Shown: in pieces, positions 1 to 64,000 of the stretch | How positions within the stretch are numbered: position 1 is the stretch's first letter | How the letters are laid out: the number at the start of each line of letters is the position of its first letter | Made by a program: the position numbers and the translations under genes | Source of the DNA: Candidatus Sungiibacteriota bacterium | GTDB lineage: Bacteria > Patescibacteriota > Minisyncoccia > Sungbacterales > HO2-52-23 | Length of the DNA stretch: 64,000 nt | Reading direction: 5' to 3' | Assembly (NCBI GenBank): GCA_016432465.1 | Contig: CP066690.1 | Span: 462,823 to 526,822, forward strand | Notes under the pieces: generated by a model | Told to the model about the DNA's origin: nothing | The model's input: only the letters and a program-made list of their open reading frames with translations | Databases searched by the model: none

Positions 1-132
1 GATAAATCTCTCCTTAAAAGACGTGCCCGGACGCTACAGCGAAGAAGAAATTGAACGGGGACGGCGCGAGCGTCTGGACTTTCCCGAGACCCCGCGCGGA
101 GGACGACGACCGGGCCGCCATAGAAGATAAAG

Positions 133-996
133 ATGGTGGAAAACAATCAGTCAAATCAAAATCAGCCGGAAAAAATCAAACCAGCCATCCGGACCATGAG
201 GTCCGATGTGCAGGAATTGCTCAAAACAACCAAATCTTCGCTCATACAAATAGTGGGGCAGGAAACAGTTTCTGCGCCGGCCGCGCCGCAAGGGGGGTTA
301 AGGTTTAAAAAATATGTTCCTCTGGTGCTTACTGCCCTTGGGGCGGCGGCTGTAATTTTAACTGCGGCCCTGTTTATTTTTCCTAAAAAAGACGGGGCTC
401 CAGCAACAAAATTAGTTCCTCCGGCGCCATTTTTCGCAGTGGAGGCCTCAAGAACGATCACCATTAAACCGCAGGATCGCAGCCAGATGTTGCGAATGCT
501 GGGGGATTCGGCTCAAGAAAAAGAGCGGGAAGGAATAGTAAAACGGGTTCTAATAAAAGTGCTGGATGGTCCTACGGAGCGTTTTATTCTGCCGCAGGAT
601 TTTTTTGAGATTTTACGCGTCAACCCGCCAGCCGGGTTTCTTGCCAGCACCCAGCCACCTCTTATGACCTTTTTTTACTACTCCGGCGGAGGGCCGCGTT
701 TTGGAATGGCGCTCCGGTCTTCGGACCCGGATCGGTTAATGGCCCAGCTCCTGACTTGGGAATCGTCCTTTCTTTCCGACTTTCTGCCCTTATTTTTTGG
801 CGAGAAGCCAGAGGTTATAATATCTCCGTTTGAAGACAGGACATACCGCAACGTAGACTGGAGATTTATAAAACTTTCCCAAGAAAAGGACTTGGGCCTT
901 GGGTACACTATTTTCCCTGCTGGCAACATATTAGTCATAACCACTGGCAAAGAAGCCATGGAAGTCGTGGTCAGTCGCTTATTTGACGCAAGATAG
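133..996 (+). CDS. hypothetical membrane-anchored protein (N-terminal TM helix, no recognisable domain)
   Basis: 287-aa ORF with a hydrophobic segment VPLVLTALGAAAVILTAALFIF after a polar N-terminus; no recognisable motif. Confidence 0.45.
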   Translation: MVENNQSNQNQPEKIKPAIRTMRSDVQELLKTTKSSLIQIVGQETVSAPAAPQGGLRFKKYVPLVLTALGAAAVILTAALFIFPKKDGAPATKLVPPAPFFAVEASRTITIKPQDRSQMLRMLGDSAQEKEREGIVKRVLIKVLDGPTERFILPQDFFEILRVNPPAGFLASTQPPLMTFFYYSGGGPRFGMALRSSDPDRLMAQLLTWESSFLSDFLPLFFGEKPEVIISPFEDRTYRNVDWRFIKLSQEKDLGLGYTIFPAGNILVITTGKEAMEVVVSRLFDAR

Positions 997-1018
997 CAAG
1001 CTAATATAGGTTTAGCTA

Positions 1019-1408
1019 ATGGACAAGGACTTAACACAAGAATTTGAGACAGCCCTAAAGCAGGAACATGACAAACTGATAGGGGAGCTAAAGTCAATTG
1101 CTCGTCCTGACCCGACGCTAAAAGGCGATTGGGACGCCGAAATGCCTCAATTTGAAACCGGAGAATACGGAGGCCACGCGTCTCTGGAAGAAGAAGCGGA
1201 CGAAGTGGAAGAATACGAGACACGTCTGGGCGCAGAACACAGTTTGGAGTCAAGATTGCTTGAGGTTACCAAGGCTCTGGAAAGAATTCAAAAGGGCACT
1301 TACGGTATTTGCATAAAGTGCGGCAAGGAAATACCCGTAGAACGCCTGCGGGCCAACCCAGCCGCCGAGGCCGATCTTGAACACAACTCACAGGAGGGGG
1401 GATTTTAA
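1019..1408 (+). CDS. DksA/TraR-family C4-type zinc-finger protein
   Basis: 129-aa acidic coiled-coil N-terminus followed by CIKCGKEIPVERLRANPAAE, the typical DksA/TraR zinc-finger C-terminus. Confidence 0.6.
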   Translation: MDKDLTQEFETALKQEHDKLIGELKSIARPDPTLKGDWDAEMPQFETGEYGGHASLEEEADEVEEYETRLGAEHSLESRLLEVTKALERIQKGTYGICIKCGKEIPVERLRANPAAEADLEHNSQEGGF

Positions 1409-1411
1409 AAC

Positions 1412-2935
1412 ATGTCAGTTGCAATTTATTCCGCCCAAGTGGTGGGACTTGACGCACAGCCAATTTCCGTTGAGGTAGACATAGCCCCCGGACTTCACAT
1501 CTTTTCTATTGTGGGTCTTGCTGATAAAGAGGTGCAGGAATCGCGTGAAAGAATCTCCGCGGCTATCAAAAACCTCGGAGCGCTTGCGCCCCACAAAAAA
1601 AGCCAACGCGTAATTGTAAACCTTGCCCCAGCCGACATTAAAAAAGAGGGGCCGGCTTTTGATTTACCCATTGCCCTTGGGTATCTCCTGGCCTCGGGGC
1701 AGATCGCTTTTAATCCCAAGGGTAAGCTGTTTCTGGGAGAACTGGGGCTGGACGGAACACTACGTAAGGTATCGGGCGTGCTTCCTATAGCCATGGCCGC
1801 CAGATTTTCAGGGTTTTCCCAGCTGATTTTACCCAAGGGTAATGGAAAAGAGGCGTCTGTGCTTGACGGTCTTGAGATTTTAGAGACCGAGAGTCTGTCC
1901 GAGGTAGTAGAATATCTTGCTGGCAGGAAAGAGCTGGCGCCACTCGGAAAAACAGGCACCGAATCCGTTGCCATAAGTCAGGGTATGGATTTGGGTGATA
2001 TCCGGGGACAGCTTAAGGCTAAAATGGCATTAGAGATTGCAGCTGCCGGTAACCATAATGTTTTATTCCACGGCCCGCCCGGAGCGGGAAAAACACTTTT
2101 GGCTCAAGCCCTTCCCTCCATTCTTCCTCCTCTTTCTTTTGAAGAGTCGCTGGAGGTGACCAAAATTTACAGCATTGCTGGGATGCTCAACGACAAACAA
2201 CCATTTATTTCCGTTCGTCCCTTTCGCAATCCGCATCACACCTCGTCTCACGCCGCTGTCATAGGAGGAGGAACGCACCCAAGACCCGGGGAGGCAACCC
2301 TGGCTCATCGTGGTGTTTTGTTTTTGGACGAGCTTCCCGAGTTTGACCGCAGAGTCATTGAGTCGTTAAGACAACCCCTAGAAGAACACACTATTACCGT
2401 AGCCCGCAGTCAGGGCACTCAAACTTTTCCGGCCCAGTTCATGTTGGTCGCTGCCATGAACCCGTGCCCTTGCGGTAACTATGACAACCCCACCAAAGAT
2501 TGCAGTTGCGCTCCGGGAGCAATCACTAAATACAGGAAAAAGGTGTCCGGACCAATTTTGGACCGTATTGATCTCCATGCGGAAACGCCCTCGGTTGAGT
2601 ACGAAAAGTTGGAGGGCGAGAGTAGAGAAGAGCCGTCTGCAAAAGTGCGCCAAAGGGTGGAACAAGCAAGAAAAATACAAAAGCAGCGCTTCCGCGGTCT
2701 GCCCATACAGACCAACGCCGAGATGGGACTGCGGGAAATAAAACAATTTATCAAGATAAAAGATTCGCTGCGTCCTATACTGAAAATGGCGCATGAGCGA
2801 TATCAATTATCGGCTAGAGCGTATCATCGCGTTTTGAAACTCTCCCGCACTATTGCGGACCTTGAGGGTTCAGAAGATCTGCAGGAAAATAATATTCTGG
2901 CGGCCCTACAGTTCCGGCCCAAGGTTGAAATATAA
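1412..2935 (+). CDS. comM: YifB/ComM Mg-chelatase-like AAA+ ATPase
   Basis: 507 aa; Lon-like N-terminal domain; Walker A GPPGAGKT; Walker B LFLDELPEF; C-terminal Mg-chelatase-like region with the Cys cluster CPCGNYDNPTKDCSC. Confidence 0.85.
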   Translation: MSVAIYSAQVVGLDAQPISVEVDIAPGLHIFSIVGLADKEVQESRERISAAIKNLGALAPHKKSQRVIVNLAPADIKKEGPAFDLPIALGYLLASGQIAFNPKGKLFLGELGLDGTLRKVSGVLPIAMAARFSGFSQLILPKGNGKEASVLDGLEILETESLSEVVEYLAGRKELAPLGKTGTESVAISQGMDLGDIRGQLKAKMALEIAAAGNHNVLFHGPPGAGKTLLAQALPSILPPLSFEESLEVTKIYSIAGMLNDKQPFISVRPFRNPHHTSSHAAVIGGGTHPRPGEATLAHRGVLFLDELPEFDRRVIESLRQPLEEHTITVARSQGTQTFPAQFMLVAAMNPCPCGNYDNPTKDCSCAPGAITKYRKKVSGPILDRIDLHAETPSVEYEKLEGESREEPSAKVRQRVEQARKIQKQRFRGLPIQTNAEMGLREIKQFIKIKDSLRPILKMAHERYQLSARAYHRVLKLSRTIADLEGSEDLQENNILAALQFRPKVEI

Positions 2936-2963
2936 TATGTAAGGACGAAAAGATAAATATCAG

Positions 2964-4064
2964 TTACTCTCTTGTTTCAAAATGCACATGGCAACCGGTG
3001 GAATTGCCCGTGGACCCCATGGTTGCTACCTGACTGCCCTGAGCCACCTCCTGCCCGACAAAGGCCAGAATAGAACCAAGATGAGCAAGGAGAACGGTCC
3101 CTCTTTGGTGAGAAATAGCCATGTACCATCCATAACCGCCGTTCCATCCAGAAGAGCGGGCGATGATAACCTTGCCCGCGACCGGGGCAAGAACAGGCGC
3201 CCCGCAGTAACTTGCCAAATCAATTCCACTCTTTTTGTATCCGTGCGGCCCTTGGGTTTGTCTCCCACCAAAAATAGGCCTCATATAGTATCCCATGGGG
3301 GCGGTCGAAAGGGCCGTTGTTTTTGACGGTTGACTGAGGGGTGGCGCAGGGGGCGTCGCCATCTCCCCGTCGGGAATGATCAACGTCATGCCTGGTTTAA
3401 TTAGCTCATCTATGCTCAAGCCGTTGAAAATTCTGATTTCGTTTTCATCACCCTTGAATTTTCTGGCGATGGAGGAAATCGTATCGCCTTTTTTTACTTC
3501 AACTTGAATGCCGGGCACCGGTAGTATAAGAACGTCATCCCCGACCTTTATCAGATTTGGGTTGCGAATGTTATTTGCCCAAAGAAGGGTATTTAGAGAA
3601 ACACCAAAATTGTCTGCAATGGCCCCGGGTGTGTCTCCCGGCTGTACGGTGTAGACCAATATTCTGCCGGGGTTATTATTTGGTAGGGTGCCGCTGGGGT
3701 TTCGGTTGGCAACCAAAGCGCTGTCTTGGGTCGCAGAAAGAGGCGGCATATCGTCGTCAACAGAACCACCAATGGCAGGAGACGCATTGGCGCTCTGGCT
3801 ACCAAGAAGAGGTATAGATATGGAGAATAAAGATGATTCCTGGCTACTATTTTCTCCTCCGCTAACAAAAAACTTAACTATGGCGGAAAAAAGACCGGCA
3901 TGCGCGGGTTGGGGCGCAGTCGCTAAAACAATCAGCAACATAGCTCCAAAAACAAATAGCCCTTTTCTGAAAAGGGGCCTATATATGCTAAATTTTTGGA
4001 GTTCACCCAAGGGCGATTTGTTTCGCAAAAGAATAACCTTTAGAGCACTGTCCCAAGTGGCCAA
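2964..4064 (-). CDS. secreted LysM-domain peptidase M23 (peptidoglycan endopeptidase)
   Basis: Two LysM-like repeats (YTVQPGDTPGAIADNFGV and VEVKKGDTISSIARKF) and a C-terminal M23 signature GSTGNSTGCHVHFE. The true start is probably the internal Met near 3941, which gives a signal peptide MLLIVLATAPQPAHA. Confidence 0.75.
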   Translation of the reverse strand: MATWDSALKVILLRNKSPLGELQKFSIYRPLFRKGLFVFGAMLLIVLATAPQPAHAGLFSAIVKFFVSGGENSSQESSLFSISIPLLGSQSANASPAIGGSVDDDMPPLSATQDSALVANRNPSGTLPNNNPGRILVYTVQPGDTPGAIADNFGVSLNTLLWANNIRNPNLIKVGDDVLILPVPGIQVEVKKGDTISSIARKFKGDENEIRIFNGLSIDELIKPGMTLIIPDGEMATPPAPPLSQPSKTTALSTAPMGYYMRPIFGGRQTQGPHGYKKSGIDLASYCGAPVLAPVAGKVIIARSSGWNGGYGWYMAISHQRGTVLLAHLGSILAFVGQEVAQGSQVATMGSTGNSTGCHVHFETRE

Positions 4065-4299
4065 AAATGCTCTTACTTATGCCACCAAGCGGCAACTTTC
4101 TCTATATTTAAGCGACTTTTTCTTTGCTTTAAATAAAAACAGCGTTTATCGCTCCGCCTTCATCCTAGTCCTCCGGTGGAGACGGGTCAAATGCGCTATC
4201 CACACCCCGCCAGAAAGCTTTTTTGTTTTAAGGGCCTGTGGCTTCTACCTACAATGAATAAATTTAAATTTCTAAACGTAACCAGCAAAAAAACAACCA

Positions 4300-6222
4300 A
4301 TGAAAGAATTGCTTAACGATCTGAACCCCCAACAGCAAGAGGCGGTCCTAACCACCGAAGGACCTGTTTTGATTCTGGCGGGACCCGGTTCCGGAAAAAC
4401 AAAAACGCTTACTCAACGCATTGCCCACCTTTTACAAATAGGGGTGCCTGCCGAAGAAATTCTGGCCGTAACATTTACCAACAAAGCAGCCGGGGAGATG
4501 CGTTCGCGCATACGTGCGCTGGTGGGAGAAAAAGCACTCAATGCCAACAGCGAGACAATGTTTGTCGGCACCTTTCATAGCTTGGCCGTAAAAATATTGA
4601 GAGTCCATGCTTCGCGGCTCGGTTTTTTGCCAAACTTTACTATTTTTGACGATGACGACTCTCTGGCGTTGATCAAAGAAACCATGAAAGAACTGGCCAT
4701 AAACCCCAAACAGTTTCCGGCGGGGATGATTTCTGGTGTTATATCCGGACTTAAAAACGAGCTGGTAACCCCGGGGGAGTACGAGGCGCGAGAGGGACTT
4801 TCGGATTTATTCCCCAAAACCGTACATAAAATTTATGCTTTTTATCAGAAAAGCCTGCATGATGCCAACGCCATGGACTTTGACGACCTTATTATGAATG
4901 TTTGCCTTCTTTTTGATAAAAACCCAGTTATTCTTGAAAGCTATCAAAATCGTTTTCGCTATATAAACGTGGACGAGTATCAGGACGTAAATCAGGCCCA
5001 GTACCGCCTGGTAACACAACTTGCCCTAAAGAAACGCAATATTGCAGTTGTTGGGGACGACGCGCAGGCAATTTACGCTTTCCGGGGCGCGGATTATCGC
5101 AACATTCTCAATTTTGAGAATGACTGGCCTGATGCCAAAGTGGTGGTACTTGATCAAAATTACCGCTCCACCCAAATAATTCTGGAGGCGGCAAGCGAAC
5201 TAATCGCCAAGAACAAACTTCAGAAGAAAAAGCAGCTCTGGACAACGGGGGCCGAGGGAGAACCCATTACAGTGGTTGCTGCTGAAAACGAACGTCAAGA
5301 AGCGGAGTTTATACTCTCTCTTATGAAAGACTTAGTCGGGCGCGGCTGCCCGCTAAAAGACATGGTGGTTTTGTATCGGACAAATGCGCAATCAAGAAAC
5401 TTGGAGGAGGTTTTTCTGGAACACAATTTCCCGTACAAAATTGTGGGCGGAATAAAATTCTACCACAGGAAAGAAGTAAAAGACGTTATTTCTTACTTAA
5501 GATTCCTGTTTAACTCCAAAGACCTGGTGAGTTTAAAACGCATAATAAATGTGCCGGCACGCGGTATAGGTAAAAGCACGATACTGGCCTATCTTGCCGA
5601 AAACAAACGCGTCTTAAGGCCGGCGGAAAAAGAAAAAATAGAACGCTTTCATGCTCTTAAGACCGAGTTGCGCGAAGGTATAAACAGTCTGACTGCGGCC
5701 GCCTTTCTTAAACACCTCCTCAAAACCATCAAATACCGAGAGTACCTTGACGACAGTTCTGCCAACTCCGAGGAGCGGTGGGAAAACGTACAGGAGTTAG
5801 TTAGTCTGGCCAAAAAATATGATGCCCTGGAATCTCCAAAAGGATTAGAGAAACTTCTGGAGGACGTTGCGCTTATGTCAGACAGCGACCAGATAGAAAC
5901 CGGCCAGAGTGTTGTTAACCTTATGACCCTGCATTCGGCTAAGGGGCTTGAATTTCCGGTTGTGTTCGTGGTGGGCATGGAGGAGGGAATTTTCCCGCAC
6001 TCCCGTTCCCTTTTTAATCCGGCTGACTTGGAAGAAGAACGCAGACTCTGCTATGTGGGTCTAACCCGGGCCAAAAAGCGGGTTTTTCTCTCTTTTGCAC
6101 TTCAAAGGACTCGCTTTGGAGCAACAGAGGTAAATCCGCCATCCCGCTTTCTTTCCGAAATACCCGAACACCTGCTTGAGGTTAACGAACTCATCCCTAC
6201 TATAGAGGCTAAGCCTCTATAG
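4300..6222 (+). CDS. uvrD: UvrD/PcrA/Rep-family ATP-dependent DNA helicase
   Basis: 640 aa; motif I AGPGSGKTKTLTQRIAHLL; motif II VDEYQDVNQAQY; conserved LHSAKGLEFPVVFVVG and YVGLTRAKKRVFLS motifs. Confidence 0.85.
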   Translation: MKELLNDLNPQQQEAVLTTEGPVLILAGPGSGKTKTLTQRIAHLLQIGVPAEEILAVTFTNKAAGEMRSRIRALVGEKALNANSETMFVGTFHSLAVKILRVHASRLGFLPNFTIFDDDDSLALIKETMKELAINPKQFPAGMISGVISGLKNELVTPGEYEAREGLSDLFPKTVHKIYAFYQKSLHDANAMDFDDLIMNVCLLFDKNPVILESYQNRFRYINVDEYQDVNQAQYRLVTQLALKKRNIAVVGDDAQAIYAFRGADYRNILNFENDWPDAKVVVLDQNYRSTQIILEAASELIAKNKLQKKKQLWTTGAEGEPITVVAAENERQEAEFILSLMKDLVGRGCPLKDMVVLYRTNAQSRNLEEVFLEHNFPYKIVGGIKFYHRKEVKDVISYLRFLFNSKDLVSLKRIINVPARGIGKSTILAYLAENKRVLRPAEKEKIERFHALKTELREGINSLTAAAFLKHLLKTIKYREYLDDSSANSEERWENVQELVSLAKKYDALESPKGLEKLLEDVALMSDSDQIETGQSVVNLMTLHSAKGLEFPVVFVVGMEEGIFPHSRSLFNPADLEEERRLCYVGLTRAKKRVFLSFALQRTRFGATEVNPPSRFLSEIPEHLLEVNELIPTIEAKPL

Positions 6223-6235
6223 TAAATAGGGCTAT

Positions 6236-6988
6236 ATGTACGCGAAAAAATCACTAGGACAACATTTTTTGCGCTGTCGGTGGGTGATTTCTACACTCGT
6301 CCACGCGGCGGAGCTCAAATCAACTGATACGGTACTGGAAATCGGACCCGGAACCGGAATTTTGACGCGAGCGCTTGCGCGGCGTGCCAAAAAAGTCATT
6401 GCCGTAGAAAAAGACGAAAAACTTGCGGAGGAACTAAGAATCAGGCTGGCGGACGGCAACATCAAAAACGTAACTATAATATCCGGGGACATACTCAAAG
6501 TACTGCCCAGGGCCAAACTTGGCACAGGATATAAGGTGGCAGCAAATATACCGTACTATCTCACCTCCAGACTCCTTCGGGTACTTTTGGAACAAAAACA
6601 GCAACCATCCCTCATGGTACTTACCGTCCAAAAAGAGGTGGCCCAACGTATTACTGCCAAACCACCGCACATGAATCTTCTAGCGCTTTCTGTTCAGGCC
6701 TACGGAAAACCAGAAATTATAAAAACCGTTCCGGCAAGCTGTTTTTGGCCCAAACCAAGAGTAGATTCAGCTGTGATAAAAATAAGGCTCAAAACTAAAG
6801 TGGCTGGCAATGATACTAAGCTAAGGGGTCTTTTTACTCTTGCCAGAAGTGCCTTTGGCCAAAAGAGAAAAACGCTGCGTAGATCCTTAGGAATAAAAGA
6901 CCCAGACATTAGACTAAAACGTCCCCAAGAGCTAAAACTTGAGGATTGGTTTACTCTCCTGGTTTCCGTACAAAAAGAGCACGCCTAG
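6236..6988 (+). CDS. rsmA: 16S rRNA (adenine1518/1519-N6)-dimethyltransferase RsmA/KsgA
   Basis: 250 aa; begins KSLGQHFL; SAM-binding motif LEIGPGTGILT; NIPYYLTS motif. Confidence 0.85.
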   Translation: MYAKKSLGQHFLRCRWVISTLVHAAELKSTDTVLEIGPGTGILTRALARRAKKVIAVEKDEKLAEELRIRLADGNIKNVTIISGDILKVLPRAKLGTGYKVAANIPYYLTSRLLRVLLEQKQQPSLMVLTVQKEVAQRITAKPPHMNLLALSVQAYGKPEIIKTVPASCFWPKPRVDSAVIKIRLKTKVAGNDTKLRGLFTLARSAFGQKRKTLRRSLGIKDPDIRLKRPQELKLEDWFTLLVSVQKEHA

Positions 6989-7002
6989 GCGCGCTCTTTT
7001 TC
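6973..7002 (+). terminator. rho-independent terminator overlapping the rsmA stop (hairpin AGAGCACGCCTAGGCGCGCTCT followed by a T-run)
   Basis: Palindrome containing CCTAGG followed by TTTTT, seen directly in the sequence. Confidence 0.55.
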
Positions 7003-7356
7003 CTAAGGACTAGTGCCTATAATGGCTGCTGGAAATCCGGCTCCGGCAGGAAGCGGTCCGACAAAGCAAACTGTCGGCGATGGGGCGTGCGTACCCAAAG
7101 CCCAGGCCCCCGGATGAAAGGCGCCAAATAAAAAAATAAGCGTTCCTGGGGTCATTACAACGACCGACCGCGGCCCGGAAATACCAACTACGGTTATCAA
7201 AAAACCCGGTGGTGTTGTGCAGGGACTGACAAACGTGATCCTGCCACCAAAGGGCAAAAATGCAGCTCCAGCCTGCGCTCGACCATAAAGAGCGCCTGTA
7301 AAGAATAGGGCGCCAACAACAATGACAAGCAAAAACAAAAGCCTAGTTTTTATCAC
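7003..7356 (-). CDS. small hypothetical secreted or membrane protein
   Basis: 117-aa ORF with an N-terminal signal-anchor LLFLLVIVVGALFFTGALYG; Gly/Pro-rich with no recognisable motif; may be spurious. Confidence 0.3.
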   Translation of the reverse strand: MIKTRLLFLLVIVVGALFFTGALYGRAQAGAAFLPFGGRITFVSPCTTPPGFLITVVGISGPRSVVVMTPGTLIFLFGAFHPGAWALGTHAPSPTVCFVGPLPAGAGFPAAIIGTSP

Positions 7357-7437
7357 ACCTTCATTCTACTCTAGCCGCAGAAAGTTATCCACAATCCCCA
7401 CAAAGATAACCTCTCTATTTAGAGGTATAATAAAAGT

Positions 7438-8388
7438 GTGAAAACTTGGTTTGGCATTATCCTGCCAACTTTAAAAAAAGCGGGGTTAATTCTTGCTGTT
7501 TTGGTGTTTCTTGCACTTATAGCAGGGACGTTTTTCCGCCAAAATAAAAAAGATGCTTCGGTGGAGGGGGGCGCTACAGCCGCCCCAAAAAAACAGCAAA
7601 TTCAACTTACCCAAGATAGCGACAGCGACGGCCTTAAAGATTGGGAAGAAGCGATATACCGAACCGATCCTCATAACGCCGATACTGACGGGGACGGCGC
7701 CAAAGACGGCGAAGAAATAGCGCAGAACCGCAACCCCCTACAAGCCGGCCCCGGAGATTTTTTGGCCGCATCCGCCCCAACTGCTGGAAAAGGCGGGGTT
7801 GAACCCGCAAAAAATATTACGGACCGCCTTATCCAGCTTTTTGGCGCAAAATATTTTGCTCAAAGGATTAACGATCCCGACCAGCCCCTAGACGTACAGG
7901 AAATCGCCAACGATATAGCCCAAAATATACCCAGCTACCAGTCCTCAATCAAACCGTTTCTGTTAAAAGACCTGACGATTTTGAAAAACAGCACCCCCGA
8001 AAACATAAAGAACTGGGCTAAAAGTTTTGACGCCATCAACGAAGAGGCGTTTGCGGGCATAAACGAGGCCGAAATTTCTATTCTCATAAAGGCGCTTAGC
8101 ACCGAAGATTACTCTCTTCTGGCGGAGTTGGATAAACACATTACTGCATATAACACAACCCTGGAACGGATGAGGAAACTCGTTGTCCCATCCGAGTTTG
8201 CTTCTTTCCAGTTGCGCTTTATGAATATAGCGCTGGAGTTGCGGGAGCTCGCGCAAAATTTTAAGAAGGCGGACAAAGATGTGCTGGCTGCGTCCAGCGG
8301 GGTACAGTCCTACCTTAAACTTGCCAGCGAAATTCAAACCATCAGCCAAAACGTAAAGCAGGAACTAAGACGTAGAAATCTTTTGTGA
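7438..8388 (+). CDS. hypothetical membrane-anchored protein with Asp-rich calcium-binding-like repeats
   Basis: 316 aa; N-terminal TM helix; DSDSDGLKDWEE and DTDGDGAKDGEE repeats resembling thrombospondin type 3 or dockerin calcium loops. It is the first gene of the T4SS-like cluster. Confidence 0.5.
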   Translation: MKTWFGIILPTLKKAGLILAVLVFLALIAGTFFRQNKKDASVEGGATAAPKKQQIQLTQDSDSDGLKDWEEAIYRTDPHNADTDGDGAKDGEEIAQNRNPLQAGPGDFLAASAPTAGKGGVEPAKNITDRLIQLFGAKYFAQRINDPDQPLDVQEIANDIAQNIPSYQSSIKPFLLKDLTILKNSTPENIKNWAKSFDAINEEAFAGINEAEISILIKALSTEDYSLLAELDKHITAYNTTLERMRKLVVPSEFASFQLRFMNIALELRELAQNFKKADKDVLAASSGVQSYLKLASEIQTISQNVKQELRRRNLL

Positions 8389-8389
8389 T

Positions 8390-10198
8390 ATGAACAGTCC
8401 CGGCTTTATAAAAAAAATCCTGTCTCCAGTACTCATTGCCGTGGTTATTTCCCTGCAGGTGCTAGGACCGCTTGCTATTCCGTTTACTGTTCAGGCGCAA
8501 ACTCCCGGACCCTTGGGCGGGACCCCGATTGATGCTTCGCAGTTTACCAACTTCGGGGCTGCTTCCGCTGCTGGCGTTTTGCTAACTGTTCCCACAAGGT
8601 CAAACCCAATATTCAGCGGCCCCTCTTTCCTTGATTGGGGAAATCTCAAAGAATACATTCTTGACCAGATTGCCACCATCATAACCACAACCGTTATTCG
8701 CTCCCTTACCCGTCAGGTTCTGGCTTGGATTCAGGGGGGCAATGTGGGATTTGTATCCATACTGGAGCAAGAATTCCAGCATGCGGCTGACATAGCGGGG
8801 GGTGACTTTTTGCAGAAAATCTCACCCATTGATCTTTGCGGCAATATAAGCGCTTATCTAAGGATTACCCTCCGCGTTCCGGGTTTACGCCAGCGTTTAT
8901 TCTGTACAGTCACTGATATTGCCAAAAACTTAAATAACTTCTATCGGGACTTTAAACAGGGGGGCTGGAAATCTTTTATTCAAGTCGTGGTTGAGCCGCA
9001 AAACAACCCCTATGGCGCGTTTCTCATTGCGCTGGACGCCAAGATAGGGGCAGAAAGAAACGCCCGCGAAACTCTGCTAGCTAAGTACATAGCGGGTCGC
9101 GGCTTTACGGGTGTGCAAAAAACAGTCAAATACGGCTGCGAGGTAACCGGAGTGAAAGAAGGACGACGCACGGCAAGCGAAGTTACCTGCGGAAACGCGC
9201 AGAAAATCACCCTGCCCGGCGATCAGGTTGCCCAACAACTCGGATTTGTTCTTACCAACGACTACCGCAAGGCGCTGCTGGCCGACGAAATAAACGAAGC
9301 TATTGTGACCATTACCAACGCCCTTATTACTAAAGTGATTTCTGCCGCCTTCTCCATAGAAAGCGGGGGCACAACAGTGGGCGGGGACGGATTGGAAAGC
9401 CCGGAGCTTAGCAGGACTCCGCCCACTGAAAGTTTTTCATCGGGAGAAATTCCTTTAAGGGTTAATGAGGCCCTGTTTACGTCGGAAAGTTATCTTGCTG
9501 CGCTTGACCGGGATAGCGCCTCGGCACGCAACCAGCTTTTTTCTCTGCGCCAACGGATAGAACAAATTGTTCTTGACCCGGCCGCGAACCAAAACGAAGC
9601 AGATGAATTACGCGTACAAGCCAAAACCCAAGAAGATGTTATGACCCGACTAAGCGAACAAAAGCAAGCGGTGCTGGTCAGCCAACGCGAACTTCTGGCT
9701 CTTAAACTTAGCTTATTAACCACCGGTGACCTTTCCTCCTTAGTCAACGACTTTACGCGGGCCGTTACCCGACTGGTAGTCGCGGGCAACAGCGTTGCCA
9801 ACGCTCCAATTCCTGCTACGTCTTCCGGCAACGAAGGAACTGATATTCGGTTGTTGATGAGTGCCGGTATGGGTGATCTGCAAGGAGCTGCATCCCAAAT
9901 TCAGACAACCCTAAGTGAGATAGACCGCTTGGCAAAAAGCAGTCTTATAAGTACGGCCCAGAAACAGGACTTAATTTCTGCGCGCGCCGCACTGGTGAAA
10001 GAGCAGGCACAAATCCAGAATGCCTTAACAGAGGTGGCCCGACTGGGAAACAAATTGTTAACAGAAGAGGGCGAGAAACTTAAAGACACCCAAATAAACT
10101 CACTAAGACTGCTCGTCGTAAACAGCGTCGCCCTTTCGTCTTTGCTGACCGTATTGTCCACAGCCGATAAGTCGCTCAAGCTTACCCCCGCACAATGA
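8390..10198 (+). CDS. large secreted hypothetical protein (T4SS-like cluster)
   Basis: 602 aa; N-terminal signal or TM segment; C-terminal heptad-rich coiled coil; translationally coupled to its neighbours, with the 8390 start 2 nt after the previous stop. Confidence 0.5.
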   Translation: MNSPGFIKKILSPVLIAVVISLQVLGPLAIPFTVQAQTPGPLGGTPIDASQFTNFGAASAAGVLLTVPTRSNPIFSGPSFLDWGNLKEYILDQIATIITTTVIRSLTRQVLAWIQGGNVGFVSILEQEFQHAADIAGGDFLQKISPIDLCGNISAYLRITLRVPGLRQRLFCTVTDIAKNLNNFYRDFKQGGWKSFIQVVVEPQNNPYGAFLIALDAKIGAERNARETLLAKYIAGRGFTGVQKTVKYGCEVTGVKEGRRTASEVTCGNAQKITLPGDQVAQQLGFVLTNDYRKALLADEINEAIVTITNALITKVISAAFSIESGGTTVGGDGLESPELSRTPPTESFSSGEIPLRVNEALFTSESYLAALDRDSASARNQLFSLRQRIEQIVLDPAANQNEADELRVQAKTQEDVMTRLSEQKQAVLVSQRELLALKLSLLTTGDLSSLVNDFTRAVTRLVVAGNSVANAPIPATSSGNEGTDIRLLMSAGMGDLQGAASQIQTTLSEIDRLAKSSLISTAQKQDLISARAALVKEQAQIQNALTEVARLGNKLLTEEGEKLKDTQINSLRLLVVNSVALSSLLTVLSTADKSLKLTPAQ

Positions 10199-12693
10199 TT
10201 TATAGCCGCAAAAAAACGTTAATAATAGTTCTCGGGGCCGCAGTGCTTATGCTTGGTTGGGTTTTGGTTTCAACCCACATTGCCGCTGCCGGTCCAACGC
10301 CAACAGGCCCGGTTGCTGTTTCTCCTCTTCAAAACGCCCTTGTCGGAACTTTGGGAAATCTCGGAAACGCTGCTTCCGCGGCCATTGCCATACTTGTGGG
10401 ACTGGCGCTTTTACAGTCGTTTTTGGCGGTTATCCTTGGTTATGTTGGCGTCCTTCTTAATAATCTTTTTTACTACAATACCATCCTGAACCCCTCCAAC
10501 ATTACAGTGGTTCAGGAGGGCTGGGCTATTGCCCGCGATGTGGCTAATGGCCTGTTTATCCTGATTTTGCTTTGGATTGCCTTTACCATTATTTTCAACG
10601 TTGAAAATCTTGGGGGTAAAAAACTAATAGTCCGGGTAATTTTAATTGCGCTTCTTATAAATTTTAGTCTGGCTATGGTATCGGCGGTTTTTGCTTTTTC
10701 CAACGTTCTGGCGCGCCCATTTCAAAACATCATCAAGGACCACGATGTGGCCGGCCTTATTATCGCACGCTCCAAACTCCACACCATTGTATCGCAGGTA
10801 AGAGACGAGGGTGTTATTCATGATTTTGAAAAAGAGGCGCTGAAGCGCGACCTTGAGGAACAAGCTAAAAGGTCCCAAGAATCCGGGGCCGGAGAACTGG
10901 GCGGAGAAATAAGCCGGAGGGCGGGTCAAAATTCGCTTCTGGCGTATCTCGGAGCGCCCAAAACCGCAGAAGCAGCTATAGACTTGAGAATGCTGGCGAT
11001 CTGCGGCCTAGGCGCCTTATCCGGCGTAGGAACGCCGGGCGGAGTGGTTTGTCTTGGTGCCACTATTGCCGGCGCCTTACTGGCTTCGCTGGGAGGCTGG
11101 TTCGTGGCCGGCTCCCTGATCCAAACCGGCTGGAACGCTGTTTTAAATCTTGCGGTCTCAAATATTTTCCTTATTTTAGCCACCTTTGCGATGGCAACAG
11201 CCGCTATTGTGCTTTTGGCTCGTATTATTGCCATGGTGTTTCTGGCCACACTTGCGCCCATTGCCCTGATGCTGCATATGATTCCCGGGGGTTTTGCCCA
11301 AAAACTCTGGAATGACTGGCTAAGCAGTGTTATAAAGTGGGCTTTTTATGCGCCGGCGTTTTACTTTCTTTTTTTCATGTCTTTGCGGGTGTTGGGGGAG
11401 CTGTCTAAAGGAACGCAATTTTTCGACGAGCCGGTCCCATTCCAAGGAAACGTATTTGCGGTCATGGCCCTGCTTGTCTTTCTTGGTTTTCTCTATGCAT
11501 CCATAATTGTGGCGCGCAAAATGGGTATAACGGTGGCCGACAGCTTTATTGGCTGGGGTAAAAAAATGGGGGCAGGCGCGCTTGGTTTGGCCGGCGGGGT
11601 TGTGGGCGGAGCAATCAGCCGCACGGGTTCTGCCCTGTTTAGAACCGTTGCTCCTGCCGGAGGAAGAATACAGCAGACGCTGCAGAAATCTGCCGGCGTA
11701 CCGTGGCTGCGGACGCTGGGCGGAGTTGCCGCCGGCGCTTATCTGGGGAGGATGACCGCGGAGAAAAAGGGCGTTGAGGACGCCTCCTCAAAATTGGCCT
11801 CGTACAGCAAAGAGGAGAAAGTCGCGGCCCTGCGCCGCGCCGTTACCGCCAAAGATACCGTGGCTGCGGCCCGGGCTCTTGGAAAAGATATCAACGACCC
11901 AACTATTTCTGAAGATCAAAAAAACCGCGCTCTGCGTCTGGCAACTCAATATGGAATGCAGATGGACCTTTTGAAGTTTATGCCGGAGAAAGCCACAAAG
12001 GACCTTGTCCCCGGGGCCAGTAGCGAGACGGACGCAATTGATAAGGTTGTATCCCGTATAAAACCAGATGAGTTGCCTAACATTTCTGAAAAATCACTGG
12101 AGAAAGAACCCGTCCAAATAGCTCTTCGCAAATATCTTACGCCAGAACACCTAAAACAGGTTGCCCGCAGTCCGCGCCCGGAACTGCTGACAAACATAAT
12201 TAGTGCCCTCAACGGCACAGGTTTAAGAAGAGAAACTTACAATTTCCTTGAAAGCGGTGGCGGCCGGGCAATCGGACTATACCTTCCCCCCAAGGCGCGC
12301 ATGGCCGCAGCCGGTGAAGAAGAAGAAAGAATAACAAAAGCCGGAGAAATTCTGGAACGCACCAAAAAGGGTCTTCAACAGACAAGGCGGGAAAAGCTAG
12401 GGATGGAGGGAAACATAGAGGCTCTGGAAAACACCGTAAGCGCGCTGCTTTCCGGGCTTGCGGCGTTACCCGAAGAAGAAAGGGGGGATGTGAAAAAAGA
12501 AATAGGACGTCTTAGGAATATTGAAATCGTTAAACTTAGAAATCATCTTGATGTTTTGAACAAGCGCATCAGGGCGCTGGAAACAGAACATAAAGAGGCG
12601 GAGGATGTGTTGGGCGGACCCAGGACAAGACCGACGGACGCTGCTGTTCCGCCGCCCGTCGGGATGCCGGAAGAAGAGGAAGAAGAAAGATAA
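10195..12693 (+). CDS. polytopic membrane protein, VirB6/TrbL-like candidate with a long cytoplasmic coiled-coil C-terminal extension
   Basis: 832 aa; at least six long hydrophobic helices in the N-terminal 450 aa; Gly-rich loops; charged coiled-coil tail ending EEEEEER; lies next to a VirB4-type ATPase. Confidence 0.5.
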   Translation: MIYSRKKTLIIVLGAAVLMLGWVLVSTHIAAAGPTPTGPVAVSPLQNALVGTLGNLGNAASAAIAILVGLALLQSFLAVILGYVGVLLNNLFYYNTILNPSNITVVQEGWAIARDVANGLFILILLWIAFTIIFNVENLGGKKLIVRVILIALLINFSLAMVSAVFAFSNVLARPFQNIIKDHDVAGLIIARSKLHTIVSQVRDEGVIHDFEKEALKRDLEEQAKRSQESGAGELGGEISRRAGQNSLLAYLGAPKTAEAAIDLRMLAICGLGALSGVGTPGGVVCLGATIAGALLASLGGWFVAGSLIQTGWNAVLNLAVSNIFLILATFAMATAAIVLLARIIAMVFLATLAPIALMLHMIPGGFAQKLWNDWLSSVIKWAFYAPAFYFLFFMSLRVLGELSKGTQFFDEPVPFQGNVFAVMALLVFLGFLYASIIVARKMGITVADSFIGWGKKMGAGALGLAGGVVGGAISRTGSALFRTVAPAGGRIQQTLQKSAGVPWLRTLGGVAAGAYLGRMTAEKKGVEDASSKLASYSKEEKVAALRRAVTAKDTVAAARALGKDINDPTISEDQKNRALRLATQYGMQMDLLKFMPEKATKDLVPGASSETDAIDKVVSRIKPDELPNISEKSLEKEPVQIALRKYLTPEHLKQVARSPRPELLTNIISALNGTGLRRETYNFLESGGGRAIGLYLPPKARMAAAGEEEERITKAGEILERTKKGLQQTRREKLGMEGNIEALENTVSALLSGLAALPEEERGDVKKEIGRLRNIEIVKLRNHLDVLNKRIRALETEHKEAEDVLGGPRTRPTDAAVPPPVGMPEEEEEER

Positions 12694-12697
12694 AACC

Positions 12698-13399
12698 ATG
12701 CCTGCTTATACCCAAAAAGAACTAATAGAGCGTTTCCAAAAACTTCCGGCTATTCTGCAGGATGCGCTATTTAGCGGCGATCTTACCGGCAAGATTTTTG
12801 AGACTGGGAAAAAATTTGGTTTAACCATTGAAAAAATAGGATTTTTGGCAGAAGAGGTTGGTTACGTGATACTGGGTCTTACCCGACCAGGCGAATTTGC
12901 AGCCAAACTGGCTGACCGCCTTGGGGTTGATCTGAACTCTGCCAAAACTATTGCCCTTGATATAAATCACAAAGTTTTTTCCCAGCTGCGTGAAGCGCTA
13001 AAGTCGGCACACGAAACAGAAATCACCGCGGAAGAAATACAAAGGGCAGAACCGCTGGTGCGGGTTGCCCCAACCGCGCCTCCTCCGGCTCCAGCCGCGC
13101 CGACCTCAATTCCATCAGCCGCTCCGCGGCCAGCAACCCCAAAAGAAGTAGTTCCTCCCCAGCCGCAACCAAAACCCCAGCCGCTGCAGCCAGCCGCAAA
13201 AGAAGAGCCTGTTCGGATCCCGCAAACACCACAACCTCCACAATCCAAAATTCCGCCCATTGACCTCCGGCGGGAACAAAGACCAGCGATGCAACCGCCA
13301 ACAGCAACCCCCCAACCAGAGTCAAAACCGCCAGCTCCCGTTCCGGAAAAGAAAACACCACATTCGGGTTTTGACCCGTACAGAGAACCCATAGAATAA
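12698..13399 (+). CDS. hypothetical protein with a Pro-rich low-complexity C-terminal half
   Basis: The ATG at 12698 gives MPAYTQKELIERFQKLPAIL. The second half is a PAPAAPTSIPSAAPRPATP...PQPQPKPQPLQP linker. The 12605 start in the ORF track overlaps the upstream gene. Confidence 0.5.
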   Translation: MPAYTQKELIERFQKLPAILQDALFSGDLTGKIFETGKKFGLTIEKIGFLAEEVGYVILGLTRPGEFAAKLADRLGVDLNSAKTIALDINHKVFSQLREALKSAHETEITAEEIQRAEPLVRVAPTAPPPAPAAPTSIPSAAPRPATPKEVVPPQPQPKPQPLQPAAKEEPVRIPQTPQPPQSKIPPIDLRREQRPAMQPPTATPQPESKPPAPVPEKKTPHSGFDPYREPIE

Positions 13400-13428
13400 C
13401 CATGATTTTTTAAAGACTTGGTACCATT

Positions 13429-13854
13429 ATGCGCCAATTTCAGGTTCCACAATTTATTACTGTAGAGGATCGCGTTATCGGTCCCCTAACAATTAGACAG
13501 GCCCTTTACGTAGGCGCCGGGGTTCTTCTGGTTTTAGGCGCGCGCACCCTGCTTGAACCCTTTCTTTTTGTGCCCACGGCCATACTTATCGGGGTTCTGA
13601 CCGCTTCTCTTGCTTTTCTTAAAATAGGCGAGAGGCCGTTTCCGCTGATTTTGAAAAACGCGGTTTTTTACCTGCTCCGTCCCAGATTGTACATCTGGAA
13701 AAAGAGCGTGGTCGAGAAAAAACCAGCAGGGGTCGCAGCCCCCAAGTCGGAAGTTCTGGTAAAAAGCATCCCCAAGCTTTCCCAGTCCAAACTTTCTGAC
13801 CTTGCCTGGAGCTTAGACATTAAAGAAAAAGCCAACCCACCACCTTCGTCGTAG
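13429..13854 (+). CDS. small two-TM membrane protein, PrgI/VirB3-like candidate
   Basis: 141 aa with two adjacent hydrophobic helices (LYVGAGVLLVLGA and VPTAILIGVLTASLAFL) upstream of the VirB4-type ATPase, the usual position of VirB3/PrgI. Confidence 0.45.
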   Translation: MRQFQVPQFITVEDRVIGPLTIRQALYVGAGVLLVLGARTLLEPFLFVPTAILIGVLTASLAFLKIGERPFPLILKNAVFYLLRPRLYIWKKSVVEKKPAGVAAPKSEVLVKSIPKLSQSKLSDLAWSLDIKEKANPPPSS

Positions 13855-13910
13855 GACTTCCTGCGTGGCGGCGGGGCATAATTTAGTAATAAAAGTGGTA
13901 AAATAACAAG

Positions 13911-14552
13911 ATGCCAACAGCAACTTCGGCTCAAGAATTTTTAGCCATTGATACTGTACGGGAGGATGCCGTTGTCTTAAAGGACGGGGGACTGCGCGTT
14001 GTTTTGATGTGCTCTTCCTTAAATTTCGCTTTAAAATCTTCCGAGGAACAGGATGCGGTCATCTTTCAGTACCAAAACTTTTTAAATTCGCTTGATTTTT
14101 CGCTGCAATTTGTAATTCACTCCCGTAAGTTAAACATAGAGCCGTATCTGGAGTCGCTAAAAGAGCGCCAAAAAGAAGAAGACAGCGACCTGCTAAAAAT
14201 TCAAATATACGAATACCAGGAGTTTATAAAAACCTTTGTTTCCATGACCAACATTATGTCAAAAACTTTTTACGTGGTTGTTCCCTTCACGCCGAGCGCT
14301 CTTGAAAGGGGGGGGTTTTGGAGAGACTGGCTGGAAACGCTGGGCCTTTCCCCACAAAAAAAACAAAACTCCACCGGTCTTTTTGAGGAACATAAAAATC
14401 AGCTTTGGCAGAGAGTGGACACAGCCGTTTCCGGCTTACACAGCTTTGGAATCAGGGCAGTGCCCCTCAACACCGAGGAGTTAATAGAGCTTTTCTACGG
14501 ACTTTATAACCCCACGGAGTTTGAAAAAACCATTGCCCCCGGCGAGGGTTAA
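13911..14552 (+). CDS. hypothetical protein of the T4SS-like cluster
   Basis: 213-aa soluble ORF immediately upstream of the VirB4-like gene, 20 nt away; no recognisable motif. Confidence 0.5.
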   Translation: MPTATSAQEFLAIDTVREDAVVLKDGGLRVVLMCSSLNFALKSSEEQDAVIFQYQNFLNSLDFSLQFVIHSRKLNIEPYLESLKERQKEEDSDLLKIQIYEYQEFIKTFVSMTNIMSKTFYVVVPFTPSALERGGFWRDWLETLGLSPQKKQNSTGLFEEHKNQLWQRVDTAVSGLHSFGIRAVPLNTEELIELFYGLYNPTEFEKTIAPGEG

Positions 14553-14572
14553 ATTCTGTGGGATAAAAAACT

Positions 14573-16381
14573 ATGGCCTTGTTTGGAAAAAAAGAAAAAA
14601 AACCAGAAGAAGAAATCTTTGCGGTATTCCCGGAAGAAATATATCGGGCTGGGGAGCTGGCGTTAAAAGACGTCCTTGCGCCCTCGGCTCTGGAGGTAAA
14701 ACCAACCTACGTCAGGCTGGGCGCTAAACTTGCGCACATGGTTTTTGTCTTCTCTTATCCGCGCTATCTCCACACCAACTGGTTTAGTCCCATAATCAAC
14801 CTGGATAAACTCTTTGATATATCCATGTACGTGCACCCGGTTGATACCGCCTCCATACTAAAAACGCTGCGCAGAAAAGTAGCTCAGGTGCAGTCGCAAA
14901 TTTCCATGCGTGAAGAAAAAGGACTGGTGCGCGATCCCATACTGGACACGGCCTACAGAGACCTGGAAGAGCTGCGTGACAAACTGCAACAGGCAACTGA
15001 AAAATTGTTCAATTTCGGTCTATACCTCACGATCTACGGCTTTTCGGAAGACGAAATAAATAAAACCGAGAGCGAAATAAAGTCGGTATTGGAAGCGCGC
15101 TTGGTCTACACCAAACCGGCCCTCTTCCAACAAAAAGAGGCGTTTCAGTCGGTTCTGCCGCTAAATACCGATAAACTAAACATTAACACCTACCTTAACT
15201 CCTCGCCTGTGTCCTCAACTTTTCCGTTTGTTTCCTTTGACCTTACCTCCAACAGAGGAATTCTCTACGGCATAAATCGCCACAACAACAGCTTGGTTCT
15301 TTTTGACCGCTTCTCCCTGCCCAACTACAACTCTGTTATCTTTGGGACGGCCGGTGGGGGGAAAAGCTACCTTTCCAAGCTTGAGATTCTGCGCTCGCTC
15401 ATGTGGGGAGTGGACGTAATTGTCATAGACCCGGAGCGGGAGTACGAATACTTATCGCAAGCCGTAGGCGGATCTTACGTAAACATTTCGTTGACTTCCA
15501 AAAACCACATAAACCCCTTTGACCTGCCTATTCCGCGCGAGGACGAATCTCCGGCCGACGTTCTTCGCTCCAACACCGTAAACCTGATCGGTCTTTTCCG
15601 CCTGATGTTGGGGGGACTGACGCCGGAAGAAGACGCTATTTTGGATCAGGCCATTACCGAAACCTATGCCTCGCGCGACATAACTCCAGAATCGGATTTC
15701 TCCAAGATTACCGCGCCTACGCTATCGGACTTGGAACTTGTATTGGCTTCAACCGCCGGCGGGGAGTCACTGGCCATGCGCCTCAAAAAATATACCTCCG
15801 GCACTTGGGCCGGCTTCGTTAACCAGCCAACCAATATTGAGATGAAAAACCGCCTGGTTGTTTTTTCGGTGCGCGACATGGAGGACGAACTGCGACCGGT
15901 AGGTATCTTTCTCATCCTCCGTTATATCTGGAACGTTGTTCGCACTACCCTTAAAAAAAGGCTCCTTGTGGTGGACGAGGCGTGGTGGCTTATGAAAAAC
16001 GAGGACGGCGCGTCGTTTCTTTTTGGAATTGCCAAGCGCTCCCGGAAATATTTTCTGGGCCTTTCCACCATTACGCAGGACGTGGGTGATTTTTTAAACT
16101 CCCCTTACGGAAAACCAATAATAACCAATTCCTCCCTACAAACATTGCTAAAACAATCTCCGGCCACAATTGATCTTGTGGTTAGCACCTTTAACCTAAC
16201 GGAGGAAGAAAAATTTCTGCTGTTGGAGTCGGAGCGGGGCGAGGGTATTTTCTTCGCAGGACTAAAACATATCGCCATAAAAGTCATTGCCTCCTACACC
16301 GAAGACCAAATCATAACCTCTGATCCGGCTCAGCTTCTTTTGATTAAAAAGGCTAAGGCCGAATACGCCGGGGGAGAATAG
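14573..16381 (+). CDS. VirB4/TraE/PrgJ-type conjugation or T4SS ATPase (Gram-positive type)
   Basis: 602 aa; N-terminal LAPSALEVKPTYVRLGAKLAHMVFVFSYPRY block typical of TraE/PrgJ; Walker A GTAGGGKSYLSK; Walker B LLVVDEAWWLM; conserved LSTITQD motif. Confidence 0.8.
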   Translation: MALFGKKEKKPEEEIFAVFPEEIYRAGELALKDVLAPSALEVKPTYVRLGAKLAHMVFVFSYPRYLHTNWFSPIINLDKLFDISMYVHPVDTASILKTLRRKVAQVQSQISMREEKGLVRDPILDTAYRDLEELRDKLQQATEKLFNFGLYLTIYGFSEDEINKTESEIKSVLEARLVYTKPALFQQKEAFQSVLPLNTDKLNINTYLNSSPVSSTFPFVSFDLTSNRGILYGINRHNNSLVLFDRFSLPNYNSVIFGTAGGGKSYLSKLEILRSLMWGVDVIVIDPEREYEYLSQAVGGSYVNISLTSKNHINPFDLPIPREDESPADVLRSNTVNLIGLFRLMLGGLTPEEDAILDQAITETYASRDITPESDFSKITAPTLSDLELVLASTAGGESLAMRLKKYTSGTWAGFVNQPTNIEMKNRLVVFSVRDMEDELRPVGIFLILRYIWNVVRTTLKKRLLVVDEAWWLMKNEDGASFLFGIAKRSRKYFLGLSTITQDVGDFLNSPYGKPIITNSSLQTLLKQSPATIDLVVSTFNLTEEEKFLLLESERGEGIFFAGLKHIAIKVIASYTEDQIITSDPAQLLLIKKAKAEYAGGE

Positions 16382-16414
16382 GAATAATTCCTGGTAAAAA
16401 GTTATAATTAATTT

Positions 16415-17404
16415 ATGACGCGTTTAACCCTACCAGTCGTGGCCCTGATTATTTGGGGCGTCTCTGCCTCGCTGTTTTCCTATGCACAGGTGTCAAATCT
16501 TTTCTCGGTTTCGTTGGTTACCAACCCGTCTTCACCGTCGCCCGGGGATACGATTAAGATTTTTGCGGCCACGCCAACACTGGATAAAAATTCAGCGGTA
16601 TTTTCTTGGTATATAGACGGCAGTCCCAAGCCCGACCTTTCCGGGCCCGGAAAAGATTCCATAAATATCACCGCCGGAAACGCTGGTTCGGCTATACGCA
16701 TACGGGTAGTTGTTGACAGCGCTGCGGACGGAAGCGCCGAGGTTTCCATGACCATACGTGTTTCGGATCTCGCCTTAACTTGGTTTGCGCAAACCCGTAT
16801 TCCGGCATGGTACAGAGGCAAAGCGCTTCCCGTCCCCGGATCCATTGTTAATATCGTGGCCATTCCGCAGATTACTACGCGTCTTGGTCCCATACGCCCC
16901 GAGGACCTAATTTATACTTGGGGTTTAAATGACGACATAAAAGTTCTTTCTGGGGTTGGGGAACAGGTGTTTCGTATTAAAACTTCTGACCTTCCCAACA
17001 CTTCGCACCACATAAAACTTGTGGTTGAAGATATTAATAAAGAGGTGCATAGAGAGGGAGAACTTTTTATAGTCCCCACCAACCCGCGGGTTGTTATTTA
17101 TAAAACCTCGCCCTTGGGCGGCGTGGAGACGCGTTCTGCCTCGACTTTTTTGGAAGCCCCCCAACAGGGCCTGATTGATTTCCAAGCAGAACCATTTTTC
17201 TTTCCGGTAACATCGCGGGGAAGCCTTAAATACCGCTGGGAAGTCGCCGGAACAGAGGTAGCGGGCGATCCGGGAAATCCTTTTATTCTGACCCTTGATA
17301 CCGCCCAACAACTGCTTAAGCAACTCGCCATATCGGTTTGGGTGGATGACGACGATGCCCTTCTACCTTCTGCCTCGGGGTCTGTAACCCTAAACTTTCC
17401 ATGA
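16415..17404 (+). CDS. secreted hypothetical protein (signal peptide, beta-rich)
   Basis: 329 aa; signal peptide LTLPVVALIIWGVSASLFSYAQV; Ig-like beta-strand-rich composition. Confidence 0.5.
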   Translation: MTRLTLPVVALIIWGVSASLFSYAQVSNLFSVSLVTNPSSPSPGDTIKIFAATPTLDKNSAVFSWYIDGSPKPDLSGPGKDSINITAGNAGSAIRIRVVVDSAADGSAEVSMTIRVSDLALTWFAQTRIPAWYRGKALPVPGSIVNIVAIPQITTRLGPIRPEDLIYTWGLNDDIKVLSGVGEQVFRIKTSDLPNTSHHIKLVVEDINKEVHREGELFIVPTNPRVVIYKTSPLGGVETRSASTFLEAPQQGLIDFQAEPFFFPVTSRGSLKYRWEVAGTEVAGDPGNPFILTLDTAQQLLKQLAISVWVDDDDALLPSASGSVTLNFP

Positions 17405-18144
17405 AGACACTTTTTTACCTAGGCCTAACGCTTCTTGTTTTGAGCCAATTCATTTATGGGGGGTTTGTGTATGCCCAAAACGGCTGCCGTAGCGAACTTA
17501 ACGGACACTGCGTTGAGGCTGCTGCGGTGGTTCAGGCCCAAATACGCGGCCTTGAGTTTTTAGATATTCCTCAAGACGCAGATATCGGAAACGTACTTTC
17601 CCGAATATATGTTTTTGGGCTGGGGCTGGTGGGCTTGGCCGCTCTTATTATGTTTATTTTAGGGGGGGTGTTGTATCTTACGGCTGGGGACTCGCAAAGT
17701 CAGGTGGGAAAAGCAAAAAGTTATATGGGCAATGCCGTTTGGGGACTGGTTTTAGCTCTGCTTTCCTGGCTTATACTTTTTACTATTAATCCTAACTTGG
17801 TAAAAAAGATTAATCTTAAGTTAAGGCCCATTAGTCTTACGGACGAGGAATTGCGCAATATACCCAAACCCGCAAACTTTATCGGCTCGGATAAGGACTG
17901 GGATTTTATAAAGGGTGGTGGGGTCAACGCCGCAACGGGCGTTAAGTGCGCAGATGGAAGGTCGGCCGTTGGCGGCGCTGTGGCCCGCAAAAAACTTAAC
18001 TGCGAATATGTCAGAATAAAAATACGGGGCGACCCGTCCCTGAAGTCTAGGGGCATAGGCATTGGGGATAACGCCGCGCCTGTTCCCTACGAAACGTGGA
18101 AGGAACAGTGCAACCGTGATGTTTGCATGGATATTGATAAATAA
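17401..18144 (+). CDS. membrane protein with a VirB2/TrbC-pilin-like hydrophobic helix pair and a Cys-rich C-terminal domain
   Basis: 247 aa; signal peptide, then two long hydrophobic helices (IYVFGLGLVGLAALIMFILGGVLYL and AVWGLVLALLSWLILFTI) as in T4SS pilins, plus a roughly 110-aa tail with about six Cys residues. Confidence 0.4.
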   Translation: MKTLFYLGLTLLVLSQFIYGGFVYAQNGCRSELNGHCVEAAAVVQAQIRGLEFLDIPQDADIGNVLSRIYVFGLGLVGLAALIMFILGGVLYLTAGDSQSQVGKAKSYMGNAVWGLVLALLSWLILFTINPNLVKKINLKLRPISLTDEELRNIPKPANFIGSDKDWDFIKGGGVNAATGVKCADGRSAVGGAVARKKLNCEYVRIKIRGDPSLKSRGIGIGDNAAPVPYETWKEQCNRDVCMDIDK

Positions 18145-18147
18145 AAC

Positions 18148-19332
18148 ATGGAGGACGATATCAAAGCTAAAAAAAGGAAAATTTATATAGTAATCGGGGC
18201 GGCCGCTGCTGCAGTCTTGGGTGTTTTTATTTACCGGGCGCTTGCTCCCGGTCAAATAACTGTTCCCCGGCCGCCGGTTCGCGTAACTGGCCGCGCGTCC
18301 GGATTCCCGGCAAAAACTCTGGAAGAAATAAGTACACTGAAAGAACTAAAACCCGGCGAAGAGCTGTCTGTGGGACCGGAGCAAAAACTTATAAAACTCA
18401 CCGACTTTTCGGTCATATCCACCGCGCTTAACAAAGAAGAAAATAAAATTCTCTTTTACAAGAAAGACGGCGGGGATCTTTTTGCCTCGGATTTTACCGG
18501 CAGAAGCTTAGAAAAAATTTCTAATATTACGGTGGTGGGTATGGTTGGGGCCGTTTGGTCTCCGTCCAAAGACCGGGCAGCCGTAATTTATCTGGACGGA
18601 GAAACCCTGCGCGGCTTTCTGCATATAGGGACCTCGTCTGTTGCGGTGCTTCCCCAAAACATTCAGGGTTTTAGCTGGTCACCGGACGGAAAGGCTATTG
18701 CCTATATTCTGCCGCTGGATGGAAAACTTTCTCTGACTTTGGCGGACGCTTCCGGAAAAAAACAAAAAGTCATTGCCGGTCTTCCGCCGCTTGATGCCTC
18801 TATCCGTTGGGTTGCAAAAGACACGATTGCCCTTGAAACCGCTGCTTCTGGTCTGGCTGAAGGCTATCTTCTTTCTTTTACTCCCTCATCGGGGCTGTTC
18901 AAAAAGATATTGGGGCCCAATTTTGGTCTTACCACCAGTTGGTCTTCGGACGGATCCCGCCTGCTTGCGTCTTACCTTGATTCTGCTGGAGGAATAGTAG
19001 GTGTTGGGGTGTACGCTCCTTCCGGAGAACTCATTGCCTCAACAGGCCTGATTACCCTGCCAGAAAAATGTTTCCTGGTGCCGTCCAATGAACTTTTCTG
19101 TGCCGTGCCCAGAGACATCCCATCCAATAGTGTTTGGCCGGACGAATACCTGAGGGGCGAACTCAACACAGCGGATCGGATCTTATCTTTTGACCTCAAA
19201 ACCGGGGCAACGCGCGAAATATTTGACAGTATAAGTTTTGACGTGTCAGAACTTTTAGTGACTAAAAACAAGGAGGCTTTGTTTTTTATAAACAGGCTGG
19301 ATGGAACACTCTGGGCACTGAAACTAAGGTAA
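18148..19332 (+). CDS. membrane-anchored beta-propeller protein (TolB-like repeats)
   Basis: 394 aa; N-terminal TM helix; repeated WSPSKDRAAVIY, WSPDGKAIAY and WSSDGSRLLAS blades. Confidence 0.55.
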   Translation: MEDDIKAKKRKIYIVIGAAAAAVLGVFIYRALAPGQITVPRPPVRVTGRASGFPAKTLEEISTLKELKPGEELSVGPEQKLIKLTDFSVISTALNKEENKILFYKKDGGDLFASDFTGRSLEKISNITVVGMVGAVWSPSKDRAAVIYLDGETLRGFLHIGTSSVAVLPQNIQGFSWSPDGKAIAYILPLDGKLSLTLADASGKKQKVIAGLPPLDASIRWVAKDTIALETAASGLAEGYLLSFTPSSGLFKKILGPNFGLTTSWSSDGSRLLASYLDSAGGIVGVGVYAPSGELIASTGLITLPEKCFLVPSNELFCAVPRDIPSNSVWPDEYLRGELNTADRILSFDLKTGATREIFDSISFDVSELLVTKNKEALFFINRLDGTLWALKLR

Positions 19333-19376
19333 CGACCGGAGTGGGGTTTACGGTTGACTTAGACTCATTAATATCA

Positions 19377-19407
19377 ACCAAAATCCGCCCTAGGGCGGAT
19401 TTTGGTT
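19377..19407. terminator. bidirectional terminator hairpin AACCAAAATCCGCCC-TAG-GGCGGATTTTGGTT between convergent genes
   Basis: Perfect 14-bp stem seen between the end of the T4SS-like cluster (plus strand) and jag (minus strand). Confidence 0.6.
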
Positions 19408-19444
19408 GGTGTTGTGGCTCGCTATTTTTGTCTGCTATATCCCC

Positions 19445-19900
19445 TTACGGGTAGGGTTTTATAATAACCCTTCTTGCTGGTTCCTGTCCTATGGACTCTG
19501 TTGTTATGTCCGGGTACTCGGCGAGGAGCAGGTGAACAATACGGCGCTCAAAAGACGACATGGGGTGAAGCGGCACTTCCCGATGATATAAACGCACCTC
19601 TCGGGCCGCATTTTTTACATCCTGTTTCAGGTCTTCTAGTTTTTTAATGCGATAATCGTTGATGTCTAGGGTAAATTTTTGTTCCTCGCCGTATTTTTTT
19701 CTTATGATTTTCTTCAGCAGATGGTCAATGGCCACCAAGTTCACGCCGCGCTCTCCAATCAGCATGCTGGAATCCTGCCGTACCCTGATGCTAAAACGGC
19801 TCGTCGTTCCCTGATGAGCCTCAATATCTTCTATGTCTTCCTCAAATCCCATATGAGTAAACATGCTTCTTATCTCTTCTTTTATACGTTCTTGTTCCAT
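19445..19900 (-). CDS. jag: Jag/KhpB-like RNA-binding protein (KH plus R3H domains)
   Basis: R3H motif in the C-terminus (SSFERRIVHLLLAEYPDITTESIGQEPARRVIIKP), followed by the minus-strand yidC-yidD-rnpA-rpmH genes. The start was placed at the internal Met (MEQERIKEE) to avoid the overlap with yidC. Confidence 0.7.
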   Translation of the reverse strand: MEQERIKEEIRSMFTHMGFEEDIEDIEAHQGTTSRFSIRVRQDSSMLIGERGVNLVAIDHLLKKIIRKKYGEEQKFTLDINDYRIKKLEDLKQDVKNAAREVRLYHREVPLHPMSSFERRIVHLLLAEYPDITTESIGQEPARRVIIKPYP

Positions 19901-20601
19901 ACTCTGCGCATTATGGTTTCCTGGATAATACCAAAAGTGTTTAAAACCGTCCAGTACAGGGCCAGCGCAGAGGGAAGGCTTGAGGACCAAATAATTATAA
20001 GTGCCGGAAAAAGATAAAGCGTTTGCCACCTAAGAATTTTGGCAAAGTCTCCTTGCGCGGGCGGTTGGGGCGCGGCTTGGGCCGTTGACAGCTTGGTCTG
20101 CAAAAACTGACTTAGGGCGGCTATGACCCCAAAAAACAAATTTCCCTTGGACAAATCCACCAGACCAAAACTAACCGGGTTGAGTGCGCCCGGATTTTTT
20201 ACAAAAGAATAAAGATAAGAAAGCTGTGCCGGGTCAAAACCCTTTTGAAACACCTGAAATAACGCTATAAGAAGGGGCAGCTGAATCAAAATAATAAGAC
20301 AGCCGCCGAACGGGTTTACTTTTTTCTCGGCATAAAGTTCCATGAGGGCCTTTCCCTGCGCTCCTTTGTTGTTTTTATGCTGGTTTTGGACCTTCTCAAT
20401 CTCCGGCTGCAGCACAGCAAGATCACGCTGGGACTTCTGCATTTTTAGAAATAGCGGTGACAGTATCAAACGAATCACAAGGGTTAAAACGATAATAGCC
20501 AGCCCAAGATCCTGCCAGGGGAGGGTGGTGTAAAACCAAACAAGGCCGTTGAAAAGCGGCCTCCAGAGAACCTCGGTATAAAGATAGGTGATGGAGTTCA
20601 T
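19882..20601 (-). CDS. yidC: membrane protein insertase YidC/Oxa1 (short form)
   Basis: 239 aa; TM helices and the conserved LPLLIALFQVF and KVNPFGGCLIILIQ regions; conserved position next to yidD and rnpA. Confidence 0.8.
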   Translation of the reverse strand: MNSITYLYTEVLWRPLFNGLVWFYTTLPWQDLGLAIIVLTLVIRLILSPLFLKMQKSQRDLAVLQPEIEKVQNQHKNNKGAQGKALMELYAEKKVNPFGGCLIILIQLPLLIALFQVFQKGFDPAQLSYLYSFVKNPGALNPVSFGLVDLSKGNLFFGVIAALSQFLQTKLSTAQAAPQPPAQGDFAKILRWQTLYLFPALIIIWSSSLPSALALYWTVLNTFGIIQETIMRRVWNKNV

Positions 20602-20696
20602 CCCGTTAGAGATTTAAATCATGATAATACTACATTATAGAGTTGCAAAGATGTTACAAAAACCATAAGTTACTGCTGCCCTAAATCTCTAACGGG
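20602..20696. mobile_element. 95-bp MITE-like element with CCCGTTAGAGA / TCTCTAACGGG terminal inverted repeats (copy 1)
   Basis: Perfect 11-bp TIRs; a second copy lies at 40268-40365 with the same TIRs and a shared AACCATAAGT sub-terminal box. The left end abuts the yidC start codon; the right end encodes the last 8 codons of yidD. Confidence 0.5.
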
Positions 20697-20972
20697 ATCG
20701 TATCCGCCCGCGTTCCCGGGATGACACCTCAAAATCCTTCTGACGGACACCACAACCCCCTTTATTAGTCCATATTGACGGATTGCTTGCCGCGCGTAGT
20801 CTGAGCAGGAGGGATAAAAACGACAACGCGCGCTGGGTGGCAAAATCCTGACCGCGCCATGGTCCGGAGAAATTGTCTTCTGATAAAAAGTGATTACTGT
20901 TAGAACAAATCTAGCGAGCGGCTCGTTCCAGTGTTTTTTTGAAATCTTCATAAAAGTTGGTGCGCGAAGCAC
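20670..20972 (-). CDS. yidD: membrane protein insertion efficiency factor YidD
   Basis: CRFYPSCSDYARQA...HPGNAGGYDPV signature. The start is probably the internal Met (MKISKKH). The last codons are supplied by the repeat element. Confidence 0.7.
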   Translation of the reverse strand: MLRAPTFMKISKKHWNEPLARFVLTVITFYQKTISPDHGAVRILPPSARCRFYPSCSDYARQAIRQYGLIKGVVVSVRRILRCHPGNAGGYDPVRDLGQQ

Positions 20973-21252
20973 CCGCTGCCTCTTTTTTAATAAAAATTAA
21001 AAAGTCGCTGGGGTGGATAAAAACATTCGGATTTCTACGAACCCATTCGCGCAGGCGTCTTCTTAGAACATTTCTTTTGGTTGATCGCCTGTCAACAGAC
21101 TTGGGTGCAACAAAGACAAAACGGCTGTTAGAAAGACTGGTGCGGTTCACAACGACGCGAAAAAAGGGGGACTCCGTCTTCTGCCCACGACGCAGTAGAG
21201 CATGAAAATCCTTTGGGTTTTTAACGGTAAGCAGTTTTTTTGTCCCACTCAT
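20911..21252 (-). CDS. rnpA: ribonuclease P protein component RnpA
   Basis: 113-aa basic protein; FGLxVSKK-like region ([25 protein letters not shown]); located between rpmH and yidD. Confidence 0.8.
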
Positions 21253-21383
21253 ACTGTAAGCCGTTTTCTTCCCTTGGCCCGTCTGCGCGCCAAAATCCCT
21301 CTTCCGCGCGAGGACTGCATTCTTTTTAAGAAACCATGCGTTCGTTTCCTTTTTCTTTTTGCTGGTTGATAAGTAATTGACAT
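21249..21383 (-). CDS. rpmH: 50S ribosomal protein L34
   Basis: Hand-translated 44-aa [47 protein letters not shown]. It is absent from the ORF track because it is below the 60-aa cutoff. Its stop overlaps the rnpA start as ATGA. Confidence 0.8.
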
Positions 21384-21487
21384 TTTGAGTGTTAGAATTT
21401 TTATAAACAAGCTATGCACACCATTTACACATTTCTAGTATTTGCCCTTGTTGTATAATGGGTGGTGTTATCTTAATTATATAATTT

Positions 21488-22867
21488 ATGGAAAGGCAGG
21501 AACTTTGGCAGGCCACGCTTGCTAAAATAGAACTAACTCTCTCCCGACCCAGCTTCCTTACGTGGTTTCAGGGTACTGGGATTGCAAGCATCGAAAACGG
21601 TGTGGCCACCGTAGCTGTCCCAAACGGATTTGCCAAAGAGTGGCTGCGGAATAAATACCATAAACCCATTCTCCATGCGTTGCGCGAAATTTCATCTGAC
21701 ATAAAAGATGTTTCTTATATTATTGGCAGGGTTAACGGGGCGGAGGAATCCTCCGGTAAAAGAGACACGCCCAAGCGCCGTCATTCTGTTTCTATTGTAC
21801 CAATGGGGGACGAATCTTATATCCGGGAACTAACCATTGATCCGGAGACCTGCCTCAACCCACGCTATACTTTTGACTCCTTTGTGGTCGGGTCGTTCAA
21901 CGAACTTGCACATGCCGCCGCCCAGTCGGTTCTTAAAAGCCCGGGCACAAGTTACAATCCGCTGTTTATTTACGGTGGGGTTGGCTTGGGCAAGACCCAC
22001 CTGATACAGGCGGTGGGCAATGCCGCTCTCAAACAAAATCCGAATTGCAAAGTGCGTTATATTCCGTCAGAAAAATTCATGATAGAGATAGTGGAGGCTC
22101 TCAAAAATCAAGAAATAAATAAGCTAAAGGATAAGTATCGCGCGATTGACATGTTAATTATGGATGACATCCAGTTTATGGCCAGAACGGAAAAAATGCA
22201 AGAAGAATTTTTTCACACCTTTAACGCCCTTTACGAAAAAAACAAACAGATTATACTCTCTTCTGATCGCCCGCCCCAAGCCATTGCTACGCTGGAAGAG
22301 CGGCTACGTTCCCGTTTTGAGGGCGGCATGATCGCGGATATCGGCGTGCCGGATTTTGAAACCCGTCTTACTATTCTAAAAACCAAGGCCGAATCAAAAT
22401 CCACAACGATAACGGAAGAGGTTCTTAGATACCTTGCAGAAACTATTAAAAACAACATCCGGGAGCTGGAGGGGTCTTTGAACCGGGTTGCGATGGCCTC
22501 CCGCATTTCCCGTTCCCCGATTTCTCTGGAGGAGGTTAAAAAAATCGTGTCCCAGCATATCAACGCACCTAAAAGGTTCCTTTCCCCAAAAAAAATATTG
22601 AAGGCCGTGGCCGAATTTTATGACATAGAAGAAAGGGATCTTATTCAGCGTTCCCGCAAAAAGGATTACGTGAGGCCGCGTCAAATAGCCATGTACTTGA
22701 TGCGCGAAGAACTAAAGATATCTTATCCTTCTATTGGGGATCGTTTCGGTGGCAGGGACCATACCACCGCCATTCACTCCTGTGAAAAAGTTGGGGGGGA
22801 ACTGAAGACAAACCCTGAATTAGAAGAGGAAATACGAGCTGTTAAAGACAGGATGTTACTCGGATAA
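21488..22867 (+). CDS. dnaA: chromosomal replication initiator DnaA
   Basis: 459 aa; Walker A GGVGLGKTHL; box VII/sensor motifs; C-terminal DNA-binding helix-turn-helix (IAMYLMREELKISYPSIGDRFGGRDHTTAIHSCEKV). Confidence 0.9.
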   Translation: MERQELWQATLAKIELTLSRPSFLTWFQGTGIASIENGVATVAVPNGFAKEWLRNKYHKPILHALREISSDIKDVSYIIGRVNGAEESSGKRDTPKRRHSVSIVPMGDESYIRELTIDPETCLNPRYTFDSFVVGSFNELAHAAAQSVLKSPGTSYNPLFIYGGVGLGKTHLIQAVGNAALKQNPNCKVRYIPSEKFMIEIVEALKNQEINKLKDKYRAIDMLIMDDIQFMARTEKMQEEFFHTFNALYEKNKQIILSSDRPPQAIATLEERLRSRFEGGMIADIGVPDFETRLTILKTKAESKSTTITEEVLRYLAETIKNNIRELEGSLNRVAMASRISRSPISLEEVKKIVSQHINAPKRFLSPKKILKAVAEFYDIEERDLIQRSRKKDYVRPRQIAMYLMREELKISYPSIGDRFGGRDHTTAIHSCEKVGGELKTNPELEEEIRAVKDRMLLG

Positions 22868-22972
22868 GATACTTTTAATTTTCATTCTTAAAGAAATCAA
22901 CAAATAATCACCACCTTGTTTACATCCGTTGGATCTTAGTGGGTGACTATCTGTTGGTATAAAAATACATTT

Positions 22973-22981
22973 TTATCCACA
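22973..22981 (+). promoter_or_regulatory. perfect DnaA box TTATCCACA in the AT-rich dnaA-dnaN spacer (candidate oriC / DNA-unwinding region)
   Basis: Exact consensus 9-mer followed by the AT-rich TTCTTTATTAATAATAATAAGTTATTTTCTATTAACTAACA. Confidence 0.5.
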
Positions 22982-23027
22982 GCATATTCTTTATTAATAA
23001 TAATAAGTTATTTTCTATTAACTAACA

Positions 23028-24128
23028 ATGCGTTTCTCGTGCACCAAAGAAAATCTATTATATGCGGTATCAACAGCAGAACGTTTTGCGGGGAAAAACG
23101 TATCTTTACCAATTTTAAGCAATATATTACTGGAAACAGATGATAATGTTTTATTTGCAACAGCCACTAATCTTGAATATGCTGTTAAAATAAAAATTCC
23201 GGGCAAAGCGGAAAAGAAAGGCAAAATAAGTGTTCCGGCAAAAGTTATAAGTTCTCTCATCCAGTCCATAAAAGACGACAGAGTAAATTTAGAAGAAAAG
23301 CAAAGCAGCTTACTAATAAAAACCGATACCAAGGACACAAAAATAAACGGGGTGGGCACAGAAGACTTTCCTATACTCCCCAAAATTAAAAAAGCAGTTA
23401 CCTTATCTGTTTTAACCGCCGATTTTAAAAGAGGATTAGACGTCGTATTGCCATCGGTCTCTCAATCAGAATTTAAACCAGAACTTACTGGCGTGCTTTT
23501 TAGGATCTCGGGAAACACATTGAAGTTGGCGGCCACGGACACCTTTAGGCTGGCCGAAAAAACACTCGCTCTGCAGGAGCGTTATTCTGGTGACGCCTGC
23601 TCCTTTATTGTCCCTTACCGGGTTGCCCAAGAGTTGGTAAGACTCGGAGAGGAGGATGACGAGGAGGCAGAAATAGCATTCGGAGACAACCAGTTGGTAT
23701 ACAGCACAGGACACACCACCGTGATTTCGCGAACCATAGAGGGATCTTTCCCGGAGTACGGAAGCATCGTCCCTAAAAGTTTTGAAACAGAGTGTTATAT
23801 ACCAAGGGAAGAATTTATTGACGCTGTTAAGGCAGGGAGTATCTTTTCTTCAAGGCTGCAGGATATAACCATTGCTTTTTCTCCGAAAGAGGCGGAAATT
23901 ACATCCGCCAACCAAGAGGTGGGTGAGTATAAAACAAAAATCCCGGTGTCAGGGAGGGGTAGACAGGTTAAGGCAAGTTTTAATTACCGATTTCTATTAG
24001 ATGGTCTTTCTGCCCTTGAGGATGATGAGATATTTTTCGGCTGTAACACCGAGCAGGGTCCGTCTCTGCTGCAAAATAAATCAGGCGGCTCTTTCTTTTA
24101 CGTTTTAATGCCCATAAGAACGAGCTAA
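23028..24128 (+). CDS. dnaN: DNA polymerase III beta sliding clamp
   Basis: 366 aa; begins MRFSCTKENLLYAVSTAERFAGKNVSLPILSNILLE; three-domain length; conserved position after dnaA. Confidence 0.85.
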   Translation: MRFSCTKENLLYAVSTAERFAGKNVSLPILSNILLETDDNVLFATATNLEYAVKIKIPGKAEKKGKISVPAKVISSLIQSIKDDRVNLEEKQSSLLIKTDTKDTKINGVGTEDFPILPKIKKAVTLSVLTADFKRGLDVVLPSVSQSEFKPELTGVLFRISGNTLKLAATDTFRLAEKTLALQERYSGDACSFIVPYRVAQELVRLGEEDDEEAEIAFGDNQLVYSTGHTTVISRTIEGSFPEYGSIVPKSFETECYIPREEFIDAVKAGSIFSSRLQDITIAFSPKEAEITSANQEVGEYKTKIPVSGRGRQVKASFNYRFLLDGLSALEDDEIFFGCNTEQGPSLLQNKSGGSFFYVLMPIRTS

Positions 24129-24156
24129 GAAGGAGACCGATTCCCAATTAAGGGGT

Positions 24157-26769
24157 TTACCAAACGGTCAACTCCTCCTCATGCGACTCACTGTTTCCAA
24201 CCGCATCGTAGGCGGTTATTTTTATTCTATAACTTCCGGCTCCAAGCGGGGACGGCAGATAGAAATTGATTGTTTCAGAAACGATAGGGGTTGTTTTAGA
24301 GGACATAAGCCCCTCGTTGATAAATAAGGACACCTCTTGAAGAGGAAACACCGCCCGGATCTTTACCAAAAAGGAAGTAATGGGCCCCTTTACAGGAACA
24401 CCAGCCCTCCATCCCAAAAAGTTTATCTGTGGCTTTTTGTCGGGGTCGTGCAGGTTTTCGGGCTCTTTGGGTATAGAGGGTTCAGCAATTTTATTGGCCG
24501 AAAGCCAGTGCTTGATGGCCTCTTCCCAGTTTTTAAACTGCGGATCGTTCGGGGGTTCGGATGGCGGGTCGCCGGTGGGGTCTTCACGCCTAATAAAAGA
24601 AAGGATGGATTTTATTTCCCCGGTACTTATTTCTTCCACCAGCCCCGCAGGAGTAAAGACCGTAGCAAGCTTTCGCGAAATCTTATCAATTTTTATAAAA
24701 GACCCGGAGCGGTAGTGACCTCTTAATACTGCCTTGGTGGAGTTTGTTTTTTCCGGCGGAGTAAATTCCTCCGGCGGTTTTTGAGCCAAGAAAAATTCAA
24801 AGAGGCGGTGCCAAAGAGGGCCGGCCACCATGATAGAAAGTCCGCCTTTCTGCATGGACGCGTTGTCGTTATTACCGGCCCAGACACCCACAACAAGGGA
24901 TGGCGTGTATCCTATAACCCAAGCGTCACGAAATTCTTGGGTGGTTCCTGTTTTGGCCGCAACCTGCCGACCAGGAAAGTAAAGCGAACTGCGCGGATTA
25001 AAAGTCGGGACGCGCGCCTCGTTGTCGGAAAGAACGTCATTTATCGTCCGCGCAACCTCGGTATCCAGCACCGCCAGCGAGGACTCTTTTTTTTCTTCCA
25101 GCACCGCGCCGCGAGAGTCCTCAATTTTTAAAATTGCGTTTTTGGGGTGTAGAATCCCGTCCTGCGAGAAAACACCAAAAGCCGAGGTCATCTCAAGAAG
25201 CGTGACCTCCGCACCGCCCAGAACCAGCGAAAGACCGTAGCGGTTGGGATCTTTTAAGGTGGTGATACCCAGCGTTTCGGCGGTCTTTATGGAGTCCTCC
25301 ACGCCCGCAAGGTAAAGAAGCTTAACCGAGGGAACGTTAAGCGACTGGGCAAGCGCCTGCCTTAGCGATACCGGACCACGAAAGGTTTCGTCATAGTTTT
25401 GAGGATGATAACACTCTTTTTCTTCTTTAATCGTTGGGCCCGGTACCCCGTCGTAGCCGCATAAAGGATTAAATTCCGTGGGGACGTCCATTAACACGGT
25501 TTCTGTGGTGTAGCCCTTTTTAAAGGCGGTGGCATAAACAAAGGGTTTAAATGCCGAACCGGGTTGTCTCGGACGAATAACCACATTAACGTGGGGGTCA
25601 AAGCGGCAGTTAAGGCCCGGAGTGCAGCCGTCGGGATAGGGTTTACCCAAAAAATCTTTTGACCCCACCAACGCAAGAACGTCACCCGATTTAGGGTCCA
25701 AGGCCACCAAGGCCGCGTTAGCTGCTTTGACCAGGTTTTCATTTTTTTCTGCCTCCTCCTTTACTATCTTTTCCGCCTCCTCCTGCAGTTTCCAGTCAAG
25801 CGAGGTTATTACTTTTAATCCGCCCCTTTCCACAAAGTCCTCACCATATTTTTCGTTGAGATGTTCACGAACGTACATTACAAAATGGGGTGCACGGATG
25901 GACTGGTGCGGCGGCGCAAAAGTAAGATGTTCTTTTTTGGCACGAGCCGCCTCTTCTTGGGAGACGAACCCCGCCTCCCGCATGCGCTCAATATTTTTGT
26001 CCTTGCGCGCCATCAGTTCTTCTTTGTGGGAGCCGTAGGGCGAATAATAAGTTGGTGCCTTGGGCAGCGCAGCCAGAAGTGCTGACTCCGCCAGACTAAG
26101 CCCCTCCGGTTTTTTTGAAAAAAAGGTCTGGGCAGCCGCGGCAATGCCGTAAGCATTAGATCCGTAAGGAATTTGATTTAGGTAAAGCTCAAAAATTTCA
26201 TCTTTTGAATATTTGGTCTCCAGCGCCACGGCCAGAATAGCCTCTTTAAACTTGCGGGCTAGGGTCCTCTCGCCGGTTAAAATGGAGTTTTTAACTAATT
26301 GCTGGGTAATGGTTGATCCTCCCTGTGTGACGTCTCCCCGCACAATATTTTTAATTAAAGCACGCCCAATACCCCGAAAGTCTATGCCCCCATGCCGATA
26401 AAAATTTATATCCTCGGCTACCAAAGTGGCCCACTTGATATTTGGGGAAATCTCTGAAAACCGGATCGTAGTTCGTCTTTCCTCGCCGTGAATTTCGTAG
26501 AGAAGCACCAGACCCGTCCGATCATAAATTTTGGTGGACTCAATTACGGAGCGTTCGGTAATACGGCTGGGGCCCGGAAGTTCGCGCAGTGCCGAATAAC
26601 TCCACCAGCCCCCCAAGAAAAGCAAAACAAGCGCTGGTATAAAAAAGCGCCGGATTCGTCTCTTTTTGACGCGCGGCGAAAAAACCACCGTCATGAAAAA
26701 TATTGTACCGCATAACTTCTTGATTTTCCAGCCCCAACCCTTTTTGTGTTTGTTTTGCGCCGCCGCCAA
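24157..26769 (-). CDS. bifunctional class A penicillin-binding protein (GT51 glycosyltransferase plus transpeptidase) with a C-terminal extension
   Basis: 870 aa; N-terminal TM helix; GT51 motifs (EDINFYRHGGIDFRGIGRA, GGSTITQQLVKN); transpeptidase motifs SAFKPFVYATA and KTGTT. Confidence 0.8.
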   Translation of the reverse strand: MAAAQNKHKKGWGWKIKKLCGTIFFMTVVFSPRVKKRRIRRFFIPALVLLFLGGWWSYSALRELPGPSRITERSVIESTKIYDRTGLVLLYEIHGEERRTTIRFSEISPNIKWATLVAEDINFYRHGGIDFRGIGRALIKNIVRGDVTQGGSTITQQLVKNSILTGERTLARKFKEAILAVALETKYSKDEIFELYLNQIPYGSNAYGIAAAAQTFFSKKPEGLSLAESALLAALPKAPTYYSPYGSHKEELMARKDKNIERMREAGFVSQEEAARAKKEHLTFAPPHQSIRAPHFVMYVREHLNEKYGEDFVERGGLKVITSLDWKLQEEAEKIVKEEAEKNENLVKAANAALVALDPKSGDVLALVGSKDFLGKPYPDGCTPGLNCRFDPHVNVVIRPRQPGSAFKPFVYATAFKKGYTTETVLMDVPTEFNPLCGYDGVPGPTIKEEKECYHPQNYDETFRGPVSLRQALAQSLNVPSVKLLYLAGVEDSIKTAETLGITTLKDPNRYGLSLVLGGAEVTLLEMTSAFGVFSQDGILHPKNAILKIEDSRGAVLEEKKESSLAVLDTEVARTINDVLSDNEARVPTFNPRSSLYFPGRQVAAKTGTTQEFRDAWVIGYTPSLVVGVWAGNNDNASMQKGGLSIMVAGPLWHRLFEFFLAQKPPEEFTPPEKTNSTKAVLRGHYRSGSFIKIDKISRKLATVFTPAGLVEEISTGEIKSILSFIRREDPTGDPPSEPPNDPQFKNWEEAIKHWLSANKIAEPSIPKEPENLHDPDKKPQINFLGWRAGVPVKGPITSFLVKIRAVFPLQEVSLFINEGLMSSKTTPIVSETINFYLPSPLGAGSYRIKITAYDAVGNSESHEEELTVW

Positions 26770-27063
26770 TTTACCCGCCGTCGCAGAAAGCCACGGCTGG
26801 CCTACTCCGCCGAAGTAGCTTCGGCTACGAAGGCTGGATAAGGCCGTGGATGTCCCTAGGCCTTTCAGGCCGGGATCTCCCTAGGCATTAGCCGGGATGG
26901 CGGCTCGAAGAGCCTAGCCACCGGCGGCAAAGCCGTCTAGGGAAATGCGAGGGCGGAGGTCATCCGTAACTCGAAGAGCGAAGGAGGATGCTTTGGCGGA
27001 TTTCGCTGCATCTCGCTTAGTTTTCGCTGATGCGAAAAAGCGAGATGCCACGGGCGTAAGCCC
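26770..27063. repeat. GC-rich hairpin-dense intergenic repeat of the CCTAGG palindromic family (copy A)
   Basis: About 62% GC in a roughly 47% GC genome. The core at 26841-26965 aligns closely with 54494-54620 (GTCCCTAGGCCTTTCAGGCCGGGATCTCCCTAGGCATT versus GTGCCTAGGCCCTTCGGGCCGGCATCTCCCTAGGCATT). Confidence 0.6.
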
Positions 27064-27105
27064 GTGGAGCTTCACTTTAAAAACCCATCATGCTATCATG
27101 TTTTC

Positions 27106-28296
27106 ATGAAAAAGCTTTCGCTTGACTCTGAAGTCTTTACAAGGGCCGTTGAGGATATAGTAACGCGCGGGGAGTTAAAAAAACTGCTTAGTCGCAATCG
27201 GGTACTTAGAATAAAACACGGGATTGATGCTTCGGGCCCGGAACTTCATATCGGGCATGCGGTCAGTCTTTGGAAACTGCGCGCATTGCAGGAGGCAGGA
27301 CACAAAGCCGTAATTCTCTTGGGAGACGTGACCACCCAAATAGGAGACCCCACCGGCAAACTAAAGACGCGGCCGATGCTGCCCAAGATAACTATTAAAA
27401 AAAACATAGCCGCCGTTAAAAACCAACTTGAAAAAATACTGCATACAAACCCCCGTGTCTATGAACTTCACTACAGTTCCGAATGGTATAACAAGATGCG
27501 TGCGCCGGAGTTTTTGAAACTTCTTTCTCATATCACCCACGCGCGCCTTATTGAGCGGGACATGTTTCAGGGGCGGCTTAGAAAAAAGACAGAAATTTAT
27601 ATGAGTGAGCTTATTTACCCCGTGCTTCAGGGTTATGACTCGGTTATCCTGCGCTCCGACCTTACAATCGTTGGGTCAGACCAGCTGTTTAACGAACATT
27701 TGGGCAGGATGTTTCAGGAGAAATTCGGACAGCCCCCGCAGGTAATTGTAGCTCTCAAGATTCTGCCGGGGGTGGGGGGCGGCGAGAAAATGTCCAAATC
27801 TTTAGGAAACTATATAGGTCTTTCGGACAGCCCCCAGGATAAATTCGGAAAAGCCATGCGGTTGCTTGACTCTTTAATTGTTCCGTACCTTGAGGTTTAT
27901 ACCGACGTGCCCCCAAATAAGATTCGTGGGATTGAACACGCGCTTAGGGGTGGACAGAATCCCATGGCGGCAAAGTTGTTTTTTGCCGAAGCCCTAGTCC
28001 GTAGATATCACGGAAACAAAGTTGCCCAGAAAGAGCGGGACAGGTTTTTAAAAATATTTTCCAAAAAAGAATTTCAAAAAGCGGCCCCGCTGGTTACAAT
28101 CAAAATCGGCAGGTGGGAGTTAACAGAGCTTCTCCTTAGGCTTGGTTTTGCCGCATCAAAATCTGATGCCCGGCGCCTGATAGCGCAGGGGGCGGTAGAG
28201 ATTGACGGAAAGAGGATTACGGTTCCCTCGGAAATAAACATAAAACACGGCTCCACCATACGTGCGGGCAAGAGACGATTAGCTAGAGTGGAATAA
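27106..28296 (+). CDS. tyrS: tyrosyl-tRNA synthetase with a C-terminal S4 domain
   Basis: HIGH motif (ELHIGHAV), KMSKS motif (KMSKSLGN) and an S4-like C-terminus (RRLIAQGAVEIDGKRI). The ORF track starts at GTG 27064; the ATG at 27106 is preferred. Confidence 0.8.
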   Translation: MKKLSLDSEVFTRAVEDIVTRGELKKLLSRNRVLRIKHGIDASGPELHIGHAVSLWKLRALQEAGHKAVILLGDVTTQIGDPTGKLKTRPMLPKITIKKNIAAVKNQLEKILHTNPRVYELHYSSEWYNKMRAPEFLKLLSHITHARLIERDMFQGRLRKKTEIYMSELIYPVLQGYDSVILRSDLTIVGSDQLFNEHLGRMFQEKFGQPPQVIVALKILPGVGGGEKMSKSLGNYIGLSDSPQDKFGKAMRLLDSLIVPYLEVYTDVPPNKIRGIEHALRGGQNPMAAKLFFAEALVRRYHGNKVAQKERDRFLKIFSKKEFQKAAPLVTIKIGRWELTELLLRLGFAASKSDARRLIAQGAVEIDGKRITVPSEINIKHGSTIRAGKRRLARVE

Positions 28297-28320
28297 GAGG
28301 CACCCGGACAAGGTTAAAAT

Positions 28321-28353
28321 AAAAACCGTCCCGCTGTTAGCGGGACGGTTTTT
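28321..28353. terminator. bidirectional rho-independent terminator AAAAACCGTCCCGCTGTTAGCGGGACGGTTTTT
   Basis: Perfect 11-bp stem flanked by an A-run and a T-run, between convergent tyrS and the small acidic ORF. Confidence 0.7.
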
Positions 28354-28355
28354 AG

Positions 28356-28508
28356 TTACTCGTATGCGTCTTCTTCTTTCTCTTCCCCCGGCTCGCCTGC
28401 GTCCCCAAGGTCTTCGTAGTCGGGAGGAACTAACGGCTCTCCATCGCCGTCTTCTTCCGGGTCATCGTCCTGATTTAGTGCAAATTCGTCATAGCCTCGG
28501 TAAGGCAT
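28356..28508 (-). CDS. small highly acidic protein (about 50 aa)
   Basis: MPYRGYDEFALNQDDDPEEDGDGEPLVPPDYEDLGDAGEPGEEKEEDAYE; downstream of ruvC in the same orientation and followed by the terminator. Confidence 0.35.
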   Translation of the reverse strand: MPYRGYDEFALNQDDDPEEDGDGEPLVPPDYEDLGDAGEPGEEKEEDAYE

Positions 28509-28561
28509 AGTTATGATCAAAGAAAAATTTGTTGATTGATCGACCTTTTGTTTTATATGGA

Positions 28562-29053
28562 CTAAAGACCCCCTTTTACGCGGCCCCACTTGGAAACAAA
28601 AAGGTGGGTCAACGCTATGGCCGCCGCGTCAAAAACGTCATCAGCCGCCCCCGGGTCATCAATCCCACCCAAGGTAAGCCCCAACATTTTTTTTACCTGC
28701 AGCTTATCGGCTCTGCCGTCTCCGGTTACGCTCTTTTTAACCTCAAGCGGAGTATATTCATAGACCCTAAGTCCCGCAAGGGCGGTTGTCAACAGGATGG
28801 CGCCTCGGGACTCGGAGACTGTTAGGGCCGTTTTTTGATTTTTAGCAAAAAAAACCCGCTCCATGGCCGCTACGTCCGGCCCCCACGTCCTTATTAGTGT
28901 ATTAATTTCCCGGTGGAGTTCTAAAAGTCTTCCCTGCATTTCTCCGGGCCGCGTTTTTATAAGACCAGCAGAACAAAGTTTTATTTTTTTGTCGCACCCG
29001 AGCAGGGCGTAACCAACAGAAGCAATTCCGGGATCAATACCAAGTATGATCAT
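28562..29053 (-). CDS. ruvC: crossover junction endodeoxyribonuclease RuvC
   Basis: MIILGIDPGIASVGYALL catalytic-Asp start. The track ORF extends upstream to 29179, but the internal Met is preferred. Confidence 0.8.
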   Translation of the reverse strand: MIILGIDPGIASVGYALLGCDKKIKLCSAGLIKTRPGEMQGRLLELHREINTLIRTWGPDVAAMERVFFAKNQKTALTVSESRGAILLTTALAGLRVYEYTPLEVKKSVTGDGRADKLQVKKMLGLTLGGIDDPGAADDVFDAAAIALTHLFVSKWGRVKGGL

Positions 29054-29111
29054 GGCCGATATGATAGCGGGAGCAGAACGGTTCCTAATAATTCGGCGCT
29101 GGTATGGGCAA

Positions 29112-29849
29112 TTAGGGGCGTGTTCCCTCAAGGTTTGTGTGGATTTCCTGTATGTCCTCGTTATGCACCAGTGCCTCAAGGAGCGCCTCGCCCGACTCTT
29201 TTAAATTTTCCGGAAGCCGAATTGGAGAACGCGGTCTCCACCCGCCATAAGTATTTTTTATAATAATCTTTTTGTCTTCCAACGACCTTGTTACCTTTTC
29301 AAGATCAGCAGGATTGGTTTCTACAATCCAAGAGTTGTTGAGTTTTTTAAAATCGCGGGCGCCGGAATCTGCTATGGCAAGTTCTACTTCCTCCGGCAAC
29401 AGAGACTGGTGGTCGGGTCCGGCCGCCTCAATAGTTCCCACCCTTTCAAAACCCCAGCTTATACTGCCCGGTTCAGCCAGTTTGGCGCCGTGTTCTTCCA
29501 AAATATTTTTAATCTCCGCCAGCGATCTATTTTTATTATCGGTCGTGCCCTCAATGAGTATGTTCAAACCGCCCGGGGCAGCAGCCTCGTACAAAAATTC
29601 CTGAAGTTCTGCCCCACCCCCGCCGCCAGACGCGCGAGCGAGGGCGCGGGCAATGTTATCTTTAGGCAGACCGGCAGAGCGCGCATGTTCCAAAGCCGCG
29701 CGCAGTCGCGGATTTGATTCTGACGACGCGCCCCCGCCTTTTGCAGCCACGGTTATTTCCCGGATAAGCCGCGAGAATAATTGTCCTTTTTTAGCGTCGG
29801 TGGCCGCCTTTTTATGTTTTATTTGCGCCCACTTGGAATGACCAGCCAT
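29112..29849 (-). CDS. yebC: YebC/PmpR-family transcriptional regulator
   Basis: Begins MAGHSKWAQIKHKKAATDAKKGQLFSRLIREITVAAKGGG, the hallmark YebC N-terminus. Confidence 0.85.
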   Translation of the reverse strand: MAGHSKWAQIKHKKAATDAKKGQLFSRLIREITVAAKGGGASSESNPRLRAALEHARSAGLPKDNIARALARASGGGGGAELQEFLYEAAAPGGLNILIEGTTDNKNRSLAEIKNILEEHGAKLAEPGSISWGFERVGTIEAAGPDHQSLLPEEVELAIADSGARDFKKLNNSWIVETNPADLEKVTRSLEDKKIIIKNTYGGWRPRSPIRLPENLKESGEALLEALVHNEDIQEIHTNLEGTRP

Positions 29850-29851
29850 TT

Positions 29852-30373
29852 TTAAATTTGGGACCCTTGTTCTTGGCGGCGGCCGCGGGCATATTTTAAA
29901 ATAATGTCTTTGGCTTCGTAAAGAGCGGGTGCGTCCTTTATAGTAAATTCTCTCTCGCCGGCGGTCTGTATACGCAGTTTCCCAAATTTAAGAAAGGTTT
30001 CTATTAGGCCGCGTATCTCTATGGTGATGTCCTGCACGCTTGATAGGGGAATTTCTGAAATCTCACGGCTGAATAAGCCTCGCTGCTCTACGTCCACAAT
30101 ACGCTCCGTAGTTATAATCCACATGTCCAGATAGTGGTCCATCCAGAGAAGAAAAAGTAACAGCAATAACACCATGACGTAAATGGAAAGAAAGAAATTA
30201 GTGGAGGTTTCCACCAGTGTTGGGTCAAGACCGCCCGTGATCAGGGGGAGAAAAGTAAGGGCAACGGGCGCCAGCATAATAAGAATAATTATAACCAAAA
30301 CCTGCCTTGCTATTATAAACCAGTGTTTGTGTATTACCAGCACCACCTTTTCGTCCTCGTTGAGACGCAGCAT
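29852..30373 (-). CDS. membrane protein with a bacterial PH-like (YdbS/DUF304-like) domain
   Basis: 173 aa; N-terminal beta region then two TM helices. Confidence 0.4.
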   Translation of the reverse strand: MLRLNEDEKVVLVIHKHWFIIARQVLVIIILIMLAPVALTFLPLITGGLDPTLVETSTNFFLSIYVMVLLLLLFLLWMDHYLDMWIITTERIVDVEQRGLFSREISEIPLSSVQDITIEIRGLIETFLKFGKLRIQTAGEREFTIKDAPALYEAKDIILKYARGRRQEQGSQI

Positions 30374-30376
30374 AAG

Positions 30377-30571
30377 TTATCGCATTTTTATTAAAAAATA
30401 AAGCGCAAAGAGCCAAAAAAGGAGGGAGAGAGAAACAAAAACAGTACTTACGATTTTAGGATACGGGCGGCCCGGCAAGGTGTATTGTTTTAGGTGGTAA
30501 ATAATCGCGCTAGAAAAAAGACCGTACAGAAGAGAGAAGATAGTAAATAAAACCGCAGCCGCTACAAACAT
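30377..30571 (-). CDS. small two-TM membrane protein
   Basis: 64-aa hydrophobic ORF. Confidence 0.3.
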   Translation of the reverse strand: MFVAAAVLFTIFSLLYGLFSSAIIYHLKQYTLPGRPYPKIVSTVFVSLSLLFWLFALYFLIKMR

Positions 30572-30579
30572 AATATTGC

Positions 30580-31599
30580 CTAACTAATTAGTGGTTTTTG
30601 TCTATTGACCTTGAATCCCAGGTGTTGGTAGGCGCGTTCTGTGGCAAGCCGTCCCCTGGGGGTGCGCTCAAGAAAACCAAGCTGCATAAGATACGGTTCG
30701 TAGACCTCCTCCAGTGTGTCTTCCTCTTCCGAAGAAGCGGCGGCTATGGCCTGCAGACCCACCGGCCCCCCGCCGAACTTGGATATTACCACCTCAAGAA
30801 TTTTGCGATCCATGGGCTCAAGGCCCAGTTCGTCCACCTGCAAAAGTTCCATGGTTTTGCTGGCGGCGCCTTGACTAACAACGCCAGATCCGTGTACTTC
30901 GGCATAGTCGCGTACTCTTTTGAGTAAACGGTTGGCAACACGGGGAGTAAAACGGGAGGAACGCGCAATTATTTTTACCGCAGCAGGTTCCGTGGCTATT
31001 CCGAGGATCCGCGCCGAGCGTTCTATAATTTTTTCTATATCTTCGTTAGTATAAAAGTCAAGACGAAACGAACTCCCAAAACGAGAACGAAGCGGCGAGG
31101 AGAGAAGACCTATGCGGGTGGTGGCGGCAATCATTGTAAAGGGCGGAAGTTCTATTTGAATAATTCTCGCCGAAGGCCCCTTGCCTATTATGATATCAAG
31201 ATTGCGTGTTTCCATGGCCGGATACAGTACTTCCTCAACCAGTTTATTTAGGCGGTGTACCTCGTCAATAAACAAAACGTCACCCGGCGTAAGGTTGGTC
31301 AAGATAGAAGCGAGGTCGCCCACCCGCTCAACGGCAGGACCCGAAGTTACGCGGATATTGGTGTTCATTTCCCGCGCAATAAGATGGGCCAGACTTGTTT
31401 TTCCGAGGCCGGCCGGGCCGGATAGCAGCACGTGTTCTATTGGTTCCCCCCGCCTTTGGGCCGCATCAATGAGGATGCGCAGGTTTCTCTTGGTGTGTTC
31501 CTGCCCAATGTAATCGTTCCAGCGCTGCGGACGTAGGGCAAGGTCAAGCGAAACGTCCTCTTTTTCTTTGTGGGGGGCAGTGATGGGGCTGGTTGACAT
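30580..31599 (-). CDS. ruvB: Holliday junction branch-migration helicase RuvB
   Basis: Walker [19 protein letters not shown]; Walker [10 protein letters not shown]; sensor motifs. The track ORF is extended to 31713 across the promoter region; the internal Met (MSTSPITAP) is preferred. Confidence 0.85.
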
Positions 31600-31701
31600 G
31601 ATGATTAATACTGGTATAATTATTAATGACGATTGACAAAAAAGTAAACTGTTTTTATAGTGCGACTGGGGGGGCGTGGCCCCTTTTTGGTTGTTATTTT
31701 T

Positions 31702-31831
31702 GGCCGTGGGCAATTAAGGTTTACATCCTTAAATGGGGATTTTTACACCAGGGCCAGCCGGTGTTAGCTCGCTGGTGCCTGGGAGAAATCCTAGCCTCCG
31801 TGTTCCCAAACCGGAGTAATTGCCCACGGCC
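31702..31831. repeat. 130-nt element bounded by perfect 15-bp inverted repeats (GGCCGTGGGCAATTA ... TAATTGCCCACGGCC); candidate structured small RNA or miniature repeat
   Basis: Terminal inverted repeat seen directly; an internal hairpin CCAGGGCCAGC...GCTGGTGCCTGG. Sits between the pilB stop and the ruvB promoter. Confidence 0.35.
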
Positions 31832-31850
31832 GAATATAGCAACCCCCAAT

Positions 31851-33515
31851 CTAGTCCGTTCCCACAACCCGTTCCAGCTCCTCAAAATCCGTGATCCCAG
31901 CCAGTACCTTCAGGAGGCCGTCTTGGCGCATGGTTATTTGATCTTGGCGCTCGGCCTCTTTTTTTATTTCAAATTCTGAAGGCTCTCTTAAAATAAGTCT
32001 TTCCACAACATCATTAATTAAAATAATTTCAAAAACCCCAATCCGGCCTTTATAACCGATGCCGCTGCAGTCGTCGCATCCTTTGGGGGTGACCTTGAAG
32101 ATTTTCCAATCCTTGGGCAGAGGAGCTTTTTTGGGGTAACGGCCGAGCTCCGCTTCTATTTTCTTTTTTTCCGCAACCCCCACGCTTACGGGAGTGCGGC
32201 AGCGGACACAAAGTTTTCTTAAAAGTCTCTGGGCCATGGTTATGTTTATGGCCGGCGCGATGATGGCAGGTTTTACTCCGAGATCAAGCAGTCTTGGAAT
32301 TGTGCCGGCGGCCGAGTTGGTGTGCAGCGTGGAAAAAACCAGATGTCCGGTCAGGGCCGCATGCATGGCCGTCTCCGCCGTTTCAAAATCTCTAATCTCA
32401 CCCACCAGTATCACGTCCGGGTCCTGTCTTACTATAGCCCTGAGGCCGTTAGCAAAATCGTAGCCATTCTCGGGGCTCACCTGTGTTTGTTCTACACCAA
32501 CGAGGTGGTACTCTATGGGGTCTTCTATGGTAATAATTTTCACACTCGGCGAATGGATTTTTTTTAAAAAAGCGTAAAGAGTTGTTGTTTTTCCAGAACC
32601 AGTGGGACCTGTGGTTAGAATCATGCCGTTTGGTTTTTTAAGCTCATCCGCCACAATCTCAATAATCCAGGATTGCATACCAAGCTCTTCAAATGGTACC
32701 TGTAGTGCTTTGGGGTTTAGAATCCGAAGGACGGTGTTTTCTCCGTGGGGTCCGGGAAGAACAGAGGTTCTAATTTCAATATCCGTAGAGTTGGTTTTAA
32801 CCGTAAAACGGCCGTCTTGTGCCCTATCGTGCACGTTCAGCTTTAGTTCGGAAATAAGCTTGATTCTGGAAAGGAGCAGATTGTAAACTTTGGGCGGCAG
32901 ACTGGCTACGTCGTGGAGCAGGCCGTCCAGACGGAAACGAAGACGCACCTTTTCTTTTTGCGGCTCTACATGTACGTCCGAGGCCTCCAGTCCCAGCGCC
33001 CCGGCAAGAATTATTTCCAGTACCTCGGTGGTGCGCCCGGCAAGCCCTTTTTCAATACGCAGTCCAACCCCCCCCAGAGTAGTAAGTTCTTTTTGAAGCT
33101 CAATTATTTTTTGGGGTGCTAACTGAACCGTGCCGGATGCCGCTTCGTACTCCACGGGTACTTTTTTATAAATCTCCCAGGCGCGGAGCAGACTTGATTT
33201 TGAGGCCAGATAAAGATTAAAGGTAAAATGATCTTCTTCCAGGCGCCGTAGGGCGGCCCTTGTCTCTTCTTTCTCCGGATTACGTACGGCAACATCAAGC
33301 CGTTTACCTGCTACCTGAAAAACCACAAGTTCGGCTCTGCGCGCCGTTTCCTCCGGAACTATTTTGATGGCGTCGGTCTCCACAGGAAAAGTGCCGAGAT
33401 CAACATAGGGTATTTTGTACTTTTGCGATAAAATTTTAACACTACTCTCTTCTTCTTTGCGTCGAAGGAGCTCAAGTTTTCTTTTCGGTTTTTCTTCCTC
33501 AAAGCGGGCTGTCAT
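31851..33515 (-). CDS. pilB: type IV pilus assembly / type II secretion ATPase PilB/GspE
   Basis: 554 aa; Walker A LTTGPTGSGKTTTLYAFL; Asp box; His box; C-terminal tetracysteine CVRC...CDDC. Confidence 0.85.
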   Translation of the reverse strand: MTARFEEEKPKRKLELLRRKEEESSVKILSQKYKIPYVDLGTFPVETDAIKIVPEETARRAELVVFQVAGKRLDVAVRNPEKEETRAALRRLEEDHFTFNLYLASKSSLLRAWEIYKKVPVEYEAASGTVQLAPQKIIELQKELTTLGGVGLRIEKGLAGRTTEVLEIILAGALGLEASDVHVEPQKEKVRLRFRLDGLLHDVASLPPKVYNLLLSRIKLISELKLNVHDRAQDGRFTVKTNSTDIEIRTSVLPGPHGENTVLRILNPKALQVPFEELGMQSWIIEIVADELKKPNGMILTTGPTGSGKTTTLYAFLKKIHSPSVKIITIEDPIEYHLVGVEQTQVSPENGYDFANGLRAIVRQDPDVILVGEIRDFETAETAMHAALTGHLVFSTLHTNSAAGTIPRLLDLGVKPAIIAPAINITMAQRLLRKLCVRCRTPVSVGVAEKKKIEAELGRYPKKAPLPKDWKIFKVTPKGCDDCSGIGYKGRIGVFEIILINDVVERLILREPSEFEIKKEAERQDQITMRQDGLLKVLAGITDFEELERVVGTD

Positions 33516-33533
33516 CTGTAATTTAATTGTAGG

Positions 33534-34679
33534 TTAGAGAATTTCTTTCAGCAACGAAGTGATATGCACCTCGGCTTCACGAAAGGAGGGGAAGACGCCA
33601 AAGATTTTTAGATACGGGCTTTGAAATTCGCCGCCTTCACGCGACCGTATTGCTTCCAGTACTCTCTGTTCACCGGCCACGGTTGCCTGAACCAGCCCGT
33701 CTTCCGGATTTTGCGAGAGCAATACGGTTGCGCTTTTTTGGGGAAAAGTTTTTTCTAGGTGTGCCAGCACCGAAGAAGTATCAGCCGGCGTGCGCCCGGT
33801 TTTTTCAAAATCCTCTTTTGTCACAAATGACCAGAGCACGTTTTCTTTCTCGCCGGTTTTGGTACGAACCGAAGCGCGGCCAAAAAGTTGAAGGAGACCC
33901 AGCGGTAGGTACGAGTTTACAAGCCCATATGCGGTTTGGTTTTCTCCACCCAGCCGCATAAGCTCCGATGCGGCGAGAAATGTATCGGCATTGGTTTGGG
34001 GCGAGGAAAAGCCGCCGCTTGCCGAAACAATACCAGCCAGAAGCAGGGTGGCGTGTTCTTTTTCCAACGCCGCTCCGGTCAGCAGAGACACCAACTCGTA
34101 GACAATCTCTGACAGCGAAGAGCGCTTGGCGTCAACCAAATTGATTTCACCAAAGTATTTATTATCGTCCGCGTTATCAATATTAATTATGGGGTGTTCG
34201 GTAAAAAATTCTGGAGGAAGTTCGGGTCGATCCCCCTCTACGTCCTTAAGTCCGAGGGTCAGGACCGAATCACAGAGAATATTTCCCGCGCGAAACGATA
34301 TCTGGTTTTTTTCTATAGGAAGGGAATTTGGAGAGAGTATGATTTCCACCCGATTATCGTGTTTTTCGTAGCGTAACTCCCCAAGAGAGATCTGGCTGGT
34401 ATCTAAAGAGACCACGAATTCCCTTAAGGGTTGGGGCGGAGTGCGGAGATACGGGAAAAGGTCGGCGTTGGGTATGGTCTCTGGTGTTAAACTTCCTGCA
34501 AAGCCTACTTTTTTATTGCGCTTGGCCAAAATAGAGGCCAGCACCTCGCTGGCAGCCAAACAGTCTAGGGTGGGGGATTCGGGCACAAGGAAAACTAAGT
34601 GCCCGCTTTTTTCTATTTGTTCAGTTGCTTTTTGTATGTCCATGACCCTATTCGTAGCTCCGTACGAGAATAACGTCAA
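33534..34679 (-). CDS. DHH/DHHA1-like phosphoesterase homologue (NrnA-like) with degenerate catalytic motifs
   Basis: 381 aa; N-terminus resembles NrnA (HLVFLVPESPTLDCLAASEVLASIL), but the DHH motif reads NIDNADDN and the GGGH motif reads GGFS. Confidence 0.4.
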   Translation of the reverse strand: MTLFSYGATNRVMDIQKATEQIEKSGHLVFLVPESPTLDCLAASEVLASILAKRNKKVGFAGSLTPETIPNADLFPYLRTPPQPLREFVVSLDTSQISLGELRYEKHDNRVEIILSPNSLPIEKNQISFRAGNILCDSVLTLGLKDVEGDRPELPPEFFTEHPIINIDNADDNKYFGEINLVDAKRSSLSEIVYELVSLLTGAALEKEHATLLLAGIVSASGGFSSPQTNADTFLAASELMRLGGENQTAYGLVNSYLPLGLLQLFGRASVRTKTGEKENVLWSFVTKEDFEKTGRTPADTSSVLAHLEKTFPQKSATVLLSQNPEDGLVQATVAGEQRVLEAIRSREGGEFQSPYLKIFGVFPSFREAEVHITSLLKEIL

Positions 34680-34705
34680 ACACCAACTTGTGGAAAACTA
34701 AACGC

Positions 34706-34734
34706 TTGACTTTTTATTCTTTTTGGTGTATTAT
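34706..34734 (+). promoter_or_regulatory. sigma70-like promoter (TTGACT-17-TATTAT) upstream of the lipoprotein gene
   Basis: -35 and -10 hexamers with a 17-nt spacer, and a strong SD AAAAGGAGGG before the ATG at 34770. Confidence 0.5.
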
Positions 34735-34769
34735 TATAGTATAAACTAGAACCTAAAAAGGAGGGTGAG

Positions 34770-35012
34770 ATGAAGCGAATCCGAACCCTGATCCTGCTTT
34801 TTGTGTTCGTCCTGCCGCTTCTGGCGGCATGTGCGACTTTCAGGGTGGTGTCGGAATCGGAAACCCCGCATCCCAGAGCGATTGCGGAGTGGTCGGTTCC
34901 CGGCGCCGCACTTTCGGTGGGTAGGGGCTTTGCCTCAACCCCCGGGGTGAGGGGCACCACCCAGGGGTTTGAGTTCAGCGGCGGGAAAGTCAGAGACGTT
35001 TACCGCCGCTAA
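34770..35012 (+). CDS. small lipoprotein
   Basis: 80 aa; signal peptide with lipobox LLAAC; strong SD. Confidence 0.55.
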   Translation: MKRIRTLILLFVFVLPLLAACATFRVVSESETPHPRAIAEWSVPGAALSVGRGFASTPGVRGTTQGFEFSGGKVRDVYRR

Positions 35013-35023
35013 AGGACGTCGTG

Positions 35024-35062
35024 GCCCGGAGCGCAATGCGCGCTTCCGGGCCGCTTTTTTAT
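35024..35062 (+). terminator. rho-independent terminator (GGCCCGGAGCGCAATGCGCGCTTCCGGGCC followed by TTTTTTATTT)
   Basis: Nested GC hairpin plus a T-run immediately after the lipoprotein stop. Confidence 0.6.
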
Positions 35063-35089
35063 TTGTTCAATATTAGTTACGCTGTAGAC

Positions 35090-35533
35090 ATGATTAGGGT
35101 GTCAAAAAGCCCTGCCCAAACTAAGAAAATTGCCCGTTTTGTTTTAGACAGAGTTAAAAAACAAGACATAGCAGGCCCAAGAGTTATGGCGCTTGAGGGC
35201 AATTTGGGCTCCGGAAAAACCACTTTTGTGCAGGGCCTGTCCTCCACGCTGGGCATAAAGGAGCGTATCTTAAGTCCCACTTTTGTTTTGATAAAAATTT
35301 ATCAGACCGCACACCGACGATTTAAACATTTAATCCATATTGACTGCTATCGTCTCCGCTCATCAAAAGATTTACTGCATCTTGGTTTTAAAGATTTACT
35401 TTGCGATCAGGACGCGATCATTGTTATTGAGTGGGCCGATAGAATTAAAAAATTAATTCCGCACGGCGCACTATGGATAAAATTTAAGCACGGGAAAAAT
35501 CCCGCGGAGAGGATTATTAAAATTAAAAAATGA
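35090..35533 (+). CDS. tsaE: tRNA threonylcarbamoyladenosine biosynthesis ATPase TsaE
   Basis: Walker A LEGNLGSGKTTFVQGL; about 150 aa. The track ORF start at 35021 overlaps the terminator; the Met at 35090 (MIRVSK) is preferred. Confidence 0.75.
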   Translation: MIRVSKSPAQTKKIARFVLDRVKKQDIAGPRVMALEGNLGSGKTTFVQGLSSTLGIKERILSPTFVLIKIYQTAHRRFKHLIHIDCYRLRSSKDLLHLGFKDLLCDQDAIIVIEWADRIKKLIPHGALWIKFKHGKNPAERIIKIKK

Positions 35534-38199
35534 AAAAATTAGTTTTAGTTGATGCCCACGCCGTGATCCATCGCGCCTATCACGCTCTGCCCCCGCTTAC
35601 CACGTCAAGCGGCGAGCCAACCAACGCCGTTTACGGATTTACCACTATTTTTTTGCGGATTTTGCGCGAACTAAAACCCGATTATATCGCGGCTGCTTTT
35701 GATTTGCCGGGACCCACCTTCCGGCACATTGCTTACGAGCGCTATAAGGCCCAGCGGCCGGAGACACCCGCGGAGCTTTCAAGTCAATTTGCAAAAGTAA
35801 GAGAGGTGCTGGAGGCCTTTGGCGTTCCCGTTTTTGAAAAAGAAGGATACGAGGCCGACGACGTTATAGGAACCATTGCCCGAAAATTTGAGAAAGACAG
35901 AAAAGTGGAAATTATTATAGTGACGGGCGATATGGACACCCTGCAGCTTGTTCGTACGCGAGTTAGGGTCTATGCGATGAAAAAAGGAATAACAGAGACC
36001 GTAACCTATGATGAAAAAGCAGTTGAGGAGCGCTATGGATTTAAACCCGAACAAGTAGTTGATTTTAAAGGCCTTAAGGGCGACCCCTCGGATAATATCC
36101 CCGGAGTAAAAGGAATCGGCGAGAAAACCGCCACCGAACTTATTAAAGAGTTCGGCTCCATAGACGGGGTTTATAAGGCGCTGAAGAAAGGAACAAAAAA
36201 AATTTCGCCAGCCATCGCAGAAAAACTGCGTCAAGGCAAGGAGGACGCCAGATTTTCGCTGGATCTCGCGACAATCAACACTAAAGTTCCCGTTAAATTC
36301 GGCTTGGAGGCAATGAAGTATCGTGAAAAAAAAGACGGAAAGGTTAGCGCCGTTTTCCAAAAATTGGGATTTTATAGTCTTCTCAAGCGCCTTAATGTTG
36401 AGGGCGCGCCAAAATCGGAGCAAGCCGCACTGCTTGTTGTTCCCGCCAGAACCCGCGCCATTGAGGAGTTGACGGGCGTAGCAGAGCTTGAACAAGTTTT
36501 TAAAAATGCGCCAAGAACCGGCTTGGTCCTTGAGAAGGAAGATCTTTTTCTAATCCCTGAAAAAGGAGGCAGGGTTTATAAGTTAGACCCGAAACTTTTA
36601 AAAGAAGACAAGGTTAAAAGATTTTTTGAGACGCAGCGCTTCTTTGTTCACAACGGCAAAGCGCTTATTCATTTTCTGCATAGATTCAACATAGAACCCG
36701 GTCCGGTTGAGTTTGATATAATGCTTGCCGCCTATTTAACGAGCCAATTTACGCGCGACTTCTCTTTTCTGGCCGTTGCCAGCCGCGAGCTGGGGCGGCT
36801 TGTTTCGCAAAATCCGCGGGACGAAATTTCTCACTTTTTTGAGATTGTTGAGTCGCTCAAATCAAAACTAAGCGAGGGAAAAATCAAAAAAGTTTTTGAG
36901 GAGATTGAGCTTCCGGCAGTGAGAGTTTTGGCGGATATGGAGGAGCGGGGGATACTTATTGATGCCGCTTTTTTAAAAAGGCTTGCCCAAGAAGTTGATA
37001 AAAAACTTGAGGACCTCACCGCGCTAATCTATAAACTTGCCGGTGGAAATTTTAATATAAATTCCTCCCAGCAGCTCTCCCGTATTCTTTTTGAAAAATT
37101 AAACATTAAAACCCACGGACTACGCAAAACCGAGAAAGGCGGAGTGATTTCCACCGGCGCCTCGGAGCTTGAAAAACTAAAAGGCGAACACCCGATTATT
37201 GTAAAAATTCTTGGCTATAGGGAGCTTATAAAACTGAAAACTACATATATAGATACACTGCCGCGGCTTGTAAACCCCAAAACCGGACGATTGCACACAA
37301 CCTATAATCAAACAGGAACTGCCACTGGACGTCTTTCTTCCTCCGACCCCAATCTCCAAAATATTCCTATTATGACAGAGCTGGGACGCGAAATTAGAAA
37401 AGCATTTGTTGCTCAAGACGAGTACGAGCTAGTCTCTTTTGACTACTCCCAAATTGAGCTTCGCGTGGCCGCGCATATTGCCAACGATAAAAAAATGATT
37501 GAGGCTTTTAAAAAAGGCATGGACATACATAAACTTACCGCCTCCGAGATTTATAATATTCCTTTGGAAAAAGTAACGCCGGATTTACGGCGCGCAGCCA
37601 AAACTCTTAATTTCGGGGTTCTTTATGGCATGGGGTCTCAAGCTTTTGCCGAGTCAATGGCTAGGTCCCCCGAAGGGGGCCGCCACCCCGGCCCAGCGGG
37701 CCTAGGGGCGGGGATGTCGCGCGAAGATGCCAAAAAATTTATTGATGAATATTTTCACGATTTTTCAGGGGTCAAAAAATATATTGAAGACACAAAAAGA
37801 TTTGTTGAAGAAAATGGATATGTGGAAACTATCTTTGGCCGCCGCCGCTATATTCCCGAGATTCACTCGCCCAACTGGCAATTGAGGCGCGAAGCGGAAC
37901 GCATGGCCATCAACATGCCCATACAGGGGTCCAGCACCGGCGATATTATCAAACTCGCGATGATTAAGGTTGATGAGTGGATTCGGAAAGCCGCCCCAGA
38001 GGGGCGGGAAAAACTAGAAAATGGTGTCCGTATGCTTTTGCAGGTTCATGACGAGCTTTTATTTGAAATCAAAAAAAGGCTTGTTCAAAAGGTCACGCCC
38101 CAAATAAGAAAAATTATGGAGGGTGCCGTTGAGTTAAAGGTGCCGCTCGTGGTGGATGCAAAAACGGGCAGGAATTGGGGCGAGCAGAAGAGTCTGTAA
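35530..38199 (+). CDS. polA: DNA polymerase I
   Basis: 889 aa; N-terminal 5-prime nuclease (YGFTTIFLRIL, GDPSDNIPGVKGIGEKTA); C-terminal polymerase motifs A (LVSFDYSQIELRVAAHIA), B (RRAAKTLNFGVLYGM) and C (LLQVHDELLFE). Confidence 0.9.
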   Translation: MKKLVLVDAHAVIHRAYHALPPLTTSSGEPTNAVYGFTTIFLRILRELKPDYIAAAFDLPGPTFRHIAYERYKAQRPETPAELSSQFAKVREVLEAFGVPVFEKEGYEADDVIGTIARKFEKDRKVEIIIVTGDMDTLQLVRTRVRVYAMKKGITETVTYDEKAVEERYGFKPEQVVDFKGLKGDPSDNIPGVKGIGEKTATELIKEFGSIDGVYKALKKGTKKISPAIAEKLRQGKEDARFSLDLATINTKVPVKFGLEAMKYREKKDGKVSAVFQKLGFYSLLKRLNVEGAPKSEQAALLVVPARTRAIEELTGVAELEQVFKNAPRTGLVLEKEDLFLIPEKGGRVYKLDPKLLKEDKVKRFFETQRFFVHNGKALIHFLHRFNIEPGPVEFDIMLAAYLTSQFTRDFSFLAVASRELGRLVSQNPRDEISHFFEIVESLKSKLSEGKIKKVFEEIELPAVRVLADMEERGILIDAAFLKRLAQEVDKKLEDLTALIYKLAGGNFNINSSQQLSRILFEKLNIKTHGLRKTEKGGVISTGASELEKLKGEHPIIVKILGYRELIKLKTTYIDTLPRLVNPKTGRLHTTYNQTGTATGRLSSSDPNLQNIPIMTELGREIRKAFVAQDEYELVSFDYSQIELRVAAHIANDKKMIEAFKKGMDIHKLTASEIYNIPLEKVTPDLRRAAKTLNFGVLYGMGSQAFAESMARSPEGGRHPGPAGLGAGMSREDAKKFIDEYFHDFSGVKKYIEDTKRFVEENGYVETIFGRRRYIPEIHSPNWQLRREAERMAINMPIQGSSTGDIIKLAMIKVDEWIRKAAPEGREKLENGVRMLLQVHDELLFEIKKRLVQKVTPQIRKIMEGAVELKVPLVVDAKTGRNWGEQKSL
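37660..37706 (+). repeat. roughly 48-bp GC-rich CCTAGG-bounded palindromic element apparently inserted in frame inside polA
   Basis: GCTAGGTCCCCCGAAGGGGGCCGCCACCCCGGCCCAGCGGGCCTAGG encodes RSPEGGRHPGPAGLG between polymerase motif B and the following helix, where canonical Pol I has no such insert; GC of about 78%. Confidence 0.45.
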
Positions 38200-38583
38200 C
38201 ACGTCCGCGCGGCAAGTTAAGTAGCGGATGAAATATAAAAAATGCCATGGAAAATAAGAAGGCCCGCTTCAGGCTAGAAACCTTGGCGGGCACGAAGAAC
38301 AGAACGAATGATTGCGGTTTCTGTAGCGATCCGCAGATCGAATCGCTACAGGAGGGGTTGCCCCTCGAAAGAACAGTCACCTCTCGCTCGGTGGCCACAA
38401 TCCTACGGATTTAGGCCACGAGGTCATTGAGATGGGTGGCGCACCACCATCGTAATTACAGTATAGCATATCTACAGAATCTGTCAAGCCCCTGCGGTTC
38501 GGGGAAGAAATACAAAAGATGTCATGGGTCATGGGGCGTAGGGATAAAAAAAGAGCCGTATAAACGGCTTAAGATGGGGAAGG

Positions 38584-38778
38584 TTACTTCCAGTACCACC
38601 AGAGACGAAACCCAGCGTTGAGACCAATCAACATGAAAATGTTGTAAATAAGCGGTTGTACGCCCAAGCTATTAAGCATTTTCGATTGCGGTAACGATCC
38701 AGAGCCAAGATCAACCAGAACGCTTAGCAAGATGAAGAGACAGGATAGAAAGACAACCCAAGCTGAGAATTTCTTCAT
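38584..38778 (-). CDS. small hydrophobic two-TM peptide (64 aa)
   Basis: MKKFSAWVVFLSCLFILLSVLV...; SD GGGGGT 6 nt before the ATG; an upstream TTGACA promoter on the minus strand; a downstream hairpin AAGCCGTTTATACGGCTC followed by TTTTTTT on the minus strand. Confidence 0.45.
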   Translation of the reverse strand: MKKFSAWVVFLSCLFILLSVLVDLGSGSLPQSKMLNSLGVQPLIYNIFMLIGLNAGFRLWWYWK

Positions 38779-38995
38779 TGGCTTACCCCCAGGTTAAGGG
38801 ACTAGAACTATGAGTATGATATAATAAGGAACGGGTTTCTGTCAACTCTGTATCAAGAAAAATCCGCATGACATTTTCTGTTGTGGGATGAGTAACAGGG
38901 GTGTCATGGGATGCAGAGGACGAATTTTGGCAAAGAAAAAAAGCGGTTTAGAGTGACGCTCAGCACCTTGATTCAGCGACGCCTTCTGGTTGTGG

Positions 38996-39115
38996 ATTAC
39001 AGAACGATGAACATCATTCCTACCGCCACATTCATCATTCCGATAGGAGTGTTTCCCGCCAGCACCCAGATAAGGCCACTGACGCAGAAGAATAGCCCTG
39101 CAATCGCGGAACCCA
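38996..39115 (-). CDS. 39-aa hydrophobic single-TM peptide (hand-annotated; below the ORF-track cutoff)
   Basis: MGSAIAGLFFCVSGLIWVLAGNTPIGMMNVAVGMMFIVL; perfect SD AAAGGAGG 7 nt before the ATG; a TTGACA-18-TATAAT promoter on the minus strand at about 39150-39185. Confidence 0.45.
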
Positions 39116-39466
39116 TCACAGCACCTCCTTTGATTGGAATACGGATCTAGTTGCATTATAGCATTAAACTGAACACTTTGTCAATGGAAAAAAAGCCGCA
39201 TGACATTTTCTATAATTCGGCAGTATCACAGCTGGGAAAACGGCTTATCCGCCGGAGGCGGACCCGCCTCTGGCGGGAAATAAAGCCTCCTTCGCATCCT
39301 CCTTCGTCATAGACTTCGGATGGACGTAGTAAAGCTACAGAGGGCCGAGGGAAAATCCCCGCCTACGCCAAGGCTTCGGCGGGCAGACCTGCGATTGGTT
39401 ATTGAAAAAGCAAAAGTGTCATGGGTATAGGGGATAAACACCAAAAATGTTTTATGAGGACAAATT

Positions 39467-40261
39467 ATGCCCGAACTTCCTGAAGTAGAAACAATTGTGA
39501 GATTTTTGAGACCCAAAATCCGCGGAAAGCGGATTTTGAGTATGGAAATAAGGGGTAGGCGGGTGGCGCGCGGGCACAAGAACCCGCAGGAACTAAATAG
39601 GGCCGTTGCCGGCAGGAAGATAAGTGAAGTTAACCGGACTGGGAAAAATATAATTCTTGAGTTGTCGGGAGGCGCACGACTTGCGATTCACTTGATGATG
39701 ACCGGCCGGCTTTTTTGGAATCCGAAAGAAAAACAAATACATGACCGCTTGGTGCTAAAGTTGTCCGGAGGAAATGACCTTGTTTTTAACGACATACGTC
39801 AATTTGGGTGGTGCAGGGTTCTTAAACCGAGTGGGAAACTAGCCGGACCCGATGTGTTAAGTCTGGGGTTTAATGAGTTTAAAAGTTTAGTGAGTCCACG
39901 CCCAGCGCTGATTAAAAACCTTCTTCTCAATCAGAAAGTTATTTCCGGAATTGGCAATATCTACTCTGATGAAATTTTGTGGTACGCTTGTCTAAGGCCA
40001 ACGCGAAGGGCAAATACTTTCTCTGGACGCGAACTTAAAAAATTTTATCAAGCAATGCGCCATGTTCTTTTGCTGGCCATCAAAAAAGAAGGCACCAGCA
40101 GTCGGGACTATCGGAAACCGGACGGAACAGAAGGGGGATACTATAAAATAAGGAAAGCGTATCAGCGGGCAGGGAAGCAATGTTTGCGTGACGGCGCAAC
40201 TATCAAGCGCATTAAAATAGGAAGCCGCTCGGCGCATTTTTGCCCCAAACACCAGAAATAA
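39467..40261 (+). CDS. fpg: formamidopyrimidine-DNA glycosylase (Fpg/MutM/Nei family)
   Basis: N-terminal MPELPEVE catalytic Pro-Glu; H2TH region; C-terminal zinc finger C..C...C. Confidence 0.8.
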   Translation: MPELPEVETIVRFLRPKIRGKRILSMEIRGRRVARGHKNPQELNRAVAGRKISEVNRTGKNIILELSGGARLAIHLMMTGRLFWNPKEKQIHDRLVLKLSGGNDLVFNDIRQFGWCRVLKPSGKLAGPDVLSLGFNEFKSLVSPRPALIKNLLLNQKVISGIGNIYSDEILWYACLRPTRRANTFSGRELKKFYQAMRHVLLLAIKKEGTSSRDYRKPDGTEGGYYKIRKAYQRAGKQCLRDGATIKRIKIGSRSAHFCPKHQK

Positions 40262-40267
40262 TGTAAT

Positions 40268-40365
40268 CCCGTTAGAGACGCAGCCTTGTTCTTGGCAAGA
40301 ATTAAGTATGGGCTACCAACACAAAACTTATTAATTATTAAGATTAACCATAAGTCTCTAACGGG
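40268..40365. mobile_element. 98-bp MITE-like element with CCCGTTAGAGA / TCTCTAACGGG terminal inverted repeats (copy 2)
   Basis: Same 11-bp TIRs and AACCATAAGT sub-terminal box as the copy at 20602-20696. The right TIR ends exactly at the holA ATG. Confidence 0.5.
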
Positions 40366-41277
40366 ATGAATTATCTTCTTTACGGCGAAGATACTTATCG
40401 GAGCCGGAAAAAACTACGCGAAATAATTGAAGAATACCGCGCTAAAACCGGCTCGTCGTTAAGTTTCTACCGTCTTGATGCTGAAGAAGACGATATGTCA
40501 CGGCTAAAGGTTTTTACCCAAACGTCTTCTCTCTTCAGTCCCAAAAAGCTGATTGTGATTGAGGGCGCTCTGTCCGGGAGTGAGCAATTTGGCCACGTGC
40601 TGTCTGCGGCCAAAGAAATAAAAGAGTCTCGGGACACCGTGCTTCTTTTGTGGGAACGCGAACTGGATGATACCACACGAAAACGGCTCAAAGAAATAGA
40701 ACCGTATCTAAGCAAAACCCAGGAGTTTAAACCATTGTCGCGTGAGGCGGTAAGCCGCTGGATACAGGAGGAGGCCAAAAAGCTGGGGGTACGTCTTTTT
40801 CCTGTGCATCTTGCCAAACTATCAATATTGGGCAGTGATCTTTGGGCAATATCCAGCGAGTTGGATAAAATCGCTGTTGCTAACCCGCAATCCGCGACCA
40901 CTAACCCGCAAACTATTGACGAGCGCAGCATTTTCCAGCTCGGCGACACCTTTTTCGTATCGCGCCGCGAGGCCCTGTTTAACCTTTTGGGGCTTCTGGC
41001 GCAAGGGGAGAATGAGCTTGGAATTTTTTCATACCTTGTTAATCACGCGCGAACCCTCCTTACCGTAAAAACCTATACATCCGAGAATAGGGTTGTCCCT
41101 GCATCGTTGGGTATTCATCCTTTTGTAGTAAAAAAAGCGGCGGCCGTCAGCCGTGGTCTGCCGGTAGAACATCTTCGTTCAACCATGGGTCGTTTTCTTG
41201 AGGAGGATTTTAAAATTAAAACGGGCCTTACCAAGCCCGCCGAGTCCCTCTTCCGACTCTTGACCCAAAGGTCTTAA
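40366..41277 (+). CDS. holA: DNA polymerase III delta subunit HolA
   Basis: 303 aa; N-terminus MNYLLYGEDTYRSRKKL typical of HolA. Confidence 0.7.
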   Translation: MNYLLYGEDTYRSRKKLREIIEEYRAKTGSSLSFYRLDAEEDDMSRLKVFTQTSSLFSPKKLIVIEGALSGSEQFGHVLSAAKEIKESRDTVLLLWERELDDTTRKRLKEIEPYLSKTQEFKPLSREAVSRWIQEEAKKLGVRLFPVHLAKLSILGSDLWAISSELDKIAVANPQSATTNPQTIDERSIFQLGDTFFVSRREALFNLLGLLAQGENELGIFSYLVNHARTLLTVKTYTSENRVVPASLGIHPFVVKKAAAVSRGLPVEHLRSTMGRFLEEDFKIKTGLTKPAESLFRLLTQRS

Positions 41278-41537
41278 ATTTTTTTGGAAACGAGTTTTGT
41301 CAGCCGCGACTTTAGGCGGCTGGCTTTGTTTTTGTGTATAGCGTGAGTTTTGGCGGCTTTGTCCAGCGCTTTGTAAAGTTGGGGAAGAAGTTTTTCTGCC
41401 TCTTTTTGTTTTCCCGCAGCGGCCAGCTTCTTAATATTTTTGACCACGGTTTTATACGCCTCTTTCCTTTTGAGGTTTTGGACGCGCCTTCGCATGGACT
41501 GACGCAGCGCTTTTTTCGCGGATTGAGTAATGGGCAT
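41274..41537 (-). CDS. rpsT: 30S ribosomal protein S20
   Basis: 87-aa basic protein MPITQSAKKALRQSMRRRVQNLKRK. Confidence 0.85.
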   Translation of the reverse strand: MPITQSAKKALRQSMRRRVQNLKRKEAYKTVVKNIKKLAAAGKQKEAEKLLPQLYKALDKAAKTHAIHKNKASRLKSRLTKLVSKKI

Positions 41538-41558
41538 AAGTATTATAGTAAGTGCGAT

Positions 41559-43592
41559 TTACTCTGCTGTCAATTGTTTAATCCGGTCGCGTATTCGCGC
41601 CGCCAGCTCAAAATCCATCTCTCCTGCGGCGCGTTTCATCTCGCGCTCCAGAGATTTTACGATTTCTCTGGTTGGGCCCTTGGGAAGAGGAATCTCTTCT
41701 TCCTTTTTAAGTTCCGCCAAAATTGATTTTCTAATTTCTTTTTTGATTTGTTGAGGGGTAATGCCGTGTTTACGGTTATACTCTTTCTGGGTTTCCCTGC
41801 GGCGGTTGGTTTCGTTTACCGCCGCCTTCATTGAGCCGGTCAAGGTATCCGCATAGAGTATTACTTTCCCGTCAATGTGGCGCGCAGCGCGGCCAATAAT
41901 TTGCAGAAGGGTGGTTTCATTTCGCAGAAATCCTTCTTTGTCAGCATCCAGAATTGCAATAAATGAAACCTCGGGAAGATCAAGTCCCTCCCGTAAAAGA
42001 TTAATTCCCACCAAGACATCGTGTTCTCCTTCACGAAGTTTTTTCAGAATCTCCGGCCGTTCCAGCGTTTTTATTTCCGAATGCAGGTACTCGGCCTTAA
42101 TTCCCGCCTCGGTTAAATATTCGGCAATATCCTCGGCGAGCCTTTTGGTAAGCGCCATAACAAGCGAGCGCTCTTTTTTAGTCACGCGCTTTTTTATTTC
42201 AGCAATTACGTCTTTAATTTGGTGTTTGGTGGGACGAACCTCAATCTGCGGGTCAAGAATTCCGGTCGGCCTTATTAGTTGTTCAACAATGTGCGGACGA
42301 GATTTTTCTATTTCGTACAGAGCCGGAGTTGCCGATACATAGATTAGCTGGCCAACGTTTTTATTAAATTCTTCAAACTTTAGCGGCCGGTTATCCAAAG
42401 CAGAGGGCAGACGAAATCCGTATTTAATGAGCACCTCTTTTCGCGCCCGATCGCCATTATACATTCCGCGGACTTGGGGTACGGTAGCATGCGACTCGTC
42501 AATAAAAGTTAGAAAATCGCTGCCGTGGGCGTAGCGAAAATAGTCAATAAGCGTGTGGGGCGGAGTTCCCGGCTTGCGAAAATCAAGTTGGCGCGAATAG
42601 TTCTCAATTCCGTTTACATAGCCGGTTGAACGGAGCATCTCCATATCAAATTCCGTGCGTTGTTTAAGGCGGGCCGCTTCTCCCGACGCTTCGTTTATAT
42701 CTTTAGATAAGGAAGTCGGGACCCCGACATCGTAAAGCGATCGTCGGGATAAAATTTTTCCTTGCTTTTTTAACTCTGCAAGCCGCCCCTTAAGTTCTCT
42801 TTGGATATTTACAATAGCAAGTTCCAGTTTTTCCTGCGGGGTGACAAAGTGTTTGGCGGGGAAAATCTTGAAAGCTTGTAGTCCGATTGAGCGCCGTTTG
42901 ACGCCAATGATTTTATTTTTTTCTCCGCCCGAGGCGGATCCGCCTTTGGCGGAAAACTCTACGGCAACAATGTCTTCTCCGGAGGGAAGATAAATCTCAA
43001 CCACATTTTCTCTAACGCGAAAGTGGCCCTGGCGGGGGTTAATGGGGTTACGCGCGTACTGAAGCAGTATCAGGTGTTTAATAAGTTCTTTTTGGGAAAG
43101 TTTTTCGCCAACCCTTAATTCCACTGAAATTTTCTGATACTCTTCCGGGTCGCCAATGCCGTAGATGCAGGAAACAGAGGCAACGATGATTACGTCGTTT
43201 CGCGTCAGTAAAGAAGCGGTAGAGGCATGGCGCAGGGCATCTATCATCTCATTGATTTTGGCGTCTTTTTCAATGTAGGTGTCGGTCTGCGGAATATAGG
43301 CCTCGGGCTGGTAGTAGTCATAGTAGGAAACAAAATAATGCACGGCATTTTCCGGAAAAAATTCTTTAAATTCCTGATAAAGTTGGGCGGCAAGGGTTTT
43401 ATTGTGCGATATAACCAGCGTTGGTTTTTGAACTCGCTCAACTACGTTTGCCATCGTGAAGGTTTTTCCGCTGCCCGTGACCCCAAGAAGCGTTTGGTGT
43501 CGCGCGCCCGCACGCAAATTCGCCACCAGTTGATCGGTGGCTTGGGGTTGGTCGCCTGTCGGCCTGAAACTTGACACAAGTCTAAACTTCAT
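41559..43592 (-). CDS. uvrB: excinuclease ABC subunit B
   Basis: 677 aa; Walker A GVTGSGKTFTMANVVE; helicase motifs; C-terminal UVR domain. Confidence 0.9.
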   Translation of the reverse strand: MKFRLVSSFRPTGDQPQATDQLVANLRAGARHQTLLGVTGSGKTFTMANVVERVQKPTLVISHNKTLAAQLYQEFKEFFPENAVHYFVSYYDYYQPEAYIPQTDTYIEKDAKINEMIDALRHASTASLLTRNDVIIVASVSCIYGIGDPEEYQKISVELRVGEKLSQKELIKHLILLQYARNPINPRQGHFRVRENVVEIYLPSGEDIVAVEFSAKGGSASGGEKNKIIGVKRRSIGLQAFKIFPAKHFVTPQEKLELAIVNIQRELKGRLAELKKQGKILSRRSLYDVGVPTSLSKDINEASGEAARLKQRTEFDMEMLRSTGYVNGIENYSRQLDFRKPGTPPHTLIDYFRYAHGSDFLTFIDESHATVPQVRGMYNGDRARKEVLIKYGFRLPSALDNRPLKFEEFNKNVGQLIYVSATPALYEIEKSRPHIVEQLIRPTGILDPQIEVRPTKHQIKDVIAEIKKRVTKKERSLVMALTKRLAEDIAEYLTEAGIKAEYLHSEIKTLERPEILKKLREGEHDVLVGINLLREGLDLPEVSFIAILDADKEGFLRNETTLLQIIGRAARHIDGKVILYADTLTGSMKAAVNETNRRRETQKEYNRKHGITPQQIKKEIRKSILAELKKEEEIPLPKGPTREIVKSLEREMKRAAGEMDFELAARIRDRIKQLTAE

Positions 43593-43629
43593 AATATACT
43601 CACCCTAGTTATTTTATGAGGAGTCAGGG

Positions 43630-43908
43630 GTGCCTAAACCCTTAATGTGGTTTCAATGCATAATTTGTGATGAGGTTTATAAAACAGAAGAAGAAGCGGC
43701 ACATTGCGAGAAACAGGGTCTGTCACCGATAAGATATCCAGTTAACACCGCAGTATTGCTGGTTCATCCCGTCACTCACATTCTGGTGGATGCCCGCGTC
43801 GAACATATTAAAGTCCAACCCCGGTCGCACAAACTCTTTTTTGAACTGGTTGGTGTCCGTGGGTTTAAATTTATAGTAGAGGAACACCTACTTCGTCCTA
43901 AGAACTAG
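43630..43908 (+). CDS. small hypothetical protein with a CxxC...HC putative zinc-binding motif (cassette ORF 1)
   Basis: 92 aa; CIICDEVYKTEEEAAHCEKQG; SD GAGGAG upstream; followed by a terminator hairpin. Confidence 0.45.
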   Translation: MPKPLMWFQCIICDEVYKTEEEAAHCEKQGLSPIRYPVNTAVLLVHPVTHILVDARVEHIKVQPRSHKLFFELVGVRGFKFIVEEHLLRPKN

Positions 43909-43916
43909 TAATATTT

Positions 43917-43988
43917 AGCCGGCACGATACCGGCTTCTTCTTTTTTCAAAAACGAAAACTTGACACTGGTAAAGTTGTTTGATACTCT
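43917..43988 (+). promoter_or_regulatory. terminator-promoter module 1: hairpin AGCCGGCACGATACCGGCT, TTCTTCTTTTTTCAAAAAC, then a TTGACA -35 and a weak -10
   Basis: Compound element seen directly; reiterated at 44255, 44751 and 45215. Confidence 0.45.
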
Positions 43989-44024
43989 TTGATTAGATCA
44001 CGGGTACTAAAAAGGGGTCACTAA

Positions 44025-44213
44025 ATGGAATTTCTGGCGGGCGTCACTAAGGGTGTTTGTCCATATTGCCGCGACAGGCATCCAGTTAGAAGGGCCCAGG
44101 TTATGGGTGGTCATATAGCAGTTATGGATAGTCATAGAGTATCCGATTCTGGCGGTTGGTGCCGCGGTGAAGGGCTTGCGCCGGAATTTCTCTACGGGTT
44201 GCGCTCAGACTGA
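44025..44213 (+). CDS. small hypothetical protein (cassette ORF 2, 62 aa; Cys/His-containing)
   Basis: ATG preceded by AAGGGG; lies between module 1 and module 2. Confidence 0.35.
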   Translation: MEFLAGVTKGVCPYCRDRHPVRRAQVMGGHIAVMDSHRVSDSGGWCRGEGLAPEFLYGLRSD

Positions 44214-44254
44214 CCCAATCTTTTTTATCAATCTCATGCTGGTTGAGCTTGGCT

Positions 44255-44311
44255 CTGCCGGCTTTTTTCTTTTTTCAAAAACTTGACATAGATTCCTTGT
44301 TTGCATAAGAT
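44255..44311 (+). promoter_or_regulatory. terminator-promoter module 2: GCCGGC, TTTTTTCTTTTTTCAAAAAC, then TTGACA-17-TAAGAT
   Basis: Near-identical copy of the module core CTTTTTTCAAAAACTTGACA. Confidence 0.5.
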
Positions 44312-44340
44312 ACGAACGGTAGCCCTGAGGGGGGTATGCT

Positions 44341-44745
44341 ATGACAACAGCACGGCAGATGCGGGAAGTTTCCGATAGGGTGTTGGAGCGGCGTGTCGAG
44401 GAAGATAAACGTGAGGAAAAGAAACGTAGGGAAGAAAAGGATCGCAAAAATGCTGAGTTGAGAAAACTACTAGAACCCGAAGTAGAAAGCTCTTATCGGG
44501 GGGCCCTTGCTAAGATACGGGAGGCCGCCAATAGGGGTGAGCGGTCTTGCGAGCTTAGATGGAGTTGCGGTTTGTATGCTGGAACCCCTGAAGTGAATGC
44601 GGTTTGTGCAGTGATGGTTGCTGAGCGTTTACGGAAAGACGGTTTTGTTGCCACTGTGAAGCAACAGTGTGGAAGCGACGAAGGTGGTGTAGAGATTGTT
44701 CAAAATGCGTCAGATTGCGAGATCGTTCTCTCCATAACGTTCTAA
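44341..44745 (+). CDS. hypothetical protein with a highly charged Arg/Glu/Lys coiled-coil N-terminus (cassette ORF 3)
   Basis: 134 aa; strong SD GAGGGGGG before the ATG; N-terminus EDKREEKKRREEKDRKNAELRKLLE. Confidence 0.45.
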   Translation: MTTARQMREVSDRVLERRVEEDKREEKKRREEKDRKNAELRKLLEPEVESSYRGALAKIREAANRGERSCELRWSCGLYAGTPEVNAVCAVMVAERLRKDGFVATVKQQCGSDEGGVEIVQNASDCEIVLSITF

Positions 44746-44750
44746 TAATG

Positions 44751-44823
44751 GTTGCCGGCCCACGCGCTGGCTTTTTCTTTACCCCAAAAGCTTGACTTTT
44801 TAGTTTGAACTTCATACCATAAT
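44751..44823 (+). promoter_or_regulatory. terminator-promoter module 3: GCCGGCCCACGCGCTGGC hairpin, TTTTTCTTT, then TTGACT -35 and a TACCAT or CATAAT -10
   Basis: Third, more diverged copy of the module. Confidence 0.4.
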
Positions 44824-44848
44824 GAAAGCACCTTTTGGGGGTAAAACC

Positions 44849-45223
44849 GTGAAGAAAACAACGAGGGTCGGCCTTAGTCTCGCGATTGGTTTTTTGCTGG
44901 CAGTACTGGTTGACGTTTTTGTTGGTCCGGCACATCTTTTGTCGTCCATCCCACACGCTAGGTGGTTGGTGTTAGCCCTTTGGTTTCTTTACTCGGTTGC
45001 CCTATGGCTTCTGTTTTTTACAGCAACACCTCCGCGGCCATTCCTACGCGCTTTGAAAAGCCTAGGAGTGGGCGGTTTAGTAATAGGACTTGCGGTTTTA
45101 GCCCTTGTTTTAGGGGGTTATTCAATCAACATTGCTGGCGCAGTTTTTGTTTGGCTTCTTGCTTCTGGCGTTGCTCTGGGCACCCCCATTGTTGATTCTA
45201 ATAATAGGCCATCTGCCGGTTAA
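44849..45223 (+). CDS. four-TM small membrane protein (cassette ORF 4)
   Basis: The GTG at 44849 is preceded by GGGGGT; the ATG at 44822 in the ORF track overlaps the promoter -10, so the GTG is preferred. Hydrophobic helices throughout. Confidence 0.4.
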   Translation: MKKTTRVGLSLAIGFLLAVLVDVFVGPAHLLSSIPHARWLVLALWFLYSVALWLLFFTATPPRPFLRALKSLGVGGLVIGLAVLALVLGGYSINIAGAVFVWLLASGVALGTPIVDSNNRPSAG

Positions 45224-45262
45224 TACCGGCTTTTTCTTTTTGTTGAATAAAGTTACTATAAA
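45215..45262 (+). promoter_or_regulatory. terminator-promoter module 4 (degenerate): GCCGGTTAATACCGGC hairpin, TTTTTCTTTTTG, then TTGAAT...TATAAA, upstream of ruvA
   Basis: The hairpin overlaps the stop of cassette ORF 4. Confidence 0.4.
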
Positions 45263-45268
45263 AGTGCA

Positions 45269-45850
45269 ATGATTTCATTTCTTTCCGGCCAAGTTGAACT
45301 AAAAGGAGAGCGCCTCGTTATAATAAACGTTGGCAATGTTGGTTATCGCGTATTTGCTTCAACAGAAACTCTCAAAAAAATACCAGAAAAAGGAGGGAAT
45401 GTCAAAGTCTGGACGCATCAATACGTGCGGGAAGACGCGCTGGAACTCTATGGTTTTTTACACCTTGCCGAACTTGAACTTTTTGAAATTTTAATTAAAG
45501 TCCCGGGCATTGGACCCAAAACTGCTTTGGGTGTAATGAGTGTTGCGCCGATTGATACGCTGCGAAAAGCAATTGCCTCCGGCGATACGTCGTATCTGAC
45601 TAAAGTTTCCGGCATTGGCCGCAAAACCGCGGAGAAAATTATAATTGAACTTAGGGAAAAAATGGCTGGCCGCGGAGTTTTGGTTGAAGCGCCGGAATTA
45701 AAAGAAGAAGCTGACGCGCTGGAGGCATTGGTGTCTCTGGGATATTCGCAGCGGGAAGCGCGAGAAGCACTGCAGCAGATTCCGCAAGAAGTTTCCAGTG
45801 TTGAAAAACGCGTAAAAGAGGCGCTAAAGAAACTTAGCCGAGCCCAATGA
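45269..45850 (+). CDS. ruvA: Holliday junction DNA helicase subunit RuvA
   Basis: Begins MISFLSGQVELKGERLVIINVGNVGYRVF; HhH motifs (GIGPKTA, GIGRKTAEKI); about 190 aa. Confidence 0.85.
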   Translation: MISFLSGQVELKGERLVIINVGNVGYRVFASTETLKKIPEKGGNVKVWTHQYVREDALELYGFLHLAELELFEILIKVPGIGPKTALGVMSVAPIDTLRKAIASGDTSYLTKVSGIGRKTAEKIIIELREKMAGRGVLVEAPELKEEADALEALVSLGYSQREAREALQQIPQEVSSVEKRVKEALKKLSRAQ

Positions 45851-46782
45851 TATCGTTCTTACAGTCTAAAGAATGGGAAGAATTCCAAAAATCAGTGGGA
45901 AGAAAAACATGGCGTCTTGGTGGGGCGCTTGTTATTCAGCACACACTGCCGCTCGGCTTCAACTATTTATACTGTCCGCGCCCCTCGGCCCCGACGGAAC
46001 AGTTTTTTAGAGAGACGGCAAAAATCGCCGCACGCGAGAAAAGTATTTTTCTAAAAATTGACCCAACCGAACAACCCCAAATTATCCCTAGGCCGCCTTG
46101 GGCGGCCGGGATCCCGGCCAAGAAAGGCCTAGGTACAAATTCCCCGCCTCTGCCAAGGCTACGGCTGGCAAGCAAATTTCAAACAAGTGCAGCGCTTCAG
46201 CCGCAAAAAAGCTTGGTTATTAACCTACAAAAATCCGAAGAAGACTTATTGGGCGCAATGTATGAGAAGACGCGTTATAATATACGACTTGCAGAACGCC
46301 ACGGGGTAGGGGTAAATCAGGCGGGTGCGCTGGAAGAGTTTTGGAAGTTGTTGGTGGAGACTGCGCGTCGGGACAAGTTTTATACTCACGAGCAAAATTA
46401 CTACGAAAAACTTCTTATGGCTTGTTCCGATAATTTTTCCAACGAACTCTTTTTTGCAAGACAAGGGAGGACACTAATCGCAGCCGCCCTGATAAACTTC
46501 TTTAAGCCCTCACAAACAGTAACTTATCTTCACGGTGCCTCTCTGCGTGAACACAAAGAGGTGATGGCGCCCCATCTTCTTCACTGGCGCATCATGCAGG
46601 ATGCCAAACGCCGCGGGTTTTCGTTCTACGATATGTGGGGGATTGATGAAAAAAAGTGGCCGGGGATTACAAGATTTAAACTTGGGTTTGGTGGAGAAGT
46701 AGTGGAATATCCGGATTCTATTGATATAATTTATGGGCAGTTTTGGTATGGTATTTATAAAATTTCAAAGGCCGTTTTATGA
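45847..46782 (+). CDS. FemAB-family peptidoglycan interpeptide-bridge aminoacyltransferase
   Basis: 311 aa; N-terminal FLQSKEWEEFQ signature and GNAT-like halves; carries an internal GC-rich insert. Confidence 0.65.
   Translation: MISFLQSKEWEEFQKSVGRKTWRLGGALVIQHTLPLGFNYLYCPRPSAPTEQFFRETAKIAAREKSIFLKIDPTEQPQIIPRPPWAAGIPAKKGLGTNSPPLPRLRLASKFQTSAALQPQKSLVINLQKSEEDLLGAMYEKTRYNIRLAERHGVGVNQAGALEEFWKLLVETARRDKFYTHEQNYYEKLLMACSDNFSNELFFARQGRTLIAAALINFFKPSQTVTYLHGASLREHKEVMAPHLLHWRIMQDAKRRGFSFYDMWGIDEKKWPGITRFKLGFGGEVVEYPDSIDIIYGQFWYGIYKISKAVL
46086..46135 (+). repeat. roughly 48-bp CCTAGG-bounded GC-rich palindromic element apparently inserted in frame in the femAB-like gene
   Basis: CCTAGGCCGCCTTGGGCGGCCGGGATCCCGGCCAAGAAAGGCCTAGG; 8-bp TIR CCTAGGCC/GGCCTAGG; shares GGCCGGGATCCCGG with the intergenic copy at 54494-54620. 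Confidence 0.45.
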
Positions 46783-47264
46783 AGCTGAATAAAAAAATAA
46801 AGAGAGCGTTTTGCCGCGGAATACTGGAGAAAACCAACGACCCGGCAATATTTAATGACGAGGAGTGCGAGGCGCTTCTCAGACGGGAAGTGGTGGATTG
46901 GATTTTTGTTTTCTTGGGCGCGTTTACTTATATGTACCTTGCGCTTCTTGCGGTTGTTTTTTTTGGTAAGTTGACTGACGATCTGCCGCAACTGCGAAGT
47001 CTGCTGGATTCTTTACAGAATCCATATTTTGGCGCCTTGGCCGTCTATGTAATTCTTAAAGAAATCCGCAAACGCAAGAGATCTTACCCCTCGCGATATT
47101 TAGGTGAGCTTTTTGTGGTTTTATGGACCATTTTCGGGGCAGCAGCAACACTTTTAGCTTTTGTTTCTCCGAGATATGACTTTGACTCTTTTCTATTGAC
47201 TATTTTGTCCAATACTCTGGTCGTCATACTCATTTACATAGGCGGTGTATTAAATAGACCGTGA
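46779..47264 (+). CDS. hypothetical four-TM membrane protein
   Basis: 161 aa with several hydrophobic helices. Confidence 0.4.
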   Translation: MKLNKKIKRAFCRGILEKTNDPAIFNDEECEALLRREVVDWIFVFLGAFTYMYLALLAVVFFGKLTDDLPQLRSLLDSLQNPYFGALAVYVILKEIRKRKRSYPSRYLGELFVVLWTIFGAAATLLAFVSPRYDFDSFLLTILSNTLVVILIYIGGVLNRP

Positions 47265-48535
47265 TTGACTCCATCGCAGGAACAGTTAAAAAAATTATAC
47301 CAAGGGGTGTTTTTTTATTTCTGCAGCCCTTGTATCATTTTTTCCTGGCATGGTTTGCGGCTCTTTTTTACGGCTTCCCCTCGCGGAATCTTACCGTGAT
47401 AGGGGTGACCGGCACCAAAGGAAAAACCACAGTAGTTGAGCTGGTTCGCGAGATACTAAAAAGGGGCGGGTATAAGGTTGCCTCTATTTCCTCGCTTAGT
47501 TTTGTAATCGGAGACCGCGAAGAACAAAATTTTTATAAAATGACTTTGCCGGGAAGATTTTTTGTGCAGCATTTTTTGCACCGCGCCCGCCGCAGTGGGT
47601 GCAAGTATGCGGTATTGGAAGTTACTTCCGAGGGCATAAAGCAATTTCGGCATCGTTTTATAAAATTTGACGTTGCGATTCTAACCAATGTCGCGTCGGA
47701 ACACATTGAGGCGCATGGAAGTTTTGAGAAGTACCTTCGCGCCAAGCTTGATCTTTTCTGGCGTCTTCCTAAAGAGGGTTTGGCGATTATTAACCAAGAT
47801 GATCCGCGGGCCGCTCGTTTTTCTGCCGCTACCGCAGCGCACAAAATGTATTATGGTAAAGATGCGGTAAATTCTCTTATTGTCAAACATTCAATGTTTG
47901 ACAACGGTGTGGAGTTTGAAGTTAACGGCGCGACCATACGTTCTCCGCTCATGGGCGAGTTTAATTTTTATAATATTTTGGCCGCAGCGGCAGTGGGATT
48001 AAGCCAGCAGATTTCACTTGAGAAAATTGCATCGGCCTTTTCTGGGGTTGATAATATTTCCGGCCGCATGGAGTTTATACAGCGTGAGCCATTTGCGGTG
48101 ATGGTGGACTATGCTCATACGCCGGATTCGTTGCGGCAGGTGTACAAGTTTTTGAGGCCCAAGAGCCAAAGATTGATATGTGTTTTGGGAGCGGCTGGCG
48201 GGGGGCGCGATAAGTGGAAGAGGCCAGAGTTCGGGAAAATTGCTTCTGAATTTTGCGACGAAATTATTTTAACCAACGAAGATCCATATGACGAGAATCC
48301 AGCGGCTATTATAGAGGACATAGAACGCGGCATCCCTACAAGCTACAAGCTAAAAGCTAAAAGCTTTCTTGATAGGCGCGAGGCTATTTATAATGCATTA
48401 AAATCAGCCCAAGCGGGAGACACGGTAGTTATTACCGGCAAGGGGGCCGAGCCGTGGATTATGGGACCGAATAATACGAAAATTCCGTGGGACGATCGTA
48501 GGGTTGTAAGAGAAGAGCTGCAAAAGCTTGATTAA
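47261..48535 (+). CDS. Mur ligase family protein (MurE/MurT-like) with an N-terminal TM segment
   Basis: P-loop IGVTGTKGKTTVVELV; Mur ligase middle domain motifs (DYAHTPDS; the conserved Lys region); next to femAB. Confidence 0.65.
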   Translation: MIDSIAGTVKKIIPRGVFLFLQPLYHFFLAWFAALFYGFPSRNLTVIGVTGTKGKTTVVELVREILKRGGYKVASISSLSFVIGDREEQNFYKMTLPGRFFVQHFLHRARRSGCKYAVLEVTSEGIKQFRHRFIKFDVAILTNVASEHIEAHGSFEKYLRAKLDLFWRLPKEGLAIINQDDPRAARFSAATAAHKMYYGKDAVNSLIVKHSMFDNGVEFEVNGATIRSPLMGEFNFYNILAAAAVGLSQQISLEKIASAFSGVDNISGRMEFIQREPFAVMVDYAHTPDSLRQVYKFLRPKSQRLICVLGAAGGGRDKWKRPEFGKIASEFCDEIILTNEDPYDENPAAIIEDIERGIPTSYKLKAKSFLDRREAIYNALKSAQAGDTVVITGKGAEPWIMGPNNTKIPWDDRRVVREELQKLD

Positions 48536-48559
48536 CAAAACGCCCCGTTAAAGGGCGTA

Positions 48560-50791
48560 CTAGAACAAGTTTCGACTACCGGCTGTGGGTGTCAGCCAAG
48601 GAGTATTTACTGATTTTCTAATTGCAGTGATTATTGCGTCTTTTTGTGGTGTATAATATTTCCAGAATGCCCCGGGCGGATGCGGACCGAAAGGTGCGGC
48701 TACTCTAGTTGGTTGGGATTTTGGCCGATATGTATATTCTGATTCCGATACGGCCGCAACTATTTCTGCGCCAATGCCGCCCTGACGCGGACATTCCTCC
48801 GCAGTAATTAGCCGCCCGGTTTTATTTACCGACTCTATGAGCATATCGGGATTGAACGGCGAGAGTACCCGTAGGTCAATAACCTCAACCGAAATACCGT
48901 CTGCCTTAACAGCTTCTGCGGCCTCAATCGCGGTATGCACCATTGCTCCGAAAGTTGCGATAGTTACGTTTTTACCTTTATGTGCAATGCGGTGTCCGAA
49001 TTCCTTTACTGATTTTTCCGGCGGCCTACGGACGAGTCTTCCCCTGATATTGTTGTACAGCTCTTTATGTTCAAAGAAAAGCACCGGCTCTCCCGTTGTT
49101 AAAACTGCGGCAGAAAGCATGTCGTACAAATCCTGAACCGTAGAGGGATATACCATATTAAGTCCCGGAGTATTTAGAAAGTGCGGTACAAGGCATTCGC
49201 GGTGTTTGGCCATATAATTTCCCCCTCCGTCGGGGAGACGAACAACTAAATGTAATTCTTCTCCATGCAGCAGGTAAATGTCTGCCGCCTCAATAATTTT
49301 CTCGCAGGCAATAGTTGCAAAACCAGAAAACTGAATTTCTATCACTGGCTTGAGACCGTACATAGCAGCGCCGGTGGCTACGGCCACAATACCGCGTTCA
49401 TCAAGCGGGGCGTCAATGCAGCGTTTGTCTCCGGCAATTTTCTGAAGAGGAAAAAATTTGTGTCCGGCCATTGAGGCATAATCAGGAAGGTGTTTTTTGA
49501 TATAGTCAGTGGGCAGAGCAGTAATCAGGTGCACGCCCCCAAGTGCTCCACCATCTTGTGCCAGCATGAAGACGCGTCTATCCCGCATCGTAGAATCATA
49601 GAGCGCAAAACGTAGGGCGTCGCCGCCAGTGGCGTTTTCAATGACTTCTGGCTCAACGCGCATCTTGGAAATAGCGTCAGCATCGCTCACTTTTCTGGCA
49701 GAACGGACCAACGAAGCGCCTCTATCAACGATTGCCTTACCTTTTCCATTTTTCAGCGCCTCTGCGAGTCTCTTATAAGAGTTCTCTGCTTCTTCTCTGA
49801 CGTAGGCAGTTGTCATACGACGCAGCTCTACATCTTCGGATTCTGTCCAATGAATTCCTAGAAGTTCTTCTGCTGATGGCGAGAGCAAAAAAGTAGAAGT
49901 CCTTCTAATGGCGTCGCGTTCGTCAAGTTGTTTCTTGAGCGCCGCCTCCTCTTCCTTGGTCAGTTGTAGGCCCGGGGCTCTATTGGTATGTTTTGCGCGC
50001 CTGTCCACCATAAGTTCAATCAGGGCCGGCCTTTTATTTTCTTCAATCCAAGCACGCATTTTTTTAGTGATGGCATACACTGCTATGGGGTCTCTTCCGT
50101 CAACGCGTATTGCGTTAAGGCCGAAGCCTCGGGCTTTTTGCAGGATAGGAACCGCGCCCTGCAGTTCAGTTGGAGTGGCGATGGCAATGCCGTTATTCAG
50201 GCATAAGAACAAAACCTGCGTCCTAAACCTTGCGGCCCAATTAAGGGCGGTTGCAAAATCAGCAGTTGCGGTTGCGCCGTCGCCAAAGTAAGTAGCGACT
50301 ACCGGTTCTTTTTCTCCAATAATCTTTGGTGCCAAAGCAATTCCCACCGCCAGCGGCATATTTGTACCCACAACCCCATAGGGCGGGTCAACTTTCTTTT
50401 CAAGCGATATTTTTATAATTTCTGGATTCGGAACGCCGAAAAATAGATCAAAAATAATCGGGATACTGATTCGCCGGGCGTAAGCAACTTCGTGAGAGCG
50501 CGCATAGTAGAGAATTCTGTCACCTCTTTTTAACGCATATACGCTGGCCAGGGCCGCTTCTTCTCCTTCCGGAGAAATGTAAATAGTCATCAGTGGTTCC
50601 CGGTCGTTGGGTGGTCGCGTTCCTTCCTCCATTCCGCATATCCCGAGTTGGCGCATATTCAGCATATCTCTGTAGATTTTGTGCAGCGTCTCCCCATCCG
50701 GCCAAAACTTTCGTAAAAGGTCGCGATCAGTCACGGAGCCATCAGGTGCGAGAATCTGCACCATCGGTAGCTCTTCGTGCGGGTTTCCCAT
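48560..50791 (-). CDS. TPP-dependent 2-oxoacid dehydrogenase E1 component, fused alpha plus beta
   Basis: 743 aa; N-terminal E1-alpha TPP-binding region (GDGATATADF); C-terminal transketolase-like pyrimidine-binding and C-terminal domains. Confidence 0.65.
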   Translation of the reverse strand: MGNPHEELPMVQILAPDGSVTDRDLLRKFWPDGETLHKIYRDMLNMRQLGICGMEEGTRPPNDREPLMTIYISPEGEEAALASVYALKRGDRILYYARSHEVAYARRISIPIIFDLFFGVPNPEIIKISLEKKVDPPYGVVGTNMPLAVGIALAPKIIGEKEPVVATYFGDGATATADFATALNWAARFRTQVLFLCLNNGIAIATPTELQGAVPILQKARGFGLNAIRVDGRDPIAVYAITKKMRAWIEENKRPALIELMVDRRAKHTNRAPGLQLTKEEEAALKKQLDERDAIRRTSTFLLSPSAEELLGIHWTESEDVELRRMTTAYVREEAENSYKRLAEALKNGKGKAIVDRGASLVRSARKVSDADAISKMRVEPEVIENATGGDALRFALYDSTMRDRRVFMLAQDGGALGGVHLITALPTDYIKKHLPDYASMAGHKFFPLQKIAGDKRCIDAPLDERGIVAVATGAAMYGLKPVIEIQFSGFATIACEKIIEAADIYLLHGEELHLVVRLPDGGGNYMAKHRECLVPHFLNTPGLNMVYPSTVQDLYDMLSAAVLTTGEPVLFFEHKELYNNIRGRLVRRPPEKSVKEFGHRIAHKGKNVTIATFGAMVHTAIEAAEAVKADGISVEVIDLRVLSPFNPDMLIESVNKTGRLITAEECPRQGGIGAEIVAAVSESEYTYRPKSQPTRVAAPFGPHPPGAFWKYYTPQKDAIITAIRKSVNTPWLTPTAGSRNLF

Positions 50792-50903
50792 TTTTCACCT
50801 TGTCAGAGAGCGAATTTCGTGGTAATCGTATCACGATTAGACCCTGCGGTCAAGGAAATACCCGCAAGTTGCAACGTTGTGTTTATTCGTTATACTAAAA
50901 CTC

Positions 50904-51077
50904 ATGTCCAGAACGGAACTGCCGAATTCAATTCGCAAATTTTTGCGCCGCGAAAAAGCCCGGATACGCCGGGGGGTTTTTGATTCCGAAGAAGCAGAGA
51001 AGAGAATAAGTGAACTTGTCGCTAAAACCTTTATGGTGTACTCTAAAAAAAGATTAAAGAATAAACCATCAAAATGA
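50904..51077 (+). CDS. small basic hypothetical protein (57 aa)
   Basis: MSRTELPNSIRKFLRREKARIRRGVFDSEEAEKRISELVAKTF...; preceded by TTGCAA-16-TATACT. The 50877 start in the track would lie inside the promoter. Confidence 0.35.
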   Translation: MSRTELPNSIRKFLRREKARIRRGVFDSEEAEKRISELVAKTFMVYSKKRLKNKPSK

Positions 51078-51277
51078 AAAATCACAACCACGATCTTATT
51101 CACCAGCTCTCTGAAGACCTTGATTCGCTCTGGAGGTATAAAGAATATATAAAAAATGCCAAGGGCTGTAGGCACTGCATCTCTATGTGGCGGCGGCTGG
51201 AAGAGCTGGATCAGACCAAAGTAACGCTTCTGCGTGAGGAGATTGAACGGCACATCAAAGAAAAGAGGTTTGATTAG
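51074..51277 (+). CDS. small hypothetical protein (67 aa); its start overlaps the previous stop as ATGA
   Basis: Charged helical composition and translational coupling. Confidence 0.35.
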   Translation: MKNHNHDLIHQLSEDLDSLWRYKEYIKNAKGCRHCISMWRRLEELDQTKVTLLREEIERHIKEKRFD

Positions 51278-51340
51278 TTGTTTTGATTTTTTCACCAAAC
51301 AGCGTAACATAATAGATAGATCCAATAGCATTGGGTTGGC

Positions 51341-51820
51341 GTGGAACACGAGGCGGCAGATCCCACAACAATTGTTGTTTATTACGACTGTTGCGTCCCA
51401 TGGAATGCGGTTACCAATCTTCTTGAGCCGGCCCTTGGTTTTGCACACCACCTTTCCTGCCGTAAACTTTTCCCCGAACAGATTTACCGAAACGACCCGC
51501 TGCTTTTTGGCGCCGTTGACGAATATCATAAAATAAATTTTCCTCGGCAGCTTTGTGTCTTTGTTACTACCGACGAAGGTTTTAAAACGCAAGTAGTACG
51601 GCATCCGGCTTTCGGAAGTTCTGTTATTTTTATCTATTGGGAGGCCGTGGGCACTTCGTACGAAACCAATTGGTTGTGGGCCAAAGATGTGGCGCGAAGA
51701 CTGCTGGAGGCTTTTATGGAGATGCGCTATATAAAATCTCGACGTCTTGTTTCCCGGGAGGACTTTTGCAGAGAAGCAGGATTAGTTTTGAAGAAAAGTT
51801 TTCTTCTCCCCGCCGCTTAA
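51341..51820 (+). CDS. hypothetical protein (GTG start)
   Basis: 159 aa; immediately followed by a terminator hairpin, which supports plus-strand expression. Confidence 0.35.
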   Translation: MEHEAADPTTIVVYYDCCVPWNAVTNLLEPALGFAHHLSCRKLFPEQIYRNDPLLFGAVDEYHKINFPRQLCVFVTTDEGFKTQVVRHPAFGSSVIFIYWEAVGTSYETNWLWAKDVARRLLEAFMEMRYIKSRRLVSREDFCREAGLVLKKSFLLPAA

Positions 51821-51834
51821 GGCGGCCTTTTTTA
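51811..51834 (+). terminator. rho-independent terminator GCCGCTTAAGGCGGC followed by CTTTTTT
   Basis: Hairpin overlapping the stop of the 51341-51820 ORF. Confidence 0.45.
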
Positions 51835-51863
51835 ACTAAGGATATTGTAGTACTATACTTCAT

Positions 51864-52616
51864 ATGCGGCCGCTCTGGGTTATTTTACTTTTGGTATTCT
51901 TGGGTGGGGCGGGTTATCTTGCCTTTTTCCGAGAAACAGTGCAGCGGGGCGCGATAAAAGGCGCAACGTTTATGAGCGAACCCATAGTCGTAAAAACAAG
52001 GGATGGGGTCACAATTGCTGGGGATTTTTACTCCGGTGGAAGCAGAGGCGTTTTATTCCTTCATATGATGCCTGCGAATAGAAAAAGTTGGACTGCTTTT
52101 GCGGAAAAATTGCAAAGCGCCGGATTTTCGGCGCTTGCCATTGATCTTCGTGGGCACGGCGAATCGCAAGGAGGACCGGAGGGGTATAAAAAATTTTCCG
52201 ACGAGGAACACCAAGCGTCACGTTTGGACGTTGAGGCGGCCGCCGAGTTTTTGAAAGAAAAAGGGGTCGTCGAACTTTCTCTTGCCGGCGCGTCCATTGG
52301 AGCAAATCTCGCGCTGCAGTATCTTGTGGATAAGGCGGAGGCGCATTCTGCGATTTTACTTTCCCCGGGGCTTGATTATCGCGGAGTCAAAATAGACTCC
52401 GCCCTGCAGCGGTTGCAGACAAATCAGGGAGTATACTTAGTTGCGAGCGAAGAAGATTCTTATTCGTTTGAGTCCGTGCAGATGCTTGCCACCCAGACCC
52501 CTCTTAGCGATAAGCGTGTATTGAAAATTTTCCAGAACTCGGGACACGGCACCGTCATGCTTGAGCAAAACGCGGAGTTTATGGATGAGCTGATAGGCTG
52601 GCTTAAAAAATTTTAA
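51864..52616 (+). CDS. membrane-anchored alpha/beta-fold hydrolase
   Basis: HGxxxxxGG-type AIDLRGHGESQG; nucleophile elbow GASIGANLA; catalytic His near the C-terminus. Confidence 0.65.
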   Translation: MRPLWVILLLVFLGGAGYLAFFRETVQRGAIKGATFMSEPIVVKTRDGVTIAGDFYSGGSRGVLFLHMMPANRKSWTAFAEKLQSAGFSALAIDLRGHGESQGGPEGYKKFSDEEHQASRLDVEAAAEFLKEKGVVELSLAGASIGANLALQYLVDKAEAHSAILLSPGLDYRGVKIDSALQRLQTNQGVYLVASEEDSYSFESVQMLATQTPLSDKRVLKIFQNSGHGTVMLEQNAEFMDELIGWLKKF

Positions 52617-52654
52617 AGGTCGCGTTTCGTTTATTAGTTTTAGTTCAAATTTTT

Positions 52655-53044
52655 ATGATTGAATCACTGCTAAATCCTCCCTTGGCGCATTTCATTCTCC
52701 GTGTTGTCTTGGGGGTTTTAATAGTAGCTCACGGCTACCCTAAATTATTTAAAGGTTTTTCTGGATTTGCCGGCTGGCTTGACTCTATTGGGCTAAGGCC
52801 CGGCAAATTCTGGGCACTGGTTGCGGGGGCGGTAGAGTTTCTTGGAGGCATATTTTTGATTCTTGGTTTGTGGGTGCAGGTTGTGGCCATACTTTTTGCC
52901 ATCCAGATGCTGGTGGCTATGTGGAAAGTAAAATGGGGCAAGGTTGGCCTTACGGCACAGGGCGGCTGGGAACTTGACTTGATTTACCTTGCGGTAGCGA
53001 TCGCGCTGGCCCTCATGGGCCCGGGTTATTACGTAATTTTTTAA
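52655..53044 (+). CDS. DoxX-family membrane protein
   Basis: 129 aa; four TM helices; typical DoxX start LRVVLGVLIVAHGYPKL. Confidence 0.7.
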   Translation: MIESLLNPPLAHFILRVVLGVLIVAHGYPKLFKGFSGFAGWLDSIGLRPGKFWALVAGAVEFLGGIFLILGLWVQVVAILFAIQMLVAMWKVKWGKVGLTAQGGWELDLIYLAVAIALALMGPGYYVIF

Positions 53045-54462
53045 TGTCTTTTCGGGCTACGTTGGTTATTGTTGTCTCGGTTTTCGCGCTTTTACTTGGC
53101 GCGCTTTTTGCCCTGCCCGTTTATAAAAAAGAATACGCCAAAGTTGAAATTAAGGGCGTTTCTCTTTTGGTTGAGGTGGCGCGCGATTCTCAATCGCGCG
53201 CCCGAGGCCTTGCCGGCCGCGATAAGATTCCGGCGCAGGGCGGTATGCTTTTTGTTTTTGATCAACCAGCCGCCTACGGCATCTGGATGAAAGATATGAA
53301 AATTCCCATTGATATTTTCTGGATTAAAAACGGGGTAGTGGTTGATTTGGAGGAAAACGTGATCCCGTTCAAGAGCGGCTTGAGAGATACCTCCCCGCCG
53401 ATTTTTAGGCCAGACGTTACGGCGCTTTACGTTTTGGAAACTTCCGCCGGACTGGCCCAAAAACACGGTATAAAAATAGGAGATGAGATAAAAACATTTT
53501 TCAGAAACGAATTTGCCCAAATTGCTTCTCCGACCGCAGTCGCCGTGGAGGAGCCTCCGCCGGTTGGCGGCGAATATTTTATTGAGACCCTGCGTCTTGC
53601 TCCTGCCGAGGGAGGAGAGTTTAAAATAAAAAAACTTCTCACCAAAAATAAGTTCTACCGCAAATTTGCGATTAGCTACAAATCCGGCAAATTCGCCGTA
53701 AGCGGGGTTATGAACGTTCCTATGGGCGCTATACCACGGGGCGGATTCCCGGTGCTTATCTTAAACCACGGTCTGATCTCTCCCGAGATTTATTATACCG
53801 GCCGCGGTTCTCGTCGGGAGCAGGATTTTTTTGCGCGCCAGGGTTATATAACTATCCATCCCGATTATCGGGGCTTGGGCGAAACTGACCCTAAATTAGT
53901 TTGTCCCTCTACCCTAAGTTACACCAAGGACGGCTGCCACCATGATTTTTATGTTGGCTATACGGATGACCTCGTAAATCTGGTTGATGCCTTAAAAAAA
54001 TTAAATTCAAAATTAATTGATGTAAAACGTATGGGCATGTGGGGACATTCTATGGGCGGAGGTATGGCGGCGCGAGTTATGGTTTTGAATCCTGACATAC
54101 GAGCCTATGTTTTATTTGCTCCCATTAGCGCGGACGTGGAGGATAATTTTTATGAATTGAAATCAAAAGAAATAACGTGGCTGCGGGAGACTTACGGAAT
54201 GGGAAGCGAGGTTTATAAAAAAATGTCGCCGCTGACTTATTTTGCGGAAGTCCAAGCGCCGGTGCAGCTGCATCACGCGTCAACTGATAAAGACGTTCCG
54301 GTTGAATTTTCAGAGAAAATGTACGAGGCGCTAAAAAACTCCGGCAAAAAAGTGGAGTTTTATAAATATCCGGGCGAAGGACACGAATTTGGAGATGCCT
54401 GGTCTTTAGCCGCAGAGCGCGCCCTGCAGTTTTTTGATAAGTATGTGAAGGGGGCTCGGTGA
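53044..54462 (+). CDS. fusion of a DUF192 (COG1430) domain with an alpha/beta-hydrolase (S9/dienelactone-hydrolase-like) domain
   Basis: The N-terminal ARGLAGRDKIPAQGGMLFVFDQPAAYGIWMKDMKIPIDIFWI matches DUF192; the C-terminus has GMWGHSMGGGMAA (GxSxG) and a catalytic His. Confidence 0.6.
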   Translation: MSFRATLVIVVSVFALLLGALFALPVYKKEYAKVEIKGVSLLVEVARDSQSRARGLAGRDKIPAQGGMLFVFDQPAAYGIWMKDMKIPIDIFWIKNGVVVDLEENVIPFKSGLRDTSPPIFRPDVTALYVLETSAGLAQKHGIKIGDEIKTFFRNEFAQIASPTAVAVEEPPPVGGEYFIETLRLAPAEGGEFKIKKLLTKNKFYRKFAISYKSGKFAVSGVMNVPMGAIPRGGFPVLILNHGLISPEIYYTGRGSRREQDFFARQGYITIHPDYRGLGETDPKLVCPSTLSYTKDGCHHDFYVGYTDDLVNLVDALKKLNSKLIDVKRMGMWGHSMGGGMAARVMVLNPDIRAYVLFAPISADVEDNFYELKSKEITWLRETYGMGSEVYKKMSPLTYFAEVQAPVQLHHASTDKDVPVEFSEKMYEALKNSGKKVEFYKYPGEGHEFGDAWSLAAERALQFFDKYVKGAR

Positions 54463-54767
54463 TCACGCGGTTCCCTCGGTATTTTGTTTTCGCGACACGA
54501 CTCGGCCGCTCCAGTGCCTAGGCCCTTCGGGCCGGCATCTCCCTAGGCATTTCAGGCCGGGATCCCGGTCCGCAGACCTAGGGACCGGCGGCTTCGCCGC
54601 CTAGGGACGGCGGCCTCGCTAAGAGTCGGCGTAGCTTTCCTCGCAACGCTCGGAACCAAGCAAGCCACGCCTCCTATTGTCGCGAGAAACAAAATACCTC
54701 GACCGCGCGATTACGCTCGCTATAACGTATACTCCCCCCGAAAACATATCGACTCGACCGTTTTAAT
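54463..54767. repeat. GC-rich hairpin-dense intergenic repeat of the CCTAGG palindromic family (copy B)
   Basis: The core at 54494-54620 is homologous to 26841-26965 and has four CCTAGG sites. Confidence 0.55.
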
Positions 54768-54803
54768 TTGATTTTTAAACGCGGTTCTGTTATACTTTTT
54801 CTC

Positions 54804-55625
54804 ATGCGTGATACTCTGGTCATAGATATTGAAACCAAAAAATCTTTTGCCGAGGTTGGCGGAGAAAAAAACATACGCGAACTTGGTATTTCGGTTGCGG
54901 GCGTCTATTCATATGCAAAGGACGCCTTTTTTGCGTTTGAGGAACAGGAACTGCCCAAGCTTGAAGACCTGCTTAGTGATACCGGCCACATCATTGGGTT
55001 TAATATAAACCATTTTGATATTCCGGTAATGGAGCCGTATTTGGACGGTGTTTCTTTTGCAAAGTTTGCCGTAACCGATATGTTTGAAGACGCGGTCAAT
55101 TTTTTGGGACACCGCGTGGGGTTGGACGGATTGGCCAAGGCAACGCTGGGTAGCGGAAAAACAGGCCACGGTCTTGAGGCCTTGGAGTGGTTTAAGCAGG
55201 GAAGAATTGAGGAGGTAAAAAAGTACTGTTTAGACGATGTTCGCCTGACACGCGATCTTTATGAATACGGCAAAAAGCACGACCACCTGCTTTTTGAGTC
55301 CTTTATAGACGGGAAAATTCACTCTATTCCAGTTTCTTGGGGCAAAGAAATAAAAAAGCCAATTTTGCAAATTCTGGAGGAGGCATTTGATAGTCGCCAA
55401 CGACTCTCCATAGAGTATGTTTCTTCCGAAGATAGCGACGGCCTCGGGTTTAAAAAAGCGCGGCTGATTGATGTTTATAAAATAAAACCCAACGGGGAGA
55501 TTGAAGCGTATTGCCACCTGCGTCAGGGATTGAGAAATTTTAGAATAAATCGTATATTGAAGGCAGAGCCAACGAGTGATTCTTACTCGGTTCCTCAAGA
55601 TTTTCAACACACACTTTTTACTTAA
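54804..55625 (+). CDS. DEDD-type 3-prime to 5-prime exonuclease fused to a C-terminal WYL-like domain
   Basis: Exo I motif LVIDIET; Exo II motif GFNINHFDIPV; Exo III motif YCLDDVRLTRDLY; C-terminal YCHLRQGLRNFRINRI resembles the WYL FR..RI signature. Confidence 0.55.
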   Translation: MRDTLVIDIETKKSFAEVGGEKNIRELGISVAGVYSYAKDAFFAFEEQELPKLEDLLSDTGHIIGFNINHFDIPVMEPYLDGVSFAKFAVTDMFEDAVNFLGHRVGLDGLAKATLGSGKTGHGLEALEWFKQGRIEEVKKYCLDDVRLTRDLYEYGKKHDHLLFESFIDGKIHSIPVSWGKEIKKPILQILEEAFDSRQRLSIEYVSSEDSDGLGFKKARLIDVYKIKPNGEIEAYCHLRQGLRNFRINRILKAEPTSDSYSVPQDFQHTLFT

Positions 55626-55627
55626 CA

Positions 55628-56119
55628 ATGTTCAATCAGGAGATAACATTTTATAGCCAAACTCTGGGGAGGTTAAACTTTGAGGACATGATCCGCGAGG
55701 TCGTTAAATTTGTAAAAAGCCAGCCGCAGAGATTTTATAAAATCATTATCGGTACTGACTCCGAAGCGTCCAGTCCGGTTTCTCTGGTAACCGCAGTAAC
55801 TATCTGGAGGGTGGGCAACGGCGCCATACATTTTTGGACAAAATCGGAGGAAAGGAAATTCGTCACCCTGCGCGATCGCATCTGGCAGGAAGCCATAAGT
55901 TCCATTACTATGGCGCAGGAAGTACGCGGACGCCTCAAAGAAGTTTTGGGGGATGAATTTTTCTGGGACGGCAACGAAGTTCACGTTGACATCGGCGAGA
56001 ACGGGCCGACCAAGGAACTTATTGATTCTGTGGTGGGGATGATAAAAGGATATAATTTTGAACCGGTCATAAAACCGTACGCCTTTGGCGCATCTACCGT
56101 CGCCGACAAGCACACCTAG
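55628..56119 (+). CDS. YkuK/DUF458-family RNase H-like protein
   Basis: 163 aa; IIGTDSE...VTAVTIWRVGNGA...VHVDIGENGPTKELIDSVVGMIKGYNFEPVIKPYAFGASTVADKHT matches the YkuK pattern. Confidence 0.6.
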   Translation: MFNQEITFYSQTLGRLNFEDMIREVVKFVKSQPQRFYKIIIGTDSEASSPVSLVTAVTIWRVGNGAIHFWTKSEERKFVTLRDRIWQEAISSITMAQEVRGRLKEVLGDEFFWDGNEVHVDIGENGPTKELIDSVVGMIKGYNFEPVIKPYAFGASTVADKHT

Positions 56120-56177
56120 CTTCCGAGGAAGTTAAATTAATAATACGACAGCATAACAATAGCCCCTTTTGGGGCTA

Positions 56178-56206
56178 TTGACTTTTAAGTATTTTTGAAG
56201 TATAAT
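56178..56206 (+). promoter_or_regulatory. strong sigma70-like promoter TTGACT-17-TATAAT driving the tRNA-cluster transcript
   Basis: Consensus -10 and 5/6 -35 hexamers with a 17-nt spacer, immediately after the YkuK terminator hairpin ATAGCCCCTTTTTGGGGCTAT. Confidence 0.5.
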
Positions 56207-56249
56207 TAAAGTATACAGATACTGTGGGGAGGGGTCTAGGGGAATACGT

Positions 56250-56330
56250 GTAATTTAATTCGGGGCTCTCCGCTCCCGTCCCTCCTCGGCGAGCTCGCCC
56301 TTCGGGCGAAGGGGCCCCGAATTAAATTAC
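56250..56330 (+). repeat. 81-nt hairpin with perfect 17-bp arms (GTAATTTAATTCGGGGC ... GCCCCGAATTAAATTAC) enclosing a GC-rich core, in the tRNA leader
   Basis: Perfect inverted repeat seen directly; the core carries further GC hairpins (GCCCTTCGGGC). Confidence 0.5.
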
Positions 56331-56468
56331 AGGGATCTTTGAATTTAAGAGGGGACTATTGTGACCGTCCAAACAGGGGGGCAAGTGGGACACTCACTAA
56401 ATCACAAATTGGGGTGTTTTCTCACCGTGTCCTCCGATTTGGGCGGTCAAAAGGCCGCAGAAACGGTT

Positions 56469-56544
56469 GGGCCCGTAGCTCAACTGGCAGAGCCTCCGGC
56501 TCATAACCGGCAGGTTCCTGGTTCGAGTCCAGGCGGGCCCACCA
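56469..56544 (+). tRNA. tRNA-Met (anticodon CAT; elongator-type G1-C72; could alternatively be tRNA-Ile2), CCA encoded
   Basis: Hand-folded cloverleaf: acceptor GGGCCCG/CGGGCCC, D arm GCTC..GAGC, anticodon loop CTCATAA, T arm CCTGG-TTCGAGT-CCAGG. Confidence 0.85.
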
Positions 56545-56580
56545 AATAGTTTCTAAACAGGACAGAAAGGAGGATGTCAC

Positions 56581-56976
56581 ATGTGGGTTGATGGTAACGG
56601 CAGGCGGCGTTCCGCCTGCAAAAAGACAGTTCGTGGGGCGGCCCTTTTCTCGCACGCGGCGAGACGGGACCGAAACCTTCACGGTCTTGAGGTTCCCGAA
56701 CCGCTACAGCGGTTTGGTGAGCGGACGAGCGAGGAGCCTCGGCGTGAGCCTCGGCAGCGCAGTGGACCGACGACCCGTGCCGAACAGCACGTGGAACAGT
56801 GCGAGCGGGTCGAGGTGATTCCCGCAATGCCATCACATAAGGATCTCGGGATGATGGGAGCTTTGGCGAGCCTTATGGCCCTAGGCGAATCGCACACGTC
56901 CAGTCTTGCCCGGACATGGCGCTCCCTCAAGGAGGTCCCCCGCCGGATTTTCCCGCGCAGGAGGGGCGACAGGTAA
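56581..56976 (+). CDS. possible Arg-rich small protein (131 aa) with a strong SD, inside a GC-rich island; could instead be non-coding structured RNA
   Basis: AAAGGAGG 7 nt before the ATG; about 62% GC; Arg-rich translation of low confidence. Confidence 0.2.
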   Translation: MWVDGNGRRRSACKKTVRGAALFSHAARRDRNLHGLEVPEPLQRFGERTSEEPRREPRQRSGPTTRAEQHVEQCERVEVIPAMPSHKDLGMMGALASLMALGESHTSSLARTWRSLKEVPRRIFPRRRGDR

Positions 56977-56987
56977 CAGGGTTCAGT

Positions 56988-57062
56988 GACGCCGTCGTCT
57001 AGTGGTCAAGATCTGGGCCCTTCAAGCCCGGGACAAGGGTTCAAATCCCTTCGGCGTCACCA
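56988..57062 (+). tRNA. tRNA-Glu (anticodon TTC), CCA encoded
   Basis: Hand-folded: acceptor GACGCCG/CGGCGTC, anticodon loop CCTTCAA, T arm AAGGG-TTCAAAT-CCCTT. Confidence 0.85.
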
Positions 57063-57088
57063 TCCCATACGGTTTTTACGTAGTCGGT

Positions 57089-57165
57089 GGGCTCGTAGCT
57101 CAACTTGGTAGAGCAGCGGGCTTTTAACCCGAGGGTTGCAGGTTCAACTCCTGCCGGGCCCACCA
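57089..57165 (+). tRNA. tRNA-Lys (anticodon TTT), CCA encoded
   Basis: Hand-folded: acceptor GGGCTCG/CGGGCCC, anticodon loop CTTTTAA, T arm GCAGG-TTCAACT-CCTGC. Confidence 0.85.
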
Positions 57166-57207
57166 AATTAAGTCTGGCCATCAGCACATAAAGGAGGTGA
57201 GGCTTAG

Positions 57208-57300
57208 GTGTATCGTTTCCAGATCACAGGCGGCGGCATCATCATCGTGGGCAATGAGGTCCGCGATTGGGTGAGCCGTAGCTGGTCCGAGGTGAAGTGA
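57208..57300 (+). CDS. possible 30-aa peptide (GTG start) with a perfect SD immediately after tRNA-Lys
   Basis: AAAGGAGGTG then GTG; translation VYRFQITGGGIIIVGNEVRDWVSRSWSEVK; speculative. Confidence 0.2.
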   Translation: MYRFQITGGGIIIVGNEVRDWVSRSWSEVK

Positions 57301-57513
57301 CCCGCCTCTTATAACGGGGAACACCAAAATACCGGTGTTCCCCCTCGAGCCGGTCCCATAAGGTTTCGACGAATAGGTTTCTCCCCAAAGTAATTTTGTA
57401 CCTTTTACAATTAACTTAGGAGGAACCTACGATCTTTATGGGATCAGCTCGGGTATTTATTATTACAGCTCTTAAAGAGACCACGTAAGAGATATTTTTC
57501 ATCTTCGCAAAAA

Positions 57514-57547
57514 CCGTCCCTCTGTCAGTGACAGAGGGGCGGTTTTT
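57514..57547 (+). terminator. rho-independent terminator CCGTCCCTCTGTCAGTGACAGAGGGGCGG followed by TTTTT
   Basis: 12-bp stem plus a T-run upstream of tRNA-Arg. Confidence 0.6.
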
Positions 57548-57587
57548 GCTTGAAAGAGTTACGCGGCAAAGATATTATTGAATTGCT

Positions 57588-57660
57588 GTCCCTGTAGTTT
57601 AGCGGATAGAACACTGGCCTCCGAAGCCAGAGATCGGGGGTTCGAATCCTCCCAGGGACG
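57588..57660 (+). tRNA. tRNA-Arg (anticodon CCG), CCA not encoded
   Basis: Hand-folded: acceptor GTCCCTG/CAGGGAC, anticodon loop CTCCGAA, T arm GGGGG-TTCGAAT-CCTCC. Confidence 0.8.
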
Positions 57661-57681
57661 TTCAAGGTTAGTAAAACCCGC

Positions 57682-58113
57682 ATGAAAGTCCGTATCCGAA
57701 GAATAGATAAATCTCTTCCTTTGCCGGGGTATAAAACCCAAGGCGCAGTTGCTTTTGATCTGGCGGCGCGTCTTTCCATGACCATTACCCCGCGGTCAGT
57801 TGCTTATATTCCCCTTAATGTGGCGTTGGAACCGCCGGAGGGCTATATGCTGCTCCTGGCAGCGCGCTCTTCTCTTCATAAAAAGGGTTTGATGCTGGCC
57901 AACGGCGTAGGAATCGGTGACCGTGATTTTTCCGGAAACGAGGACGAGTATCACGCCGCGCTTTATAATTTCACCGACGGCGAAGTTACTGTTGAGCGTG
58001 GAGAGAGGGTGGTGCAGGGGATGCTTAAACCCTACGAGAAAGCAGAATGGCACGAGGTGGAGGATTTAGAAAATATCTCCCGTGGAGGTTTTGGCACGAC
58101 TGGCCCATTTTAA
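57682..58113 (+). CDS. dut: dUTP diphosphatase (dUTPase/dCTP deaminase superfamily)
   Basis: 143 aa; conserved dUTPase motifs, including GVGIGDRDFSGNEDEYHAALYNF. Confidence 0.7.
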   Translation: MKVRIRRIDKSLPLPGYKTQGAVAFDLAARLSMTITPRSVAYIPLNVALEPPEGYMLLLAARSSLHKKGLMLANGVGIGDRDFSGNEDEYHAALYNFTDGEVTVERGERVVQGMLKPYEKAEWHEVEDLENISRGGFGTTGPF

Positions 58114-58134
58114 CATCCTTCGGTATTATAGACG

Positions 58135-59346
58135 GTGATGGGGGTTTCTATTCTTATTATCTCTGGCAGAAAACCACGCCGCTCTGCGGTCCAGACGCGA
58201 GAGCTTCCCGCGAAGCGGGAGCTCCCGTCTCCGGGGATGAATGCCAGCCCGGAGTTACGGTCCGACAAGGGTCGGACCGAAGCGGAGGAGATAACCCCGC
58301 TTGAAGCCCGATCGCCAGGGCGATTTTCTGAAGACGAGCGAGGCTTGTCTGAAGAAAACCACGCCCCTCAGGGCGTGGCAGCGGTTATTTTTCTAGCGAT
58401 ATTTCTACTACCGCTTTTCACCAACGCGCAGGGGTTTAACAAAAACCTCTATTTTGGCATGAGAAACAACTCGGAGGTGGTAAGACTTCAGGAGTTCCTG
58501 CGCGATCTTGGCTATTTTACCTATCCCACATCAACCGGAAATTATTTTACAGCCACACTGAACGCCGTTAAGAAGTTCCAAAAAGATAATGGCATTCCGG
58601 CCATTGGCGGTTATTTTGGTCCGCAGTCGCGTACGATTGCCAACCGCCTTCTTTCTCCGGTAGAGGAGGCGACCTCGAGCGCCACAAAGACCGTCAAGAC
58701 AAAAACCTCCCCCTATAAAGGTAAAATTGTTATTAGTTTTGTTTCCGGCAAGAGCGAAGATCCAAAAGCAGAGTATTTGATTCTGGCAAATAAAACCGAA
58801 AAGGAAAAAGTTATTATATCCGATTGGTTTATAGAAATTTCGTCCGGAGCAAGATTTACAATACCCAAGGGATATGAGCTTCCCGGATTTTCGACTCTTC
58901 CCTCCGACCCCATCGCTCTTAGGCCTGGAGACCGTGCTACTATTACTGTTGGCCGACAGGAGAAAAACGCAGACTTCAGGCAAAATGTATGTACTGGTTA
59001 TTTTGACGAGGAGACTGTTTATAGTCCAACCCTTTCCCATCAGTGTCCGAGACCCGACACCGGCCGCCTTATCAGCCTCTCCGATCAGTGTCTTAGAATA
59101 ATTGATGCAACACCAACGTGTCGTCTATCCAGGCCCGGCCCCTACATTGATTCCGACTGCTCGCAATATCTGAACAGAAGCCTAAACTACACAGGCTGCG
59201 TTGCTGACTATCGTAATAGAAAAGATTTTTATTCTCAGGAGTGGCTGATCTGGATGCAGAAGAATCAGGAGTTTTTCCGCAATGTCCGCGAGCATATTAT
59301 TTTGCGCGACCCCCAAGGGCGGGTAGTGGACGAATATAGTTACTAA
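58135..59346 (+). CDS. secreted protein with a peptidoglycan-binding (PG_binding_1-like) domain and a Cys-rich C-terminal domain
   Basis: RLQEFLRDLGYFTYPTSTGNYFTATLNAVKKFQKDNGIPAIGGYFGPQSRTIANRLL is a PG-binding repeat. The likely true start is the GTG near 58375, giving signal peptide VAAVIFLAIFLLPLFTNA. The first 240 nt of the track ORF are a GC-rich hairpin element. Confidence 0.55.
   Translation: MMGVSILIISGRKPRRSAVQTRELPAKRELPSPGMNASPELRSDKGRTEAEEITPLEARSPGRFSEDERGLSEENHAPQGVAAVIFLAIFLLPLFTNAQGFNKNLYFGMRNNSEVVRLQEFLRDLGYFTYPTSTGNYFTATLNAVKKFQKDNGIPAIGGYFGPQSRTIANRLLSPVEEATSSATKTVKTKTSPYKGKIVISFVSGKSEDPKAEYLILANKTEKEKVIISDWFIEISSGARFTIPKGYELPGFSTLPSDPIALRPGDRATITVGRQEKNADFRQNVCTGYFDEETVYSPTLSHQCPRPDTGRLISLSDQCLRIIDATPTCRLSRPGPYIDSDCSQYLNRSLNYTGCVADYRNRKDFYSQEWLIWMQKNQEFFRNVREHIILRDPQGRVVDEYSY
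58150..58375. repeat. GC-rich hairpin-dense element between dut and the PG-binding protein gene (same compositional family as the CCTAGG repeats)
   Basis: Serial GC hairpins (CTTCCCGCGAAGCGGGAG, CGGTCCGACAAGGGTCGGACCG, CACGCCCCTCAGGGCGTGG); shares GAGCTCCCGTC-like strings with the 56262 hairpin core. Confidence 0.35.
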
Positions 59347-59368
59347 GGAGTCCCCGCTTATTAATATT

Positions 59369-60700
59369 ATGAAATTATCATTCCACGGCGGTGCCCGGGA
59401 GGTGACAGGAGCGTGTTATCTTTTAGAGACCGCCCAAACAAAAATTCTTATTGATTGCGGACTTTTTCAGGGGTGCGACGAGTGCGCGGATTTAAATTTT
59501 GAGAAATTTAAGTTTGAGCCGCGAAAAATTGACCTGCTGGTTGTAACGCATGCCCACCTTGATCACGTGGGCCGGATCCCCAAACTTGTCCAAGAGGGAT
59601 TCTCCGGAAAAATTTATTCCACCGCTCCGACACAAGAATTGGCTCGTTTAATTTTGGAGGATGCGTTTCATCTGATGCGGCGCGACAGTAAAAAGATGTA
59701 TGACGAAGAGGATTTGGAAAAAACTTTCCGGCTTTGGGAGGACGTTCCTTATCACAAAATTCTTGAAACAGGGGATATAAAATTTCGTCTTAATAATGCC
59801 GGCCACATATTGGGCTCAAGCCTTGTTGAACTTTGGGCAGAGAATAAACATTGGCTTTTTAGCGGGGATCTTGGCAACTTGCCCTCTGCCCTTCTGCCCC
59901 CGCCGGAAACCTTCAAAAATATTGAATATTTGGTTTTGGAGTCAACTTATGGAAATCGCACTCACGAGGATCCGGGGGAAAGAGTACTGATGCTGGAGCG
60001 GGCGGTGGAGGACGTGACTGCGCGTCATGGGATGTTGATGATACCGGCTTTTGCTACAGAACGAACCCAAGACATCCTGTTTTTGTTGAACGAGATGCTG
60101 CTTTTCAAGCGTATTCCGGAGATTCCGGTTTTTGTGGATGCGCCGCTGGCGATTCGCGTGACATCAGTTTTTGAAAAATATACGGACCACTATAAGGAAG
60201 AAATCCGCGAGCTTTTCCGTCAACACCCCAATCTTTTTAAATTTAAAAAGTTGAAGTTTACCGAATCCGTTGAGGAGTCAAAGAAAATAAACGATGTTCC
60301 TCCGCCCAAAGTAGTAATCGCGGGTTCCGGTATGATGAATGGCGGAAGAATTTTACATCATGCGCGTCGTTATCTCCCCGACCCCAAAAGTATTTTATTG
60401 ATTATTGGGTACCAAGCGGCAGGTTCTTTGGGCCGGCGGCTTATTGACGGCGAAAAAACGGTAAAACTTTTTGGAGAAGAGATTTCGGTGGCAGCCGAGA
60501 TTAGAAAAATAAATGGTTTCTCGGCCCACGCTGATAATCCGCAGCTGTTTGACTTTGTTGACAGAAACCGCGATGCCCTGAAGCGCGTTTTTGTGGTTCA
60601 GGGCGAGGAGCCGCAGGCGCTTCATTTTATGCAGGAAATTAAAGATCGGCTTGGAGTTCAAGCCGACGCCCCTACGCTTTATCAAGAGTTTGAGATTTGA
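59369..60700 (+). CDS. metallo-beta-lactamase / beta-CASP family ribonuclease (RNase J/CPSF-like)
   Basis: HxHxDH motif VTHAHLDHVGRIP; beta-CASP region; C-terminal His motif. Confidence 0.7.
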   Translation: MKLSFHGGAREVTGACYLLETAQTKILIDCGLFQGCDECADLNFEKFKFEPRKIDLLVVTHAHLDHVGRIPKLVQEGFSGKIYSTAPTQELARLILEDAFHLMRRDSKKMYDEEDLEKTFRLWEDVPYHKILETGDIKFRLNNAGHILGSSLVELWAENKHWLFSGDLGNLPSALLPPPETFKNIEYLVLESTYGNRTHEDPGERVLMLERAVEDVTARHGMLMIPAFATERTQDILFLLNEMLLFKRIPEIPVFVDAPLAIRVTSVFEKYTDHYKEEIRELFRQHPNLFKFKKLKFTESVEESKKINDVPPPKVVIAGSGMMNGGRILHHARRYLPDPKSILLIIGYQAAGSLGRRLIDGEKTVKLFGEEISVAAEIRKINGFSAHADNPQLFDFVDRNRDALKRVFVVQGEEPQALHFMQEIKDRLGVQADAPTLYQEFEI

Positions 60701-60741
60701 CCGAGGGTGTGAAGAAGACGAGATACATAGGTCAGTAATAA

Positions 60742-60791
60742 CTTTTACGTAATCACCCCCTCACGATCGTGAGGGGGTGATTACGTAAAAG
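60742..60791. terminator. 50-nt perfect palindrome CTTTTACGTAATCACCCCCTCACGA|TCGTGAGGGGGTGATTACGTAAAAG; bidirectional terminator
   Basis: Perfect 25-bp arms, seen directly between convergent genes. Confidence 0.6.
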
Positions 60792-60866
60792 CTGATTTTA
60801 TGAACGACTGCGCAGGCGGTTGGAAAAATAAATAGCCGGTCGGGTCTTGCCCGAGCCGGCGAGTAT

Positions 60867-61217
60867 CTATGCAAGCCTTTCCACGTGGCCGACAAAGTAT
60901 CCCTGGCTTCCGTAGATCTTATACCAGCCTGATTCCGTAATCCTGAAGAGATGCCGCTCGAGACTTGCTGTAAGCGCTTTTATCTCATCCTCGGTTAGCT
61001 CATCACGCTTCAATCGTTCTACTGCGGCATCCAACATATTGATGTGTATAATCTGTGTTGTGCGGGGGTTGCACACCTTGTCATCGCCGTAACCCTTATC
61101 GGGGACGAAGAACAGAAGGTCATTTGTCGCATGTTTTCCAAGCGCAGTCAATAGACCATTTTGGTGGTTGTCTTTGATCAACGTGACCACGAAGTGGGCC
61201 ATCAGGTCCCTCCGCAT
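60867..61217 (-). CDS. hypothetical protein
   Basis: 116-aa ORF followed on the minus strand by the hairpin GCCGGCTCGGGCAAGACCCGACCGGC and a T-run. Confidence 0.4.
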   Translation of the reverse strand: MRRDLMAHFVVTLIKDNHQNGLLTALGKHATNDLLFFVPDKGYGDDKVCNPRTTQIIHINMLDAAVERLKRDELTEDEIKALTASLERHLFRITESGWYKIYGSQGYFVGHVERLA

Positions 61218-61279
61218 TTCGGGCCGATGTTATTGTACCAAACTGTTCATAAAAAGTCAAGTGTGGAAAAACTAGATTG

Positions 61280-61288
61280 TGGTATAAT
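61280..61288 (+). promoter_or_regulatory. extended -10 promoter element TGGTATAAT
   Basis: TGnTATAAT match about 320 nt upstream of the 61608 ORF. Confidence 0.4.
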
Positions 61289-61607
61289 AGAGATAGTTTT
61301 AACTTTGAAGTTTTTGAGCATGACCCCGCACTTATTTTGCGAGTTAGCCCATGGCGGCACGCTTCGCACGCAGAGGGGTTGGCTATTCGCCACCGCGTGC
61401 CGCACAAATTCTCGTCTTTCAGCATTGTTTGGGAGCCCTGCCAGTATCTTGGCAAAATAAGTGCGGGGTTAAGTTTTTGTAGCGAAATTTATTTCGCTAC
61501 TGCTCATAAATTTCGACAAAAACATAAAACCCACACCCCACACCCATTTAAAATATAAAATCTGCGTCTCGGGAGCCGCAGAAACCAATTTTTGTTCCAA
61601 AGACACG

Positions 61608-62099
61608 TTGGAGAAAACCAAGGAGCTGGGAAGACAGGTGATTTGGCATAATTCCGTATTGGTAACTGGCGCAACAACTGGCGCGCCGCTTTGGGCCGCG
61701 ATTGGAGCCAAAGAGGCTGGGGGCTTTGTTATAGGTGTTTCGCCCGCATCCTCCGAGATTGAGCACGTAAAAAAATATAAACTACCCATAGATTACCACG
61801 ACATTATAGTTTATACTGGATTCGGGTATTCGGGGAGAAACCTGCTGCTTACGCGCGCTTCCGATGCCGTACTTTTTACTTGCGGAAGAATGGGGACCCT
61901 GAATGAGTTTACTATTGCTTTTGAGGACCAAAAGCCCATGGGTGTTTTGGTCGGCACCGGTGGCATGGCTGATGAAATGAAAGAGATTTTGGAGAAGGCG
62001 CACCGCGGCATGGGGAAAGTTATTTTTGACCCCGACCCTAAAAATTTGGTCGAAAAAGTATTAAAGTTGGTTAAAAAAGAAAAGGTCGTAGAGATTTAG
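61608..62099 (+). CDS. LOG/TIGR00725-family Rossmann-fold protein
   Basis: VLVTGATTGAPLWAAIGAKEAGGFVIGVSP...GGMADEM pattern typical of the LOG/Smf-like TIGR00725 family. Confidence 0.5.
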   Translation: MEKTKELGRQVIWHNSVLVTGATTGAPLWAAIGAKEAGGFVIGVSPASSEIEHVKKYKLPIDYHDIIVYTGFGYSGRNLLLTRASDAVLFTCGRMGTLNEFTIAFEDQKPMGVLVGTGGMADEMKEILEKAHRGMGKVIFDPDPKNLVEKVLKLVKKEKVVEI

Positions 62100-62194
62100 A
62101 AGCAAAATTAGACGCCATAATAACGCAAAATTATACGCAAGTTTTGCGTTTATGGTTGCGTAATTGGTTGCGTTTATTATTGCTTCTACGAAAC

Positions 62195-62440
62195 ATGGAA
62201 GAACAAGTGGGCAAAATTATTCATTACTACGATAAGATCGGCGTAGGCGTGGTGCGGCTTGAGGGAGAACTCGGCGCGGGAGACACGGTTCACGTAAAAG
62301 GCAAGACGAGCGACTTTGAACAAACAGTGGAGTCCATGCAGGTTGACAGGAAAAATGTGGACTCCGGTAAAAAGGGAGAAGAGGTGGCGGTCAAGTTCAA
62401 CGAAAAAGCGCACGAAGGAGACATTGTATATAAAAAGTAG
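62195..62440 (+). CDS. small beta-barrel hypothetical protein (81 aa)
   Basis: Internal Met MEEQVGKIIHYYDKIGVGVVRLEGELGAGDTVHVKG. The 62144 start in the track begins in a repetitive spacer. Confidence 0.4.
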   Translation: MEEQVGKIIHYYDKIGVGVVRLEGELGAGDTVHVKGKTSDFEQTVESMQVDRKNVDSGKKGEEVAVKFNEKAHEGDIVYKK

Positions 62441-62451
62441 GATTTTAAATA

Positions 62452-63578
62452 TGGCGAAATTTTTGGAGGCCGTTTTGATATTGTCCGGCATGATTATCGG
62501 AGTGGGGATGTTTGGCATCCCTTTTTCGTTTGCCAGAGCCGGTTTTTGGTTGGGAGTGGTTGAACTTGCGATTCTTGCCGGAGTCATAACGCTTTTCCAC
62601 CTGCTTTACGGCAAGATTGTTCTTGCCACTCAAGGGGCGCATCGCCTGCCGGGTTATGTACGGTTTTACTTGGGAAGTAGGGCTGGAATAATTTCTTGGG
62701 CCTCGGCTCTTTTTGGTATTTCGCTTACCCTGCTTGCTTACGTCTTGGTCGGTTCATTTTTTTTGGATAATATTTTTAAAGTTTTCTGGAGCGGGTCAAA
62801 TCAGATTTTCTGGATGGGGGCCGTGGTTATGGTCGGCGCTGCCATTAACCTGTTCTCTTTAAAAAAAGAAGCATTAGTTAACGGGATTCTTACCGGAGTT
62901 CTTATTTTTTTTATTTTGGGGCTCATTTTTTTTCTTTTACCCCAAACAGCAACCCCCAACTTCACGGGATTTAACCCCGCAAATCTTTTTATACCTTATG
63001 GCGTGCTTCTTTTTGCGCTTTCGGGCGGCGTAGTTATTCCCGAGGTCATTGAAGTTTTGGGCAGAAACGTAAAAAAGGCCCAGAGCGCCATAATTATAGG
63101 GACACTGCTTCCGGCGCTGCTTTATTTATTTTTTGCGCTGGCTGTGGTTGGGGTTTCGGGGGCCGAAACCAGCGAAGATGCCATATCCGGTTTGCTGGCT
63201 GCAGGCAAAAATCTTATTTTTTGGGGAAGCGCGATTGGCTTTCTTGCGGTTTTCACGTCTTTTGTTGTACTCAATTCCAATTTTCAGTCGCTTCTTACGC
63301 TGGACCTCAAAATTTCTTCAAAAGTTTCGTGGTTTATTGTTTCTTTGCTGCCGGTTGCCCTTTATTTTGCCGGTTTTAAAAGTTTTGTGGCGGTTATTGC
63401 GGCCGTGGGGGCGCTCGCGGTAGGTATTGATTCGGCGCTGATCGTTGCTGCTCACTTTGTTTTGCGCCGTCGGGAAGGTTGGTTGCCTCGCCCGGCTTCT
63501 TATCTTTGGAGGTTTCTTTTGTATGGTATGATTGCAGCTGGCGTAGTTTATGAGCTTTTTAATATTTTATGGCTTTAA
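62452..63578 (+). CDS. amino acid permease-family transporter (about 11 TM helices)
   Basis: Begins MAKFLEAVLILSGMIIGVGMFGIPFSFARAGF, a typical amino-acid transporter N-terminus. The track ORF at 62316 is extended across the upstream gene. Confidence 0.65.
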
Positions 63579-63610
63579 CGCGCGAGTCAACACAGCAGCC
63601 CTTTTGGGCA

Positions 63611-64000
63611 ATGAGTATTGAAGAGGTTTTGCGGGGACTTGAGAGTTCGGGTGAGGGTTTAAAGGAGGAGGAGGCAAGGAGGCGCCAAAAAATTTTTGGA
63701 CCCAACGAAATTGAAGAGCGGCCGCACCTCGTTAAACTCAAAATTGTTTTAAACCAATTAAAAAGCCCCCTGATTCTGATTTTAATTTTTGCCGGGGTTC
63801 TTACTTTAGTACTTAGGGAATGGGTAGAGGCGGGGGTGGTTTTTGCTGCGGTATTGGTTAATACCGCCCTTGGTTTTTATCAGGAAAACAAAGCCGAGGA
63901 GGCCATAGCTTTTCTTAAAACCTATATTAGAGTACGCGCTCGTGTCAGAAGAAGCGGAGGGGAGCGGGAGATTGATGCCGCGGAGCTTGTTCCTGGAGAT
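63611..64000 (+). CDS. P-type cation-transporting ATPase (N-terminal fragment; runs off the window)
   Basis: Cation_ATPase_N-like start LESSGEGLKEEEARRRQKIFGPNEIEE followed by TM1/TM2. Confidence 0.65.
   Translation, partial: MSIEEVLRGLESSGEGLKEEEARRRQKIFGPNEIEERPHLVKLKIVLNQLKSPLILILIFAGVLTLVLREWVEAGVVFAAVLVNTALGFYQENKAEEAIAFLKTYIRVRARVRRSGGEREIDAAELVPGD

Follow-up and report, generated by a model that had tools for sequence, protein, structure and literature searches.

The stretch of DNA analysed here (the window, 64,000 nucleotides) is from an uncultured groundwater bacterium, Candidatus Sungiibacteriota, and all counts given for the window cover 64 kb of a genome of ~923 kb. Four small ORFs of 92, 62, 134 and 124 aa occupy the 1,676-bp gap between the divergent genes uvrB and ruvA, as the preliminary description had stated (the fourth reads 133 or 124 aa depending on its start). 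Flanking the gap to one side are polA, fpg, holA, rpsT and uvrB, and to the other ruvA, femAB and a Mur ligase gene. Ten independent assemblies were 100 % identical over the locus, which is therefore not a mis-assembly. The composition of the interval is ordinary, with a GC content of 0.464 versus 0.480 for the window, and a domain search of the ORFs within ~10 kb of the locus detected no phage or mobility genes, integrase, transposase or recombinase. The features are given below in order of position; promoters, Shine–Dalgarno sites and terminators are predictions.

41559–43592, minus strand: uvrB, the left-flanking core gene (Pfam UvrB, UvrB_inter, UVR and helicase domains); promoter P0 overlaps the first 8 codons
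43571–43600, plus strand: promoter P0, serving ORF1; TTGACA at 43571–43576, 18-nt spacer, TATACT at 43595–43600
43630–43908, plus strand: ORF1, 92 aa, GTG start, Shine–Dalgarno GAGGAG at 43618–43623; NCBI HYW89_02725
43917–43946, plus strand: terminator T1, AGCCGG-CACGATA-CCGGCT followed by TCTTCTTTTTT; −9.6 kcal/mol
43950–43988, plus strand: junction promoter M1, AAACGAAAACTTGACAC, 17-nt spacer, TACTCT; TTGACA at 43960
44025–44213, plus strand: ORF2, 62 aa, Shine–Dalgarno AAGGGG at 44012–44017
44238–44275, plus strand: terminator T2, GCTGGTTGAGC-TTG-GCTCTGCCGGC followed by TTTTTTCTTTTTT; −15.3 kcal/mol, z −3.3
44276–44311, plus strand: junction promoter M2, CAAAAACTTGACAT, 17-nt spacer, TAAGAT; TTGACA at 44283
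44341–44745, plus strand: ORF3, 134 aa, Shine–Dalgarno GAGGGGGG at 44327–44334
44754–44780, plus strand: terminator T3, GCCGGC-CCACGC-GCTGGC followed by TTTTTCTTT; −10.5 kcal/mol
44792–44820, plus strand: junction promoter M3, TTGACT-17-TACCAT; −10 at 44815–44820
44849–45223, plus strand: ORF4, 124 aa from GTG 44849, Shine–Dalgarno GGGGGT at 44837–44842
45215–45241, plus strand: terminator T4, GCCGG-TTAATA-CCGGC followed by TTTTTCTTTTT
45257–45850, plus strand: ruvA including its own −10 element, TATAAA at 45257–45262
45269–45850, plus strand: ruvA coding sequence (RuvA_N and RuvA_C domains)

Shine–Dalgarno sites lie 6–8 nt from the starts of all four ORFs, an arrangement with a chance of ~4e-6 for four random sites. 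Their duplex energies ranged between −8.0 (ORF2) and −12.3 kcal/mol, compared with −4.3 kcal/mol as the median of 43 long genes, which bears out the claim that these sites are unusually strong. For ORF4, an alternative ATG start at 44822 (133 aa) lies 2 nt 3′ of a predicted −10 element and has no Shine–Dalgarno site. The annotated frame had the best codon score of the six frames for every ORF, and the coding scores of ORF1 (0.157), ORF3 and ORF4 were above those of 95–98 % of shadow ORFs. The score of ORF2 (−0.054) was ambiguous, being indistinguishable from that of non-coding ORFs; this ORF is called in Logan contigs and carries no NCBI annotation, and of the four it is the one whose coding status is least secure. 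One reading of these data is that the ORFs are not genes and that non-coding spacer or small RNAs lie between the promoters and terminators. The ORF2 score and missing annotation, the lack of homologues reported below and a neighbouring promoter–terminator unit that is probably ORF-less, in the polA–fpg interval, are in keeping with this reading. It is nevertheless extremely unlikely, given the four Shine–Dalgarno sites and the preferred frames, and because the ORFs fill the spaces between promoters and terminators, the ORF3 product is modelled with confidence and ORF4 encodes four hydrophobic segments. Furthermore, the 21-nt tandem repeat of ORF2 keeps the reading frame, an Rfam search with a permissive threshold returned no RNA family in the interval and the folding z-score of the ORF2 transcript was only −1.6.

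The products of ORF1, which has a CxxC and an HC motif (Cys10, Cys13, His25, Cys26), and ORF2, which has a CPYC motif, are small Cys/His proteins and putative zinc binders. The AlphaFold2 model of the ORF1 protein was poor (pLDDT 49). For the ORF3 protein, a highly charged helix of 62 residues is predicted, and after it a beta-alpha-beta-beta domain with Cys; the structure model of this protein was confident without an alignment (pLDDT 84). A Foldseek search of the PDB with this model gave no match with E<0.5, and a search of BFVD gave only weak matches, to phage proteins that are small and uncharacterised (E ~1e-3, TM 0.4–0.5). The ORF4 protein has four predicted transmembrane segments with clean hydrophobic stretches. 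Searches for homologues of ORF1, ORF3 and ORF4 among 5.8e9 proteins returned self-matches only, while a full HMMER scan of 1.84e9 representative proteins with ORF3 gave one weak match to a 47-residue motif (P0003, E=4e-5). Nothing significant was found for the four ORFs in Pfam, PHROGs, PADLOC or NCBIfam, or by sequence search of the PDB; one PHROG match had an E value of 0.0047. Metagenome and viral scans with the ORFs, including tblastn against IMG/VR, gave no meaningful match, as two viral matches to ORF2 were only 11–15 residues long, and DNA searches of INPHARED and PLSDB gave no match to the locus. Pairwise comparison of the four proteins gave no similarity at all, and when the interval was compared with the rest of the window by tblastx and blastn, no source sequence for the ORFs was identified. 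These results suggest that the products are lineage-specific accessory proteins.

The preliminary description had also proposed a toxin/immunity set or a phage-derived module. Import of a functional set as one block, whether a phage moron cluster, toxin/immunity genes or anti-phage defence, could account for small Cys/His proteins accompanied by a membrane protein, for the moron-like anatomy of the units (PMC3594210) and for the weak phage matches of the ORF3 model and of PHROGs. However, neither proposal found support: the toxin/immunity and defence variants lack a match in PADLOC, Pfam or NCBIfam, and the phage variant lacks one in PHROGs, IMG/VR, INPHARED or PLSDB as well as any phage gene within ~10 kb or a deviating GC content. 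Junction relics of different allele types, described below, argue for stepwise assembly instead. Block import is thus very unlikely.

A promoter of the type TTGAC(A/T)-N17/18-TAnnnT was predicted by consensus upstream of each ORF. The three junction promoters, with TTGACA or TTGACT and a 17-nt spacer, were found as previously described (at 43960, 44283 and 44792), whereas a fifth promoter of the same type at 43571–43600, P0, had been overlooked. P0 matches the consensus at 11 of 12 positions and its −35 element lies within uvrB codons 6–8. Homologous promoters occur at this position in relatives, with TTGACT-17-TATAAT in L011 and the −10 elements TAGAAT in L012 and TATACT in L091. What had been taken for a degenerate promoter in a fourth copy was not one, since no more than 8 nt separate its TTGAAT from its TATAAA; this segment comprises a terminator and then the −10 element of ruvA itself. 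Because the ruvA start has no Shine–Dalgarno site (duplex energy −0.6 kcal/mol), the ruvA mRNA is probably leaderless or nearly so.

All four of the hairpins reported previously are present, at 43917–43935, 44238–44262, 44754–44771 and 45215–45230, although position 44255, given for the second, marks only its 3′ arm. The hairpins have the form GCYGG…CYGGC, are each directly followed by a TTTTTCTTT-like run and fold at −9.6 to −15.3 kcal/mol. The structure of an intrinsic terminator, a G+C-rich hairpin directly followed by a U-run, thus occurs four times, and these are predicted terminators. Their stems are short (6 bp). A promoter, a Shine–Dalgarno site and a terminator were therefore predicted for every unit, in agreement with the suggestion that each gene has its own promoter and terminator. 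Each unit would run from a sigma-70-type promoter through a 25–45-nt leader, a strong Shine–Dalgarno site and a small orphan ORF to an intrinsic terminator. To judge from these signals, each terminator would end its own transcript and, ~20 nt further on, the next promoter would restart transcription, so that the four genes would be expressed independently as monocistronic units and ruvA would be shielded from read-through.

Integron attC sites are imperfect palindromes of 57–141 nt that follow promoterless cassettes. The presence of heterogeneous small genes, each with a similar imperfect palindrome behind it, and the strong enrichment of this hairpin class at the locus across the clade could suggest that the GCCGG…CCGGC hairpins are recombination sites resembling attC and that the genes were captured as site-specific cassettes. 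The hairpins of the interval are, however, only 16–25 nt long and carry U-runs, as is canonical for intrinsic terminators, the cassettes have their own promoters and no integrase, transposase or recombinase was detected within ~10 kb. In addition, uvrB relics at the junctions would not be expected from site-specific insertion, and cassette capture is highly improbable.

Recurrence of the junction module exceeds chance. The motif CCGGCTTTTTCTTTTT, with three or fewer mismatches allowed, had 15 matches in the window compared to 3.3 expected, and the four module copies scored best. A 20-nt module core occurred exactly only once because the first copy has a 5-nt insertion, while AAACTTGACA had three exact occurrences in 64 kb, every one at the uvrB–ruvA locus. 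GCYGG..CYGGC hairpins followed by a T-rich run were concentrated in these 1.7 kb (four of the five in the window), and the stems of other terminators in the window were unrelated to this class. Across relatives, three members of the GCCGG class were located in 9.2 kb inside the interval versus five in 1.16 Mb outside it. The same unit design was present elsewhere in the window at 60835–61265 (minus strand) and in the polA–fpg interval, where a similar reiteration of boundary sequence was observed.

The divergent uvrB/ruvA pair was retained in ~25 relatives, in which the UvrB orthologues are 66–78 % identical, and the gap between the two genes varied from 11 to 1,406 bp with unrelated contents. 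In L008, L020, L021, L088, L089 and L093 the gap is merely 11–24 bp. Cargo in the other intervals comprised at least six unrelated kinds, including signal-peptide proteins, a PaaX-like protein, an Rce1-like protease and a methyltransferase. A tblastn search with ORF1–4 of 160 related loci gave no match, and thus the same four genes are not a conserved core set in any interval compared. The variable gap, the unrelated cargo and the absence of ORF1–4 homologues therefore identify the uvrB–ruvA interval as a clade-wide hypervariable insertion hotspot rather than a set of core genes, which confirms the hypervariable accessory locus proposed in the preliminary description. The interval of this genome is the fullest known state of the hotspot. 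The closest relative found had ~78 % RuvA identity, and no intermediate array state or donor copy of an ORF was seen because no relative above this identity was found; sparse sampling of close relatives may likewise be reflected in the lack of ORF1–4 homologues. When the flanks were compared in search of a recombination breakpoint, identity ranks of UvrB and RuvA gave a Spearman coefficient of 0.09 (n=20 relatives), a value that is uninformative at this divergence. A candidate similarity between ORF1 and the first interval gene of L013, both with CxxC...CE..G, was dropped, as neither BLASTP nor phmmer aligned them.

A GCCGG terminator is located immediately before the ruvA promoter in nine of ~17 filled intervals, and relatives with GCCGG..CCGGC and a T-run at this position are L009, L011, L012, L014, L016, L096, L097 and L098. 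In the two-gene relatives L010 and L013 the same terminator stands at the internal junction, with (A)AACTTGAC or AAGTTTGAC behind it. T4 thus appears to be the ancestral right boundary of the interval. A new point emerging from these comparisons is that the reiterated junction seems to be chimeric, combining the two elements that bound the locus: its first half would be the ruvA-side GCCGG-stem terminator and its second half a copy of P0. The earlier description had overlooked both this composition of the module and the uvrB 5′ relics that it carries.

The relic is clearest in M3. Its reverse complement (44792–44815), ATGAAGTTCAAACTAAAAAGTCAA, reads MKFKLKSQ, a uvrB 5′-end relic of 8 codons that resembles the uvrB starts MQFKLKSQ of L091, MKFILKSQ of L011 and MKFVLKSQ of L012; the live resident allele reads MKFRLVSS. 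By blastn, M3 was identical to the uvrB start of L091 at 23 of 25 nt (92 %, E=0.015 in 1.6 Mb) and to that of L011 at 84 % over 31 nt, and both of these best matches lay exactly at uvrB start codons. The M3 alignment scores were 22.5, 21 and 19, and shuffled sequences reached 14 at most. M1 is a copy of the uvrB-proximal promoter type and has an 11-mer identical to P0, and its best match was the uvrB-5′/P0 region of L096 (score 19, shuffle maximum 15). In shuffle tests P was <0.003 for both M3 and M1, while the resemblance of M2 to the window's own P0 was marginal (score 13, P ~0.04). The relics are short (24–50 nt) and partly of low complexity.

This pattern suggests that four autonomous units in the hotspot were probably stacked serially on the uvrB side by recombination with donor alleles. 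Each added unit would begin with a uvrB 5′-end stub and P0 and finish at a terminator, and every new unit would enter on the uvrB side and push older units toward ruvA. The most likely route would be recombination with donor versions of this hotspot, because the junctions match different alleles (M3 those of L091, L011 and L012, M1 that of L096 and M2 the window's own P0). Homology in uvrB would anchor one end, and the second end would undergo an illegitimate join close to the T-run. Both natural competence and homologous recombination have been documented in CPR bacteria (PMC10633639, PMC12455944), and homology-facilitated illegitimate recombination was invoked to explain relic-bearing arrays of Vibrio T6SS loci (PMC5361080). 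Three illegitimate joins that all fall right after a T-run need an added explanation, such as selection or microhomology. Under a displacement model, the members of the array should also have active counterparts among cassettes elsewhere; no such match was found.

In-situ tandem duplication, in which one cassette with the first uvrB codons was copied three times and the bodies then diverged or were replaced, offers a different account of the junction modules, which are clearly paralogous. M1 and M2 share a 10–11-mer with the window's P0, and single-cassette relatives exist that provide a plausible starting state. However, the four proteins lack pairwise similarity and differ in architecture, and two junctions are closer to foreign alleles than to the resident one: M3 is nearer to L091 and L011 (92 and 84 %) and to L012 than to the resident allele, with which it shares 16 of 20 nt and has a 2-nt indel, and M1 is nearer to L096 than to the resident P0. 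Duplication is also unable to explain heterogeneous arrays, as has been argued for Vibrio (PMC5361080). We consider it unlikely.

A further reading, which is quite unlikely, is that the locus is a self-extending platform in which the antisense of the first ~14 codons of uvrB is recopied as a terminator-plus-promoter joint. Codons 1–9 of uvrB would supply the −35 element, spacer and −10 element. A descent of the GCCGG arm and the T-run from codons 10–14, with the K-P-T-G codons (antisense GCCGGTTGGTTT) as their source, is a matter of speculation, since the sequence is short and of low complexity. If true, ready-made strong and insulated expression would be available to DNA that lands or arises behind each copy, making the locus a nursery, within a reduced CPR genome, of small genes that are orphans or arise de novo, and given the reiteration in the polA–fpg interval this organism could make general use of the process.

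CPR/Patescibacteria genomes are small, packed and rich in orphan genes. Under serial stacking by donor-allele recombination, the locus gives a concrete picture of how genes may be gained without mobile elements in such genomes: a fixed regulatory frame lies between two essential repair genes, and units would be swapped in and stacked, leaving datable uvrB-stub scars. If this is confirmed, the uvrB–ruvA gap could be used as a marker for recombination and gene turnover in Sungiibacteriota populations. The four proteins, with one confidently folding orphan among them, are candidates for lineage-specific functions and, if the organisms become genetically tractable, the locus suggests itself as a natural landing pad where expression would be strong and insulated.

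Several known systems share parts of this organization. Integron arrays also contain tandem unrelated small genes with an imperfect palindrome after each; the present array differs in having no intI among the ORFs within ~10 kb, no sites of attC size and no common Pc promoter. Phage morons (HK97/HK022; Juhala/Hendrix; PMC3594210) similarly have a promoter and terminator per unit, here at the sequence level, and add accessory DNA as a unit that separates two genes lying side by side in related genomes. Unlike morons, the array described here lies on a bacterial chromosome between housekeeping repair genes, with no phage or prophage and no deviation in GC, and it consists of four tandem units whose signals appear to be copied from the boundaries of the locus itself and not imported. 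The immunity arrays of V. cholerae T6SS loci and the orphan modules of Rhs/CDI systems (PMC5361080) are likewise heterogeneous arrays beside a conserved anchor gene. In T6SS/Rhs arrays of sequential displacement the junctions keep stubs of the anchor gene, and homologous anchoring with an illegitimate join has been proposed, with older units pushed outward. At the uvrB–ruvA locus, by contrast, the relic is the 5′ end of a divergent housekeeping gene and doubles as a promoter, and the members are without known active counterparts or an evident toxin/immunity logic. Finally, many hotspots lack mobile elements and recombine at flanking core genes (Oliveira et al. 2017, PMC5635113). These share with the uvrB–ruvA interval conserved flanks and rapid turnover in the absence of an integrase or transposase, whereas the interval is tiny in scale (0–1.7 kb, with between one and four very small genes), belongs to a reduced CPR genome and has a fixed promoter/terminator frame that is reused and reiterated.

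The array lies between two divergent genes on a 923-kb contig of a Candidatus Sungiibacteriota (CPR/Patescibacteria) metagenome-assembled genome:

41559–43592, minus strand, uvrB (Pfam UvrB, UvrB_inter and UVR)
45269–45850, plus strand, ruvA (RuvA_N and RuvA_C)

The neighbourhood is a housekeeping one: polA, fpg, holA and rpsT lie on the uvrB side, and the ruvA side has a FemAB-family gene and a Mur ligase. No integrase, transposase or phage genes were found within ~10 kb of the array. Ten Logan contigs, representing independent assemblies (SRR12113383-431), were 100 % identical to the window over the array locus, with no polymorphism among them. This indicates that the array is not an assembly artefact.

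All four small ORFs of the preliminary description were recovered at the sizes reported (ORF1–ORF4; 92, 62, 134 and 124 aa, plus strand), with ORF1, ORF3 and ORF4 annotated by NCBI as hypothetical proteins (HYW89_02725, HYW89_02730 and HYW89_02735). GTG 44849 is the preferred start of ORF4, giving 124 aa, because ATG 44822 sits 2 nt past the predicted −10 and is without a Shine-Dalgarno site. The reported hairpins fold at 43917–43935, 44238–44262, 44754–44771 and 45215–45230 (−9.6 to −15.3 kcal/mol), each with a TTTTTCTTT-like tail directly 3′, and the promoters with a 17-nt spacer said to follow the first three were predicted at 43960, 44283 and 44792 (M1, M2 and M3, ahead of ORF2, ORF3 and ORF4). 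A predicted promoter of the same type that had been missed, P0, precedes ORF1 (TTGACA at 43571, 18-nt spacer, TATACT), with its −35 element inside uvrB codons 6–8. The fourth copy had been taken for a degenerate promoter (TTGAAT...TATAAA); however, these elements are only 8 nt apart, and the copy consists of a predicted terminator plus the −10 of ruvA itself. As ruvA is without a Shine-Dalgarno site, its mRNA is probably leaderless or nearly so. A −10 ending 6–9 nt ahead of the ATG, again with no Shine-Dalgarno site, was seen in the window (45257–45271) and upstream of ruvA in three related loci (L008, L088 and L021), which suggests leaderless or nearly leaderless ruvA mRNA across the clade. 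In compact genomes, the uvrB 5′ end is overlapped by the ruvA promoter.

The module is reiterated at this locus far more than chance would allow. When up to three mismatches were tolerated, the 16-mer CCGGCTTTTTCTTTTT had 15 matches against 3.3 expected, the best being the four array copies; AAACTTGACA has three exact occurrences in the 64 kb, every one at the uvrB–ruvA locus; and four of the five GCYGG...CYGGC hairpins with T-rich tails in the window fall inside this 1.7 kb, the other terminator candidates (~40) having unrelated stems. The proposed 20-nt module core was found only once in the window in exact form, because copy 1 has a 5-nt insertion.

Coding status was assessed with a codon model trained on the 32 long ORFs of the window and scored per codon. 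ORF1, ORF3 and ORF4 scored 0.157, 0.158 and 0.114, compared with 100-codon chunks of real genes (mean 0.267, 5th percentile 0.073), and just 2–5 % of shadow ORFs (mean −0.087) reached this level. For each of the four ORFs, the annotated frame outscored the other five. The strong Shine-Dalgarno sites claimed earlier were found 6–8 nt upstream of every start, including that of ORF2, as G-rich sites with duplex energies of −8.0 to −12.3 kcal/mol, assuming the canonical anti-Shine-Dalgarno sequence; the median for 43 long genes was −4.3 kcal/mol even with the best start allowed for each, and only 4.5 % of random 15-mers reached −8. These energies and codon scores make it unlikely that the ORFs are non-coding, except possibly ORF2, whose codon score (−0.054) is indistinguishable from that of non-coding ORFs and which is not called by NCBI. 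Within ORF2, a 21-nt stretch is tandemly duplicated in frame at 44100–44139 (GTTATGGGTGGTCATATAG / GTTATGGATAGTCATAGAG; VMGGHIA / VMDSHRV), the ORF2 transcript is not unusually structured (folding z=−1.6), and no RNA families were found in the interval by Rfam. Thus, translation is very probable for ORF1, ORF3 and ORF4 and probable for ORF2.

The four proteins are all true orphans. No family was assigned to any of them by Pfam, PHROGs, PADLOC, NCBIfam or a PDB sequence search, and ORF1, ORF3 and ORF4 had only self-matches among 5.8 billion proteins. Among 1.84 billion representatives, ORF3 had a single marginal motif match (E=4e-5) to P0003, a 202-aa protein with internal repeats; the common motif is G[EK]R[SF]CxxRWSCG...PE. 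From their motifs, ORF1 (Cys10, Cys13, His25, Cys26) and ORF2 (Cys12, Cys15, His19, Cys46) resemble putative small zinc-binding proteins. The ORF3 model, confident even without an alignment (pLDDT 84), has a 62-residue helix with 55 % charged residues followed by a beta-alpha-beta-beta domain, and ORF4 has four clean hydrophobic segments. For a phage block, a toxin/immunity set or a defence set, there is no positive evidence beyond the moron-like anatomy of the units and weak structural echoes. The toxin/immunity origin raised earlier found no PADLOC family, and the phage-derived one no PHROGs family, no phage gene nearby and no meaningful match to ORF1–ORF4 in viral, phage or plasmid collections.

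Relatives were gathered by a RuvA search of GTDB species representatives and JGI metagenomes, giving 160 loci (closest RuvA identity 78 %). The divergent uvrB/ruvA pair is kept in ~25 Sungiibacteriota-like relatives, with start-to-start distances of 11–24 bp in six (L008, L020, L021, L088, L089 and L093), 73–115 bp in three more and 343–1,406 bp in ~17; the window interval, at 1,676 bp, is the largest of those compared. Cargo varies by genome and includes two small signal-peptide protein families, a PaaX-like regulator, an Rce1-like (CPBP) protease, a methyltransferase, a transmembrane protein with a zinc ribbon and other orphans. No counterparts of ORF1–ORF4 were detected in this cargo by tblastn, phmmer or tblastx. 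These comparisons confirm a hypervariable hotspot, support the suggested reading as a hypervariable accessory locus or cassette array, and refute the alternative of four conserved core genes. Hotspots flanked by core genes and without mobile elements have been described for many bacteria (PMC5635113). An integron-like cassette system was rejected, as there is no integrase within ~10 kb, the hairpins are predicted terminators of 16–25 nt and not attC sites, and a separate promoter is predicted for each unit.

Other elements were also seen in these intervals. The motif ATTCGT(A), absent from the window, occurs in 3–5 copies 40–70 nt upstream of ruvA in L011, L013, L098 and L016 (e.g. ATTCGTATATTCGTACCTATTCGTAATTCGTAGG in L098) and might serve for protein binding or act as an RNA element. 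In L009 (8600–9260), a minus-strand PaaX-like gene (Cas2-like domain) lies between two near-identical ~45-nt palindromes, aaatgttcattatt[tt/tc]aagcggtcgctt[aa/ga]aataatgaacattt, and the 105-bp gap of L023 (9900–9990) is mostly one long perfect hairpin, CTTCTAACACATTCCTGACGGCCGTCAGGAATGTGTTAGAAG.

Two elements, one at each edge of the interval, are conserved across the clade. On the right, a predicted GCCGG-loop-CCGGC terminator with a T-run stands just ahead of the ruvA promoter in 9 of ~17 filled intervals (window, L009, L011, L012, L014, L016, L096, L097 and L098); this hairpin class occurs three times in 9.2 kb of intervals versus five times in 1.16 Mb outside. On the left, a predicted P0-type promoter, TTGAC(A/T)-N17-TAnnnT, overlaps the first uvrB codons and would drive the first interval gene (TTGACT-17-TATAAT in L011; TAGAAT in L012; TATACT in L091). 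The M1–M3 junctions are chimeras of these two elements, each pairing the right-boundary terminator with a P0-type promoter downstream. A joint of this type, a terminator and then AAACTTGAC or AAGTTTGAC, is also present in L010 and L013, whose intervals hold two genes.

When the interval was compared with all relatives by blastn, the top two matches of the M3 promoter (44792–44816) each fell on a uvrB start plus P0, that of L091 (25 nt at 92 %; E=0.015 in 1.6 Mb) and that of L011 (31 nt at 84 %). The antisense strand of M3 reads ATG AAG TTC AAA CTA AAA AGT CAA (MKFKLKSQ), comparable with the UvrB N-termini of L091 (MQFKLKSQYKP), L011 (MKFILKSQYKP) and L012 (MKFVLKSQYQP), while the resident start, MKFRLVSSFRP, is the other allele type of the clade. 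The likeness runs on into the 5′ leader, with AGCACCT at the same offset. The relics are short and were evaluated by local alignment against 25 uvrB-5′/P0 regions with shuffled controls: M3 scored 22.5, 21 and 19 against L091, L011 and L012 (null maximum 14), M1 scored 19 against L096 (null maximum 15) but just 12 against the resident P0, and M2 scored 13 against the resident P0 (P about 0.04). The M3 relic indicates that ORF4 was once the immediate neighbour of a uvrB gene of the L091/L011 allele type, the single-cassette state still present in those two loci, and that the other units were placed later between ORF4 and the present uvrB 5′ end.

Whole units, in which a gene has a uvrB stub and P0 ahead of it and a terminator behind it, would have been added serially on the uvrB side. 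Donor alleles of the same hotspot, acquired by recombination, are the favoured source because the relics differ in allele type and the proteins are unrelated; simple duplication in situ, with the coding bodies replaced afterwards, is an improbable origin. The route may have been homologous pairing in or beyond uvrB with an illegitimate join near the T-run, i.e. homology-facilitated illegitimate recombination, and selection or microhomology would be needed to explain why all three joins lie directly behind a T-run. Among the compared relatives, neither donor copies of ORF1–ORF4 nor intermediate arrays were found. CPR bacteria have documented natural competence and genes for recombination (PMC10633639, PMC12455944). 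Judged by its signals, each unit is probably a self-contained, strongly expressed monocistronic gene; the predicted terminators would insulate the units from one another and protect ruvA, which would restart from its own −10. We consider this structural and evolutionary explanation of the array fairly probable, and the clade-wide hotspot with a relic-bearing chimeric junction provides a testable model of array growth.

Units of similar design occur elsewhere in the window:

34706–35053, plus strand, stand-alone unit with TTGACT-17-TATTAT, a strong Shine-Dalgarno site and an 80-aa lipoprotein-like ORF (34770–35012)
38200–39466, minus strand, polA–fpg interval array (1,267 bp), its three units having TTGACA promoters at 39184, 38845 and 38487
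~38262–38470, minus strand, third polA–fpg unit, ~210 nt and apparently ORF-less, with a TTGACA...TATACT promoter and a terminator, GCCTGAAGCGGGC then a T-run
61260–60835, minus strand, 111-aa orphan unit with TTGACT-17-TACAAT (61260), a GGAGG Shine-Dalgarno site and an ORF at 61202..60867

The stand-alone unit ends in a long G+C-rich terminator (35022–35053). The 111-aa ORF had no Pfam or NCBIfam match, and its terminator (60860–60835) is a GCCGG...CCGGC hairpin, GCCGGCTCGGGCAAGACCCGACCGGC then TATTTATTTTT; a 44-nt perfect palindrome, ttacgtaatcaccccctcacgatcgtgagggggtgattacgtaa, lies at ~60752–60795 between this unit and a convergent 443-aa metallo-beta-lactamase-like gene. Two polA–fpg units encode membrane peptides of 40 and 64 aa, both with strong Shine-Dalgarno sites, and the third, a candidate small RNA, has several hairpins, no convincing ORF and no Rfam match even at E=1. 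A 22-nt junction motif is repeated there at 95 % identity (38858–38879 and 39190–39211), the fpg-proximal boundary sequence (39418–39438) is copied inside the array (38528–38548), and the interval measures 590–640 bp in L010 and L016 versus 1,267 bp in the window. The shared unit design and boundary copying suggest that accretion of this kind may be a general habit of the genome.

Phage morons, which carry an independent promoter and terminator and are inserted between genes adjacent in relatives (PMC3594210), are matched by the predicted anatomy of the array units; however, the units neither reside in a phage nor deviate in composition, so they would work like morons without being members of that class. 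The uvrB–ruvA locus has the features of a core-gene-flanked transfer hotspot. Growth by the same logic has been put forward to explain the orphan immunity-gene arrays of Vibrio T6SS loci as well as Rhs/CDI orphan modules, with anchor-gene stubs at the junctions (PMC5361080). Relic-bearing junctions are common to such sequential-displacement arrays and to this one, although the active counterparts expected of the former are lacking here. What distinguishes the uvrB–ruvA array is the reuse of a regulatory joint built from the boundary elements of the locus itself, in which a stub of the 5′ end of a housekeeping gene acts as the predicted promoter.

What the first reader, a model, noticed from the sequence alone, without database searches (positions are those of the whole stretch)
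54804..56119. DEDD exonuclease fused to a WYL-like domain, followed 2 nt later by a YkuK/DUF458 RNase H-like gene
The 285-aa protein has all three DnaQ-like exonuclease motifs (DIET, GFNINHFDIPV, YCLDDV) and ends in a roughly 100-aa domain carrying the FR..RI signature of WYL ligand-sensing domains (YCHLRQGLRNFRINRI). WYL domains are characteristic regulators or sensors of defence systems, and a fusion to a nuclease would be unusual. The YkuK-family gene that follows (IIGTDSE...) is itself an RNase H-like fold of unknown function. The pair sits next to the tRNA and GC-rich island, a typical address for defence or mobile cargo.
Basis: partly seen in the sequence, partly recalled or inferred. 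Interest (0 to 1): 0.55.

Follow-up and report, generated by a model that had tools for sequence, protein, structure and literature searches.

The report
Exonuclease-WYL gene paired with YkuK nuclease
A tiny uncultivated groundwater-type bacterium (Candidatus Sungbacteria) carries a conserved two-gene unit, a DNA/RNA end-trimming enzyme with a built-in single-strand-binding WYL domain followed by a small RNase H-like nuclease, which looks like ordinary chromosome housekeeping or repair rather than an anti-phage or mobile element.

Summary
Window 54804-55625 (+) encodes a 273-aa protein: a DEDDy 3'-5' exonuclease domain plus a genuine C-terminal WYL domain (Pfam 32.7 bits, cutoff 21.8; AlphaFold2 pLDDT 94; Foldseek hits to CapW, BrxR and PafBC). 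Two nucleotides later, 55628-56119 (+) encodes a YkuK/DUF458 RNase H-like protein (Pfam 145 bits).

The defence or mobile-cargo reading is not supported.
- Both genes have native GC content.
- They sit in conserved chromosomal synteny.
- They are more conserved than their neighbours.
- They are absent from phages, and only generic WYL models match in PADLOC.

The exonuclease's nearest relatives are stand-alone ~190-aa exonucleases and domains fused to the C-terminus of YprA/MrfA-type repair helicases. The WYL domain keeps the arginine ladder that binds ssDNA in PafBC and Pif1-WYL.

Exonuclease-YkuK adjacency recurs across Patescibacteria: in both gene orders, with and without WYL, often with overlapping ORFs, and in different flanks.

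The best reading is a bicistronic two-nuclease nucleic-acid processing module, most likely for DNA repair, in which WYL acts as an accessory single-strand binding or sensing module. WYL-exonuclease fusions were catalogued in 2014. The YkuK linkage appears undescribed. Interest is moderate.

The parts
54768..54796 (+). Promoter-like site (TTGATT, 17-nt spacer, TG-extended TATACT). It ends 7 nt before ATG 54804, which suggests a short-leader or leaderless transcript for the two-gene unit.
   Evidence: 9 of 12 consensus positions, TG present. This is a consensus match only. It explains why the upstream TTG 54768 is unlikely to be the real start.
54804..55625 (+). Gene A: a 273-aa DEDDy 3'-5' exonuclease with a C-terminal WYL domain.
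   Evidence: P0001 is 100% identical and named 'WYL domain-containing protein', Candidatus Sungiibacteriota; AF2 pLDDT 94.1, pTM 0.88.
54804..55343 (+). Exonuclease domain (residues 1-180). Catalytic D8, E10, D72, Y141 and D145 are invariant, as are D92, R104 and K119.
   Evidence: Invariant columns in alignments A1 and A2. PF13482 is hit by 40 of 40 members. Foldseek matches the proofreading domains of RB69, KOD, Tgo and Pol epsilon, T7 DNA polymerase, and ExoI. The domain is 38-43% identical to exonuclease domains at the C-terminus of YprA/MrfA-type helicases.
55362..55568 (+). WYL domain (residues 187-255), an Sm/SH3-like beta-barrel with the Arg ladder R240/R244/R247/R250. Only 18 residues follow it, so there is no WCX domain, and there is no HTH.
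   Evidence: Pfam PF13280 32.7 bits. PADLOC WYL models at 1.9e-11. PafBC 6sj9 and PafC 7p5x alignments. Pif1-WYL 8bns/8bnv, BrxR and CapW by profile. Foldseek to CapW, BrxR and PafBC at E 6e-6 to 1e-4. Residue conservation.
55628..56119 (+). Gene B: a 163-aa YkuK/DUF458 RNase H-like protein with invariant D44, E88, D121 and D160 (plus H119 and H162). It starts 2 nt after the stop codon of gene A.
   Evidence: Pfam PF04308 144.9 bits. P0271 is 100% identical and named 'ribonuclease H-like YkuK family protein'. Invariant columns. AF2 pLDDT 82.9. Foldseek gives only weak RNase H-fold hits: the AfAgo PIWI domain, the UvrC C-terminal half, EndoV and Mos1.
56157..56190 (+). Terminator-like hairpin (10-bp stem, 6 GC pairs) followed by a T-rich tail. 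It closes the two-gene unit.
   Evidence: A strong promoter-like site (56178-56206, 11 of 12 positions) follows it and would serve the downstream hairpin and tRNA region.

Best explanation
The locus is a chromosomal, vertically inherited, bicistronic two-nuclease unit of Parcubacteria-type Patescibacteria. It acts on nucleic-acid ends, most likely in DNA repair or recombination.

Gene A is an active DEDDy 3'-5' exonuclease. Its C-terminal WYL domain acts as an accessory module that binds, and possibly senses, single-stranded nucleic acid, most likely ssDNA. It would hold the strand 5' of the 3' end being digested, which raises affinity or processivity or gates activity. The C-terminal WYL of thermophile Pif1 helicases and the SH3-like domain of E. 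coli ExoI play comparable roles.

Gene B (YkuK) is an RNase H-fold endonuclease with an intact D-E-D-D site. It is co-transcribed and probably translationally coupled. It would provide the nick or cleave a hybrid or flap, and the exonuclease would then resect.

Shown here: domain identities, intact catalytic and ligand-groove residues, operon-like anatomy, recurrent linkage, and a non-mobile context.

Inferred: the substrate (DNA rather than RNA), the order of action, physical interaction between the two proteins, and whether WYL merely tethers the strand or gates the enzyme allosterically.
For: (1) Active exonuclease. D8, E10, D72, Y141 and D145 are invariant in 40 full-length sequences and 25 domain sequences. 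The AF2 model has pLDDT 94 and pTM 0.88. Foldseek matches proofreading exonuclease domains and ExoI.

(2) DNA-repair kinship. The nearest non-orthologous relatives (E about 1e-33, 38-43% identity) are exonuclease domains at the C-terminus of DEAD + Helicase_C + WHD_HRQ1 + MZB/DUF1998 helicases of the YprA/MrfA type. PMC12458937 places such helicase-exonuclease fusions in the DNA-repair branch of the YprA family. In another Patescibacteria clade the exonuclease-only gene sits between RmuC and a Cas4-like PD-(D/E)xK nuclease.

(3) WYL as a single-strand binder.
- R240, R244, R247 and R250 have the same spacing as PafB R204/R208/R211/R214. Mutating those PafB residues abolishes ssDNA binding (PMC11804915).
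- The spacing also matches DdPif1 R491/R495/R498/R501 (PMC9964779).
- The direct alignment to PafC puts R244/R247/R250 on PafC R198/R201/R204.
- In the family these four positions are basic in 26, 33, 22 and 30 of 40 sequences.
- The best PDB profile hit of the WYL part is the C-terminal WYL of Pif1 helicases 8bns/8bnv. In TePif1 that domain is an accessory ssDNA-binding module (PMC6628001, citing Andis 2018).
- Among close relatives the WYL domain is almost as conserved as the exonuclease domain (71% against 76%).

(4) Operon anatomy. There is a 2-nt spacer, a promoter-like site before gene A and a terminator-like hairpin after gene B.

(5) Linkage.
- YkuK lies directly downstream in 17 of 21 genome loci. 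Two more are truncated.
- It is adjacent in 40 of 101 loci chosen by the exonuclease, including members at 44-54% identity and members without WYL.
- In 4 of 10 loci chosen by a divergent YkuK, the order is reversed (YkuK then exonuclease), the ORFs overlap or nearly touch, and the flanks differ.
- Other YkuK genes sit next to FtsK, with RecA two genes further on.

(6) YkuK keeps an RNase H-type acidic tetrad. Its weak structural neighbours are endonucleases: PIWI, the UvrC C-terminal half and EndoV.

(7) Housekeeping character. GC is native, synteny is conserved, conservation is high, the genes are absent from phages, and no defence-system model other than generic WYL models matches.
Against: - There is no biochemical evidence for any member of this family.
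- DNA against RNA is not settled. Makarova et al. 2014 describe WYL-fused exonucleases as '3'-5' exoRNase'. WYL1 of Cas13d binds ssRNA.
- Weak sequence hits include the nanoRNase NrnC.
- In one exonuclease-WYL clade the downstream gene is an RNase Z-like MBL hydrolase.
- In this window the pair lies just upstream of a tRNA cluster.
- Exonuclease-YkuK adjacency is not universal. Eighteen exonuclease-WYL loci with room downstream lack it, and 6 of 10 YkuK-centred loci lack the exonuclease.
- Much of the adjacency falls in one large clade, so part of it is shared ancestry.
- WYL has been lost repeatedly, so it is not essential to the exonuclease.
- The tools return no model coordinates, so I could not check whether the WYL groove faces the active site.
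Confidence: 0.5

Rival explanations
1. RNA processing or turnover module. Gene A is a 3'-5' exoribonuclease of the RNase D / RNase T / NrnC type, and its WYL domain binds ssRNA. YkuK is an RNase H-like endoribonuclease. Together they mature or degrade RNAs such as tRNA 3' trailers or short oligonucleotides.
For: - Makarova 2014 (PMC4012209) labels WYL-fused exonucleases '3'-5' exoRNase'.
- PF01612, the RNase D / WRN-type family, is hit by 20 of 40 members.
- There are weak hits to NrnC and to the 'ancestor of diDNase' entry.
- An RNase Z-like MBL hydrolase lies downstream of the exonuclease-WYL gene in a sister clade.
- The pair lies immediately upstream of four tRNA genes in this window.
- WYL domains have an Sm-like fold, and WYL1 binds ssRNA (own knowledge; PMC5935466 describes WYL1).
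- Majorek 2014 (PMC3985635) groups YkuK with the RNase H1 clade.
Against: - The strongest homology is to exonuclease domains fused to YprA/MrfA DNA-repair helicases.
- The other recurrent neighbours are DNA proteins: RmuC, a Cas4-like nuclease, FtsK and RecA.
- The tRNA cluster is not a conserved neighbour in relatives.
- The structural neighbours are DNA polymerase proofreading domains and ExoI.
- The WYL Arg ladder matches ssDNA-binding WYL domains.
Confidence: 0.25
2. Anti-phage defence or mobile cargo. The WYL domain senses an infection cue, either a nucleotide-derived ligand or phage ssDNA, and switches on the fused exonuclease. YkuK acts as a second effector. The module would have been delivered next to tRNA genes.
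For: - WYL domains are enriched in defence loci (PMC4012209).
- PADLOC WYL models match gene A.
- tRNA genes and a 62% GC stretch lie downstream.
- YprA-family helicases also occur in defence systems (PMC12458937).
Against: - No PADLOC model hits YkuK, and only generic WYL models (including WYL-bearing Cas3 and reverse-transcriptase models, matched over the WYL region alone) hit gene A.
- GC equals the genome background.
- Flanking synteny with housekeeping genes is conserved across species.
- The two proteins are more conserved than their neighbours.
- More than 1000 homologues of each protein have near-constant length.
- There are no homologues in 50,697 phage records other than polymerase exonuclease domains.
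- No integrase, repeat or toxin-like partner is present.
- The GC-rich pieces are not conserved with the pair.
Confidence: 0.07
3. Trans-acting proofreading or polymerase-associated exonuclease. The DEDDy domain supplies 3'-5' editing to a polymerase that lacks it. The window's PolA shows only 5'-3' exonuclease and polymerase domains. WYL would tether the enzyme to the single-stranded template.
For: - The closest structural matches are proofreading domains of B-family and T7 polymerases.
- Pelagibacter phage DNA polymerases are the only phage hits.
- The window's PolA has no detectable 3'-5' exonuclease Pfam domain.
Against: - No polymerase gene is linked to the exonuclease in any of the 101 exonuclease-selected loci or the four exonuclease-bearing YkuK-centred loci.
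- The recurrent partners are nucleases and helicases, not polymerases.
- The absence of a Pfam hit in PolA is weak evidence.
- This reading does not explain YkuK.
Confidence: 0.08

Closest known systems
Bacterial Pif1 helicases with a C-terminal WYL domain (Thermotoga elfii TePif1; Deferribacter and Sulfurihydrogenibium Pif1, PDB 8BNS/8BNV)
   Same: A nucleic-acid enzyme carries a C-terminal WYL domain, with no HTH and no WCX. These are the best PDB profile hit for the WYL part. They have the same R-x3-R-x2-R-x2-R ladder, which is implicated in ssDNA binding (PMC9964779). In Pif1 the WYL is dispensable and patchily present, as it is here.
   Different: The catalytic module is an SF1B helicase, not a DEDDy exonuclease. 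There is no YkuK partner. The organisms are thermophiles rather than Patescibacteria.
MrfAB (YprAB) mitomycin-repair helicase/exonuclease of Bacillus subtilis, and MrfA-exonuclease fusion proteins
   Same: Both are 3'-5' DEDD exonucleases working in a repair context. The nearest relatives of gene A's exonuclease domain are C-terminal fusions to YprA/MrfA-type helicases. MrfB's structural neighbours are PolB exonuclease domains and NrnC (PMC11194089), as are this protein's.
   Different: B. subtilis MrfB is DEDDh with a TPR tail, whereas this protein is DEDDy with a WYL tail. MrfB (8UN9) is not found by the family profile even at E<=10. No MrfA-type helicase was seen among the 10 longest ORFs (>=507 aa) of the window.
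HTH-WYL-WCX transcription factors (PafBC, DriD, CapW, BrxR)
   Same: The WYL fold and the basic groove are the same, and these are the top Foldseek hits. The ligand of these regulators, where it is known (PafBC, DriD, CapW), is ssDNA produced by damage (PMC11804915, PMC9186387, PMC11662680).
   Different: Those proteins are dimeric DNA-binding regulators with an N-terminal HTH and a C-terminal WCX domain, and both are absent here. Here the output is an enzyme, not transcription.
E. coli Exonuclease I (SbcB)
   Same: A DnaQ-fold 3'-5' ssDNA exonuclease followed by a small SH3-like beta-barrel that helps grip ssDNA. Foldseek matches span most of the model (1fxx, 4jrp; TM 0.35-0.40).
   Different: ExoI is DEDDh, is larger (about 475 aa), and has a third helical domain. 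Its barrel is not a WYL domain. There is no sequence relationship beyond the fold.
YkuK / DUF458 (PF04308, COG1978) of Bacillus subtilis
   Same: Gene B is a clear member (144.9 bits). It has the predicted RNase H-like fold with a conserved acidic site (PMC3985635; Knizewski and Ginalski 2005, cited there).
   Different: The family's function is still unknown. I found no paper in the held library linking it to a DEDD exonuclease, and that linkage is what is seen here.
NrnC / RNase D type DEDDy exoribonucleases
   Same: The DEDDy motif arrangement, a domain of about 200 aa, and weak sequence hits.
   Different: E-values are only 0.2-0.5. NrnC forms octameric rings and has no WYL domain. Context here points to DNA.

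Membership tests
DEDD (DnaQ-like) 3'-5' exonuclease superfamily, DEDDy subgroup | Exo I (D-x-E), Exo II (D) and Exo III (Y-x3-D) acidic and Tyr residues | tested here: met
   D8, E10, D72, Y141 and D145 are invariant in A1 (40 sequences) and A2 (25 sequences).
DEDD (DnaQ-like) 3'-5' exonuclease superfamily, DEDDy subgroup | RNase H-like exonuclease fold | tested here: met
   AF2 pLDDT 94. Foldseek probability 1.0 to RB69, KOD, Tgo, Pol epsilon and T7 proofreading domains and to ExoI.
DEDD (DnaQ-like) 3'-5' exonuclease superfamily, DEDDy subgroup | Curated profile match | tested here: inconclusive
   For the window protein, PF13482 scores 22.0 (cutoff 22), PF01612 23.0 (cutoff 23.6) and PF10108 23.0 (cutoff 24). 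PF13482 is hit by 40 of 40 homologues, with a best E-value of 6e-12.
DEDD (DnaQ-like) 3'-5' exonuclease superfamily, DEDDy subgroup | Metal-dependent 3'-5' exonuclease activity | not testable with these tools
   Needs biochemistry.
WYL domain (PF13280) | Profile match above the gathering score | tested here: met
   32.7 bits against 21.8, residues 187-255. 25 of 40 family members also match. PADLOC WYL models match at 1.9e-11.
WYL domain (PF13280) | Sm/SH3-like beta-barrel fold | tested here: met
   Five strands at 199-260 in the model. Foldseek to CapW 7tb5, BrxR 7qfz and PafBC 6sj9 at E 6e-6 to 1e-4.
WYL domain (PF13280) | Conserved positively charged ligand groove (the Arg residues needed for ssDNA binding in PafBC, DriD and Pif1) | tested here: met
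   R240, R244, R247 and R250 are present. They align with PafC R198/R201/R204 and have the spacing of PafB R204/208/211/214 and DdPif1 R491/495/498/501 (PMC11804915, PMC9964779). Family conservation is 65-82% basic, except 55% at position 247.
WYL domain (PF13280) | Literal W-Y-L tripeptide | tested here: not met
   The equivalent positions are G231-E232-I233. The literature says the tripeptide is present only in a subset of WYL domains and does not define the family (PMC11804915).
HTH-WYL-WCX regulators (PafBC, DriD, CapW, BrxR) | N-terminal (w)HTH DNA-binding domain and C-terminal WCX dimerisation domain | tested here: not met
   The N-terminus is the exonuclease domain. Only 18 residues follow the WYL domain. 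There is no HTH Pfam hit.
MrfB (YprB) exonuclease family, in the strict sense | DEDDh catalytic His, C-terminal TPR domain, and sequence relationship to B. subtilis MrfB | tested here: not met
   The protein has Tyr141 rather than His and a WYL tail rather than TPR. The exonuclease family profile does not retrieve 8UN9 from the PDB at E<=10.
MrfB (YprB) exonuclease family, in the strict sense | Genetic or physical coupling to a YprA/MrfA helicase | tested here: inconclusive
   Homologous exonuclease domains are fused to YprA-type helicases in other phyla. No such helicase is among the 10 longest ORFs (>=507 aa) of this window. The rest of the genome was not available.
YkuK / DUF458 (PF04308) | Profile match above the gathering score | tested here: met
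   144.9 bits against 25, with full-length coverage. NCBI names the identical protein 'ribonuclease H-like YkuK family protein'.
YkuK / DUF458 (PF04308) | RNase H-like fold with a conserved acidic catalytic set | tested here: met
   D44, E88, D121 and D160 are invariant across homologues at 46-83% identity. The model has pLDDT 82.9. Foldseek neighbours are all RNase H-fold nucleases (PIWI, UvrC C-terminal half, EndoV, Mos1), but only at E 2e-3 to 5e-2.
Known anti-phage defence systems (PADLOC 2.0) | Match of the component proteins to a system model, and a defence-island context | tested here: not met
   Only generic WYL models (including WYL-bearing Cas3 and reverse-transcriptase models, over the WYL region alone) match gene A, and nothing matches YkuK. 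The neighbourhood is housekeeping and syntenic.

The most novel reading that the evidence does not exclude
The exonuclease (with or without WYL) and YkuK form a previously unrecognised two-nuclease excision or processing pathway of Patescibacteria. YkuK would make an EndoV/UvrC-like incision next to a lesion or hybrid. The DEDDy exonuclease would then remove the damaged strand 3'-5'. Its WYL domain would directly sense the exposed ssDNA and gate the enzyme. This would be the first case of a WYL domain allosterically controlling a nuclease rather than a transcription factor or helicase. It would also give the YkuK/DUF458 family, unexplained since 2005, its first function.
Probability: 0.2. Interest if true: 0.6.

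Novelty: new variant of a known kind. Interest (0 to 1): 0.4.

Why it matters
If the reading is right, three things follow.

1. It gives a concrete, testable partner and context for YkuK/DUF458. This widespread RNase H-like family, found in Bacillus and many other bacteria, has been 'function unknown' since its fold was predicted in 2005.

2. It extends the idea that WYL domains are single-strand nucleic-acid sensors from transcription factors and Pif1 helicases to an exonuclease. The system is small (273 aa) and easy to test.

3. It points to part of the stripped-down nucleic-acid repair or processing toolkit of ultra-small Patescibacteria, which lack many canonical enzymes.

It does not appear to be a new defence system, so its value lies in repair and RNA-DNA enzymology rather than immunity.

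Tried and rejected
- **Complex prediction.** I built 20 paired exonuclease + linker + YkuK chains from adjacent genes (A3) to ask AlphaFold2 for a complex. Interaction therefore remains untested.
- **MrfB membership.** The exonuclease family profile does not retrieve B. subtilis MrfB (8UN9) at E<=10, and the catalytic type differs. I dropped 'MrfB homologue' in favour of 'relative of YprA-fused DEDDy exonucleases'.
- **Solved relative of YkuK.** Nothing was found by sequence. Foldseek gave only weak RNase H-fold hits. The PIWI resemblance is generic, and I did not pursue it as an Argonaute link.
- **Rosetta-stone fusions.** No exonuclease-YkuK fusion occurs among 150 exonuclease representatives or 120 YkuK homologues.
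- **Phage or mobile origin.** tblastn against phages found only polymerase exonuclease domains and one 29% identical YkuK-like hit in an uncultured jumbo phage.
- **Rfam on the GC-rich stretches and intergenic regions.** Only the four tRNAs matched.
- **Supplement of Makarova 2014.** I looked for the listed WYL-exoRNase examples and found nothing usable in the held text.
- **Literature.** No paper in the held library links WYL or YkuK to this fusion in Patescibacteria.
- **Reach of the genome scan.** The single genome-contig scan was run with one protein, so it reached only close relatives. I compensated with the metagenome scan using an alignment and with YkuK-centred look-ups.
Full report
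**What is there**

On the + strand an ORF runs from TTG 54768 (285 aa), or ATG 54804 (273 aa), to TAA 55623-55625. A second ORF starts two nucleotides later at ATG 55628 and ends at 56119 (163 aa). ATG 54804 is almost certainly the real start, for three reasons.
- The identical database protein P0001 is 273 aa.
- Forty homologues start at the same position.
- A promoter-like TTGATT-17-TG-TATACT occupies 54768-54796, just upstream of that ATG.

A 10-bp GC-rich hairpin with a T tail follows the second gene at 56157-56190. The anatomy is therefore a compact two-gene transcription unit.

**Organism and setting**

P0001 and P0271 are 100% identical to the two proteins. They come from a 923-kb contig of Candidatus Sungiibacteriota, in the Parcubacteria group of Patescibacteria. 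The rest of the window is an ordinary small chromosome: PolA, UvrB, UvrD, PBP1, a type IV pilus ATPase and E1 dehydrogenase. GC over the two genes is 0.45, the same as the background.

**Gene A, exonuclease domain**

Pfam gives three DEDD exonuclease families at about their cutoffs (PF13482, PF10108, PF01612). PF13482 is hit by all 40 aligned homologues. D8, E10, D72, Y141 and D145 are invariant, which makes this a DEDDy enzyme. The AlphaFold2 model is confident (pLDDT 94.1, pTM 0.88). Foldseek matches the proofreading domains of B-family and T7 polymerases, and ExoI.

An exhaustive search of 1.84 billion representatives found 1841 relatives, in four architectures:
- exonuclease + WYL, about 270 aa;
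- exonuclease alone, about 190 aa;
- an N-terminal extension + exonuclease, about 300 aa;
- the exonuclease at the C-terminus of 800-1176-aa proteins.

The long proteins are DEAD + Helicase_C + WHD_HRQ1 + MZB(DUF1998) helicases of the YprA/MrfA type, from Desulfobacterales, Aerophobetes and others. A recent survey places YprA helicases that are fused to, or adjacent to, an exonuclease in the DNA-repair branch of that family (PMC12458937). The founding pair, MrfAB, repairs mitomycin C damage in B. subtilis (10.1101/426304; PMC11194089).

This protein is nevertheless not MrfB in the strict sense. MrfB is DEDDh with a TPR tail, and the family profile does not find its structure 8UN9 even at E<=10.

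**Gene A, WYL domain**

Residues 187-255 score 32.7 bits on PF13280 (cutoff 21.8) and match PADLOC WYL models. Sequence matches include PafBC and PafC. Profile matches include Pif1-WYL helicases 8bns/8bnv, BrxR and CapW. Foldseek puts CapW, BrxR and PafBC at the top.

There is no HTH and no WCX domain, so this is not a WYL regulator.

- The direct alignment to PafC places R244/R247/R250 on PafC R198/R201/R204.
- The spacing equals PafB R204/R208/R211/R214. Mutating those residues abolishes ssDNA binding (PMC11804915).
- The spacing also equals DdPif1 R491/R495/R498/R501 (PMC9964779).

In T. elfii Pif1 the C-terminal WYL is an accessory ssDNA-binding module that couples ATPase and helicase activity (PMC6628001). 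Among 117 close homologues the WYL part is 71% identical to the query, against 76% for the exonuclease part, so it is under constraint.

Across the wider family the ladder is basic in 55-82% of sequences. On a tree of the exonuclease domain, WYL-bearing and WYL-less members interleave. WYL is therefore an accessory module that has been lost repeatedly.

**Gene B**

PF04308 (YkuK/DUF458) scores 144.9 bits. D44, E88, D121 and D160, plus H119 and H162, are invariant in homologues down to 46% identity. No solved relative exists by sequence.

The model (pLDDT 82.9) has only weak RNase H-fold neighbours: the AfAgo PIWI domain, the UvrC C-terminal half, EndoV and Mos1. That agrees with earlier fold predictions (PMC3985635). 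It looks like an active endonuclease of unknown substrate.

**Do the two genes belong together?**

Exonuclease-centred evidence:
- In 21 species-representative genomes, YkuK is directly downstream in 17. Two more loci are truncated and two lack it.
- Across 101 loci selected by the exonuclease (37-76% identity), 40 have YkuK adjacent.
- These include exonuclease-WYL genes at 44-49% identity (L035, L039, L040, L041, L050).
- They also include WYL-less exonucleases (L020, L021, L067, L083, L090, L092, L100), and two loci in the reverse order (L094, L095).
- The flanks differ: DUF192-S9 peptidase, Mur ligase + c40, an LTD protein, and others.

YkuK-centred evidence, from ten loci selected by a divergent YkuK in other Patescibacteria:
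- Four have YkuK followed at once by a PF13482 exonuclease of about 200 aa without WYL. The ORFs overlap or lie up to 123 nt apart, and the flanks again differ.
- Four others have YkuK next to FtsK. In three of these, RecA lies two genes further on.

Adjacency that survives gene-order inversion, loss of WYL and replacement of flanks argues for functional coupling. It is not universal, however, and much of it lies in one large clade. No fused exonuclease-YkuK protein was seen.

Other clades pair the exonuclease differently: with RmuC and a Cas4-like PD-(D/E)xK nuclease, or, for exonuclease-WYL, with an RNase Z-like MBL hydrolase.

**Is it defence or mobile cargo?**

The evidence says no.
- Only generic WYL models (including WYL-bearing Cas3 and reverse-transcriptase models, over the WYL region alone) match in PADLOC, and YkuK matches nothing.
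- The upstream block (Mur ligase, archease, PHP, DoxX, DUF192-S9 peptidase) is syntenic across species.
- The pair is 64-81% identical among relatives, against 45-58% for the neighbouring peptidase.
- Phage records hold no homologues beyond polymerase exonuclease domains.
- The GC-rich pieces near the pair are not conserved with it.

**Mechanism proposed**

Shown here:
- an intact DEDDy site;
- a bona fide WYL domain with the single-strand-binding Arg ladder;
- an intact RNase H-type site in YkuK;
- operon anatomy;
- recurrent linkage;
- a housekeeping context.

Inferred:
- YkuK makes an endonucleolytic cut at a nick, flap or hybrid.
- The exonuclease degrades from the 3' end while WYL grips, or senses, the single strand 5' of it. 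The WYL of Pif1 and the SH3-like domain of ExoI are analogues.

I favour DNA because of the kinship with YprA-fused exonucleases and the RmuC, Cas4-like, FtsK and RecA neighbourhoods. RNA remains a serious rival, for these reasons:
- the 'exoRNase' label in PMC4012209;
- the RNase Z-like neighbour in one clade;
- weak NrnC similarity;
- ssRNA binding by WYL1.

My confidences are 0.5 for the two-nuclease, probably DNA, housekeeping module, 0.25 for RNA processing, 0.08 for a polymerase-associated editing role and 0.07 for defence.

**Novelty and score**

The WYL + 3'-5' exonuclease architecture was catalogued in 2014 (PMC4012209), and both proteins already carry family names in NCBI. No member has been characterised. 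I found no report of the exonuclease-YkuK linkage.

I class the locus as a new variant of a known kind: a nucleic-acid enzyme with an accessory WYL domain. Interest is 0.4. The finding is real, tidy and testable, and it is useful as a handle on YkuK/DUF458. It is not a surprising new system.

Noticed in passing
window 54478-54698: A GC-rich element of about 220 nt lies in the 340-nt gap upstream of gene A. It is bounded by imperfect inverted repeats of about 20 nt (54478-54497 and 54678-54698) and holds four CCTAGG-containing repeats. The predicted RNA fold is -111.6 kcal/mol (z = -5.7). It is single-copy in the window and has no match in 101 related loci. It may be a MITE-like insertion or a lineage-specific structured RNA.
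   Followed up: partly
window 56178-56331: A strong promoter-like site (TTGACT-17-TATAAT, 11 of 12 positions, 56178-56206) is followed by a long hairpin at 56248-56331 (z = -3.2). Parts of this region are conserved in relatives (L001, L004, L009, L011, L017, L026, L032, L055). There is no Rfam match. This is a candidate small non-coding RNA between the YkuK terminator and tRNA-Met.
   Followed up: partly
window 56545-56987 and 57166-57300: A 62% GC stretch lies between tRNA-Met and tRNA-Glu. It holds a 131-aa arginine-rich ORF (56581-56976) with AAAGGAGG upstream. A similar AAAGGAGG plus a 30-codon ORF (GTG 57209) follows tRNA-Lys. Neither has a DNA or protein match in related loci, and there is no Rfam hit. 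The origin is unknown.
   Followed up: partly
loci L071-L074, L077, L084, L087, L088, L091, L096: In another Patescibacteria clade the WYL-less exonuclease follows RmuC. Where downstream sequence is available (L071-L073, L084), it is followed in turn by a Cas4-like PD-(D/E)xK nuclease with a C-terminal Cys cluster. This is a second recurrent nuclease neighbourhood for the same exonuclease family.
   Followed up: partly
loci L102, L104, L108, L110: In Pacebacteria-type genomes YkuK sits in a conserved string with ribosomal protein S18, FtsK and an HTH protein. In L102, L104 and L108 the order is S18 - YkuK - FtsK - HTH - RecA, and S18 immediately precedes YkuK. This suggests a DNA or chromosome context for YkuK even where the exonuclease is not adjacent.
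   Followed up: no
window 35530-38199: The PolA of this genome matches only the 5'-3' exonuclease and polymerase Pfam domains. Residues of about 270-480 give no 3'-5' exonuclease hit, so PolA proofreading may be absent or degenerate.
   Followed up: no
window 53044-54462: The upstream neighbour is a fusion of DUF192 (COG1430) with an S9 prolyl-oligopeptidase / alpha-beta hydrolase domain (472 aa). It is conserved next to the exonuclease gene in many relatives but evolves faster than the nuclease pair.
   Followed up: no
loci L042-L052: In a sister clade at 42-46% identity the exonuclease-WYL gene is followed not by YkuK but by a 250-aa MBL-fold hydrolase. That hydrolase resembles RNase Z (145 bits, below the equivalog cutoff) and a cyclic-nucleotide phosphodiesterase model.
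   Followed up: partly
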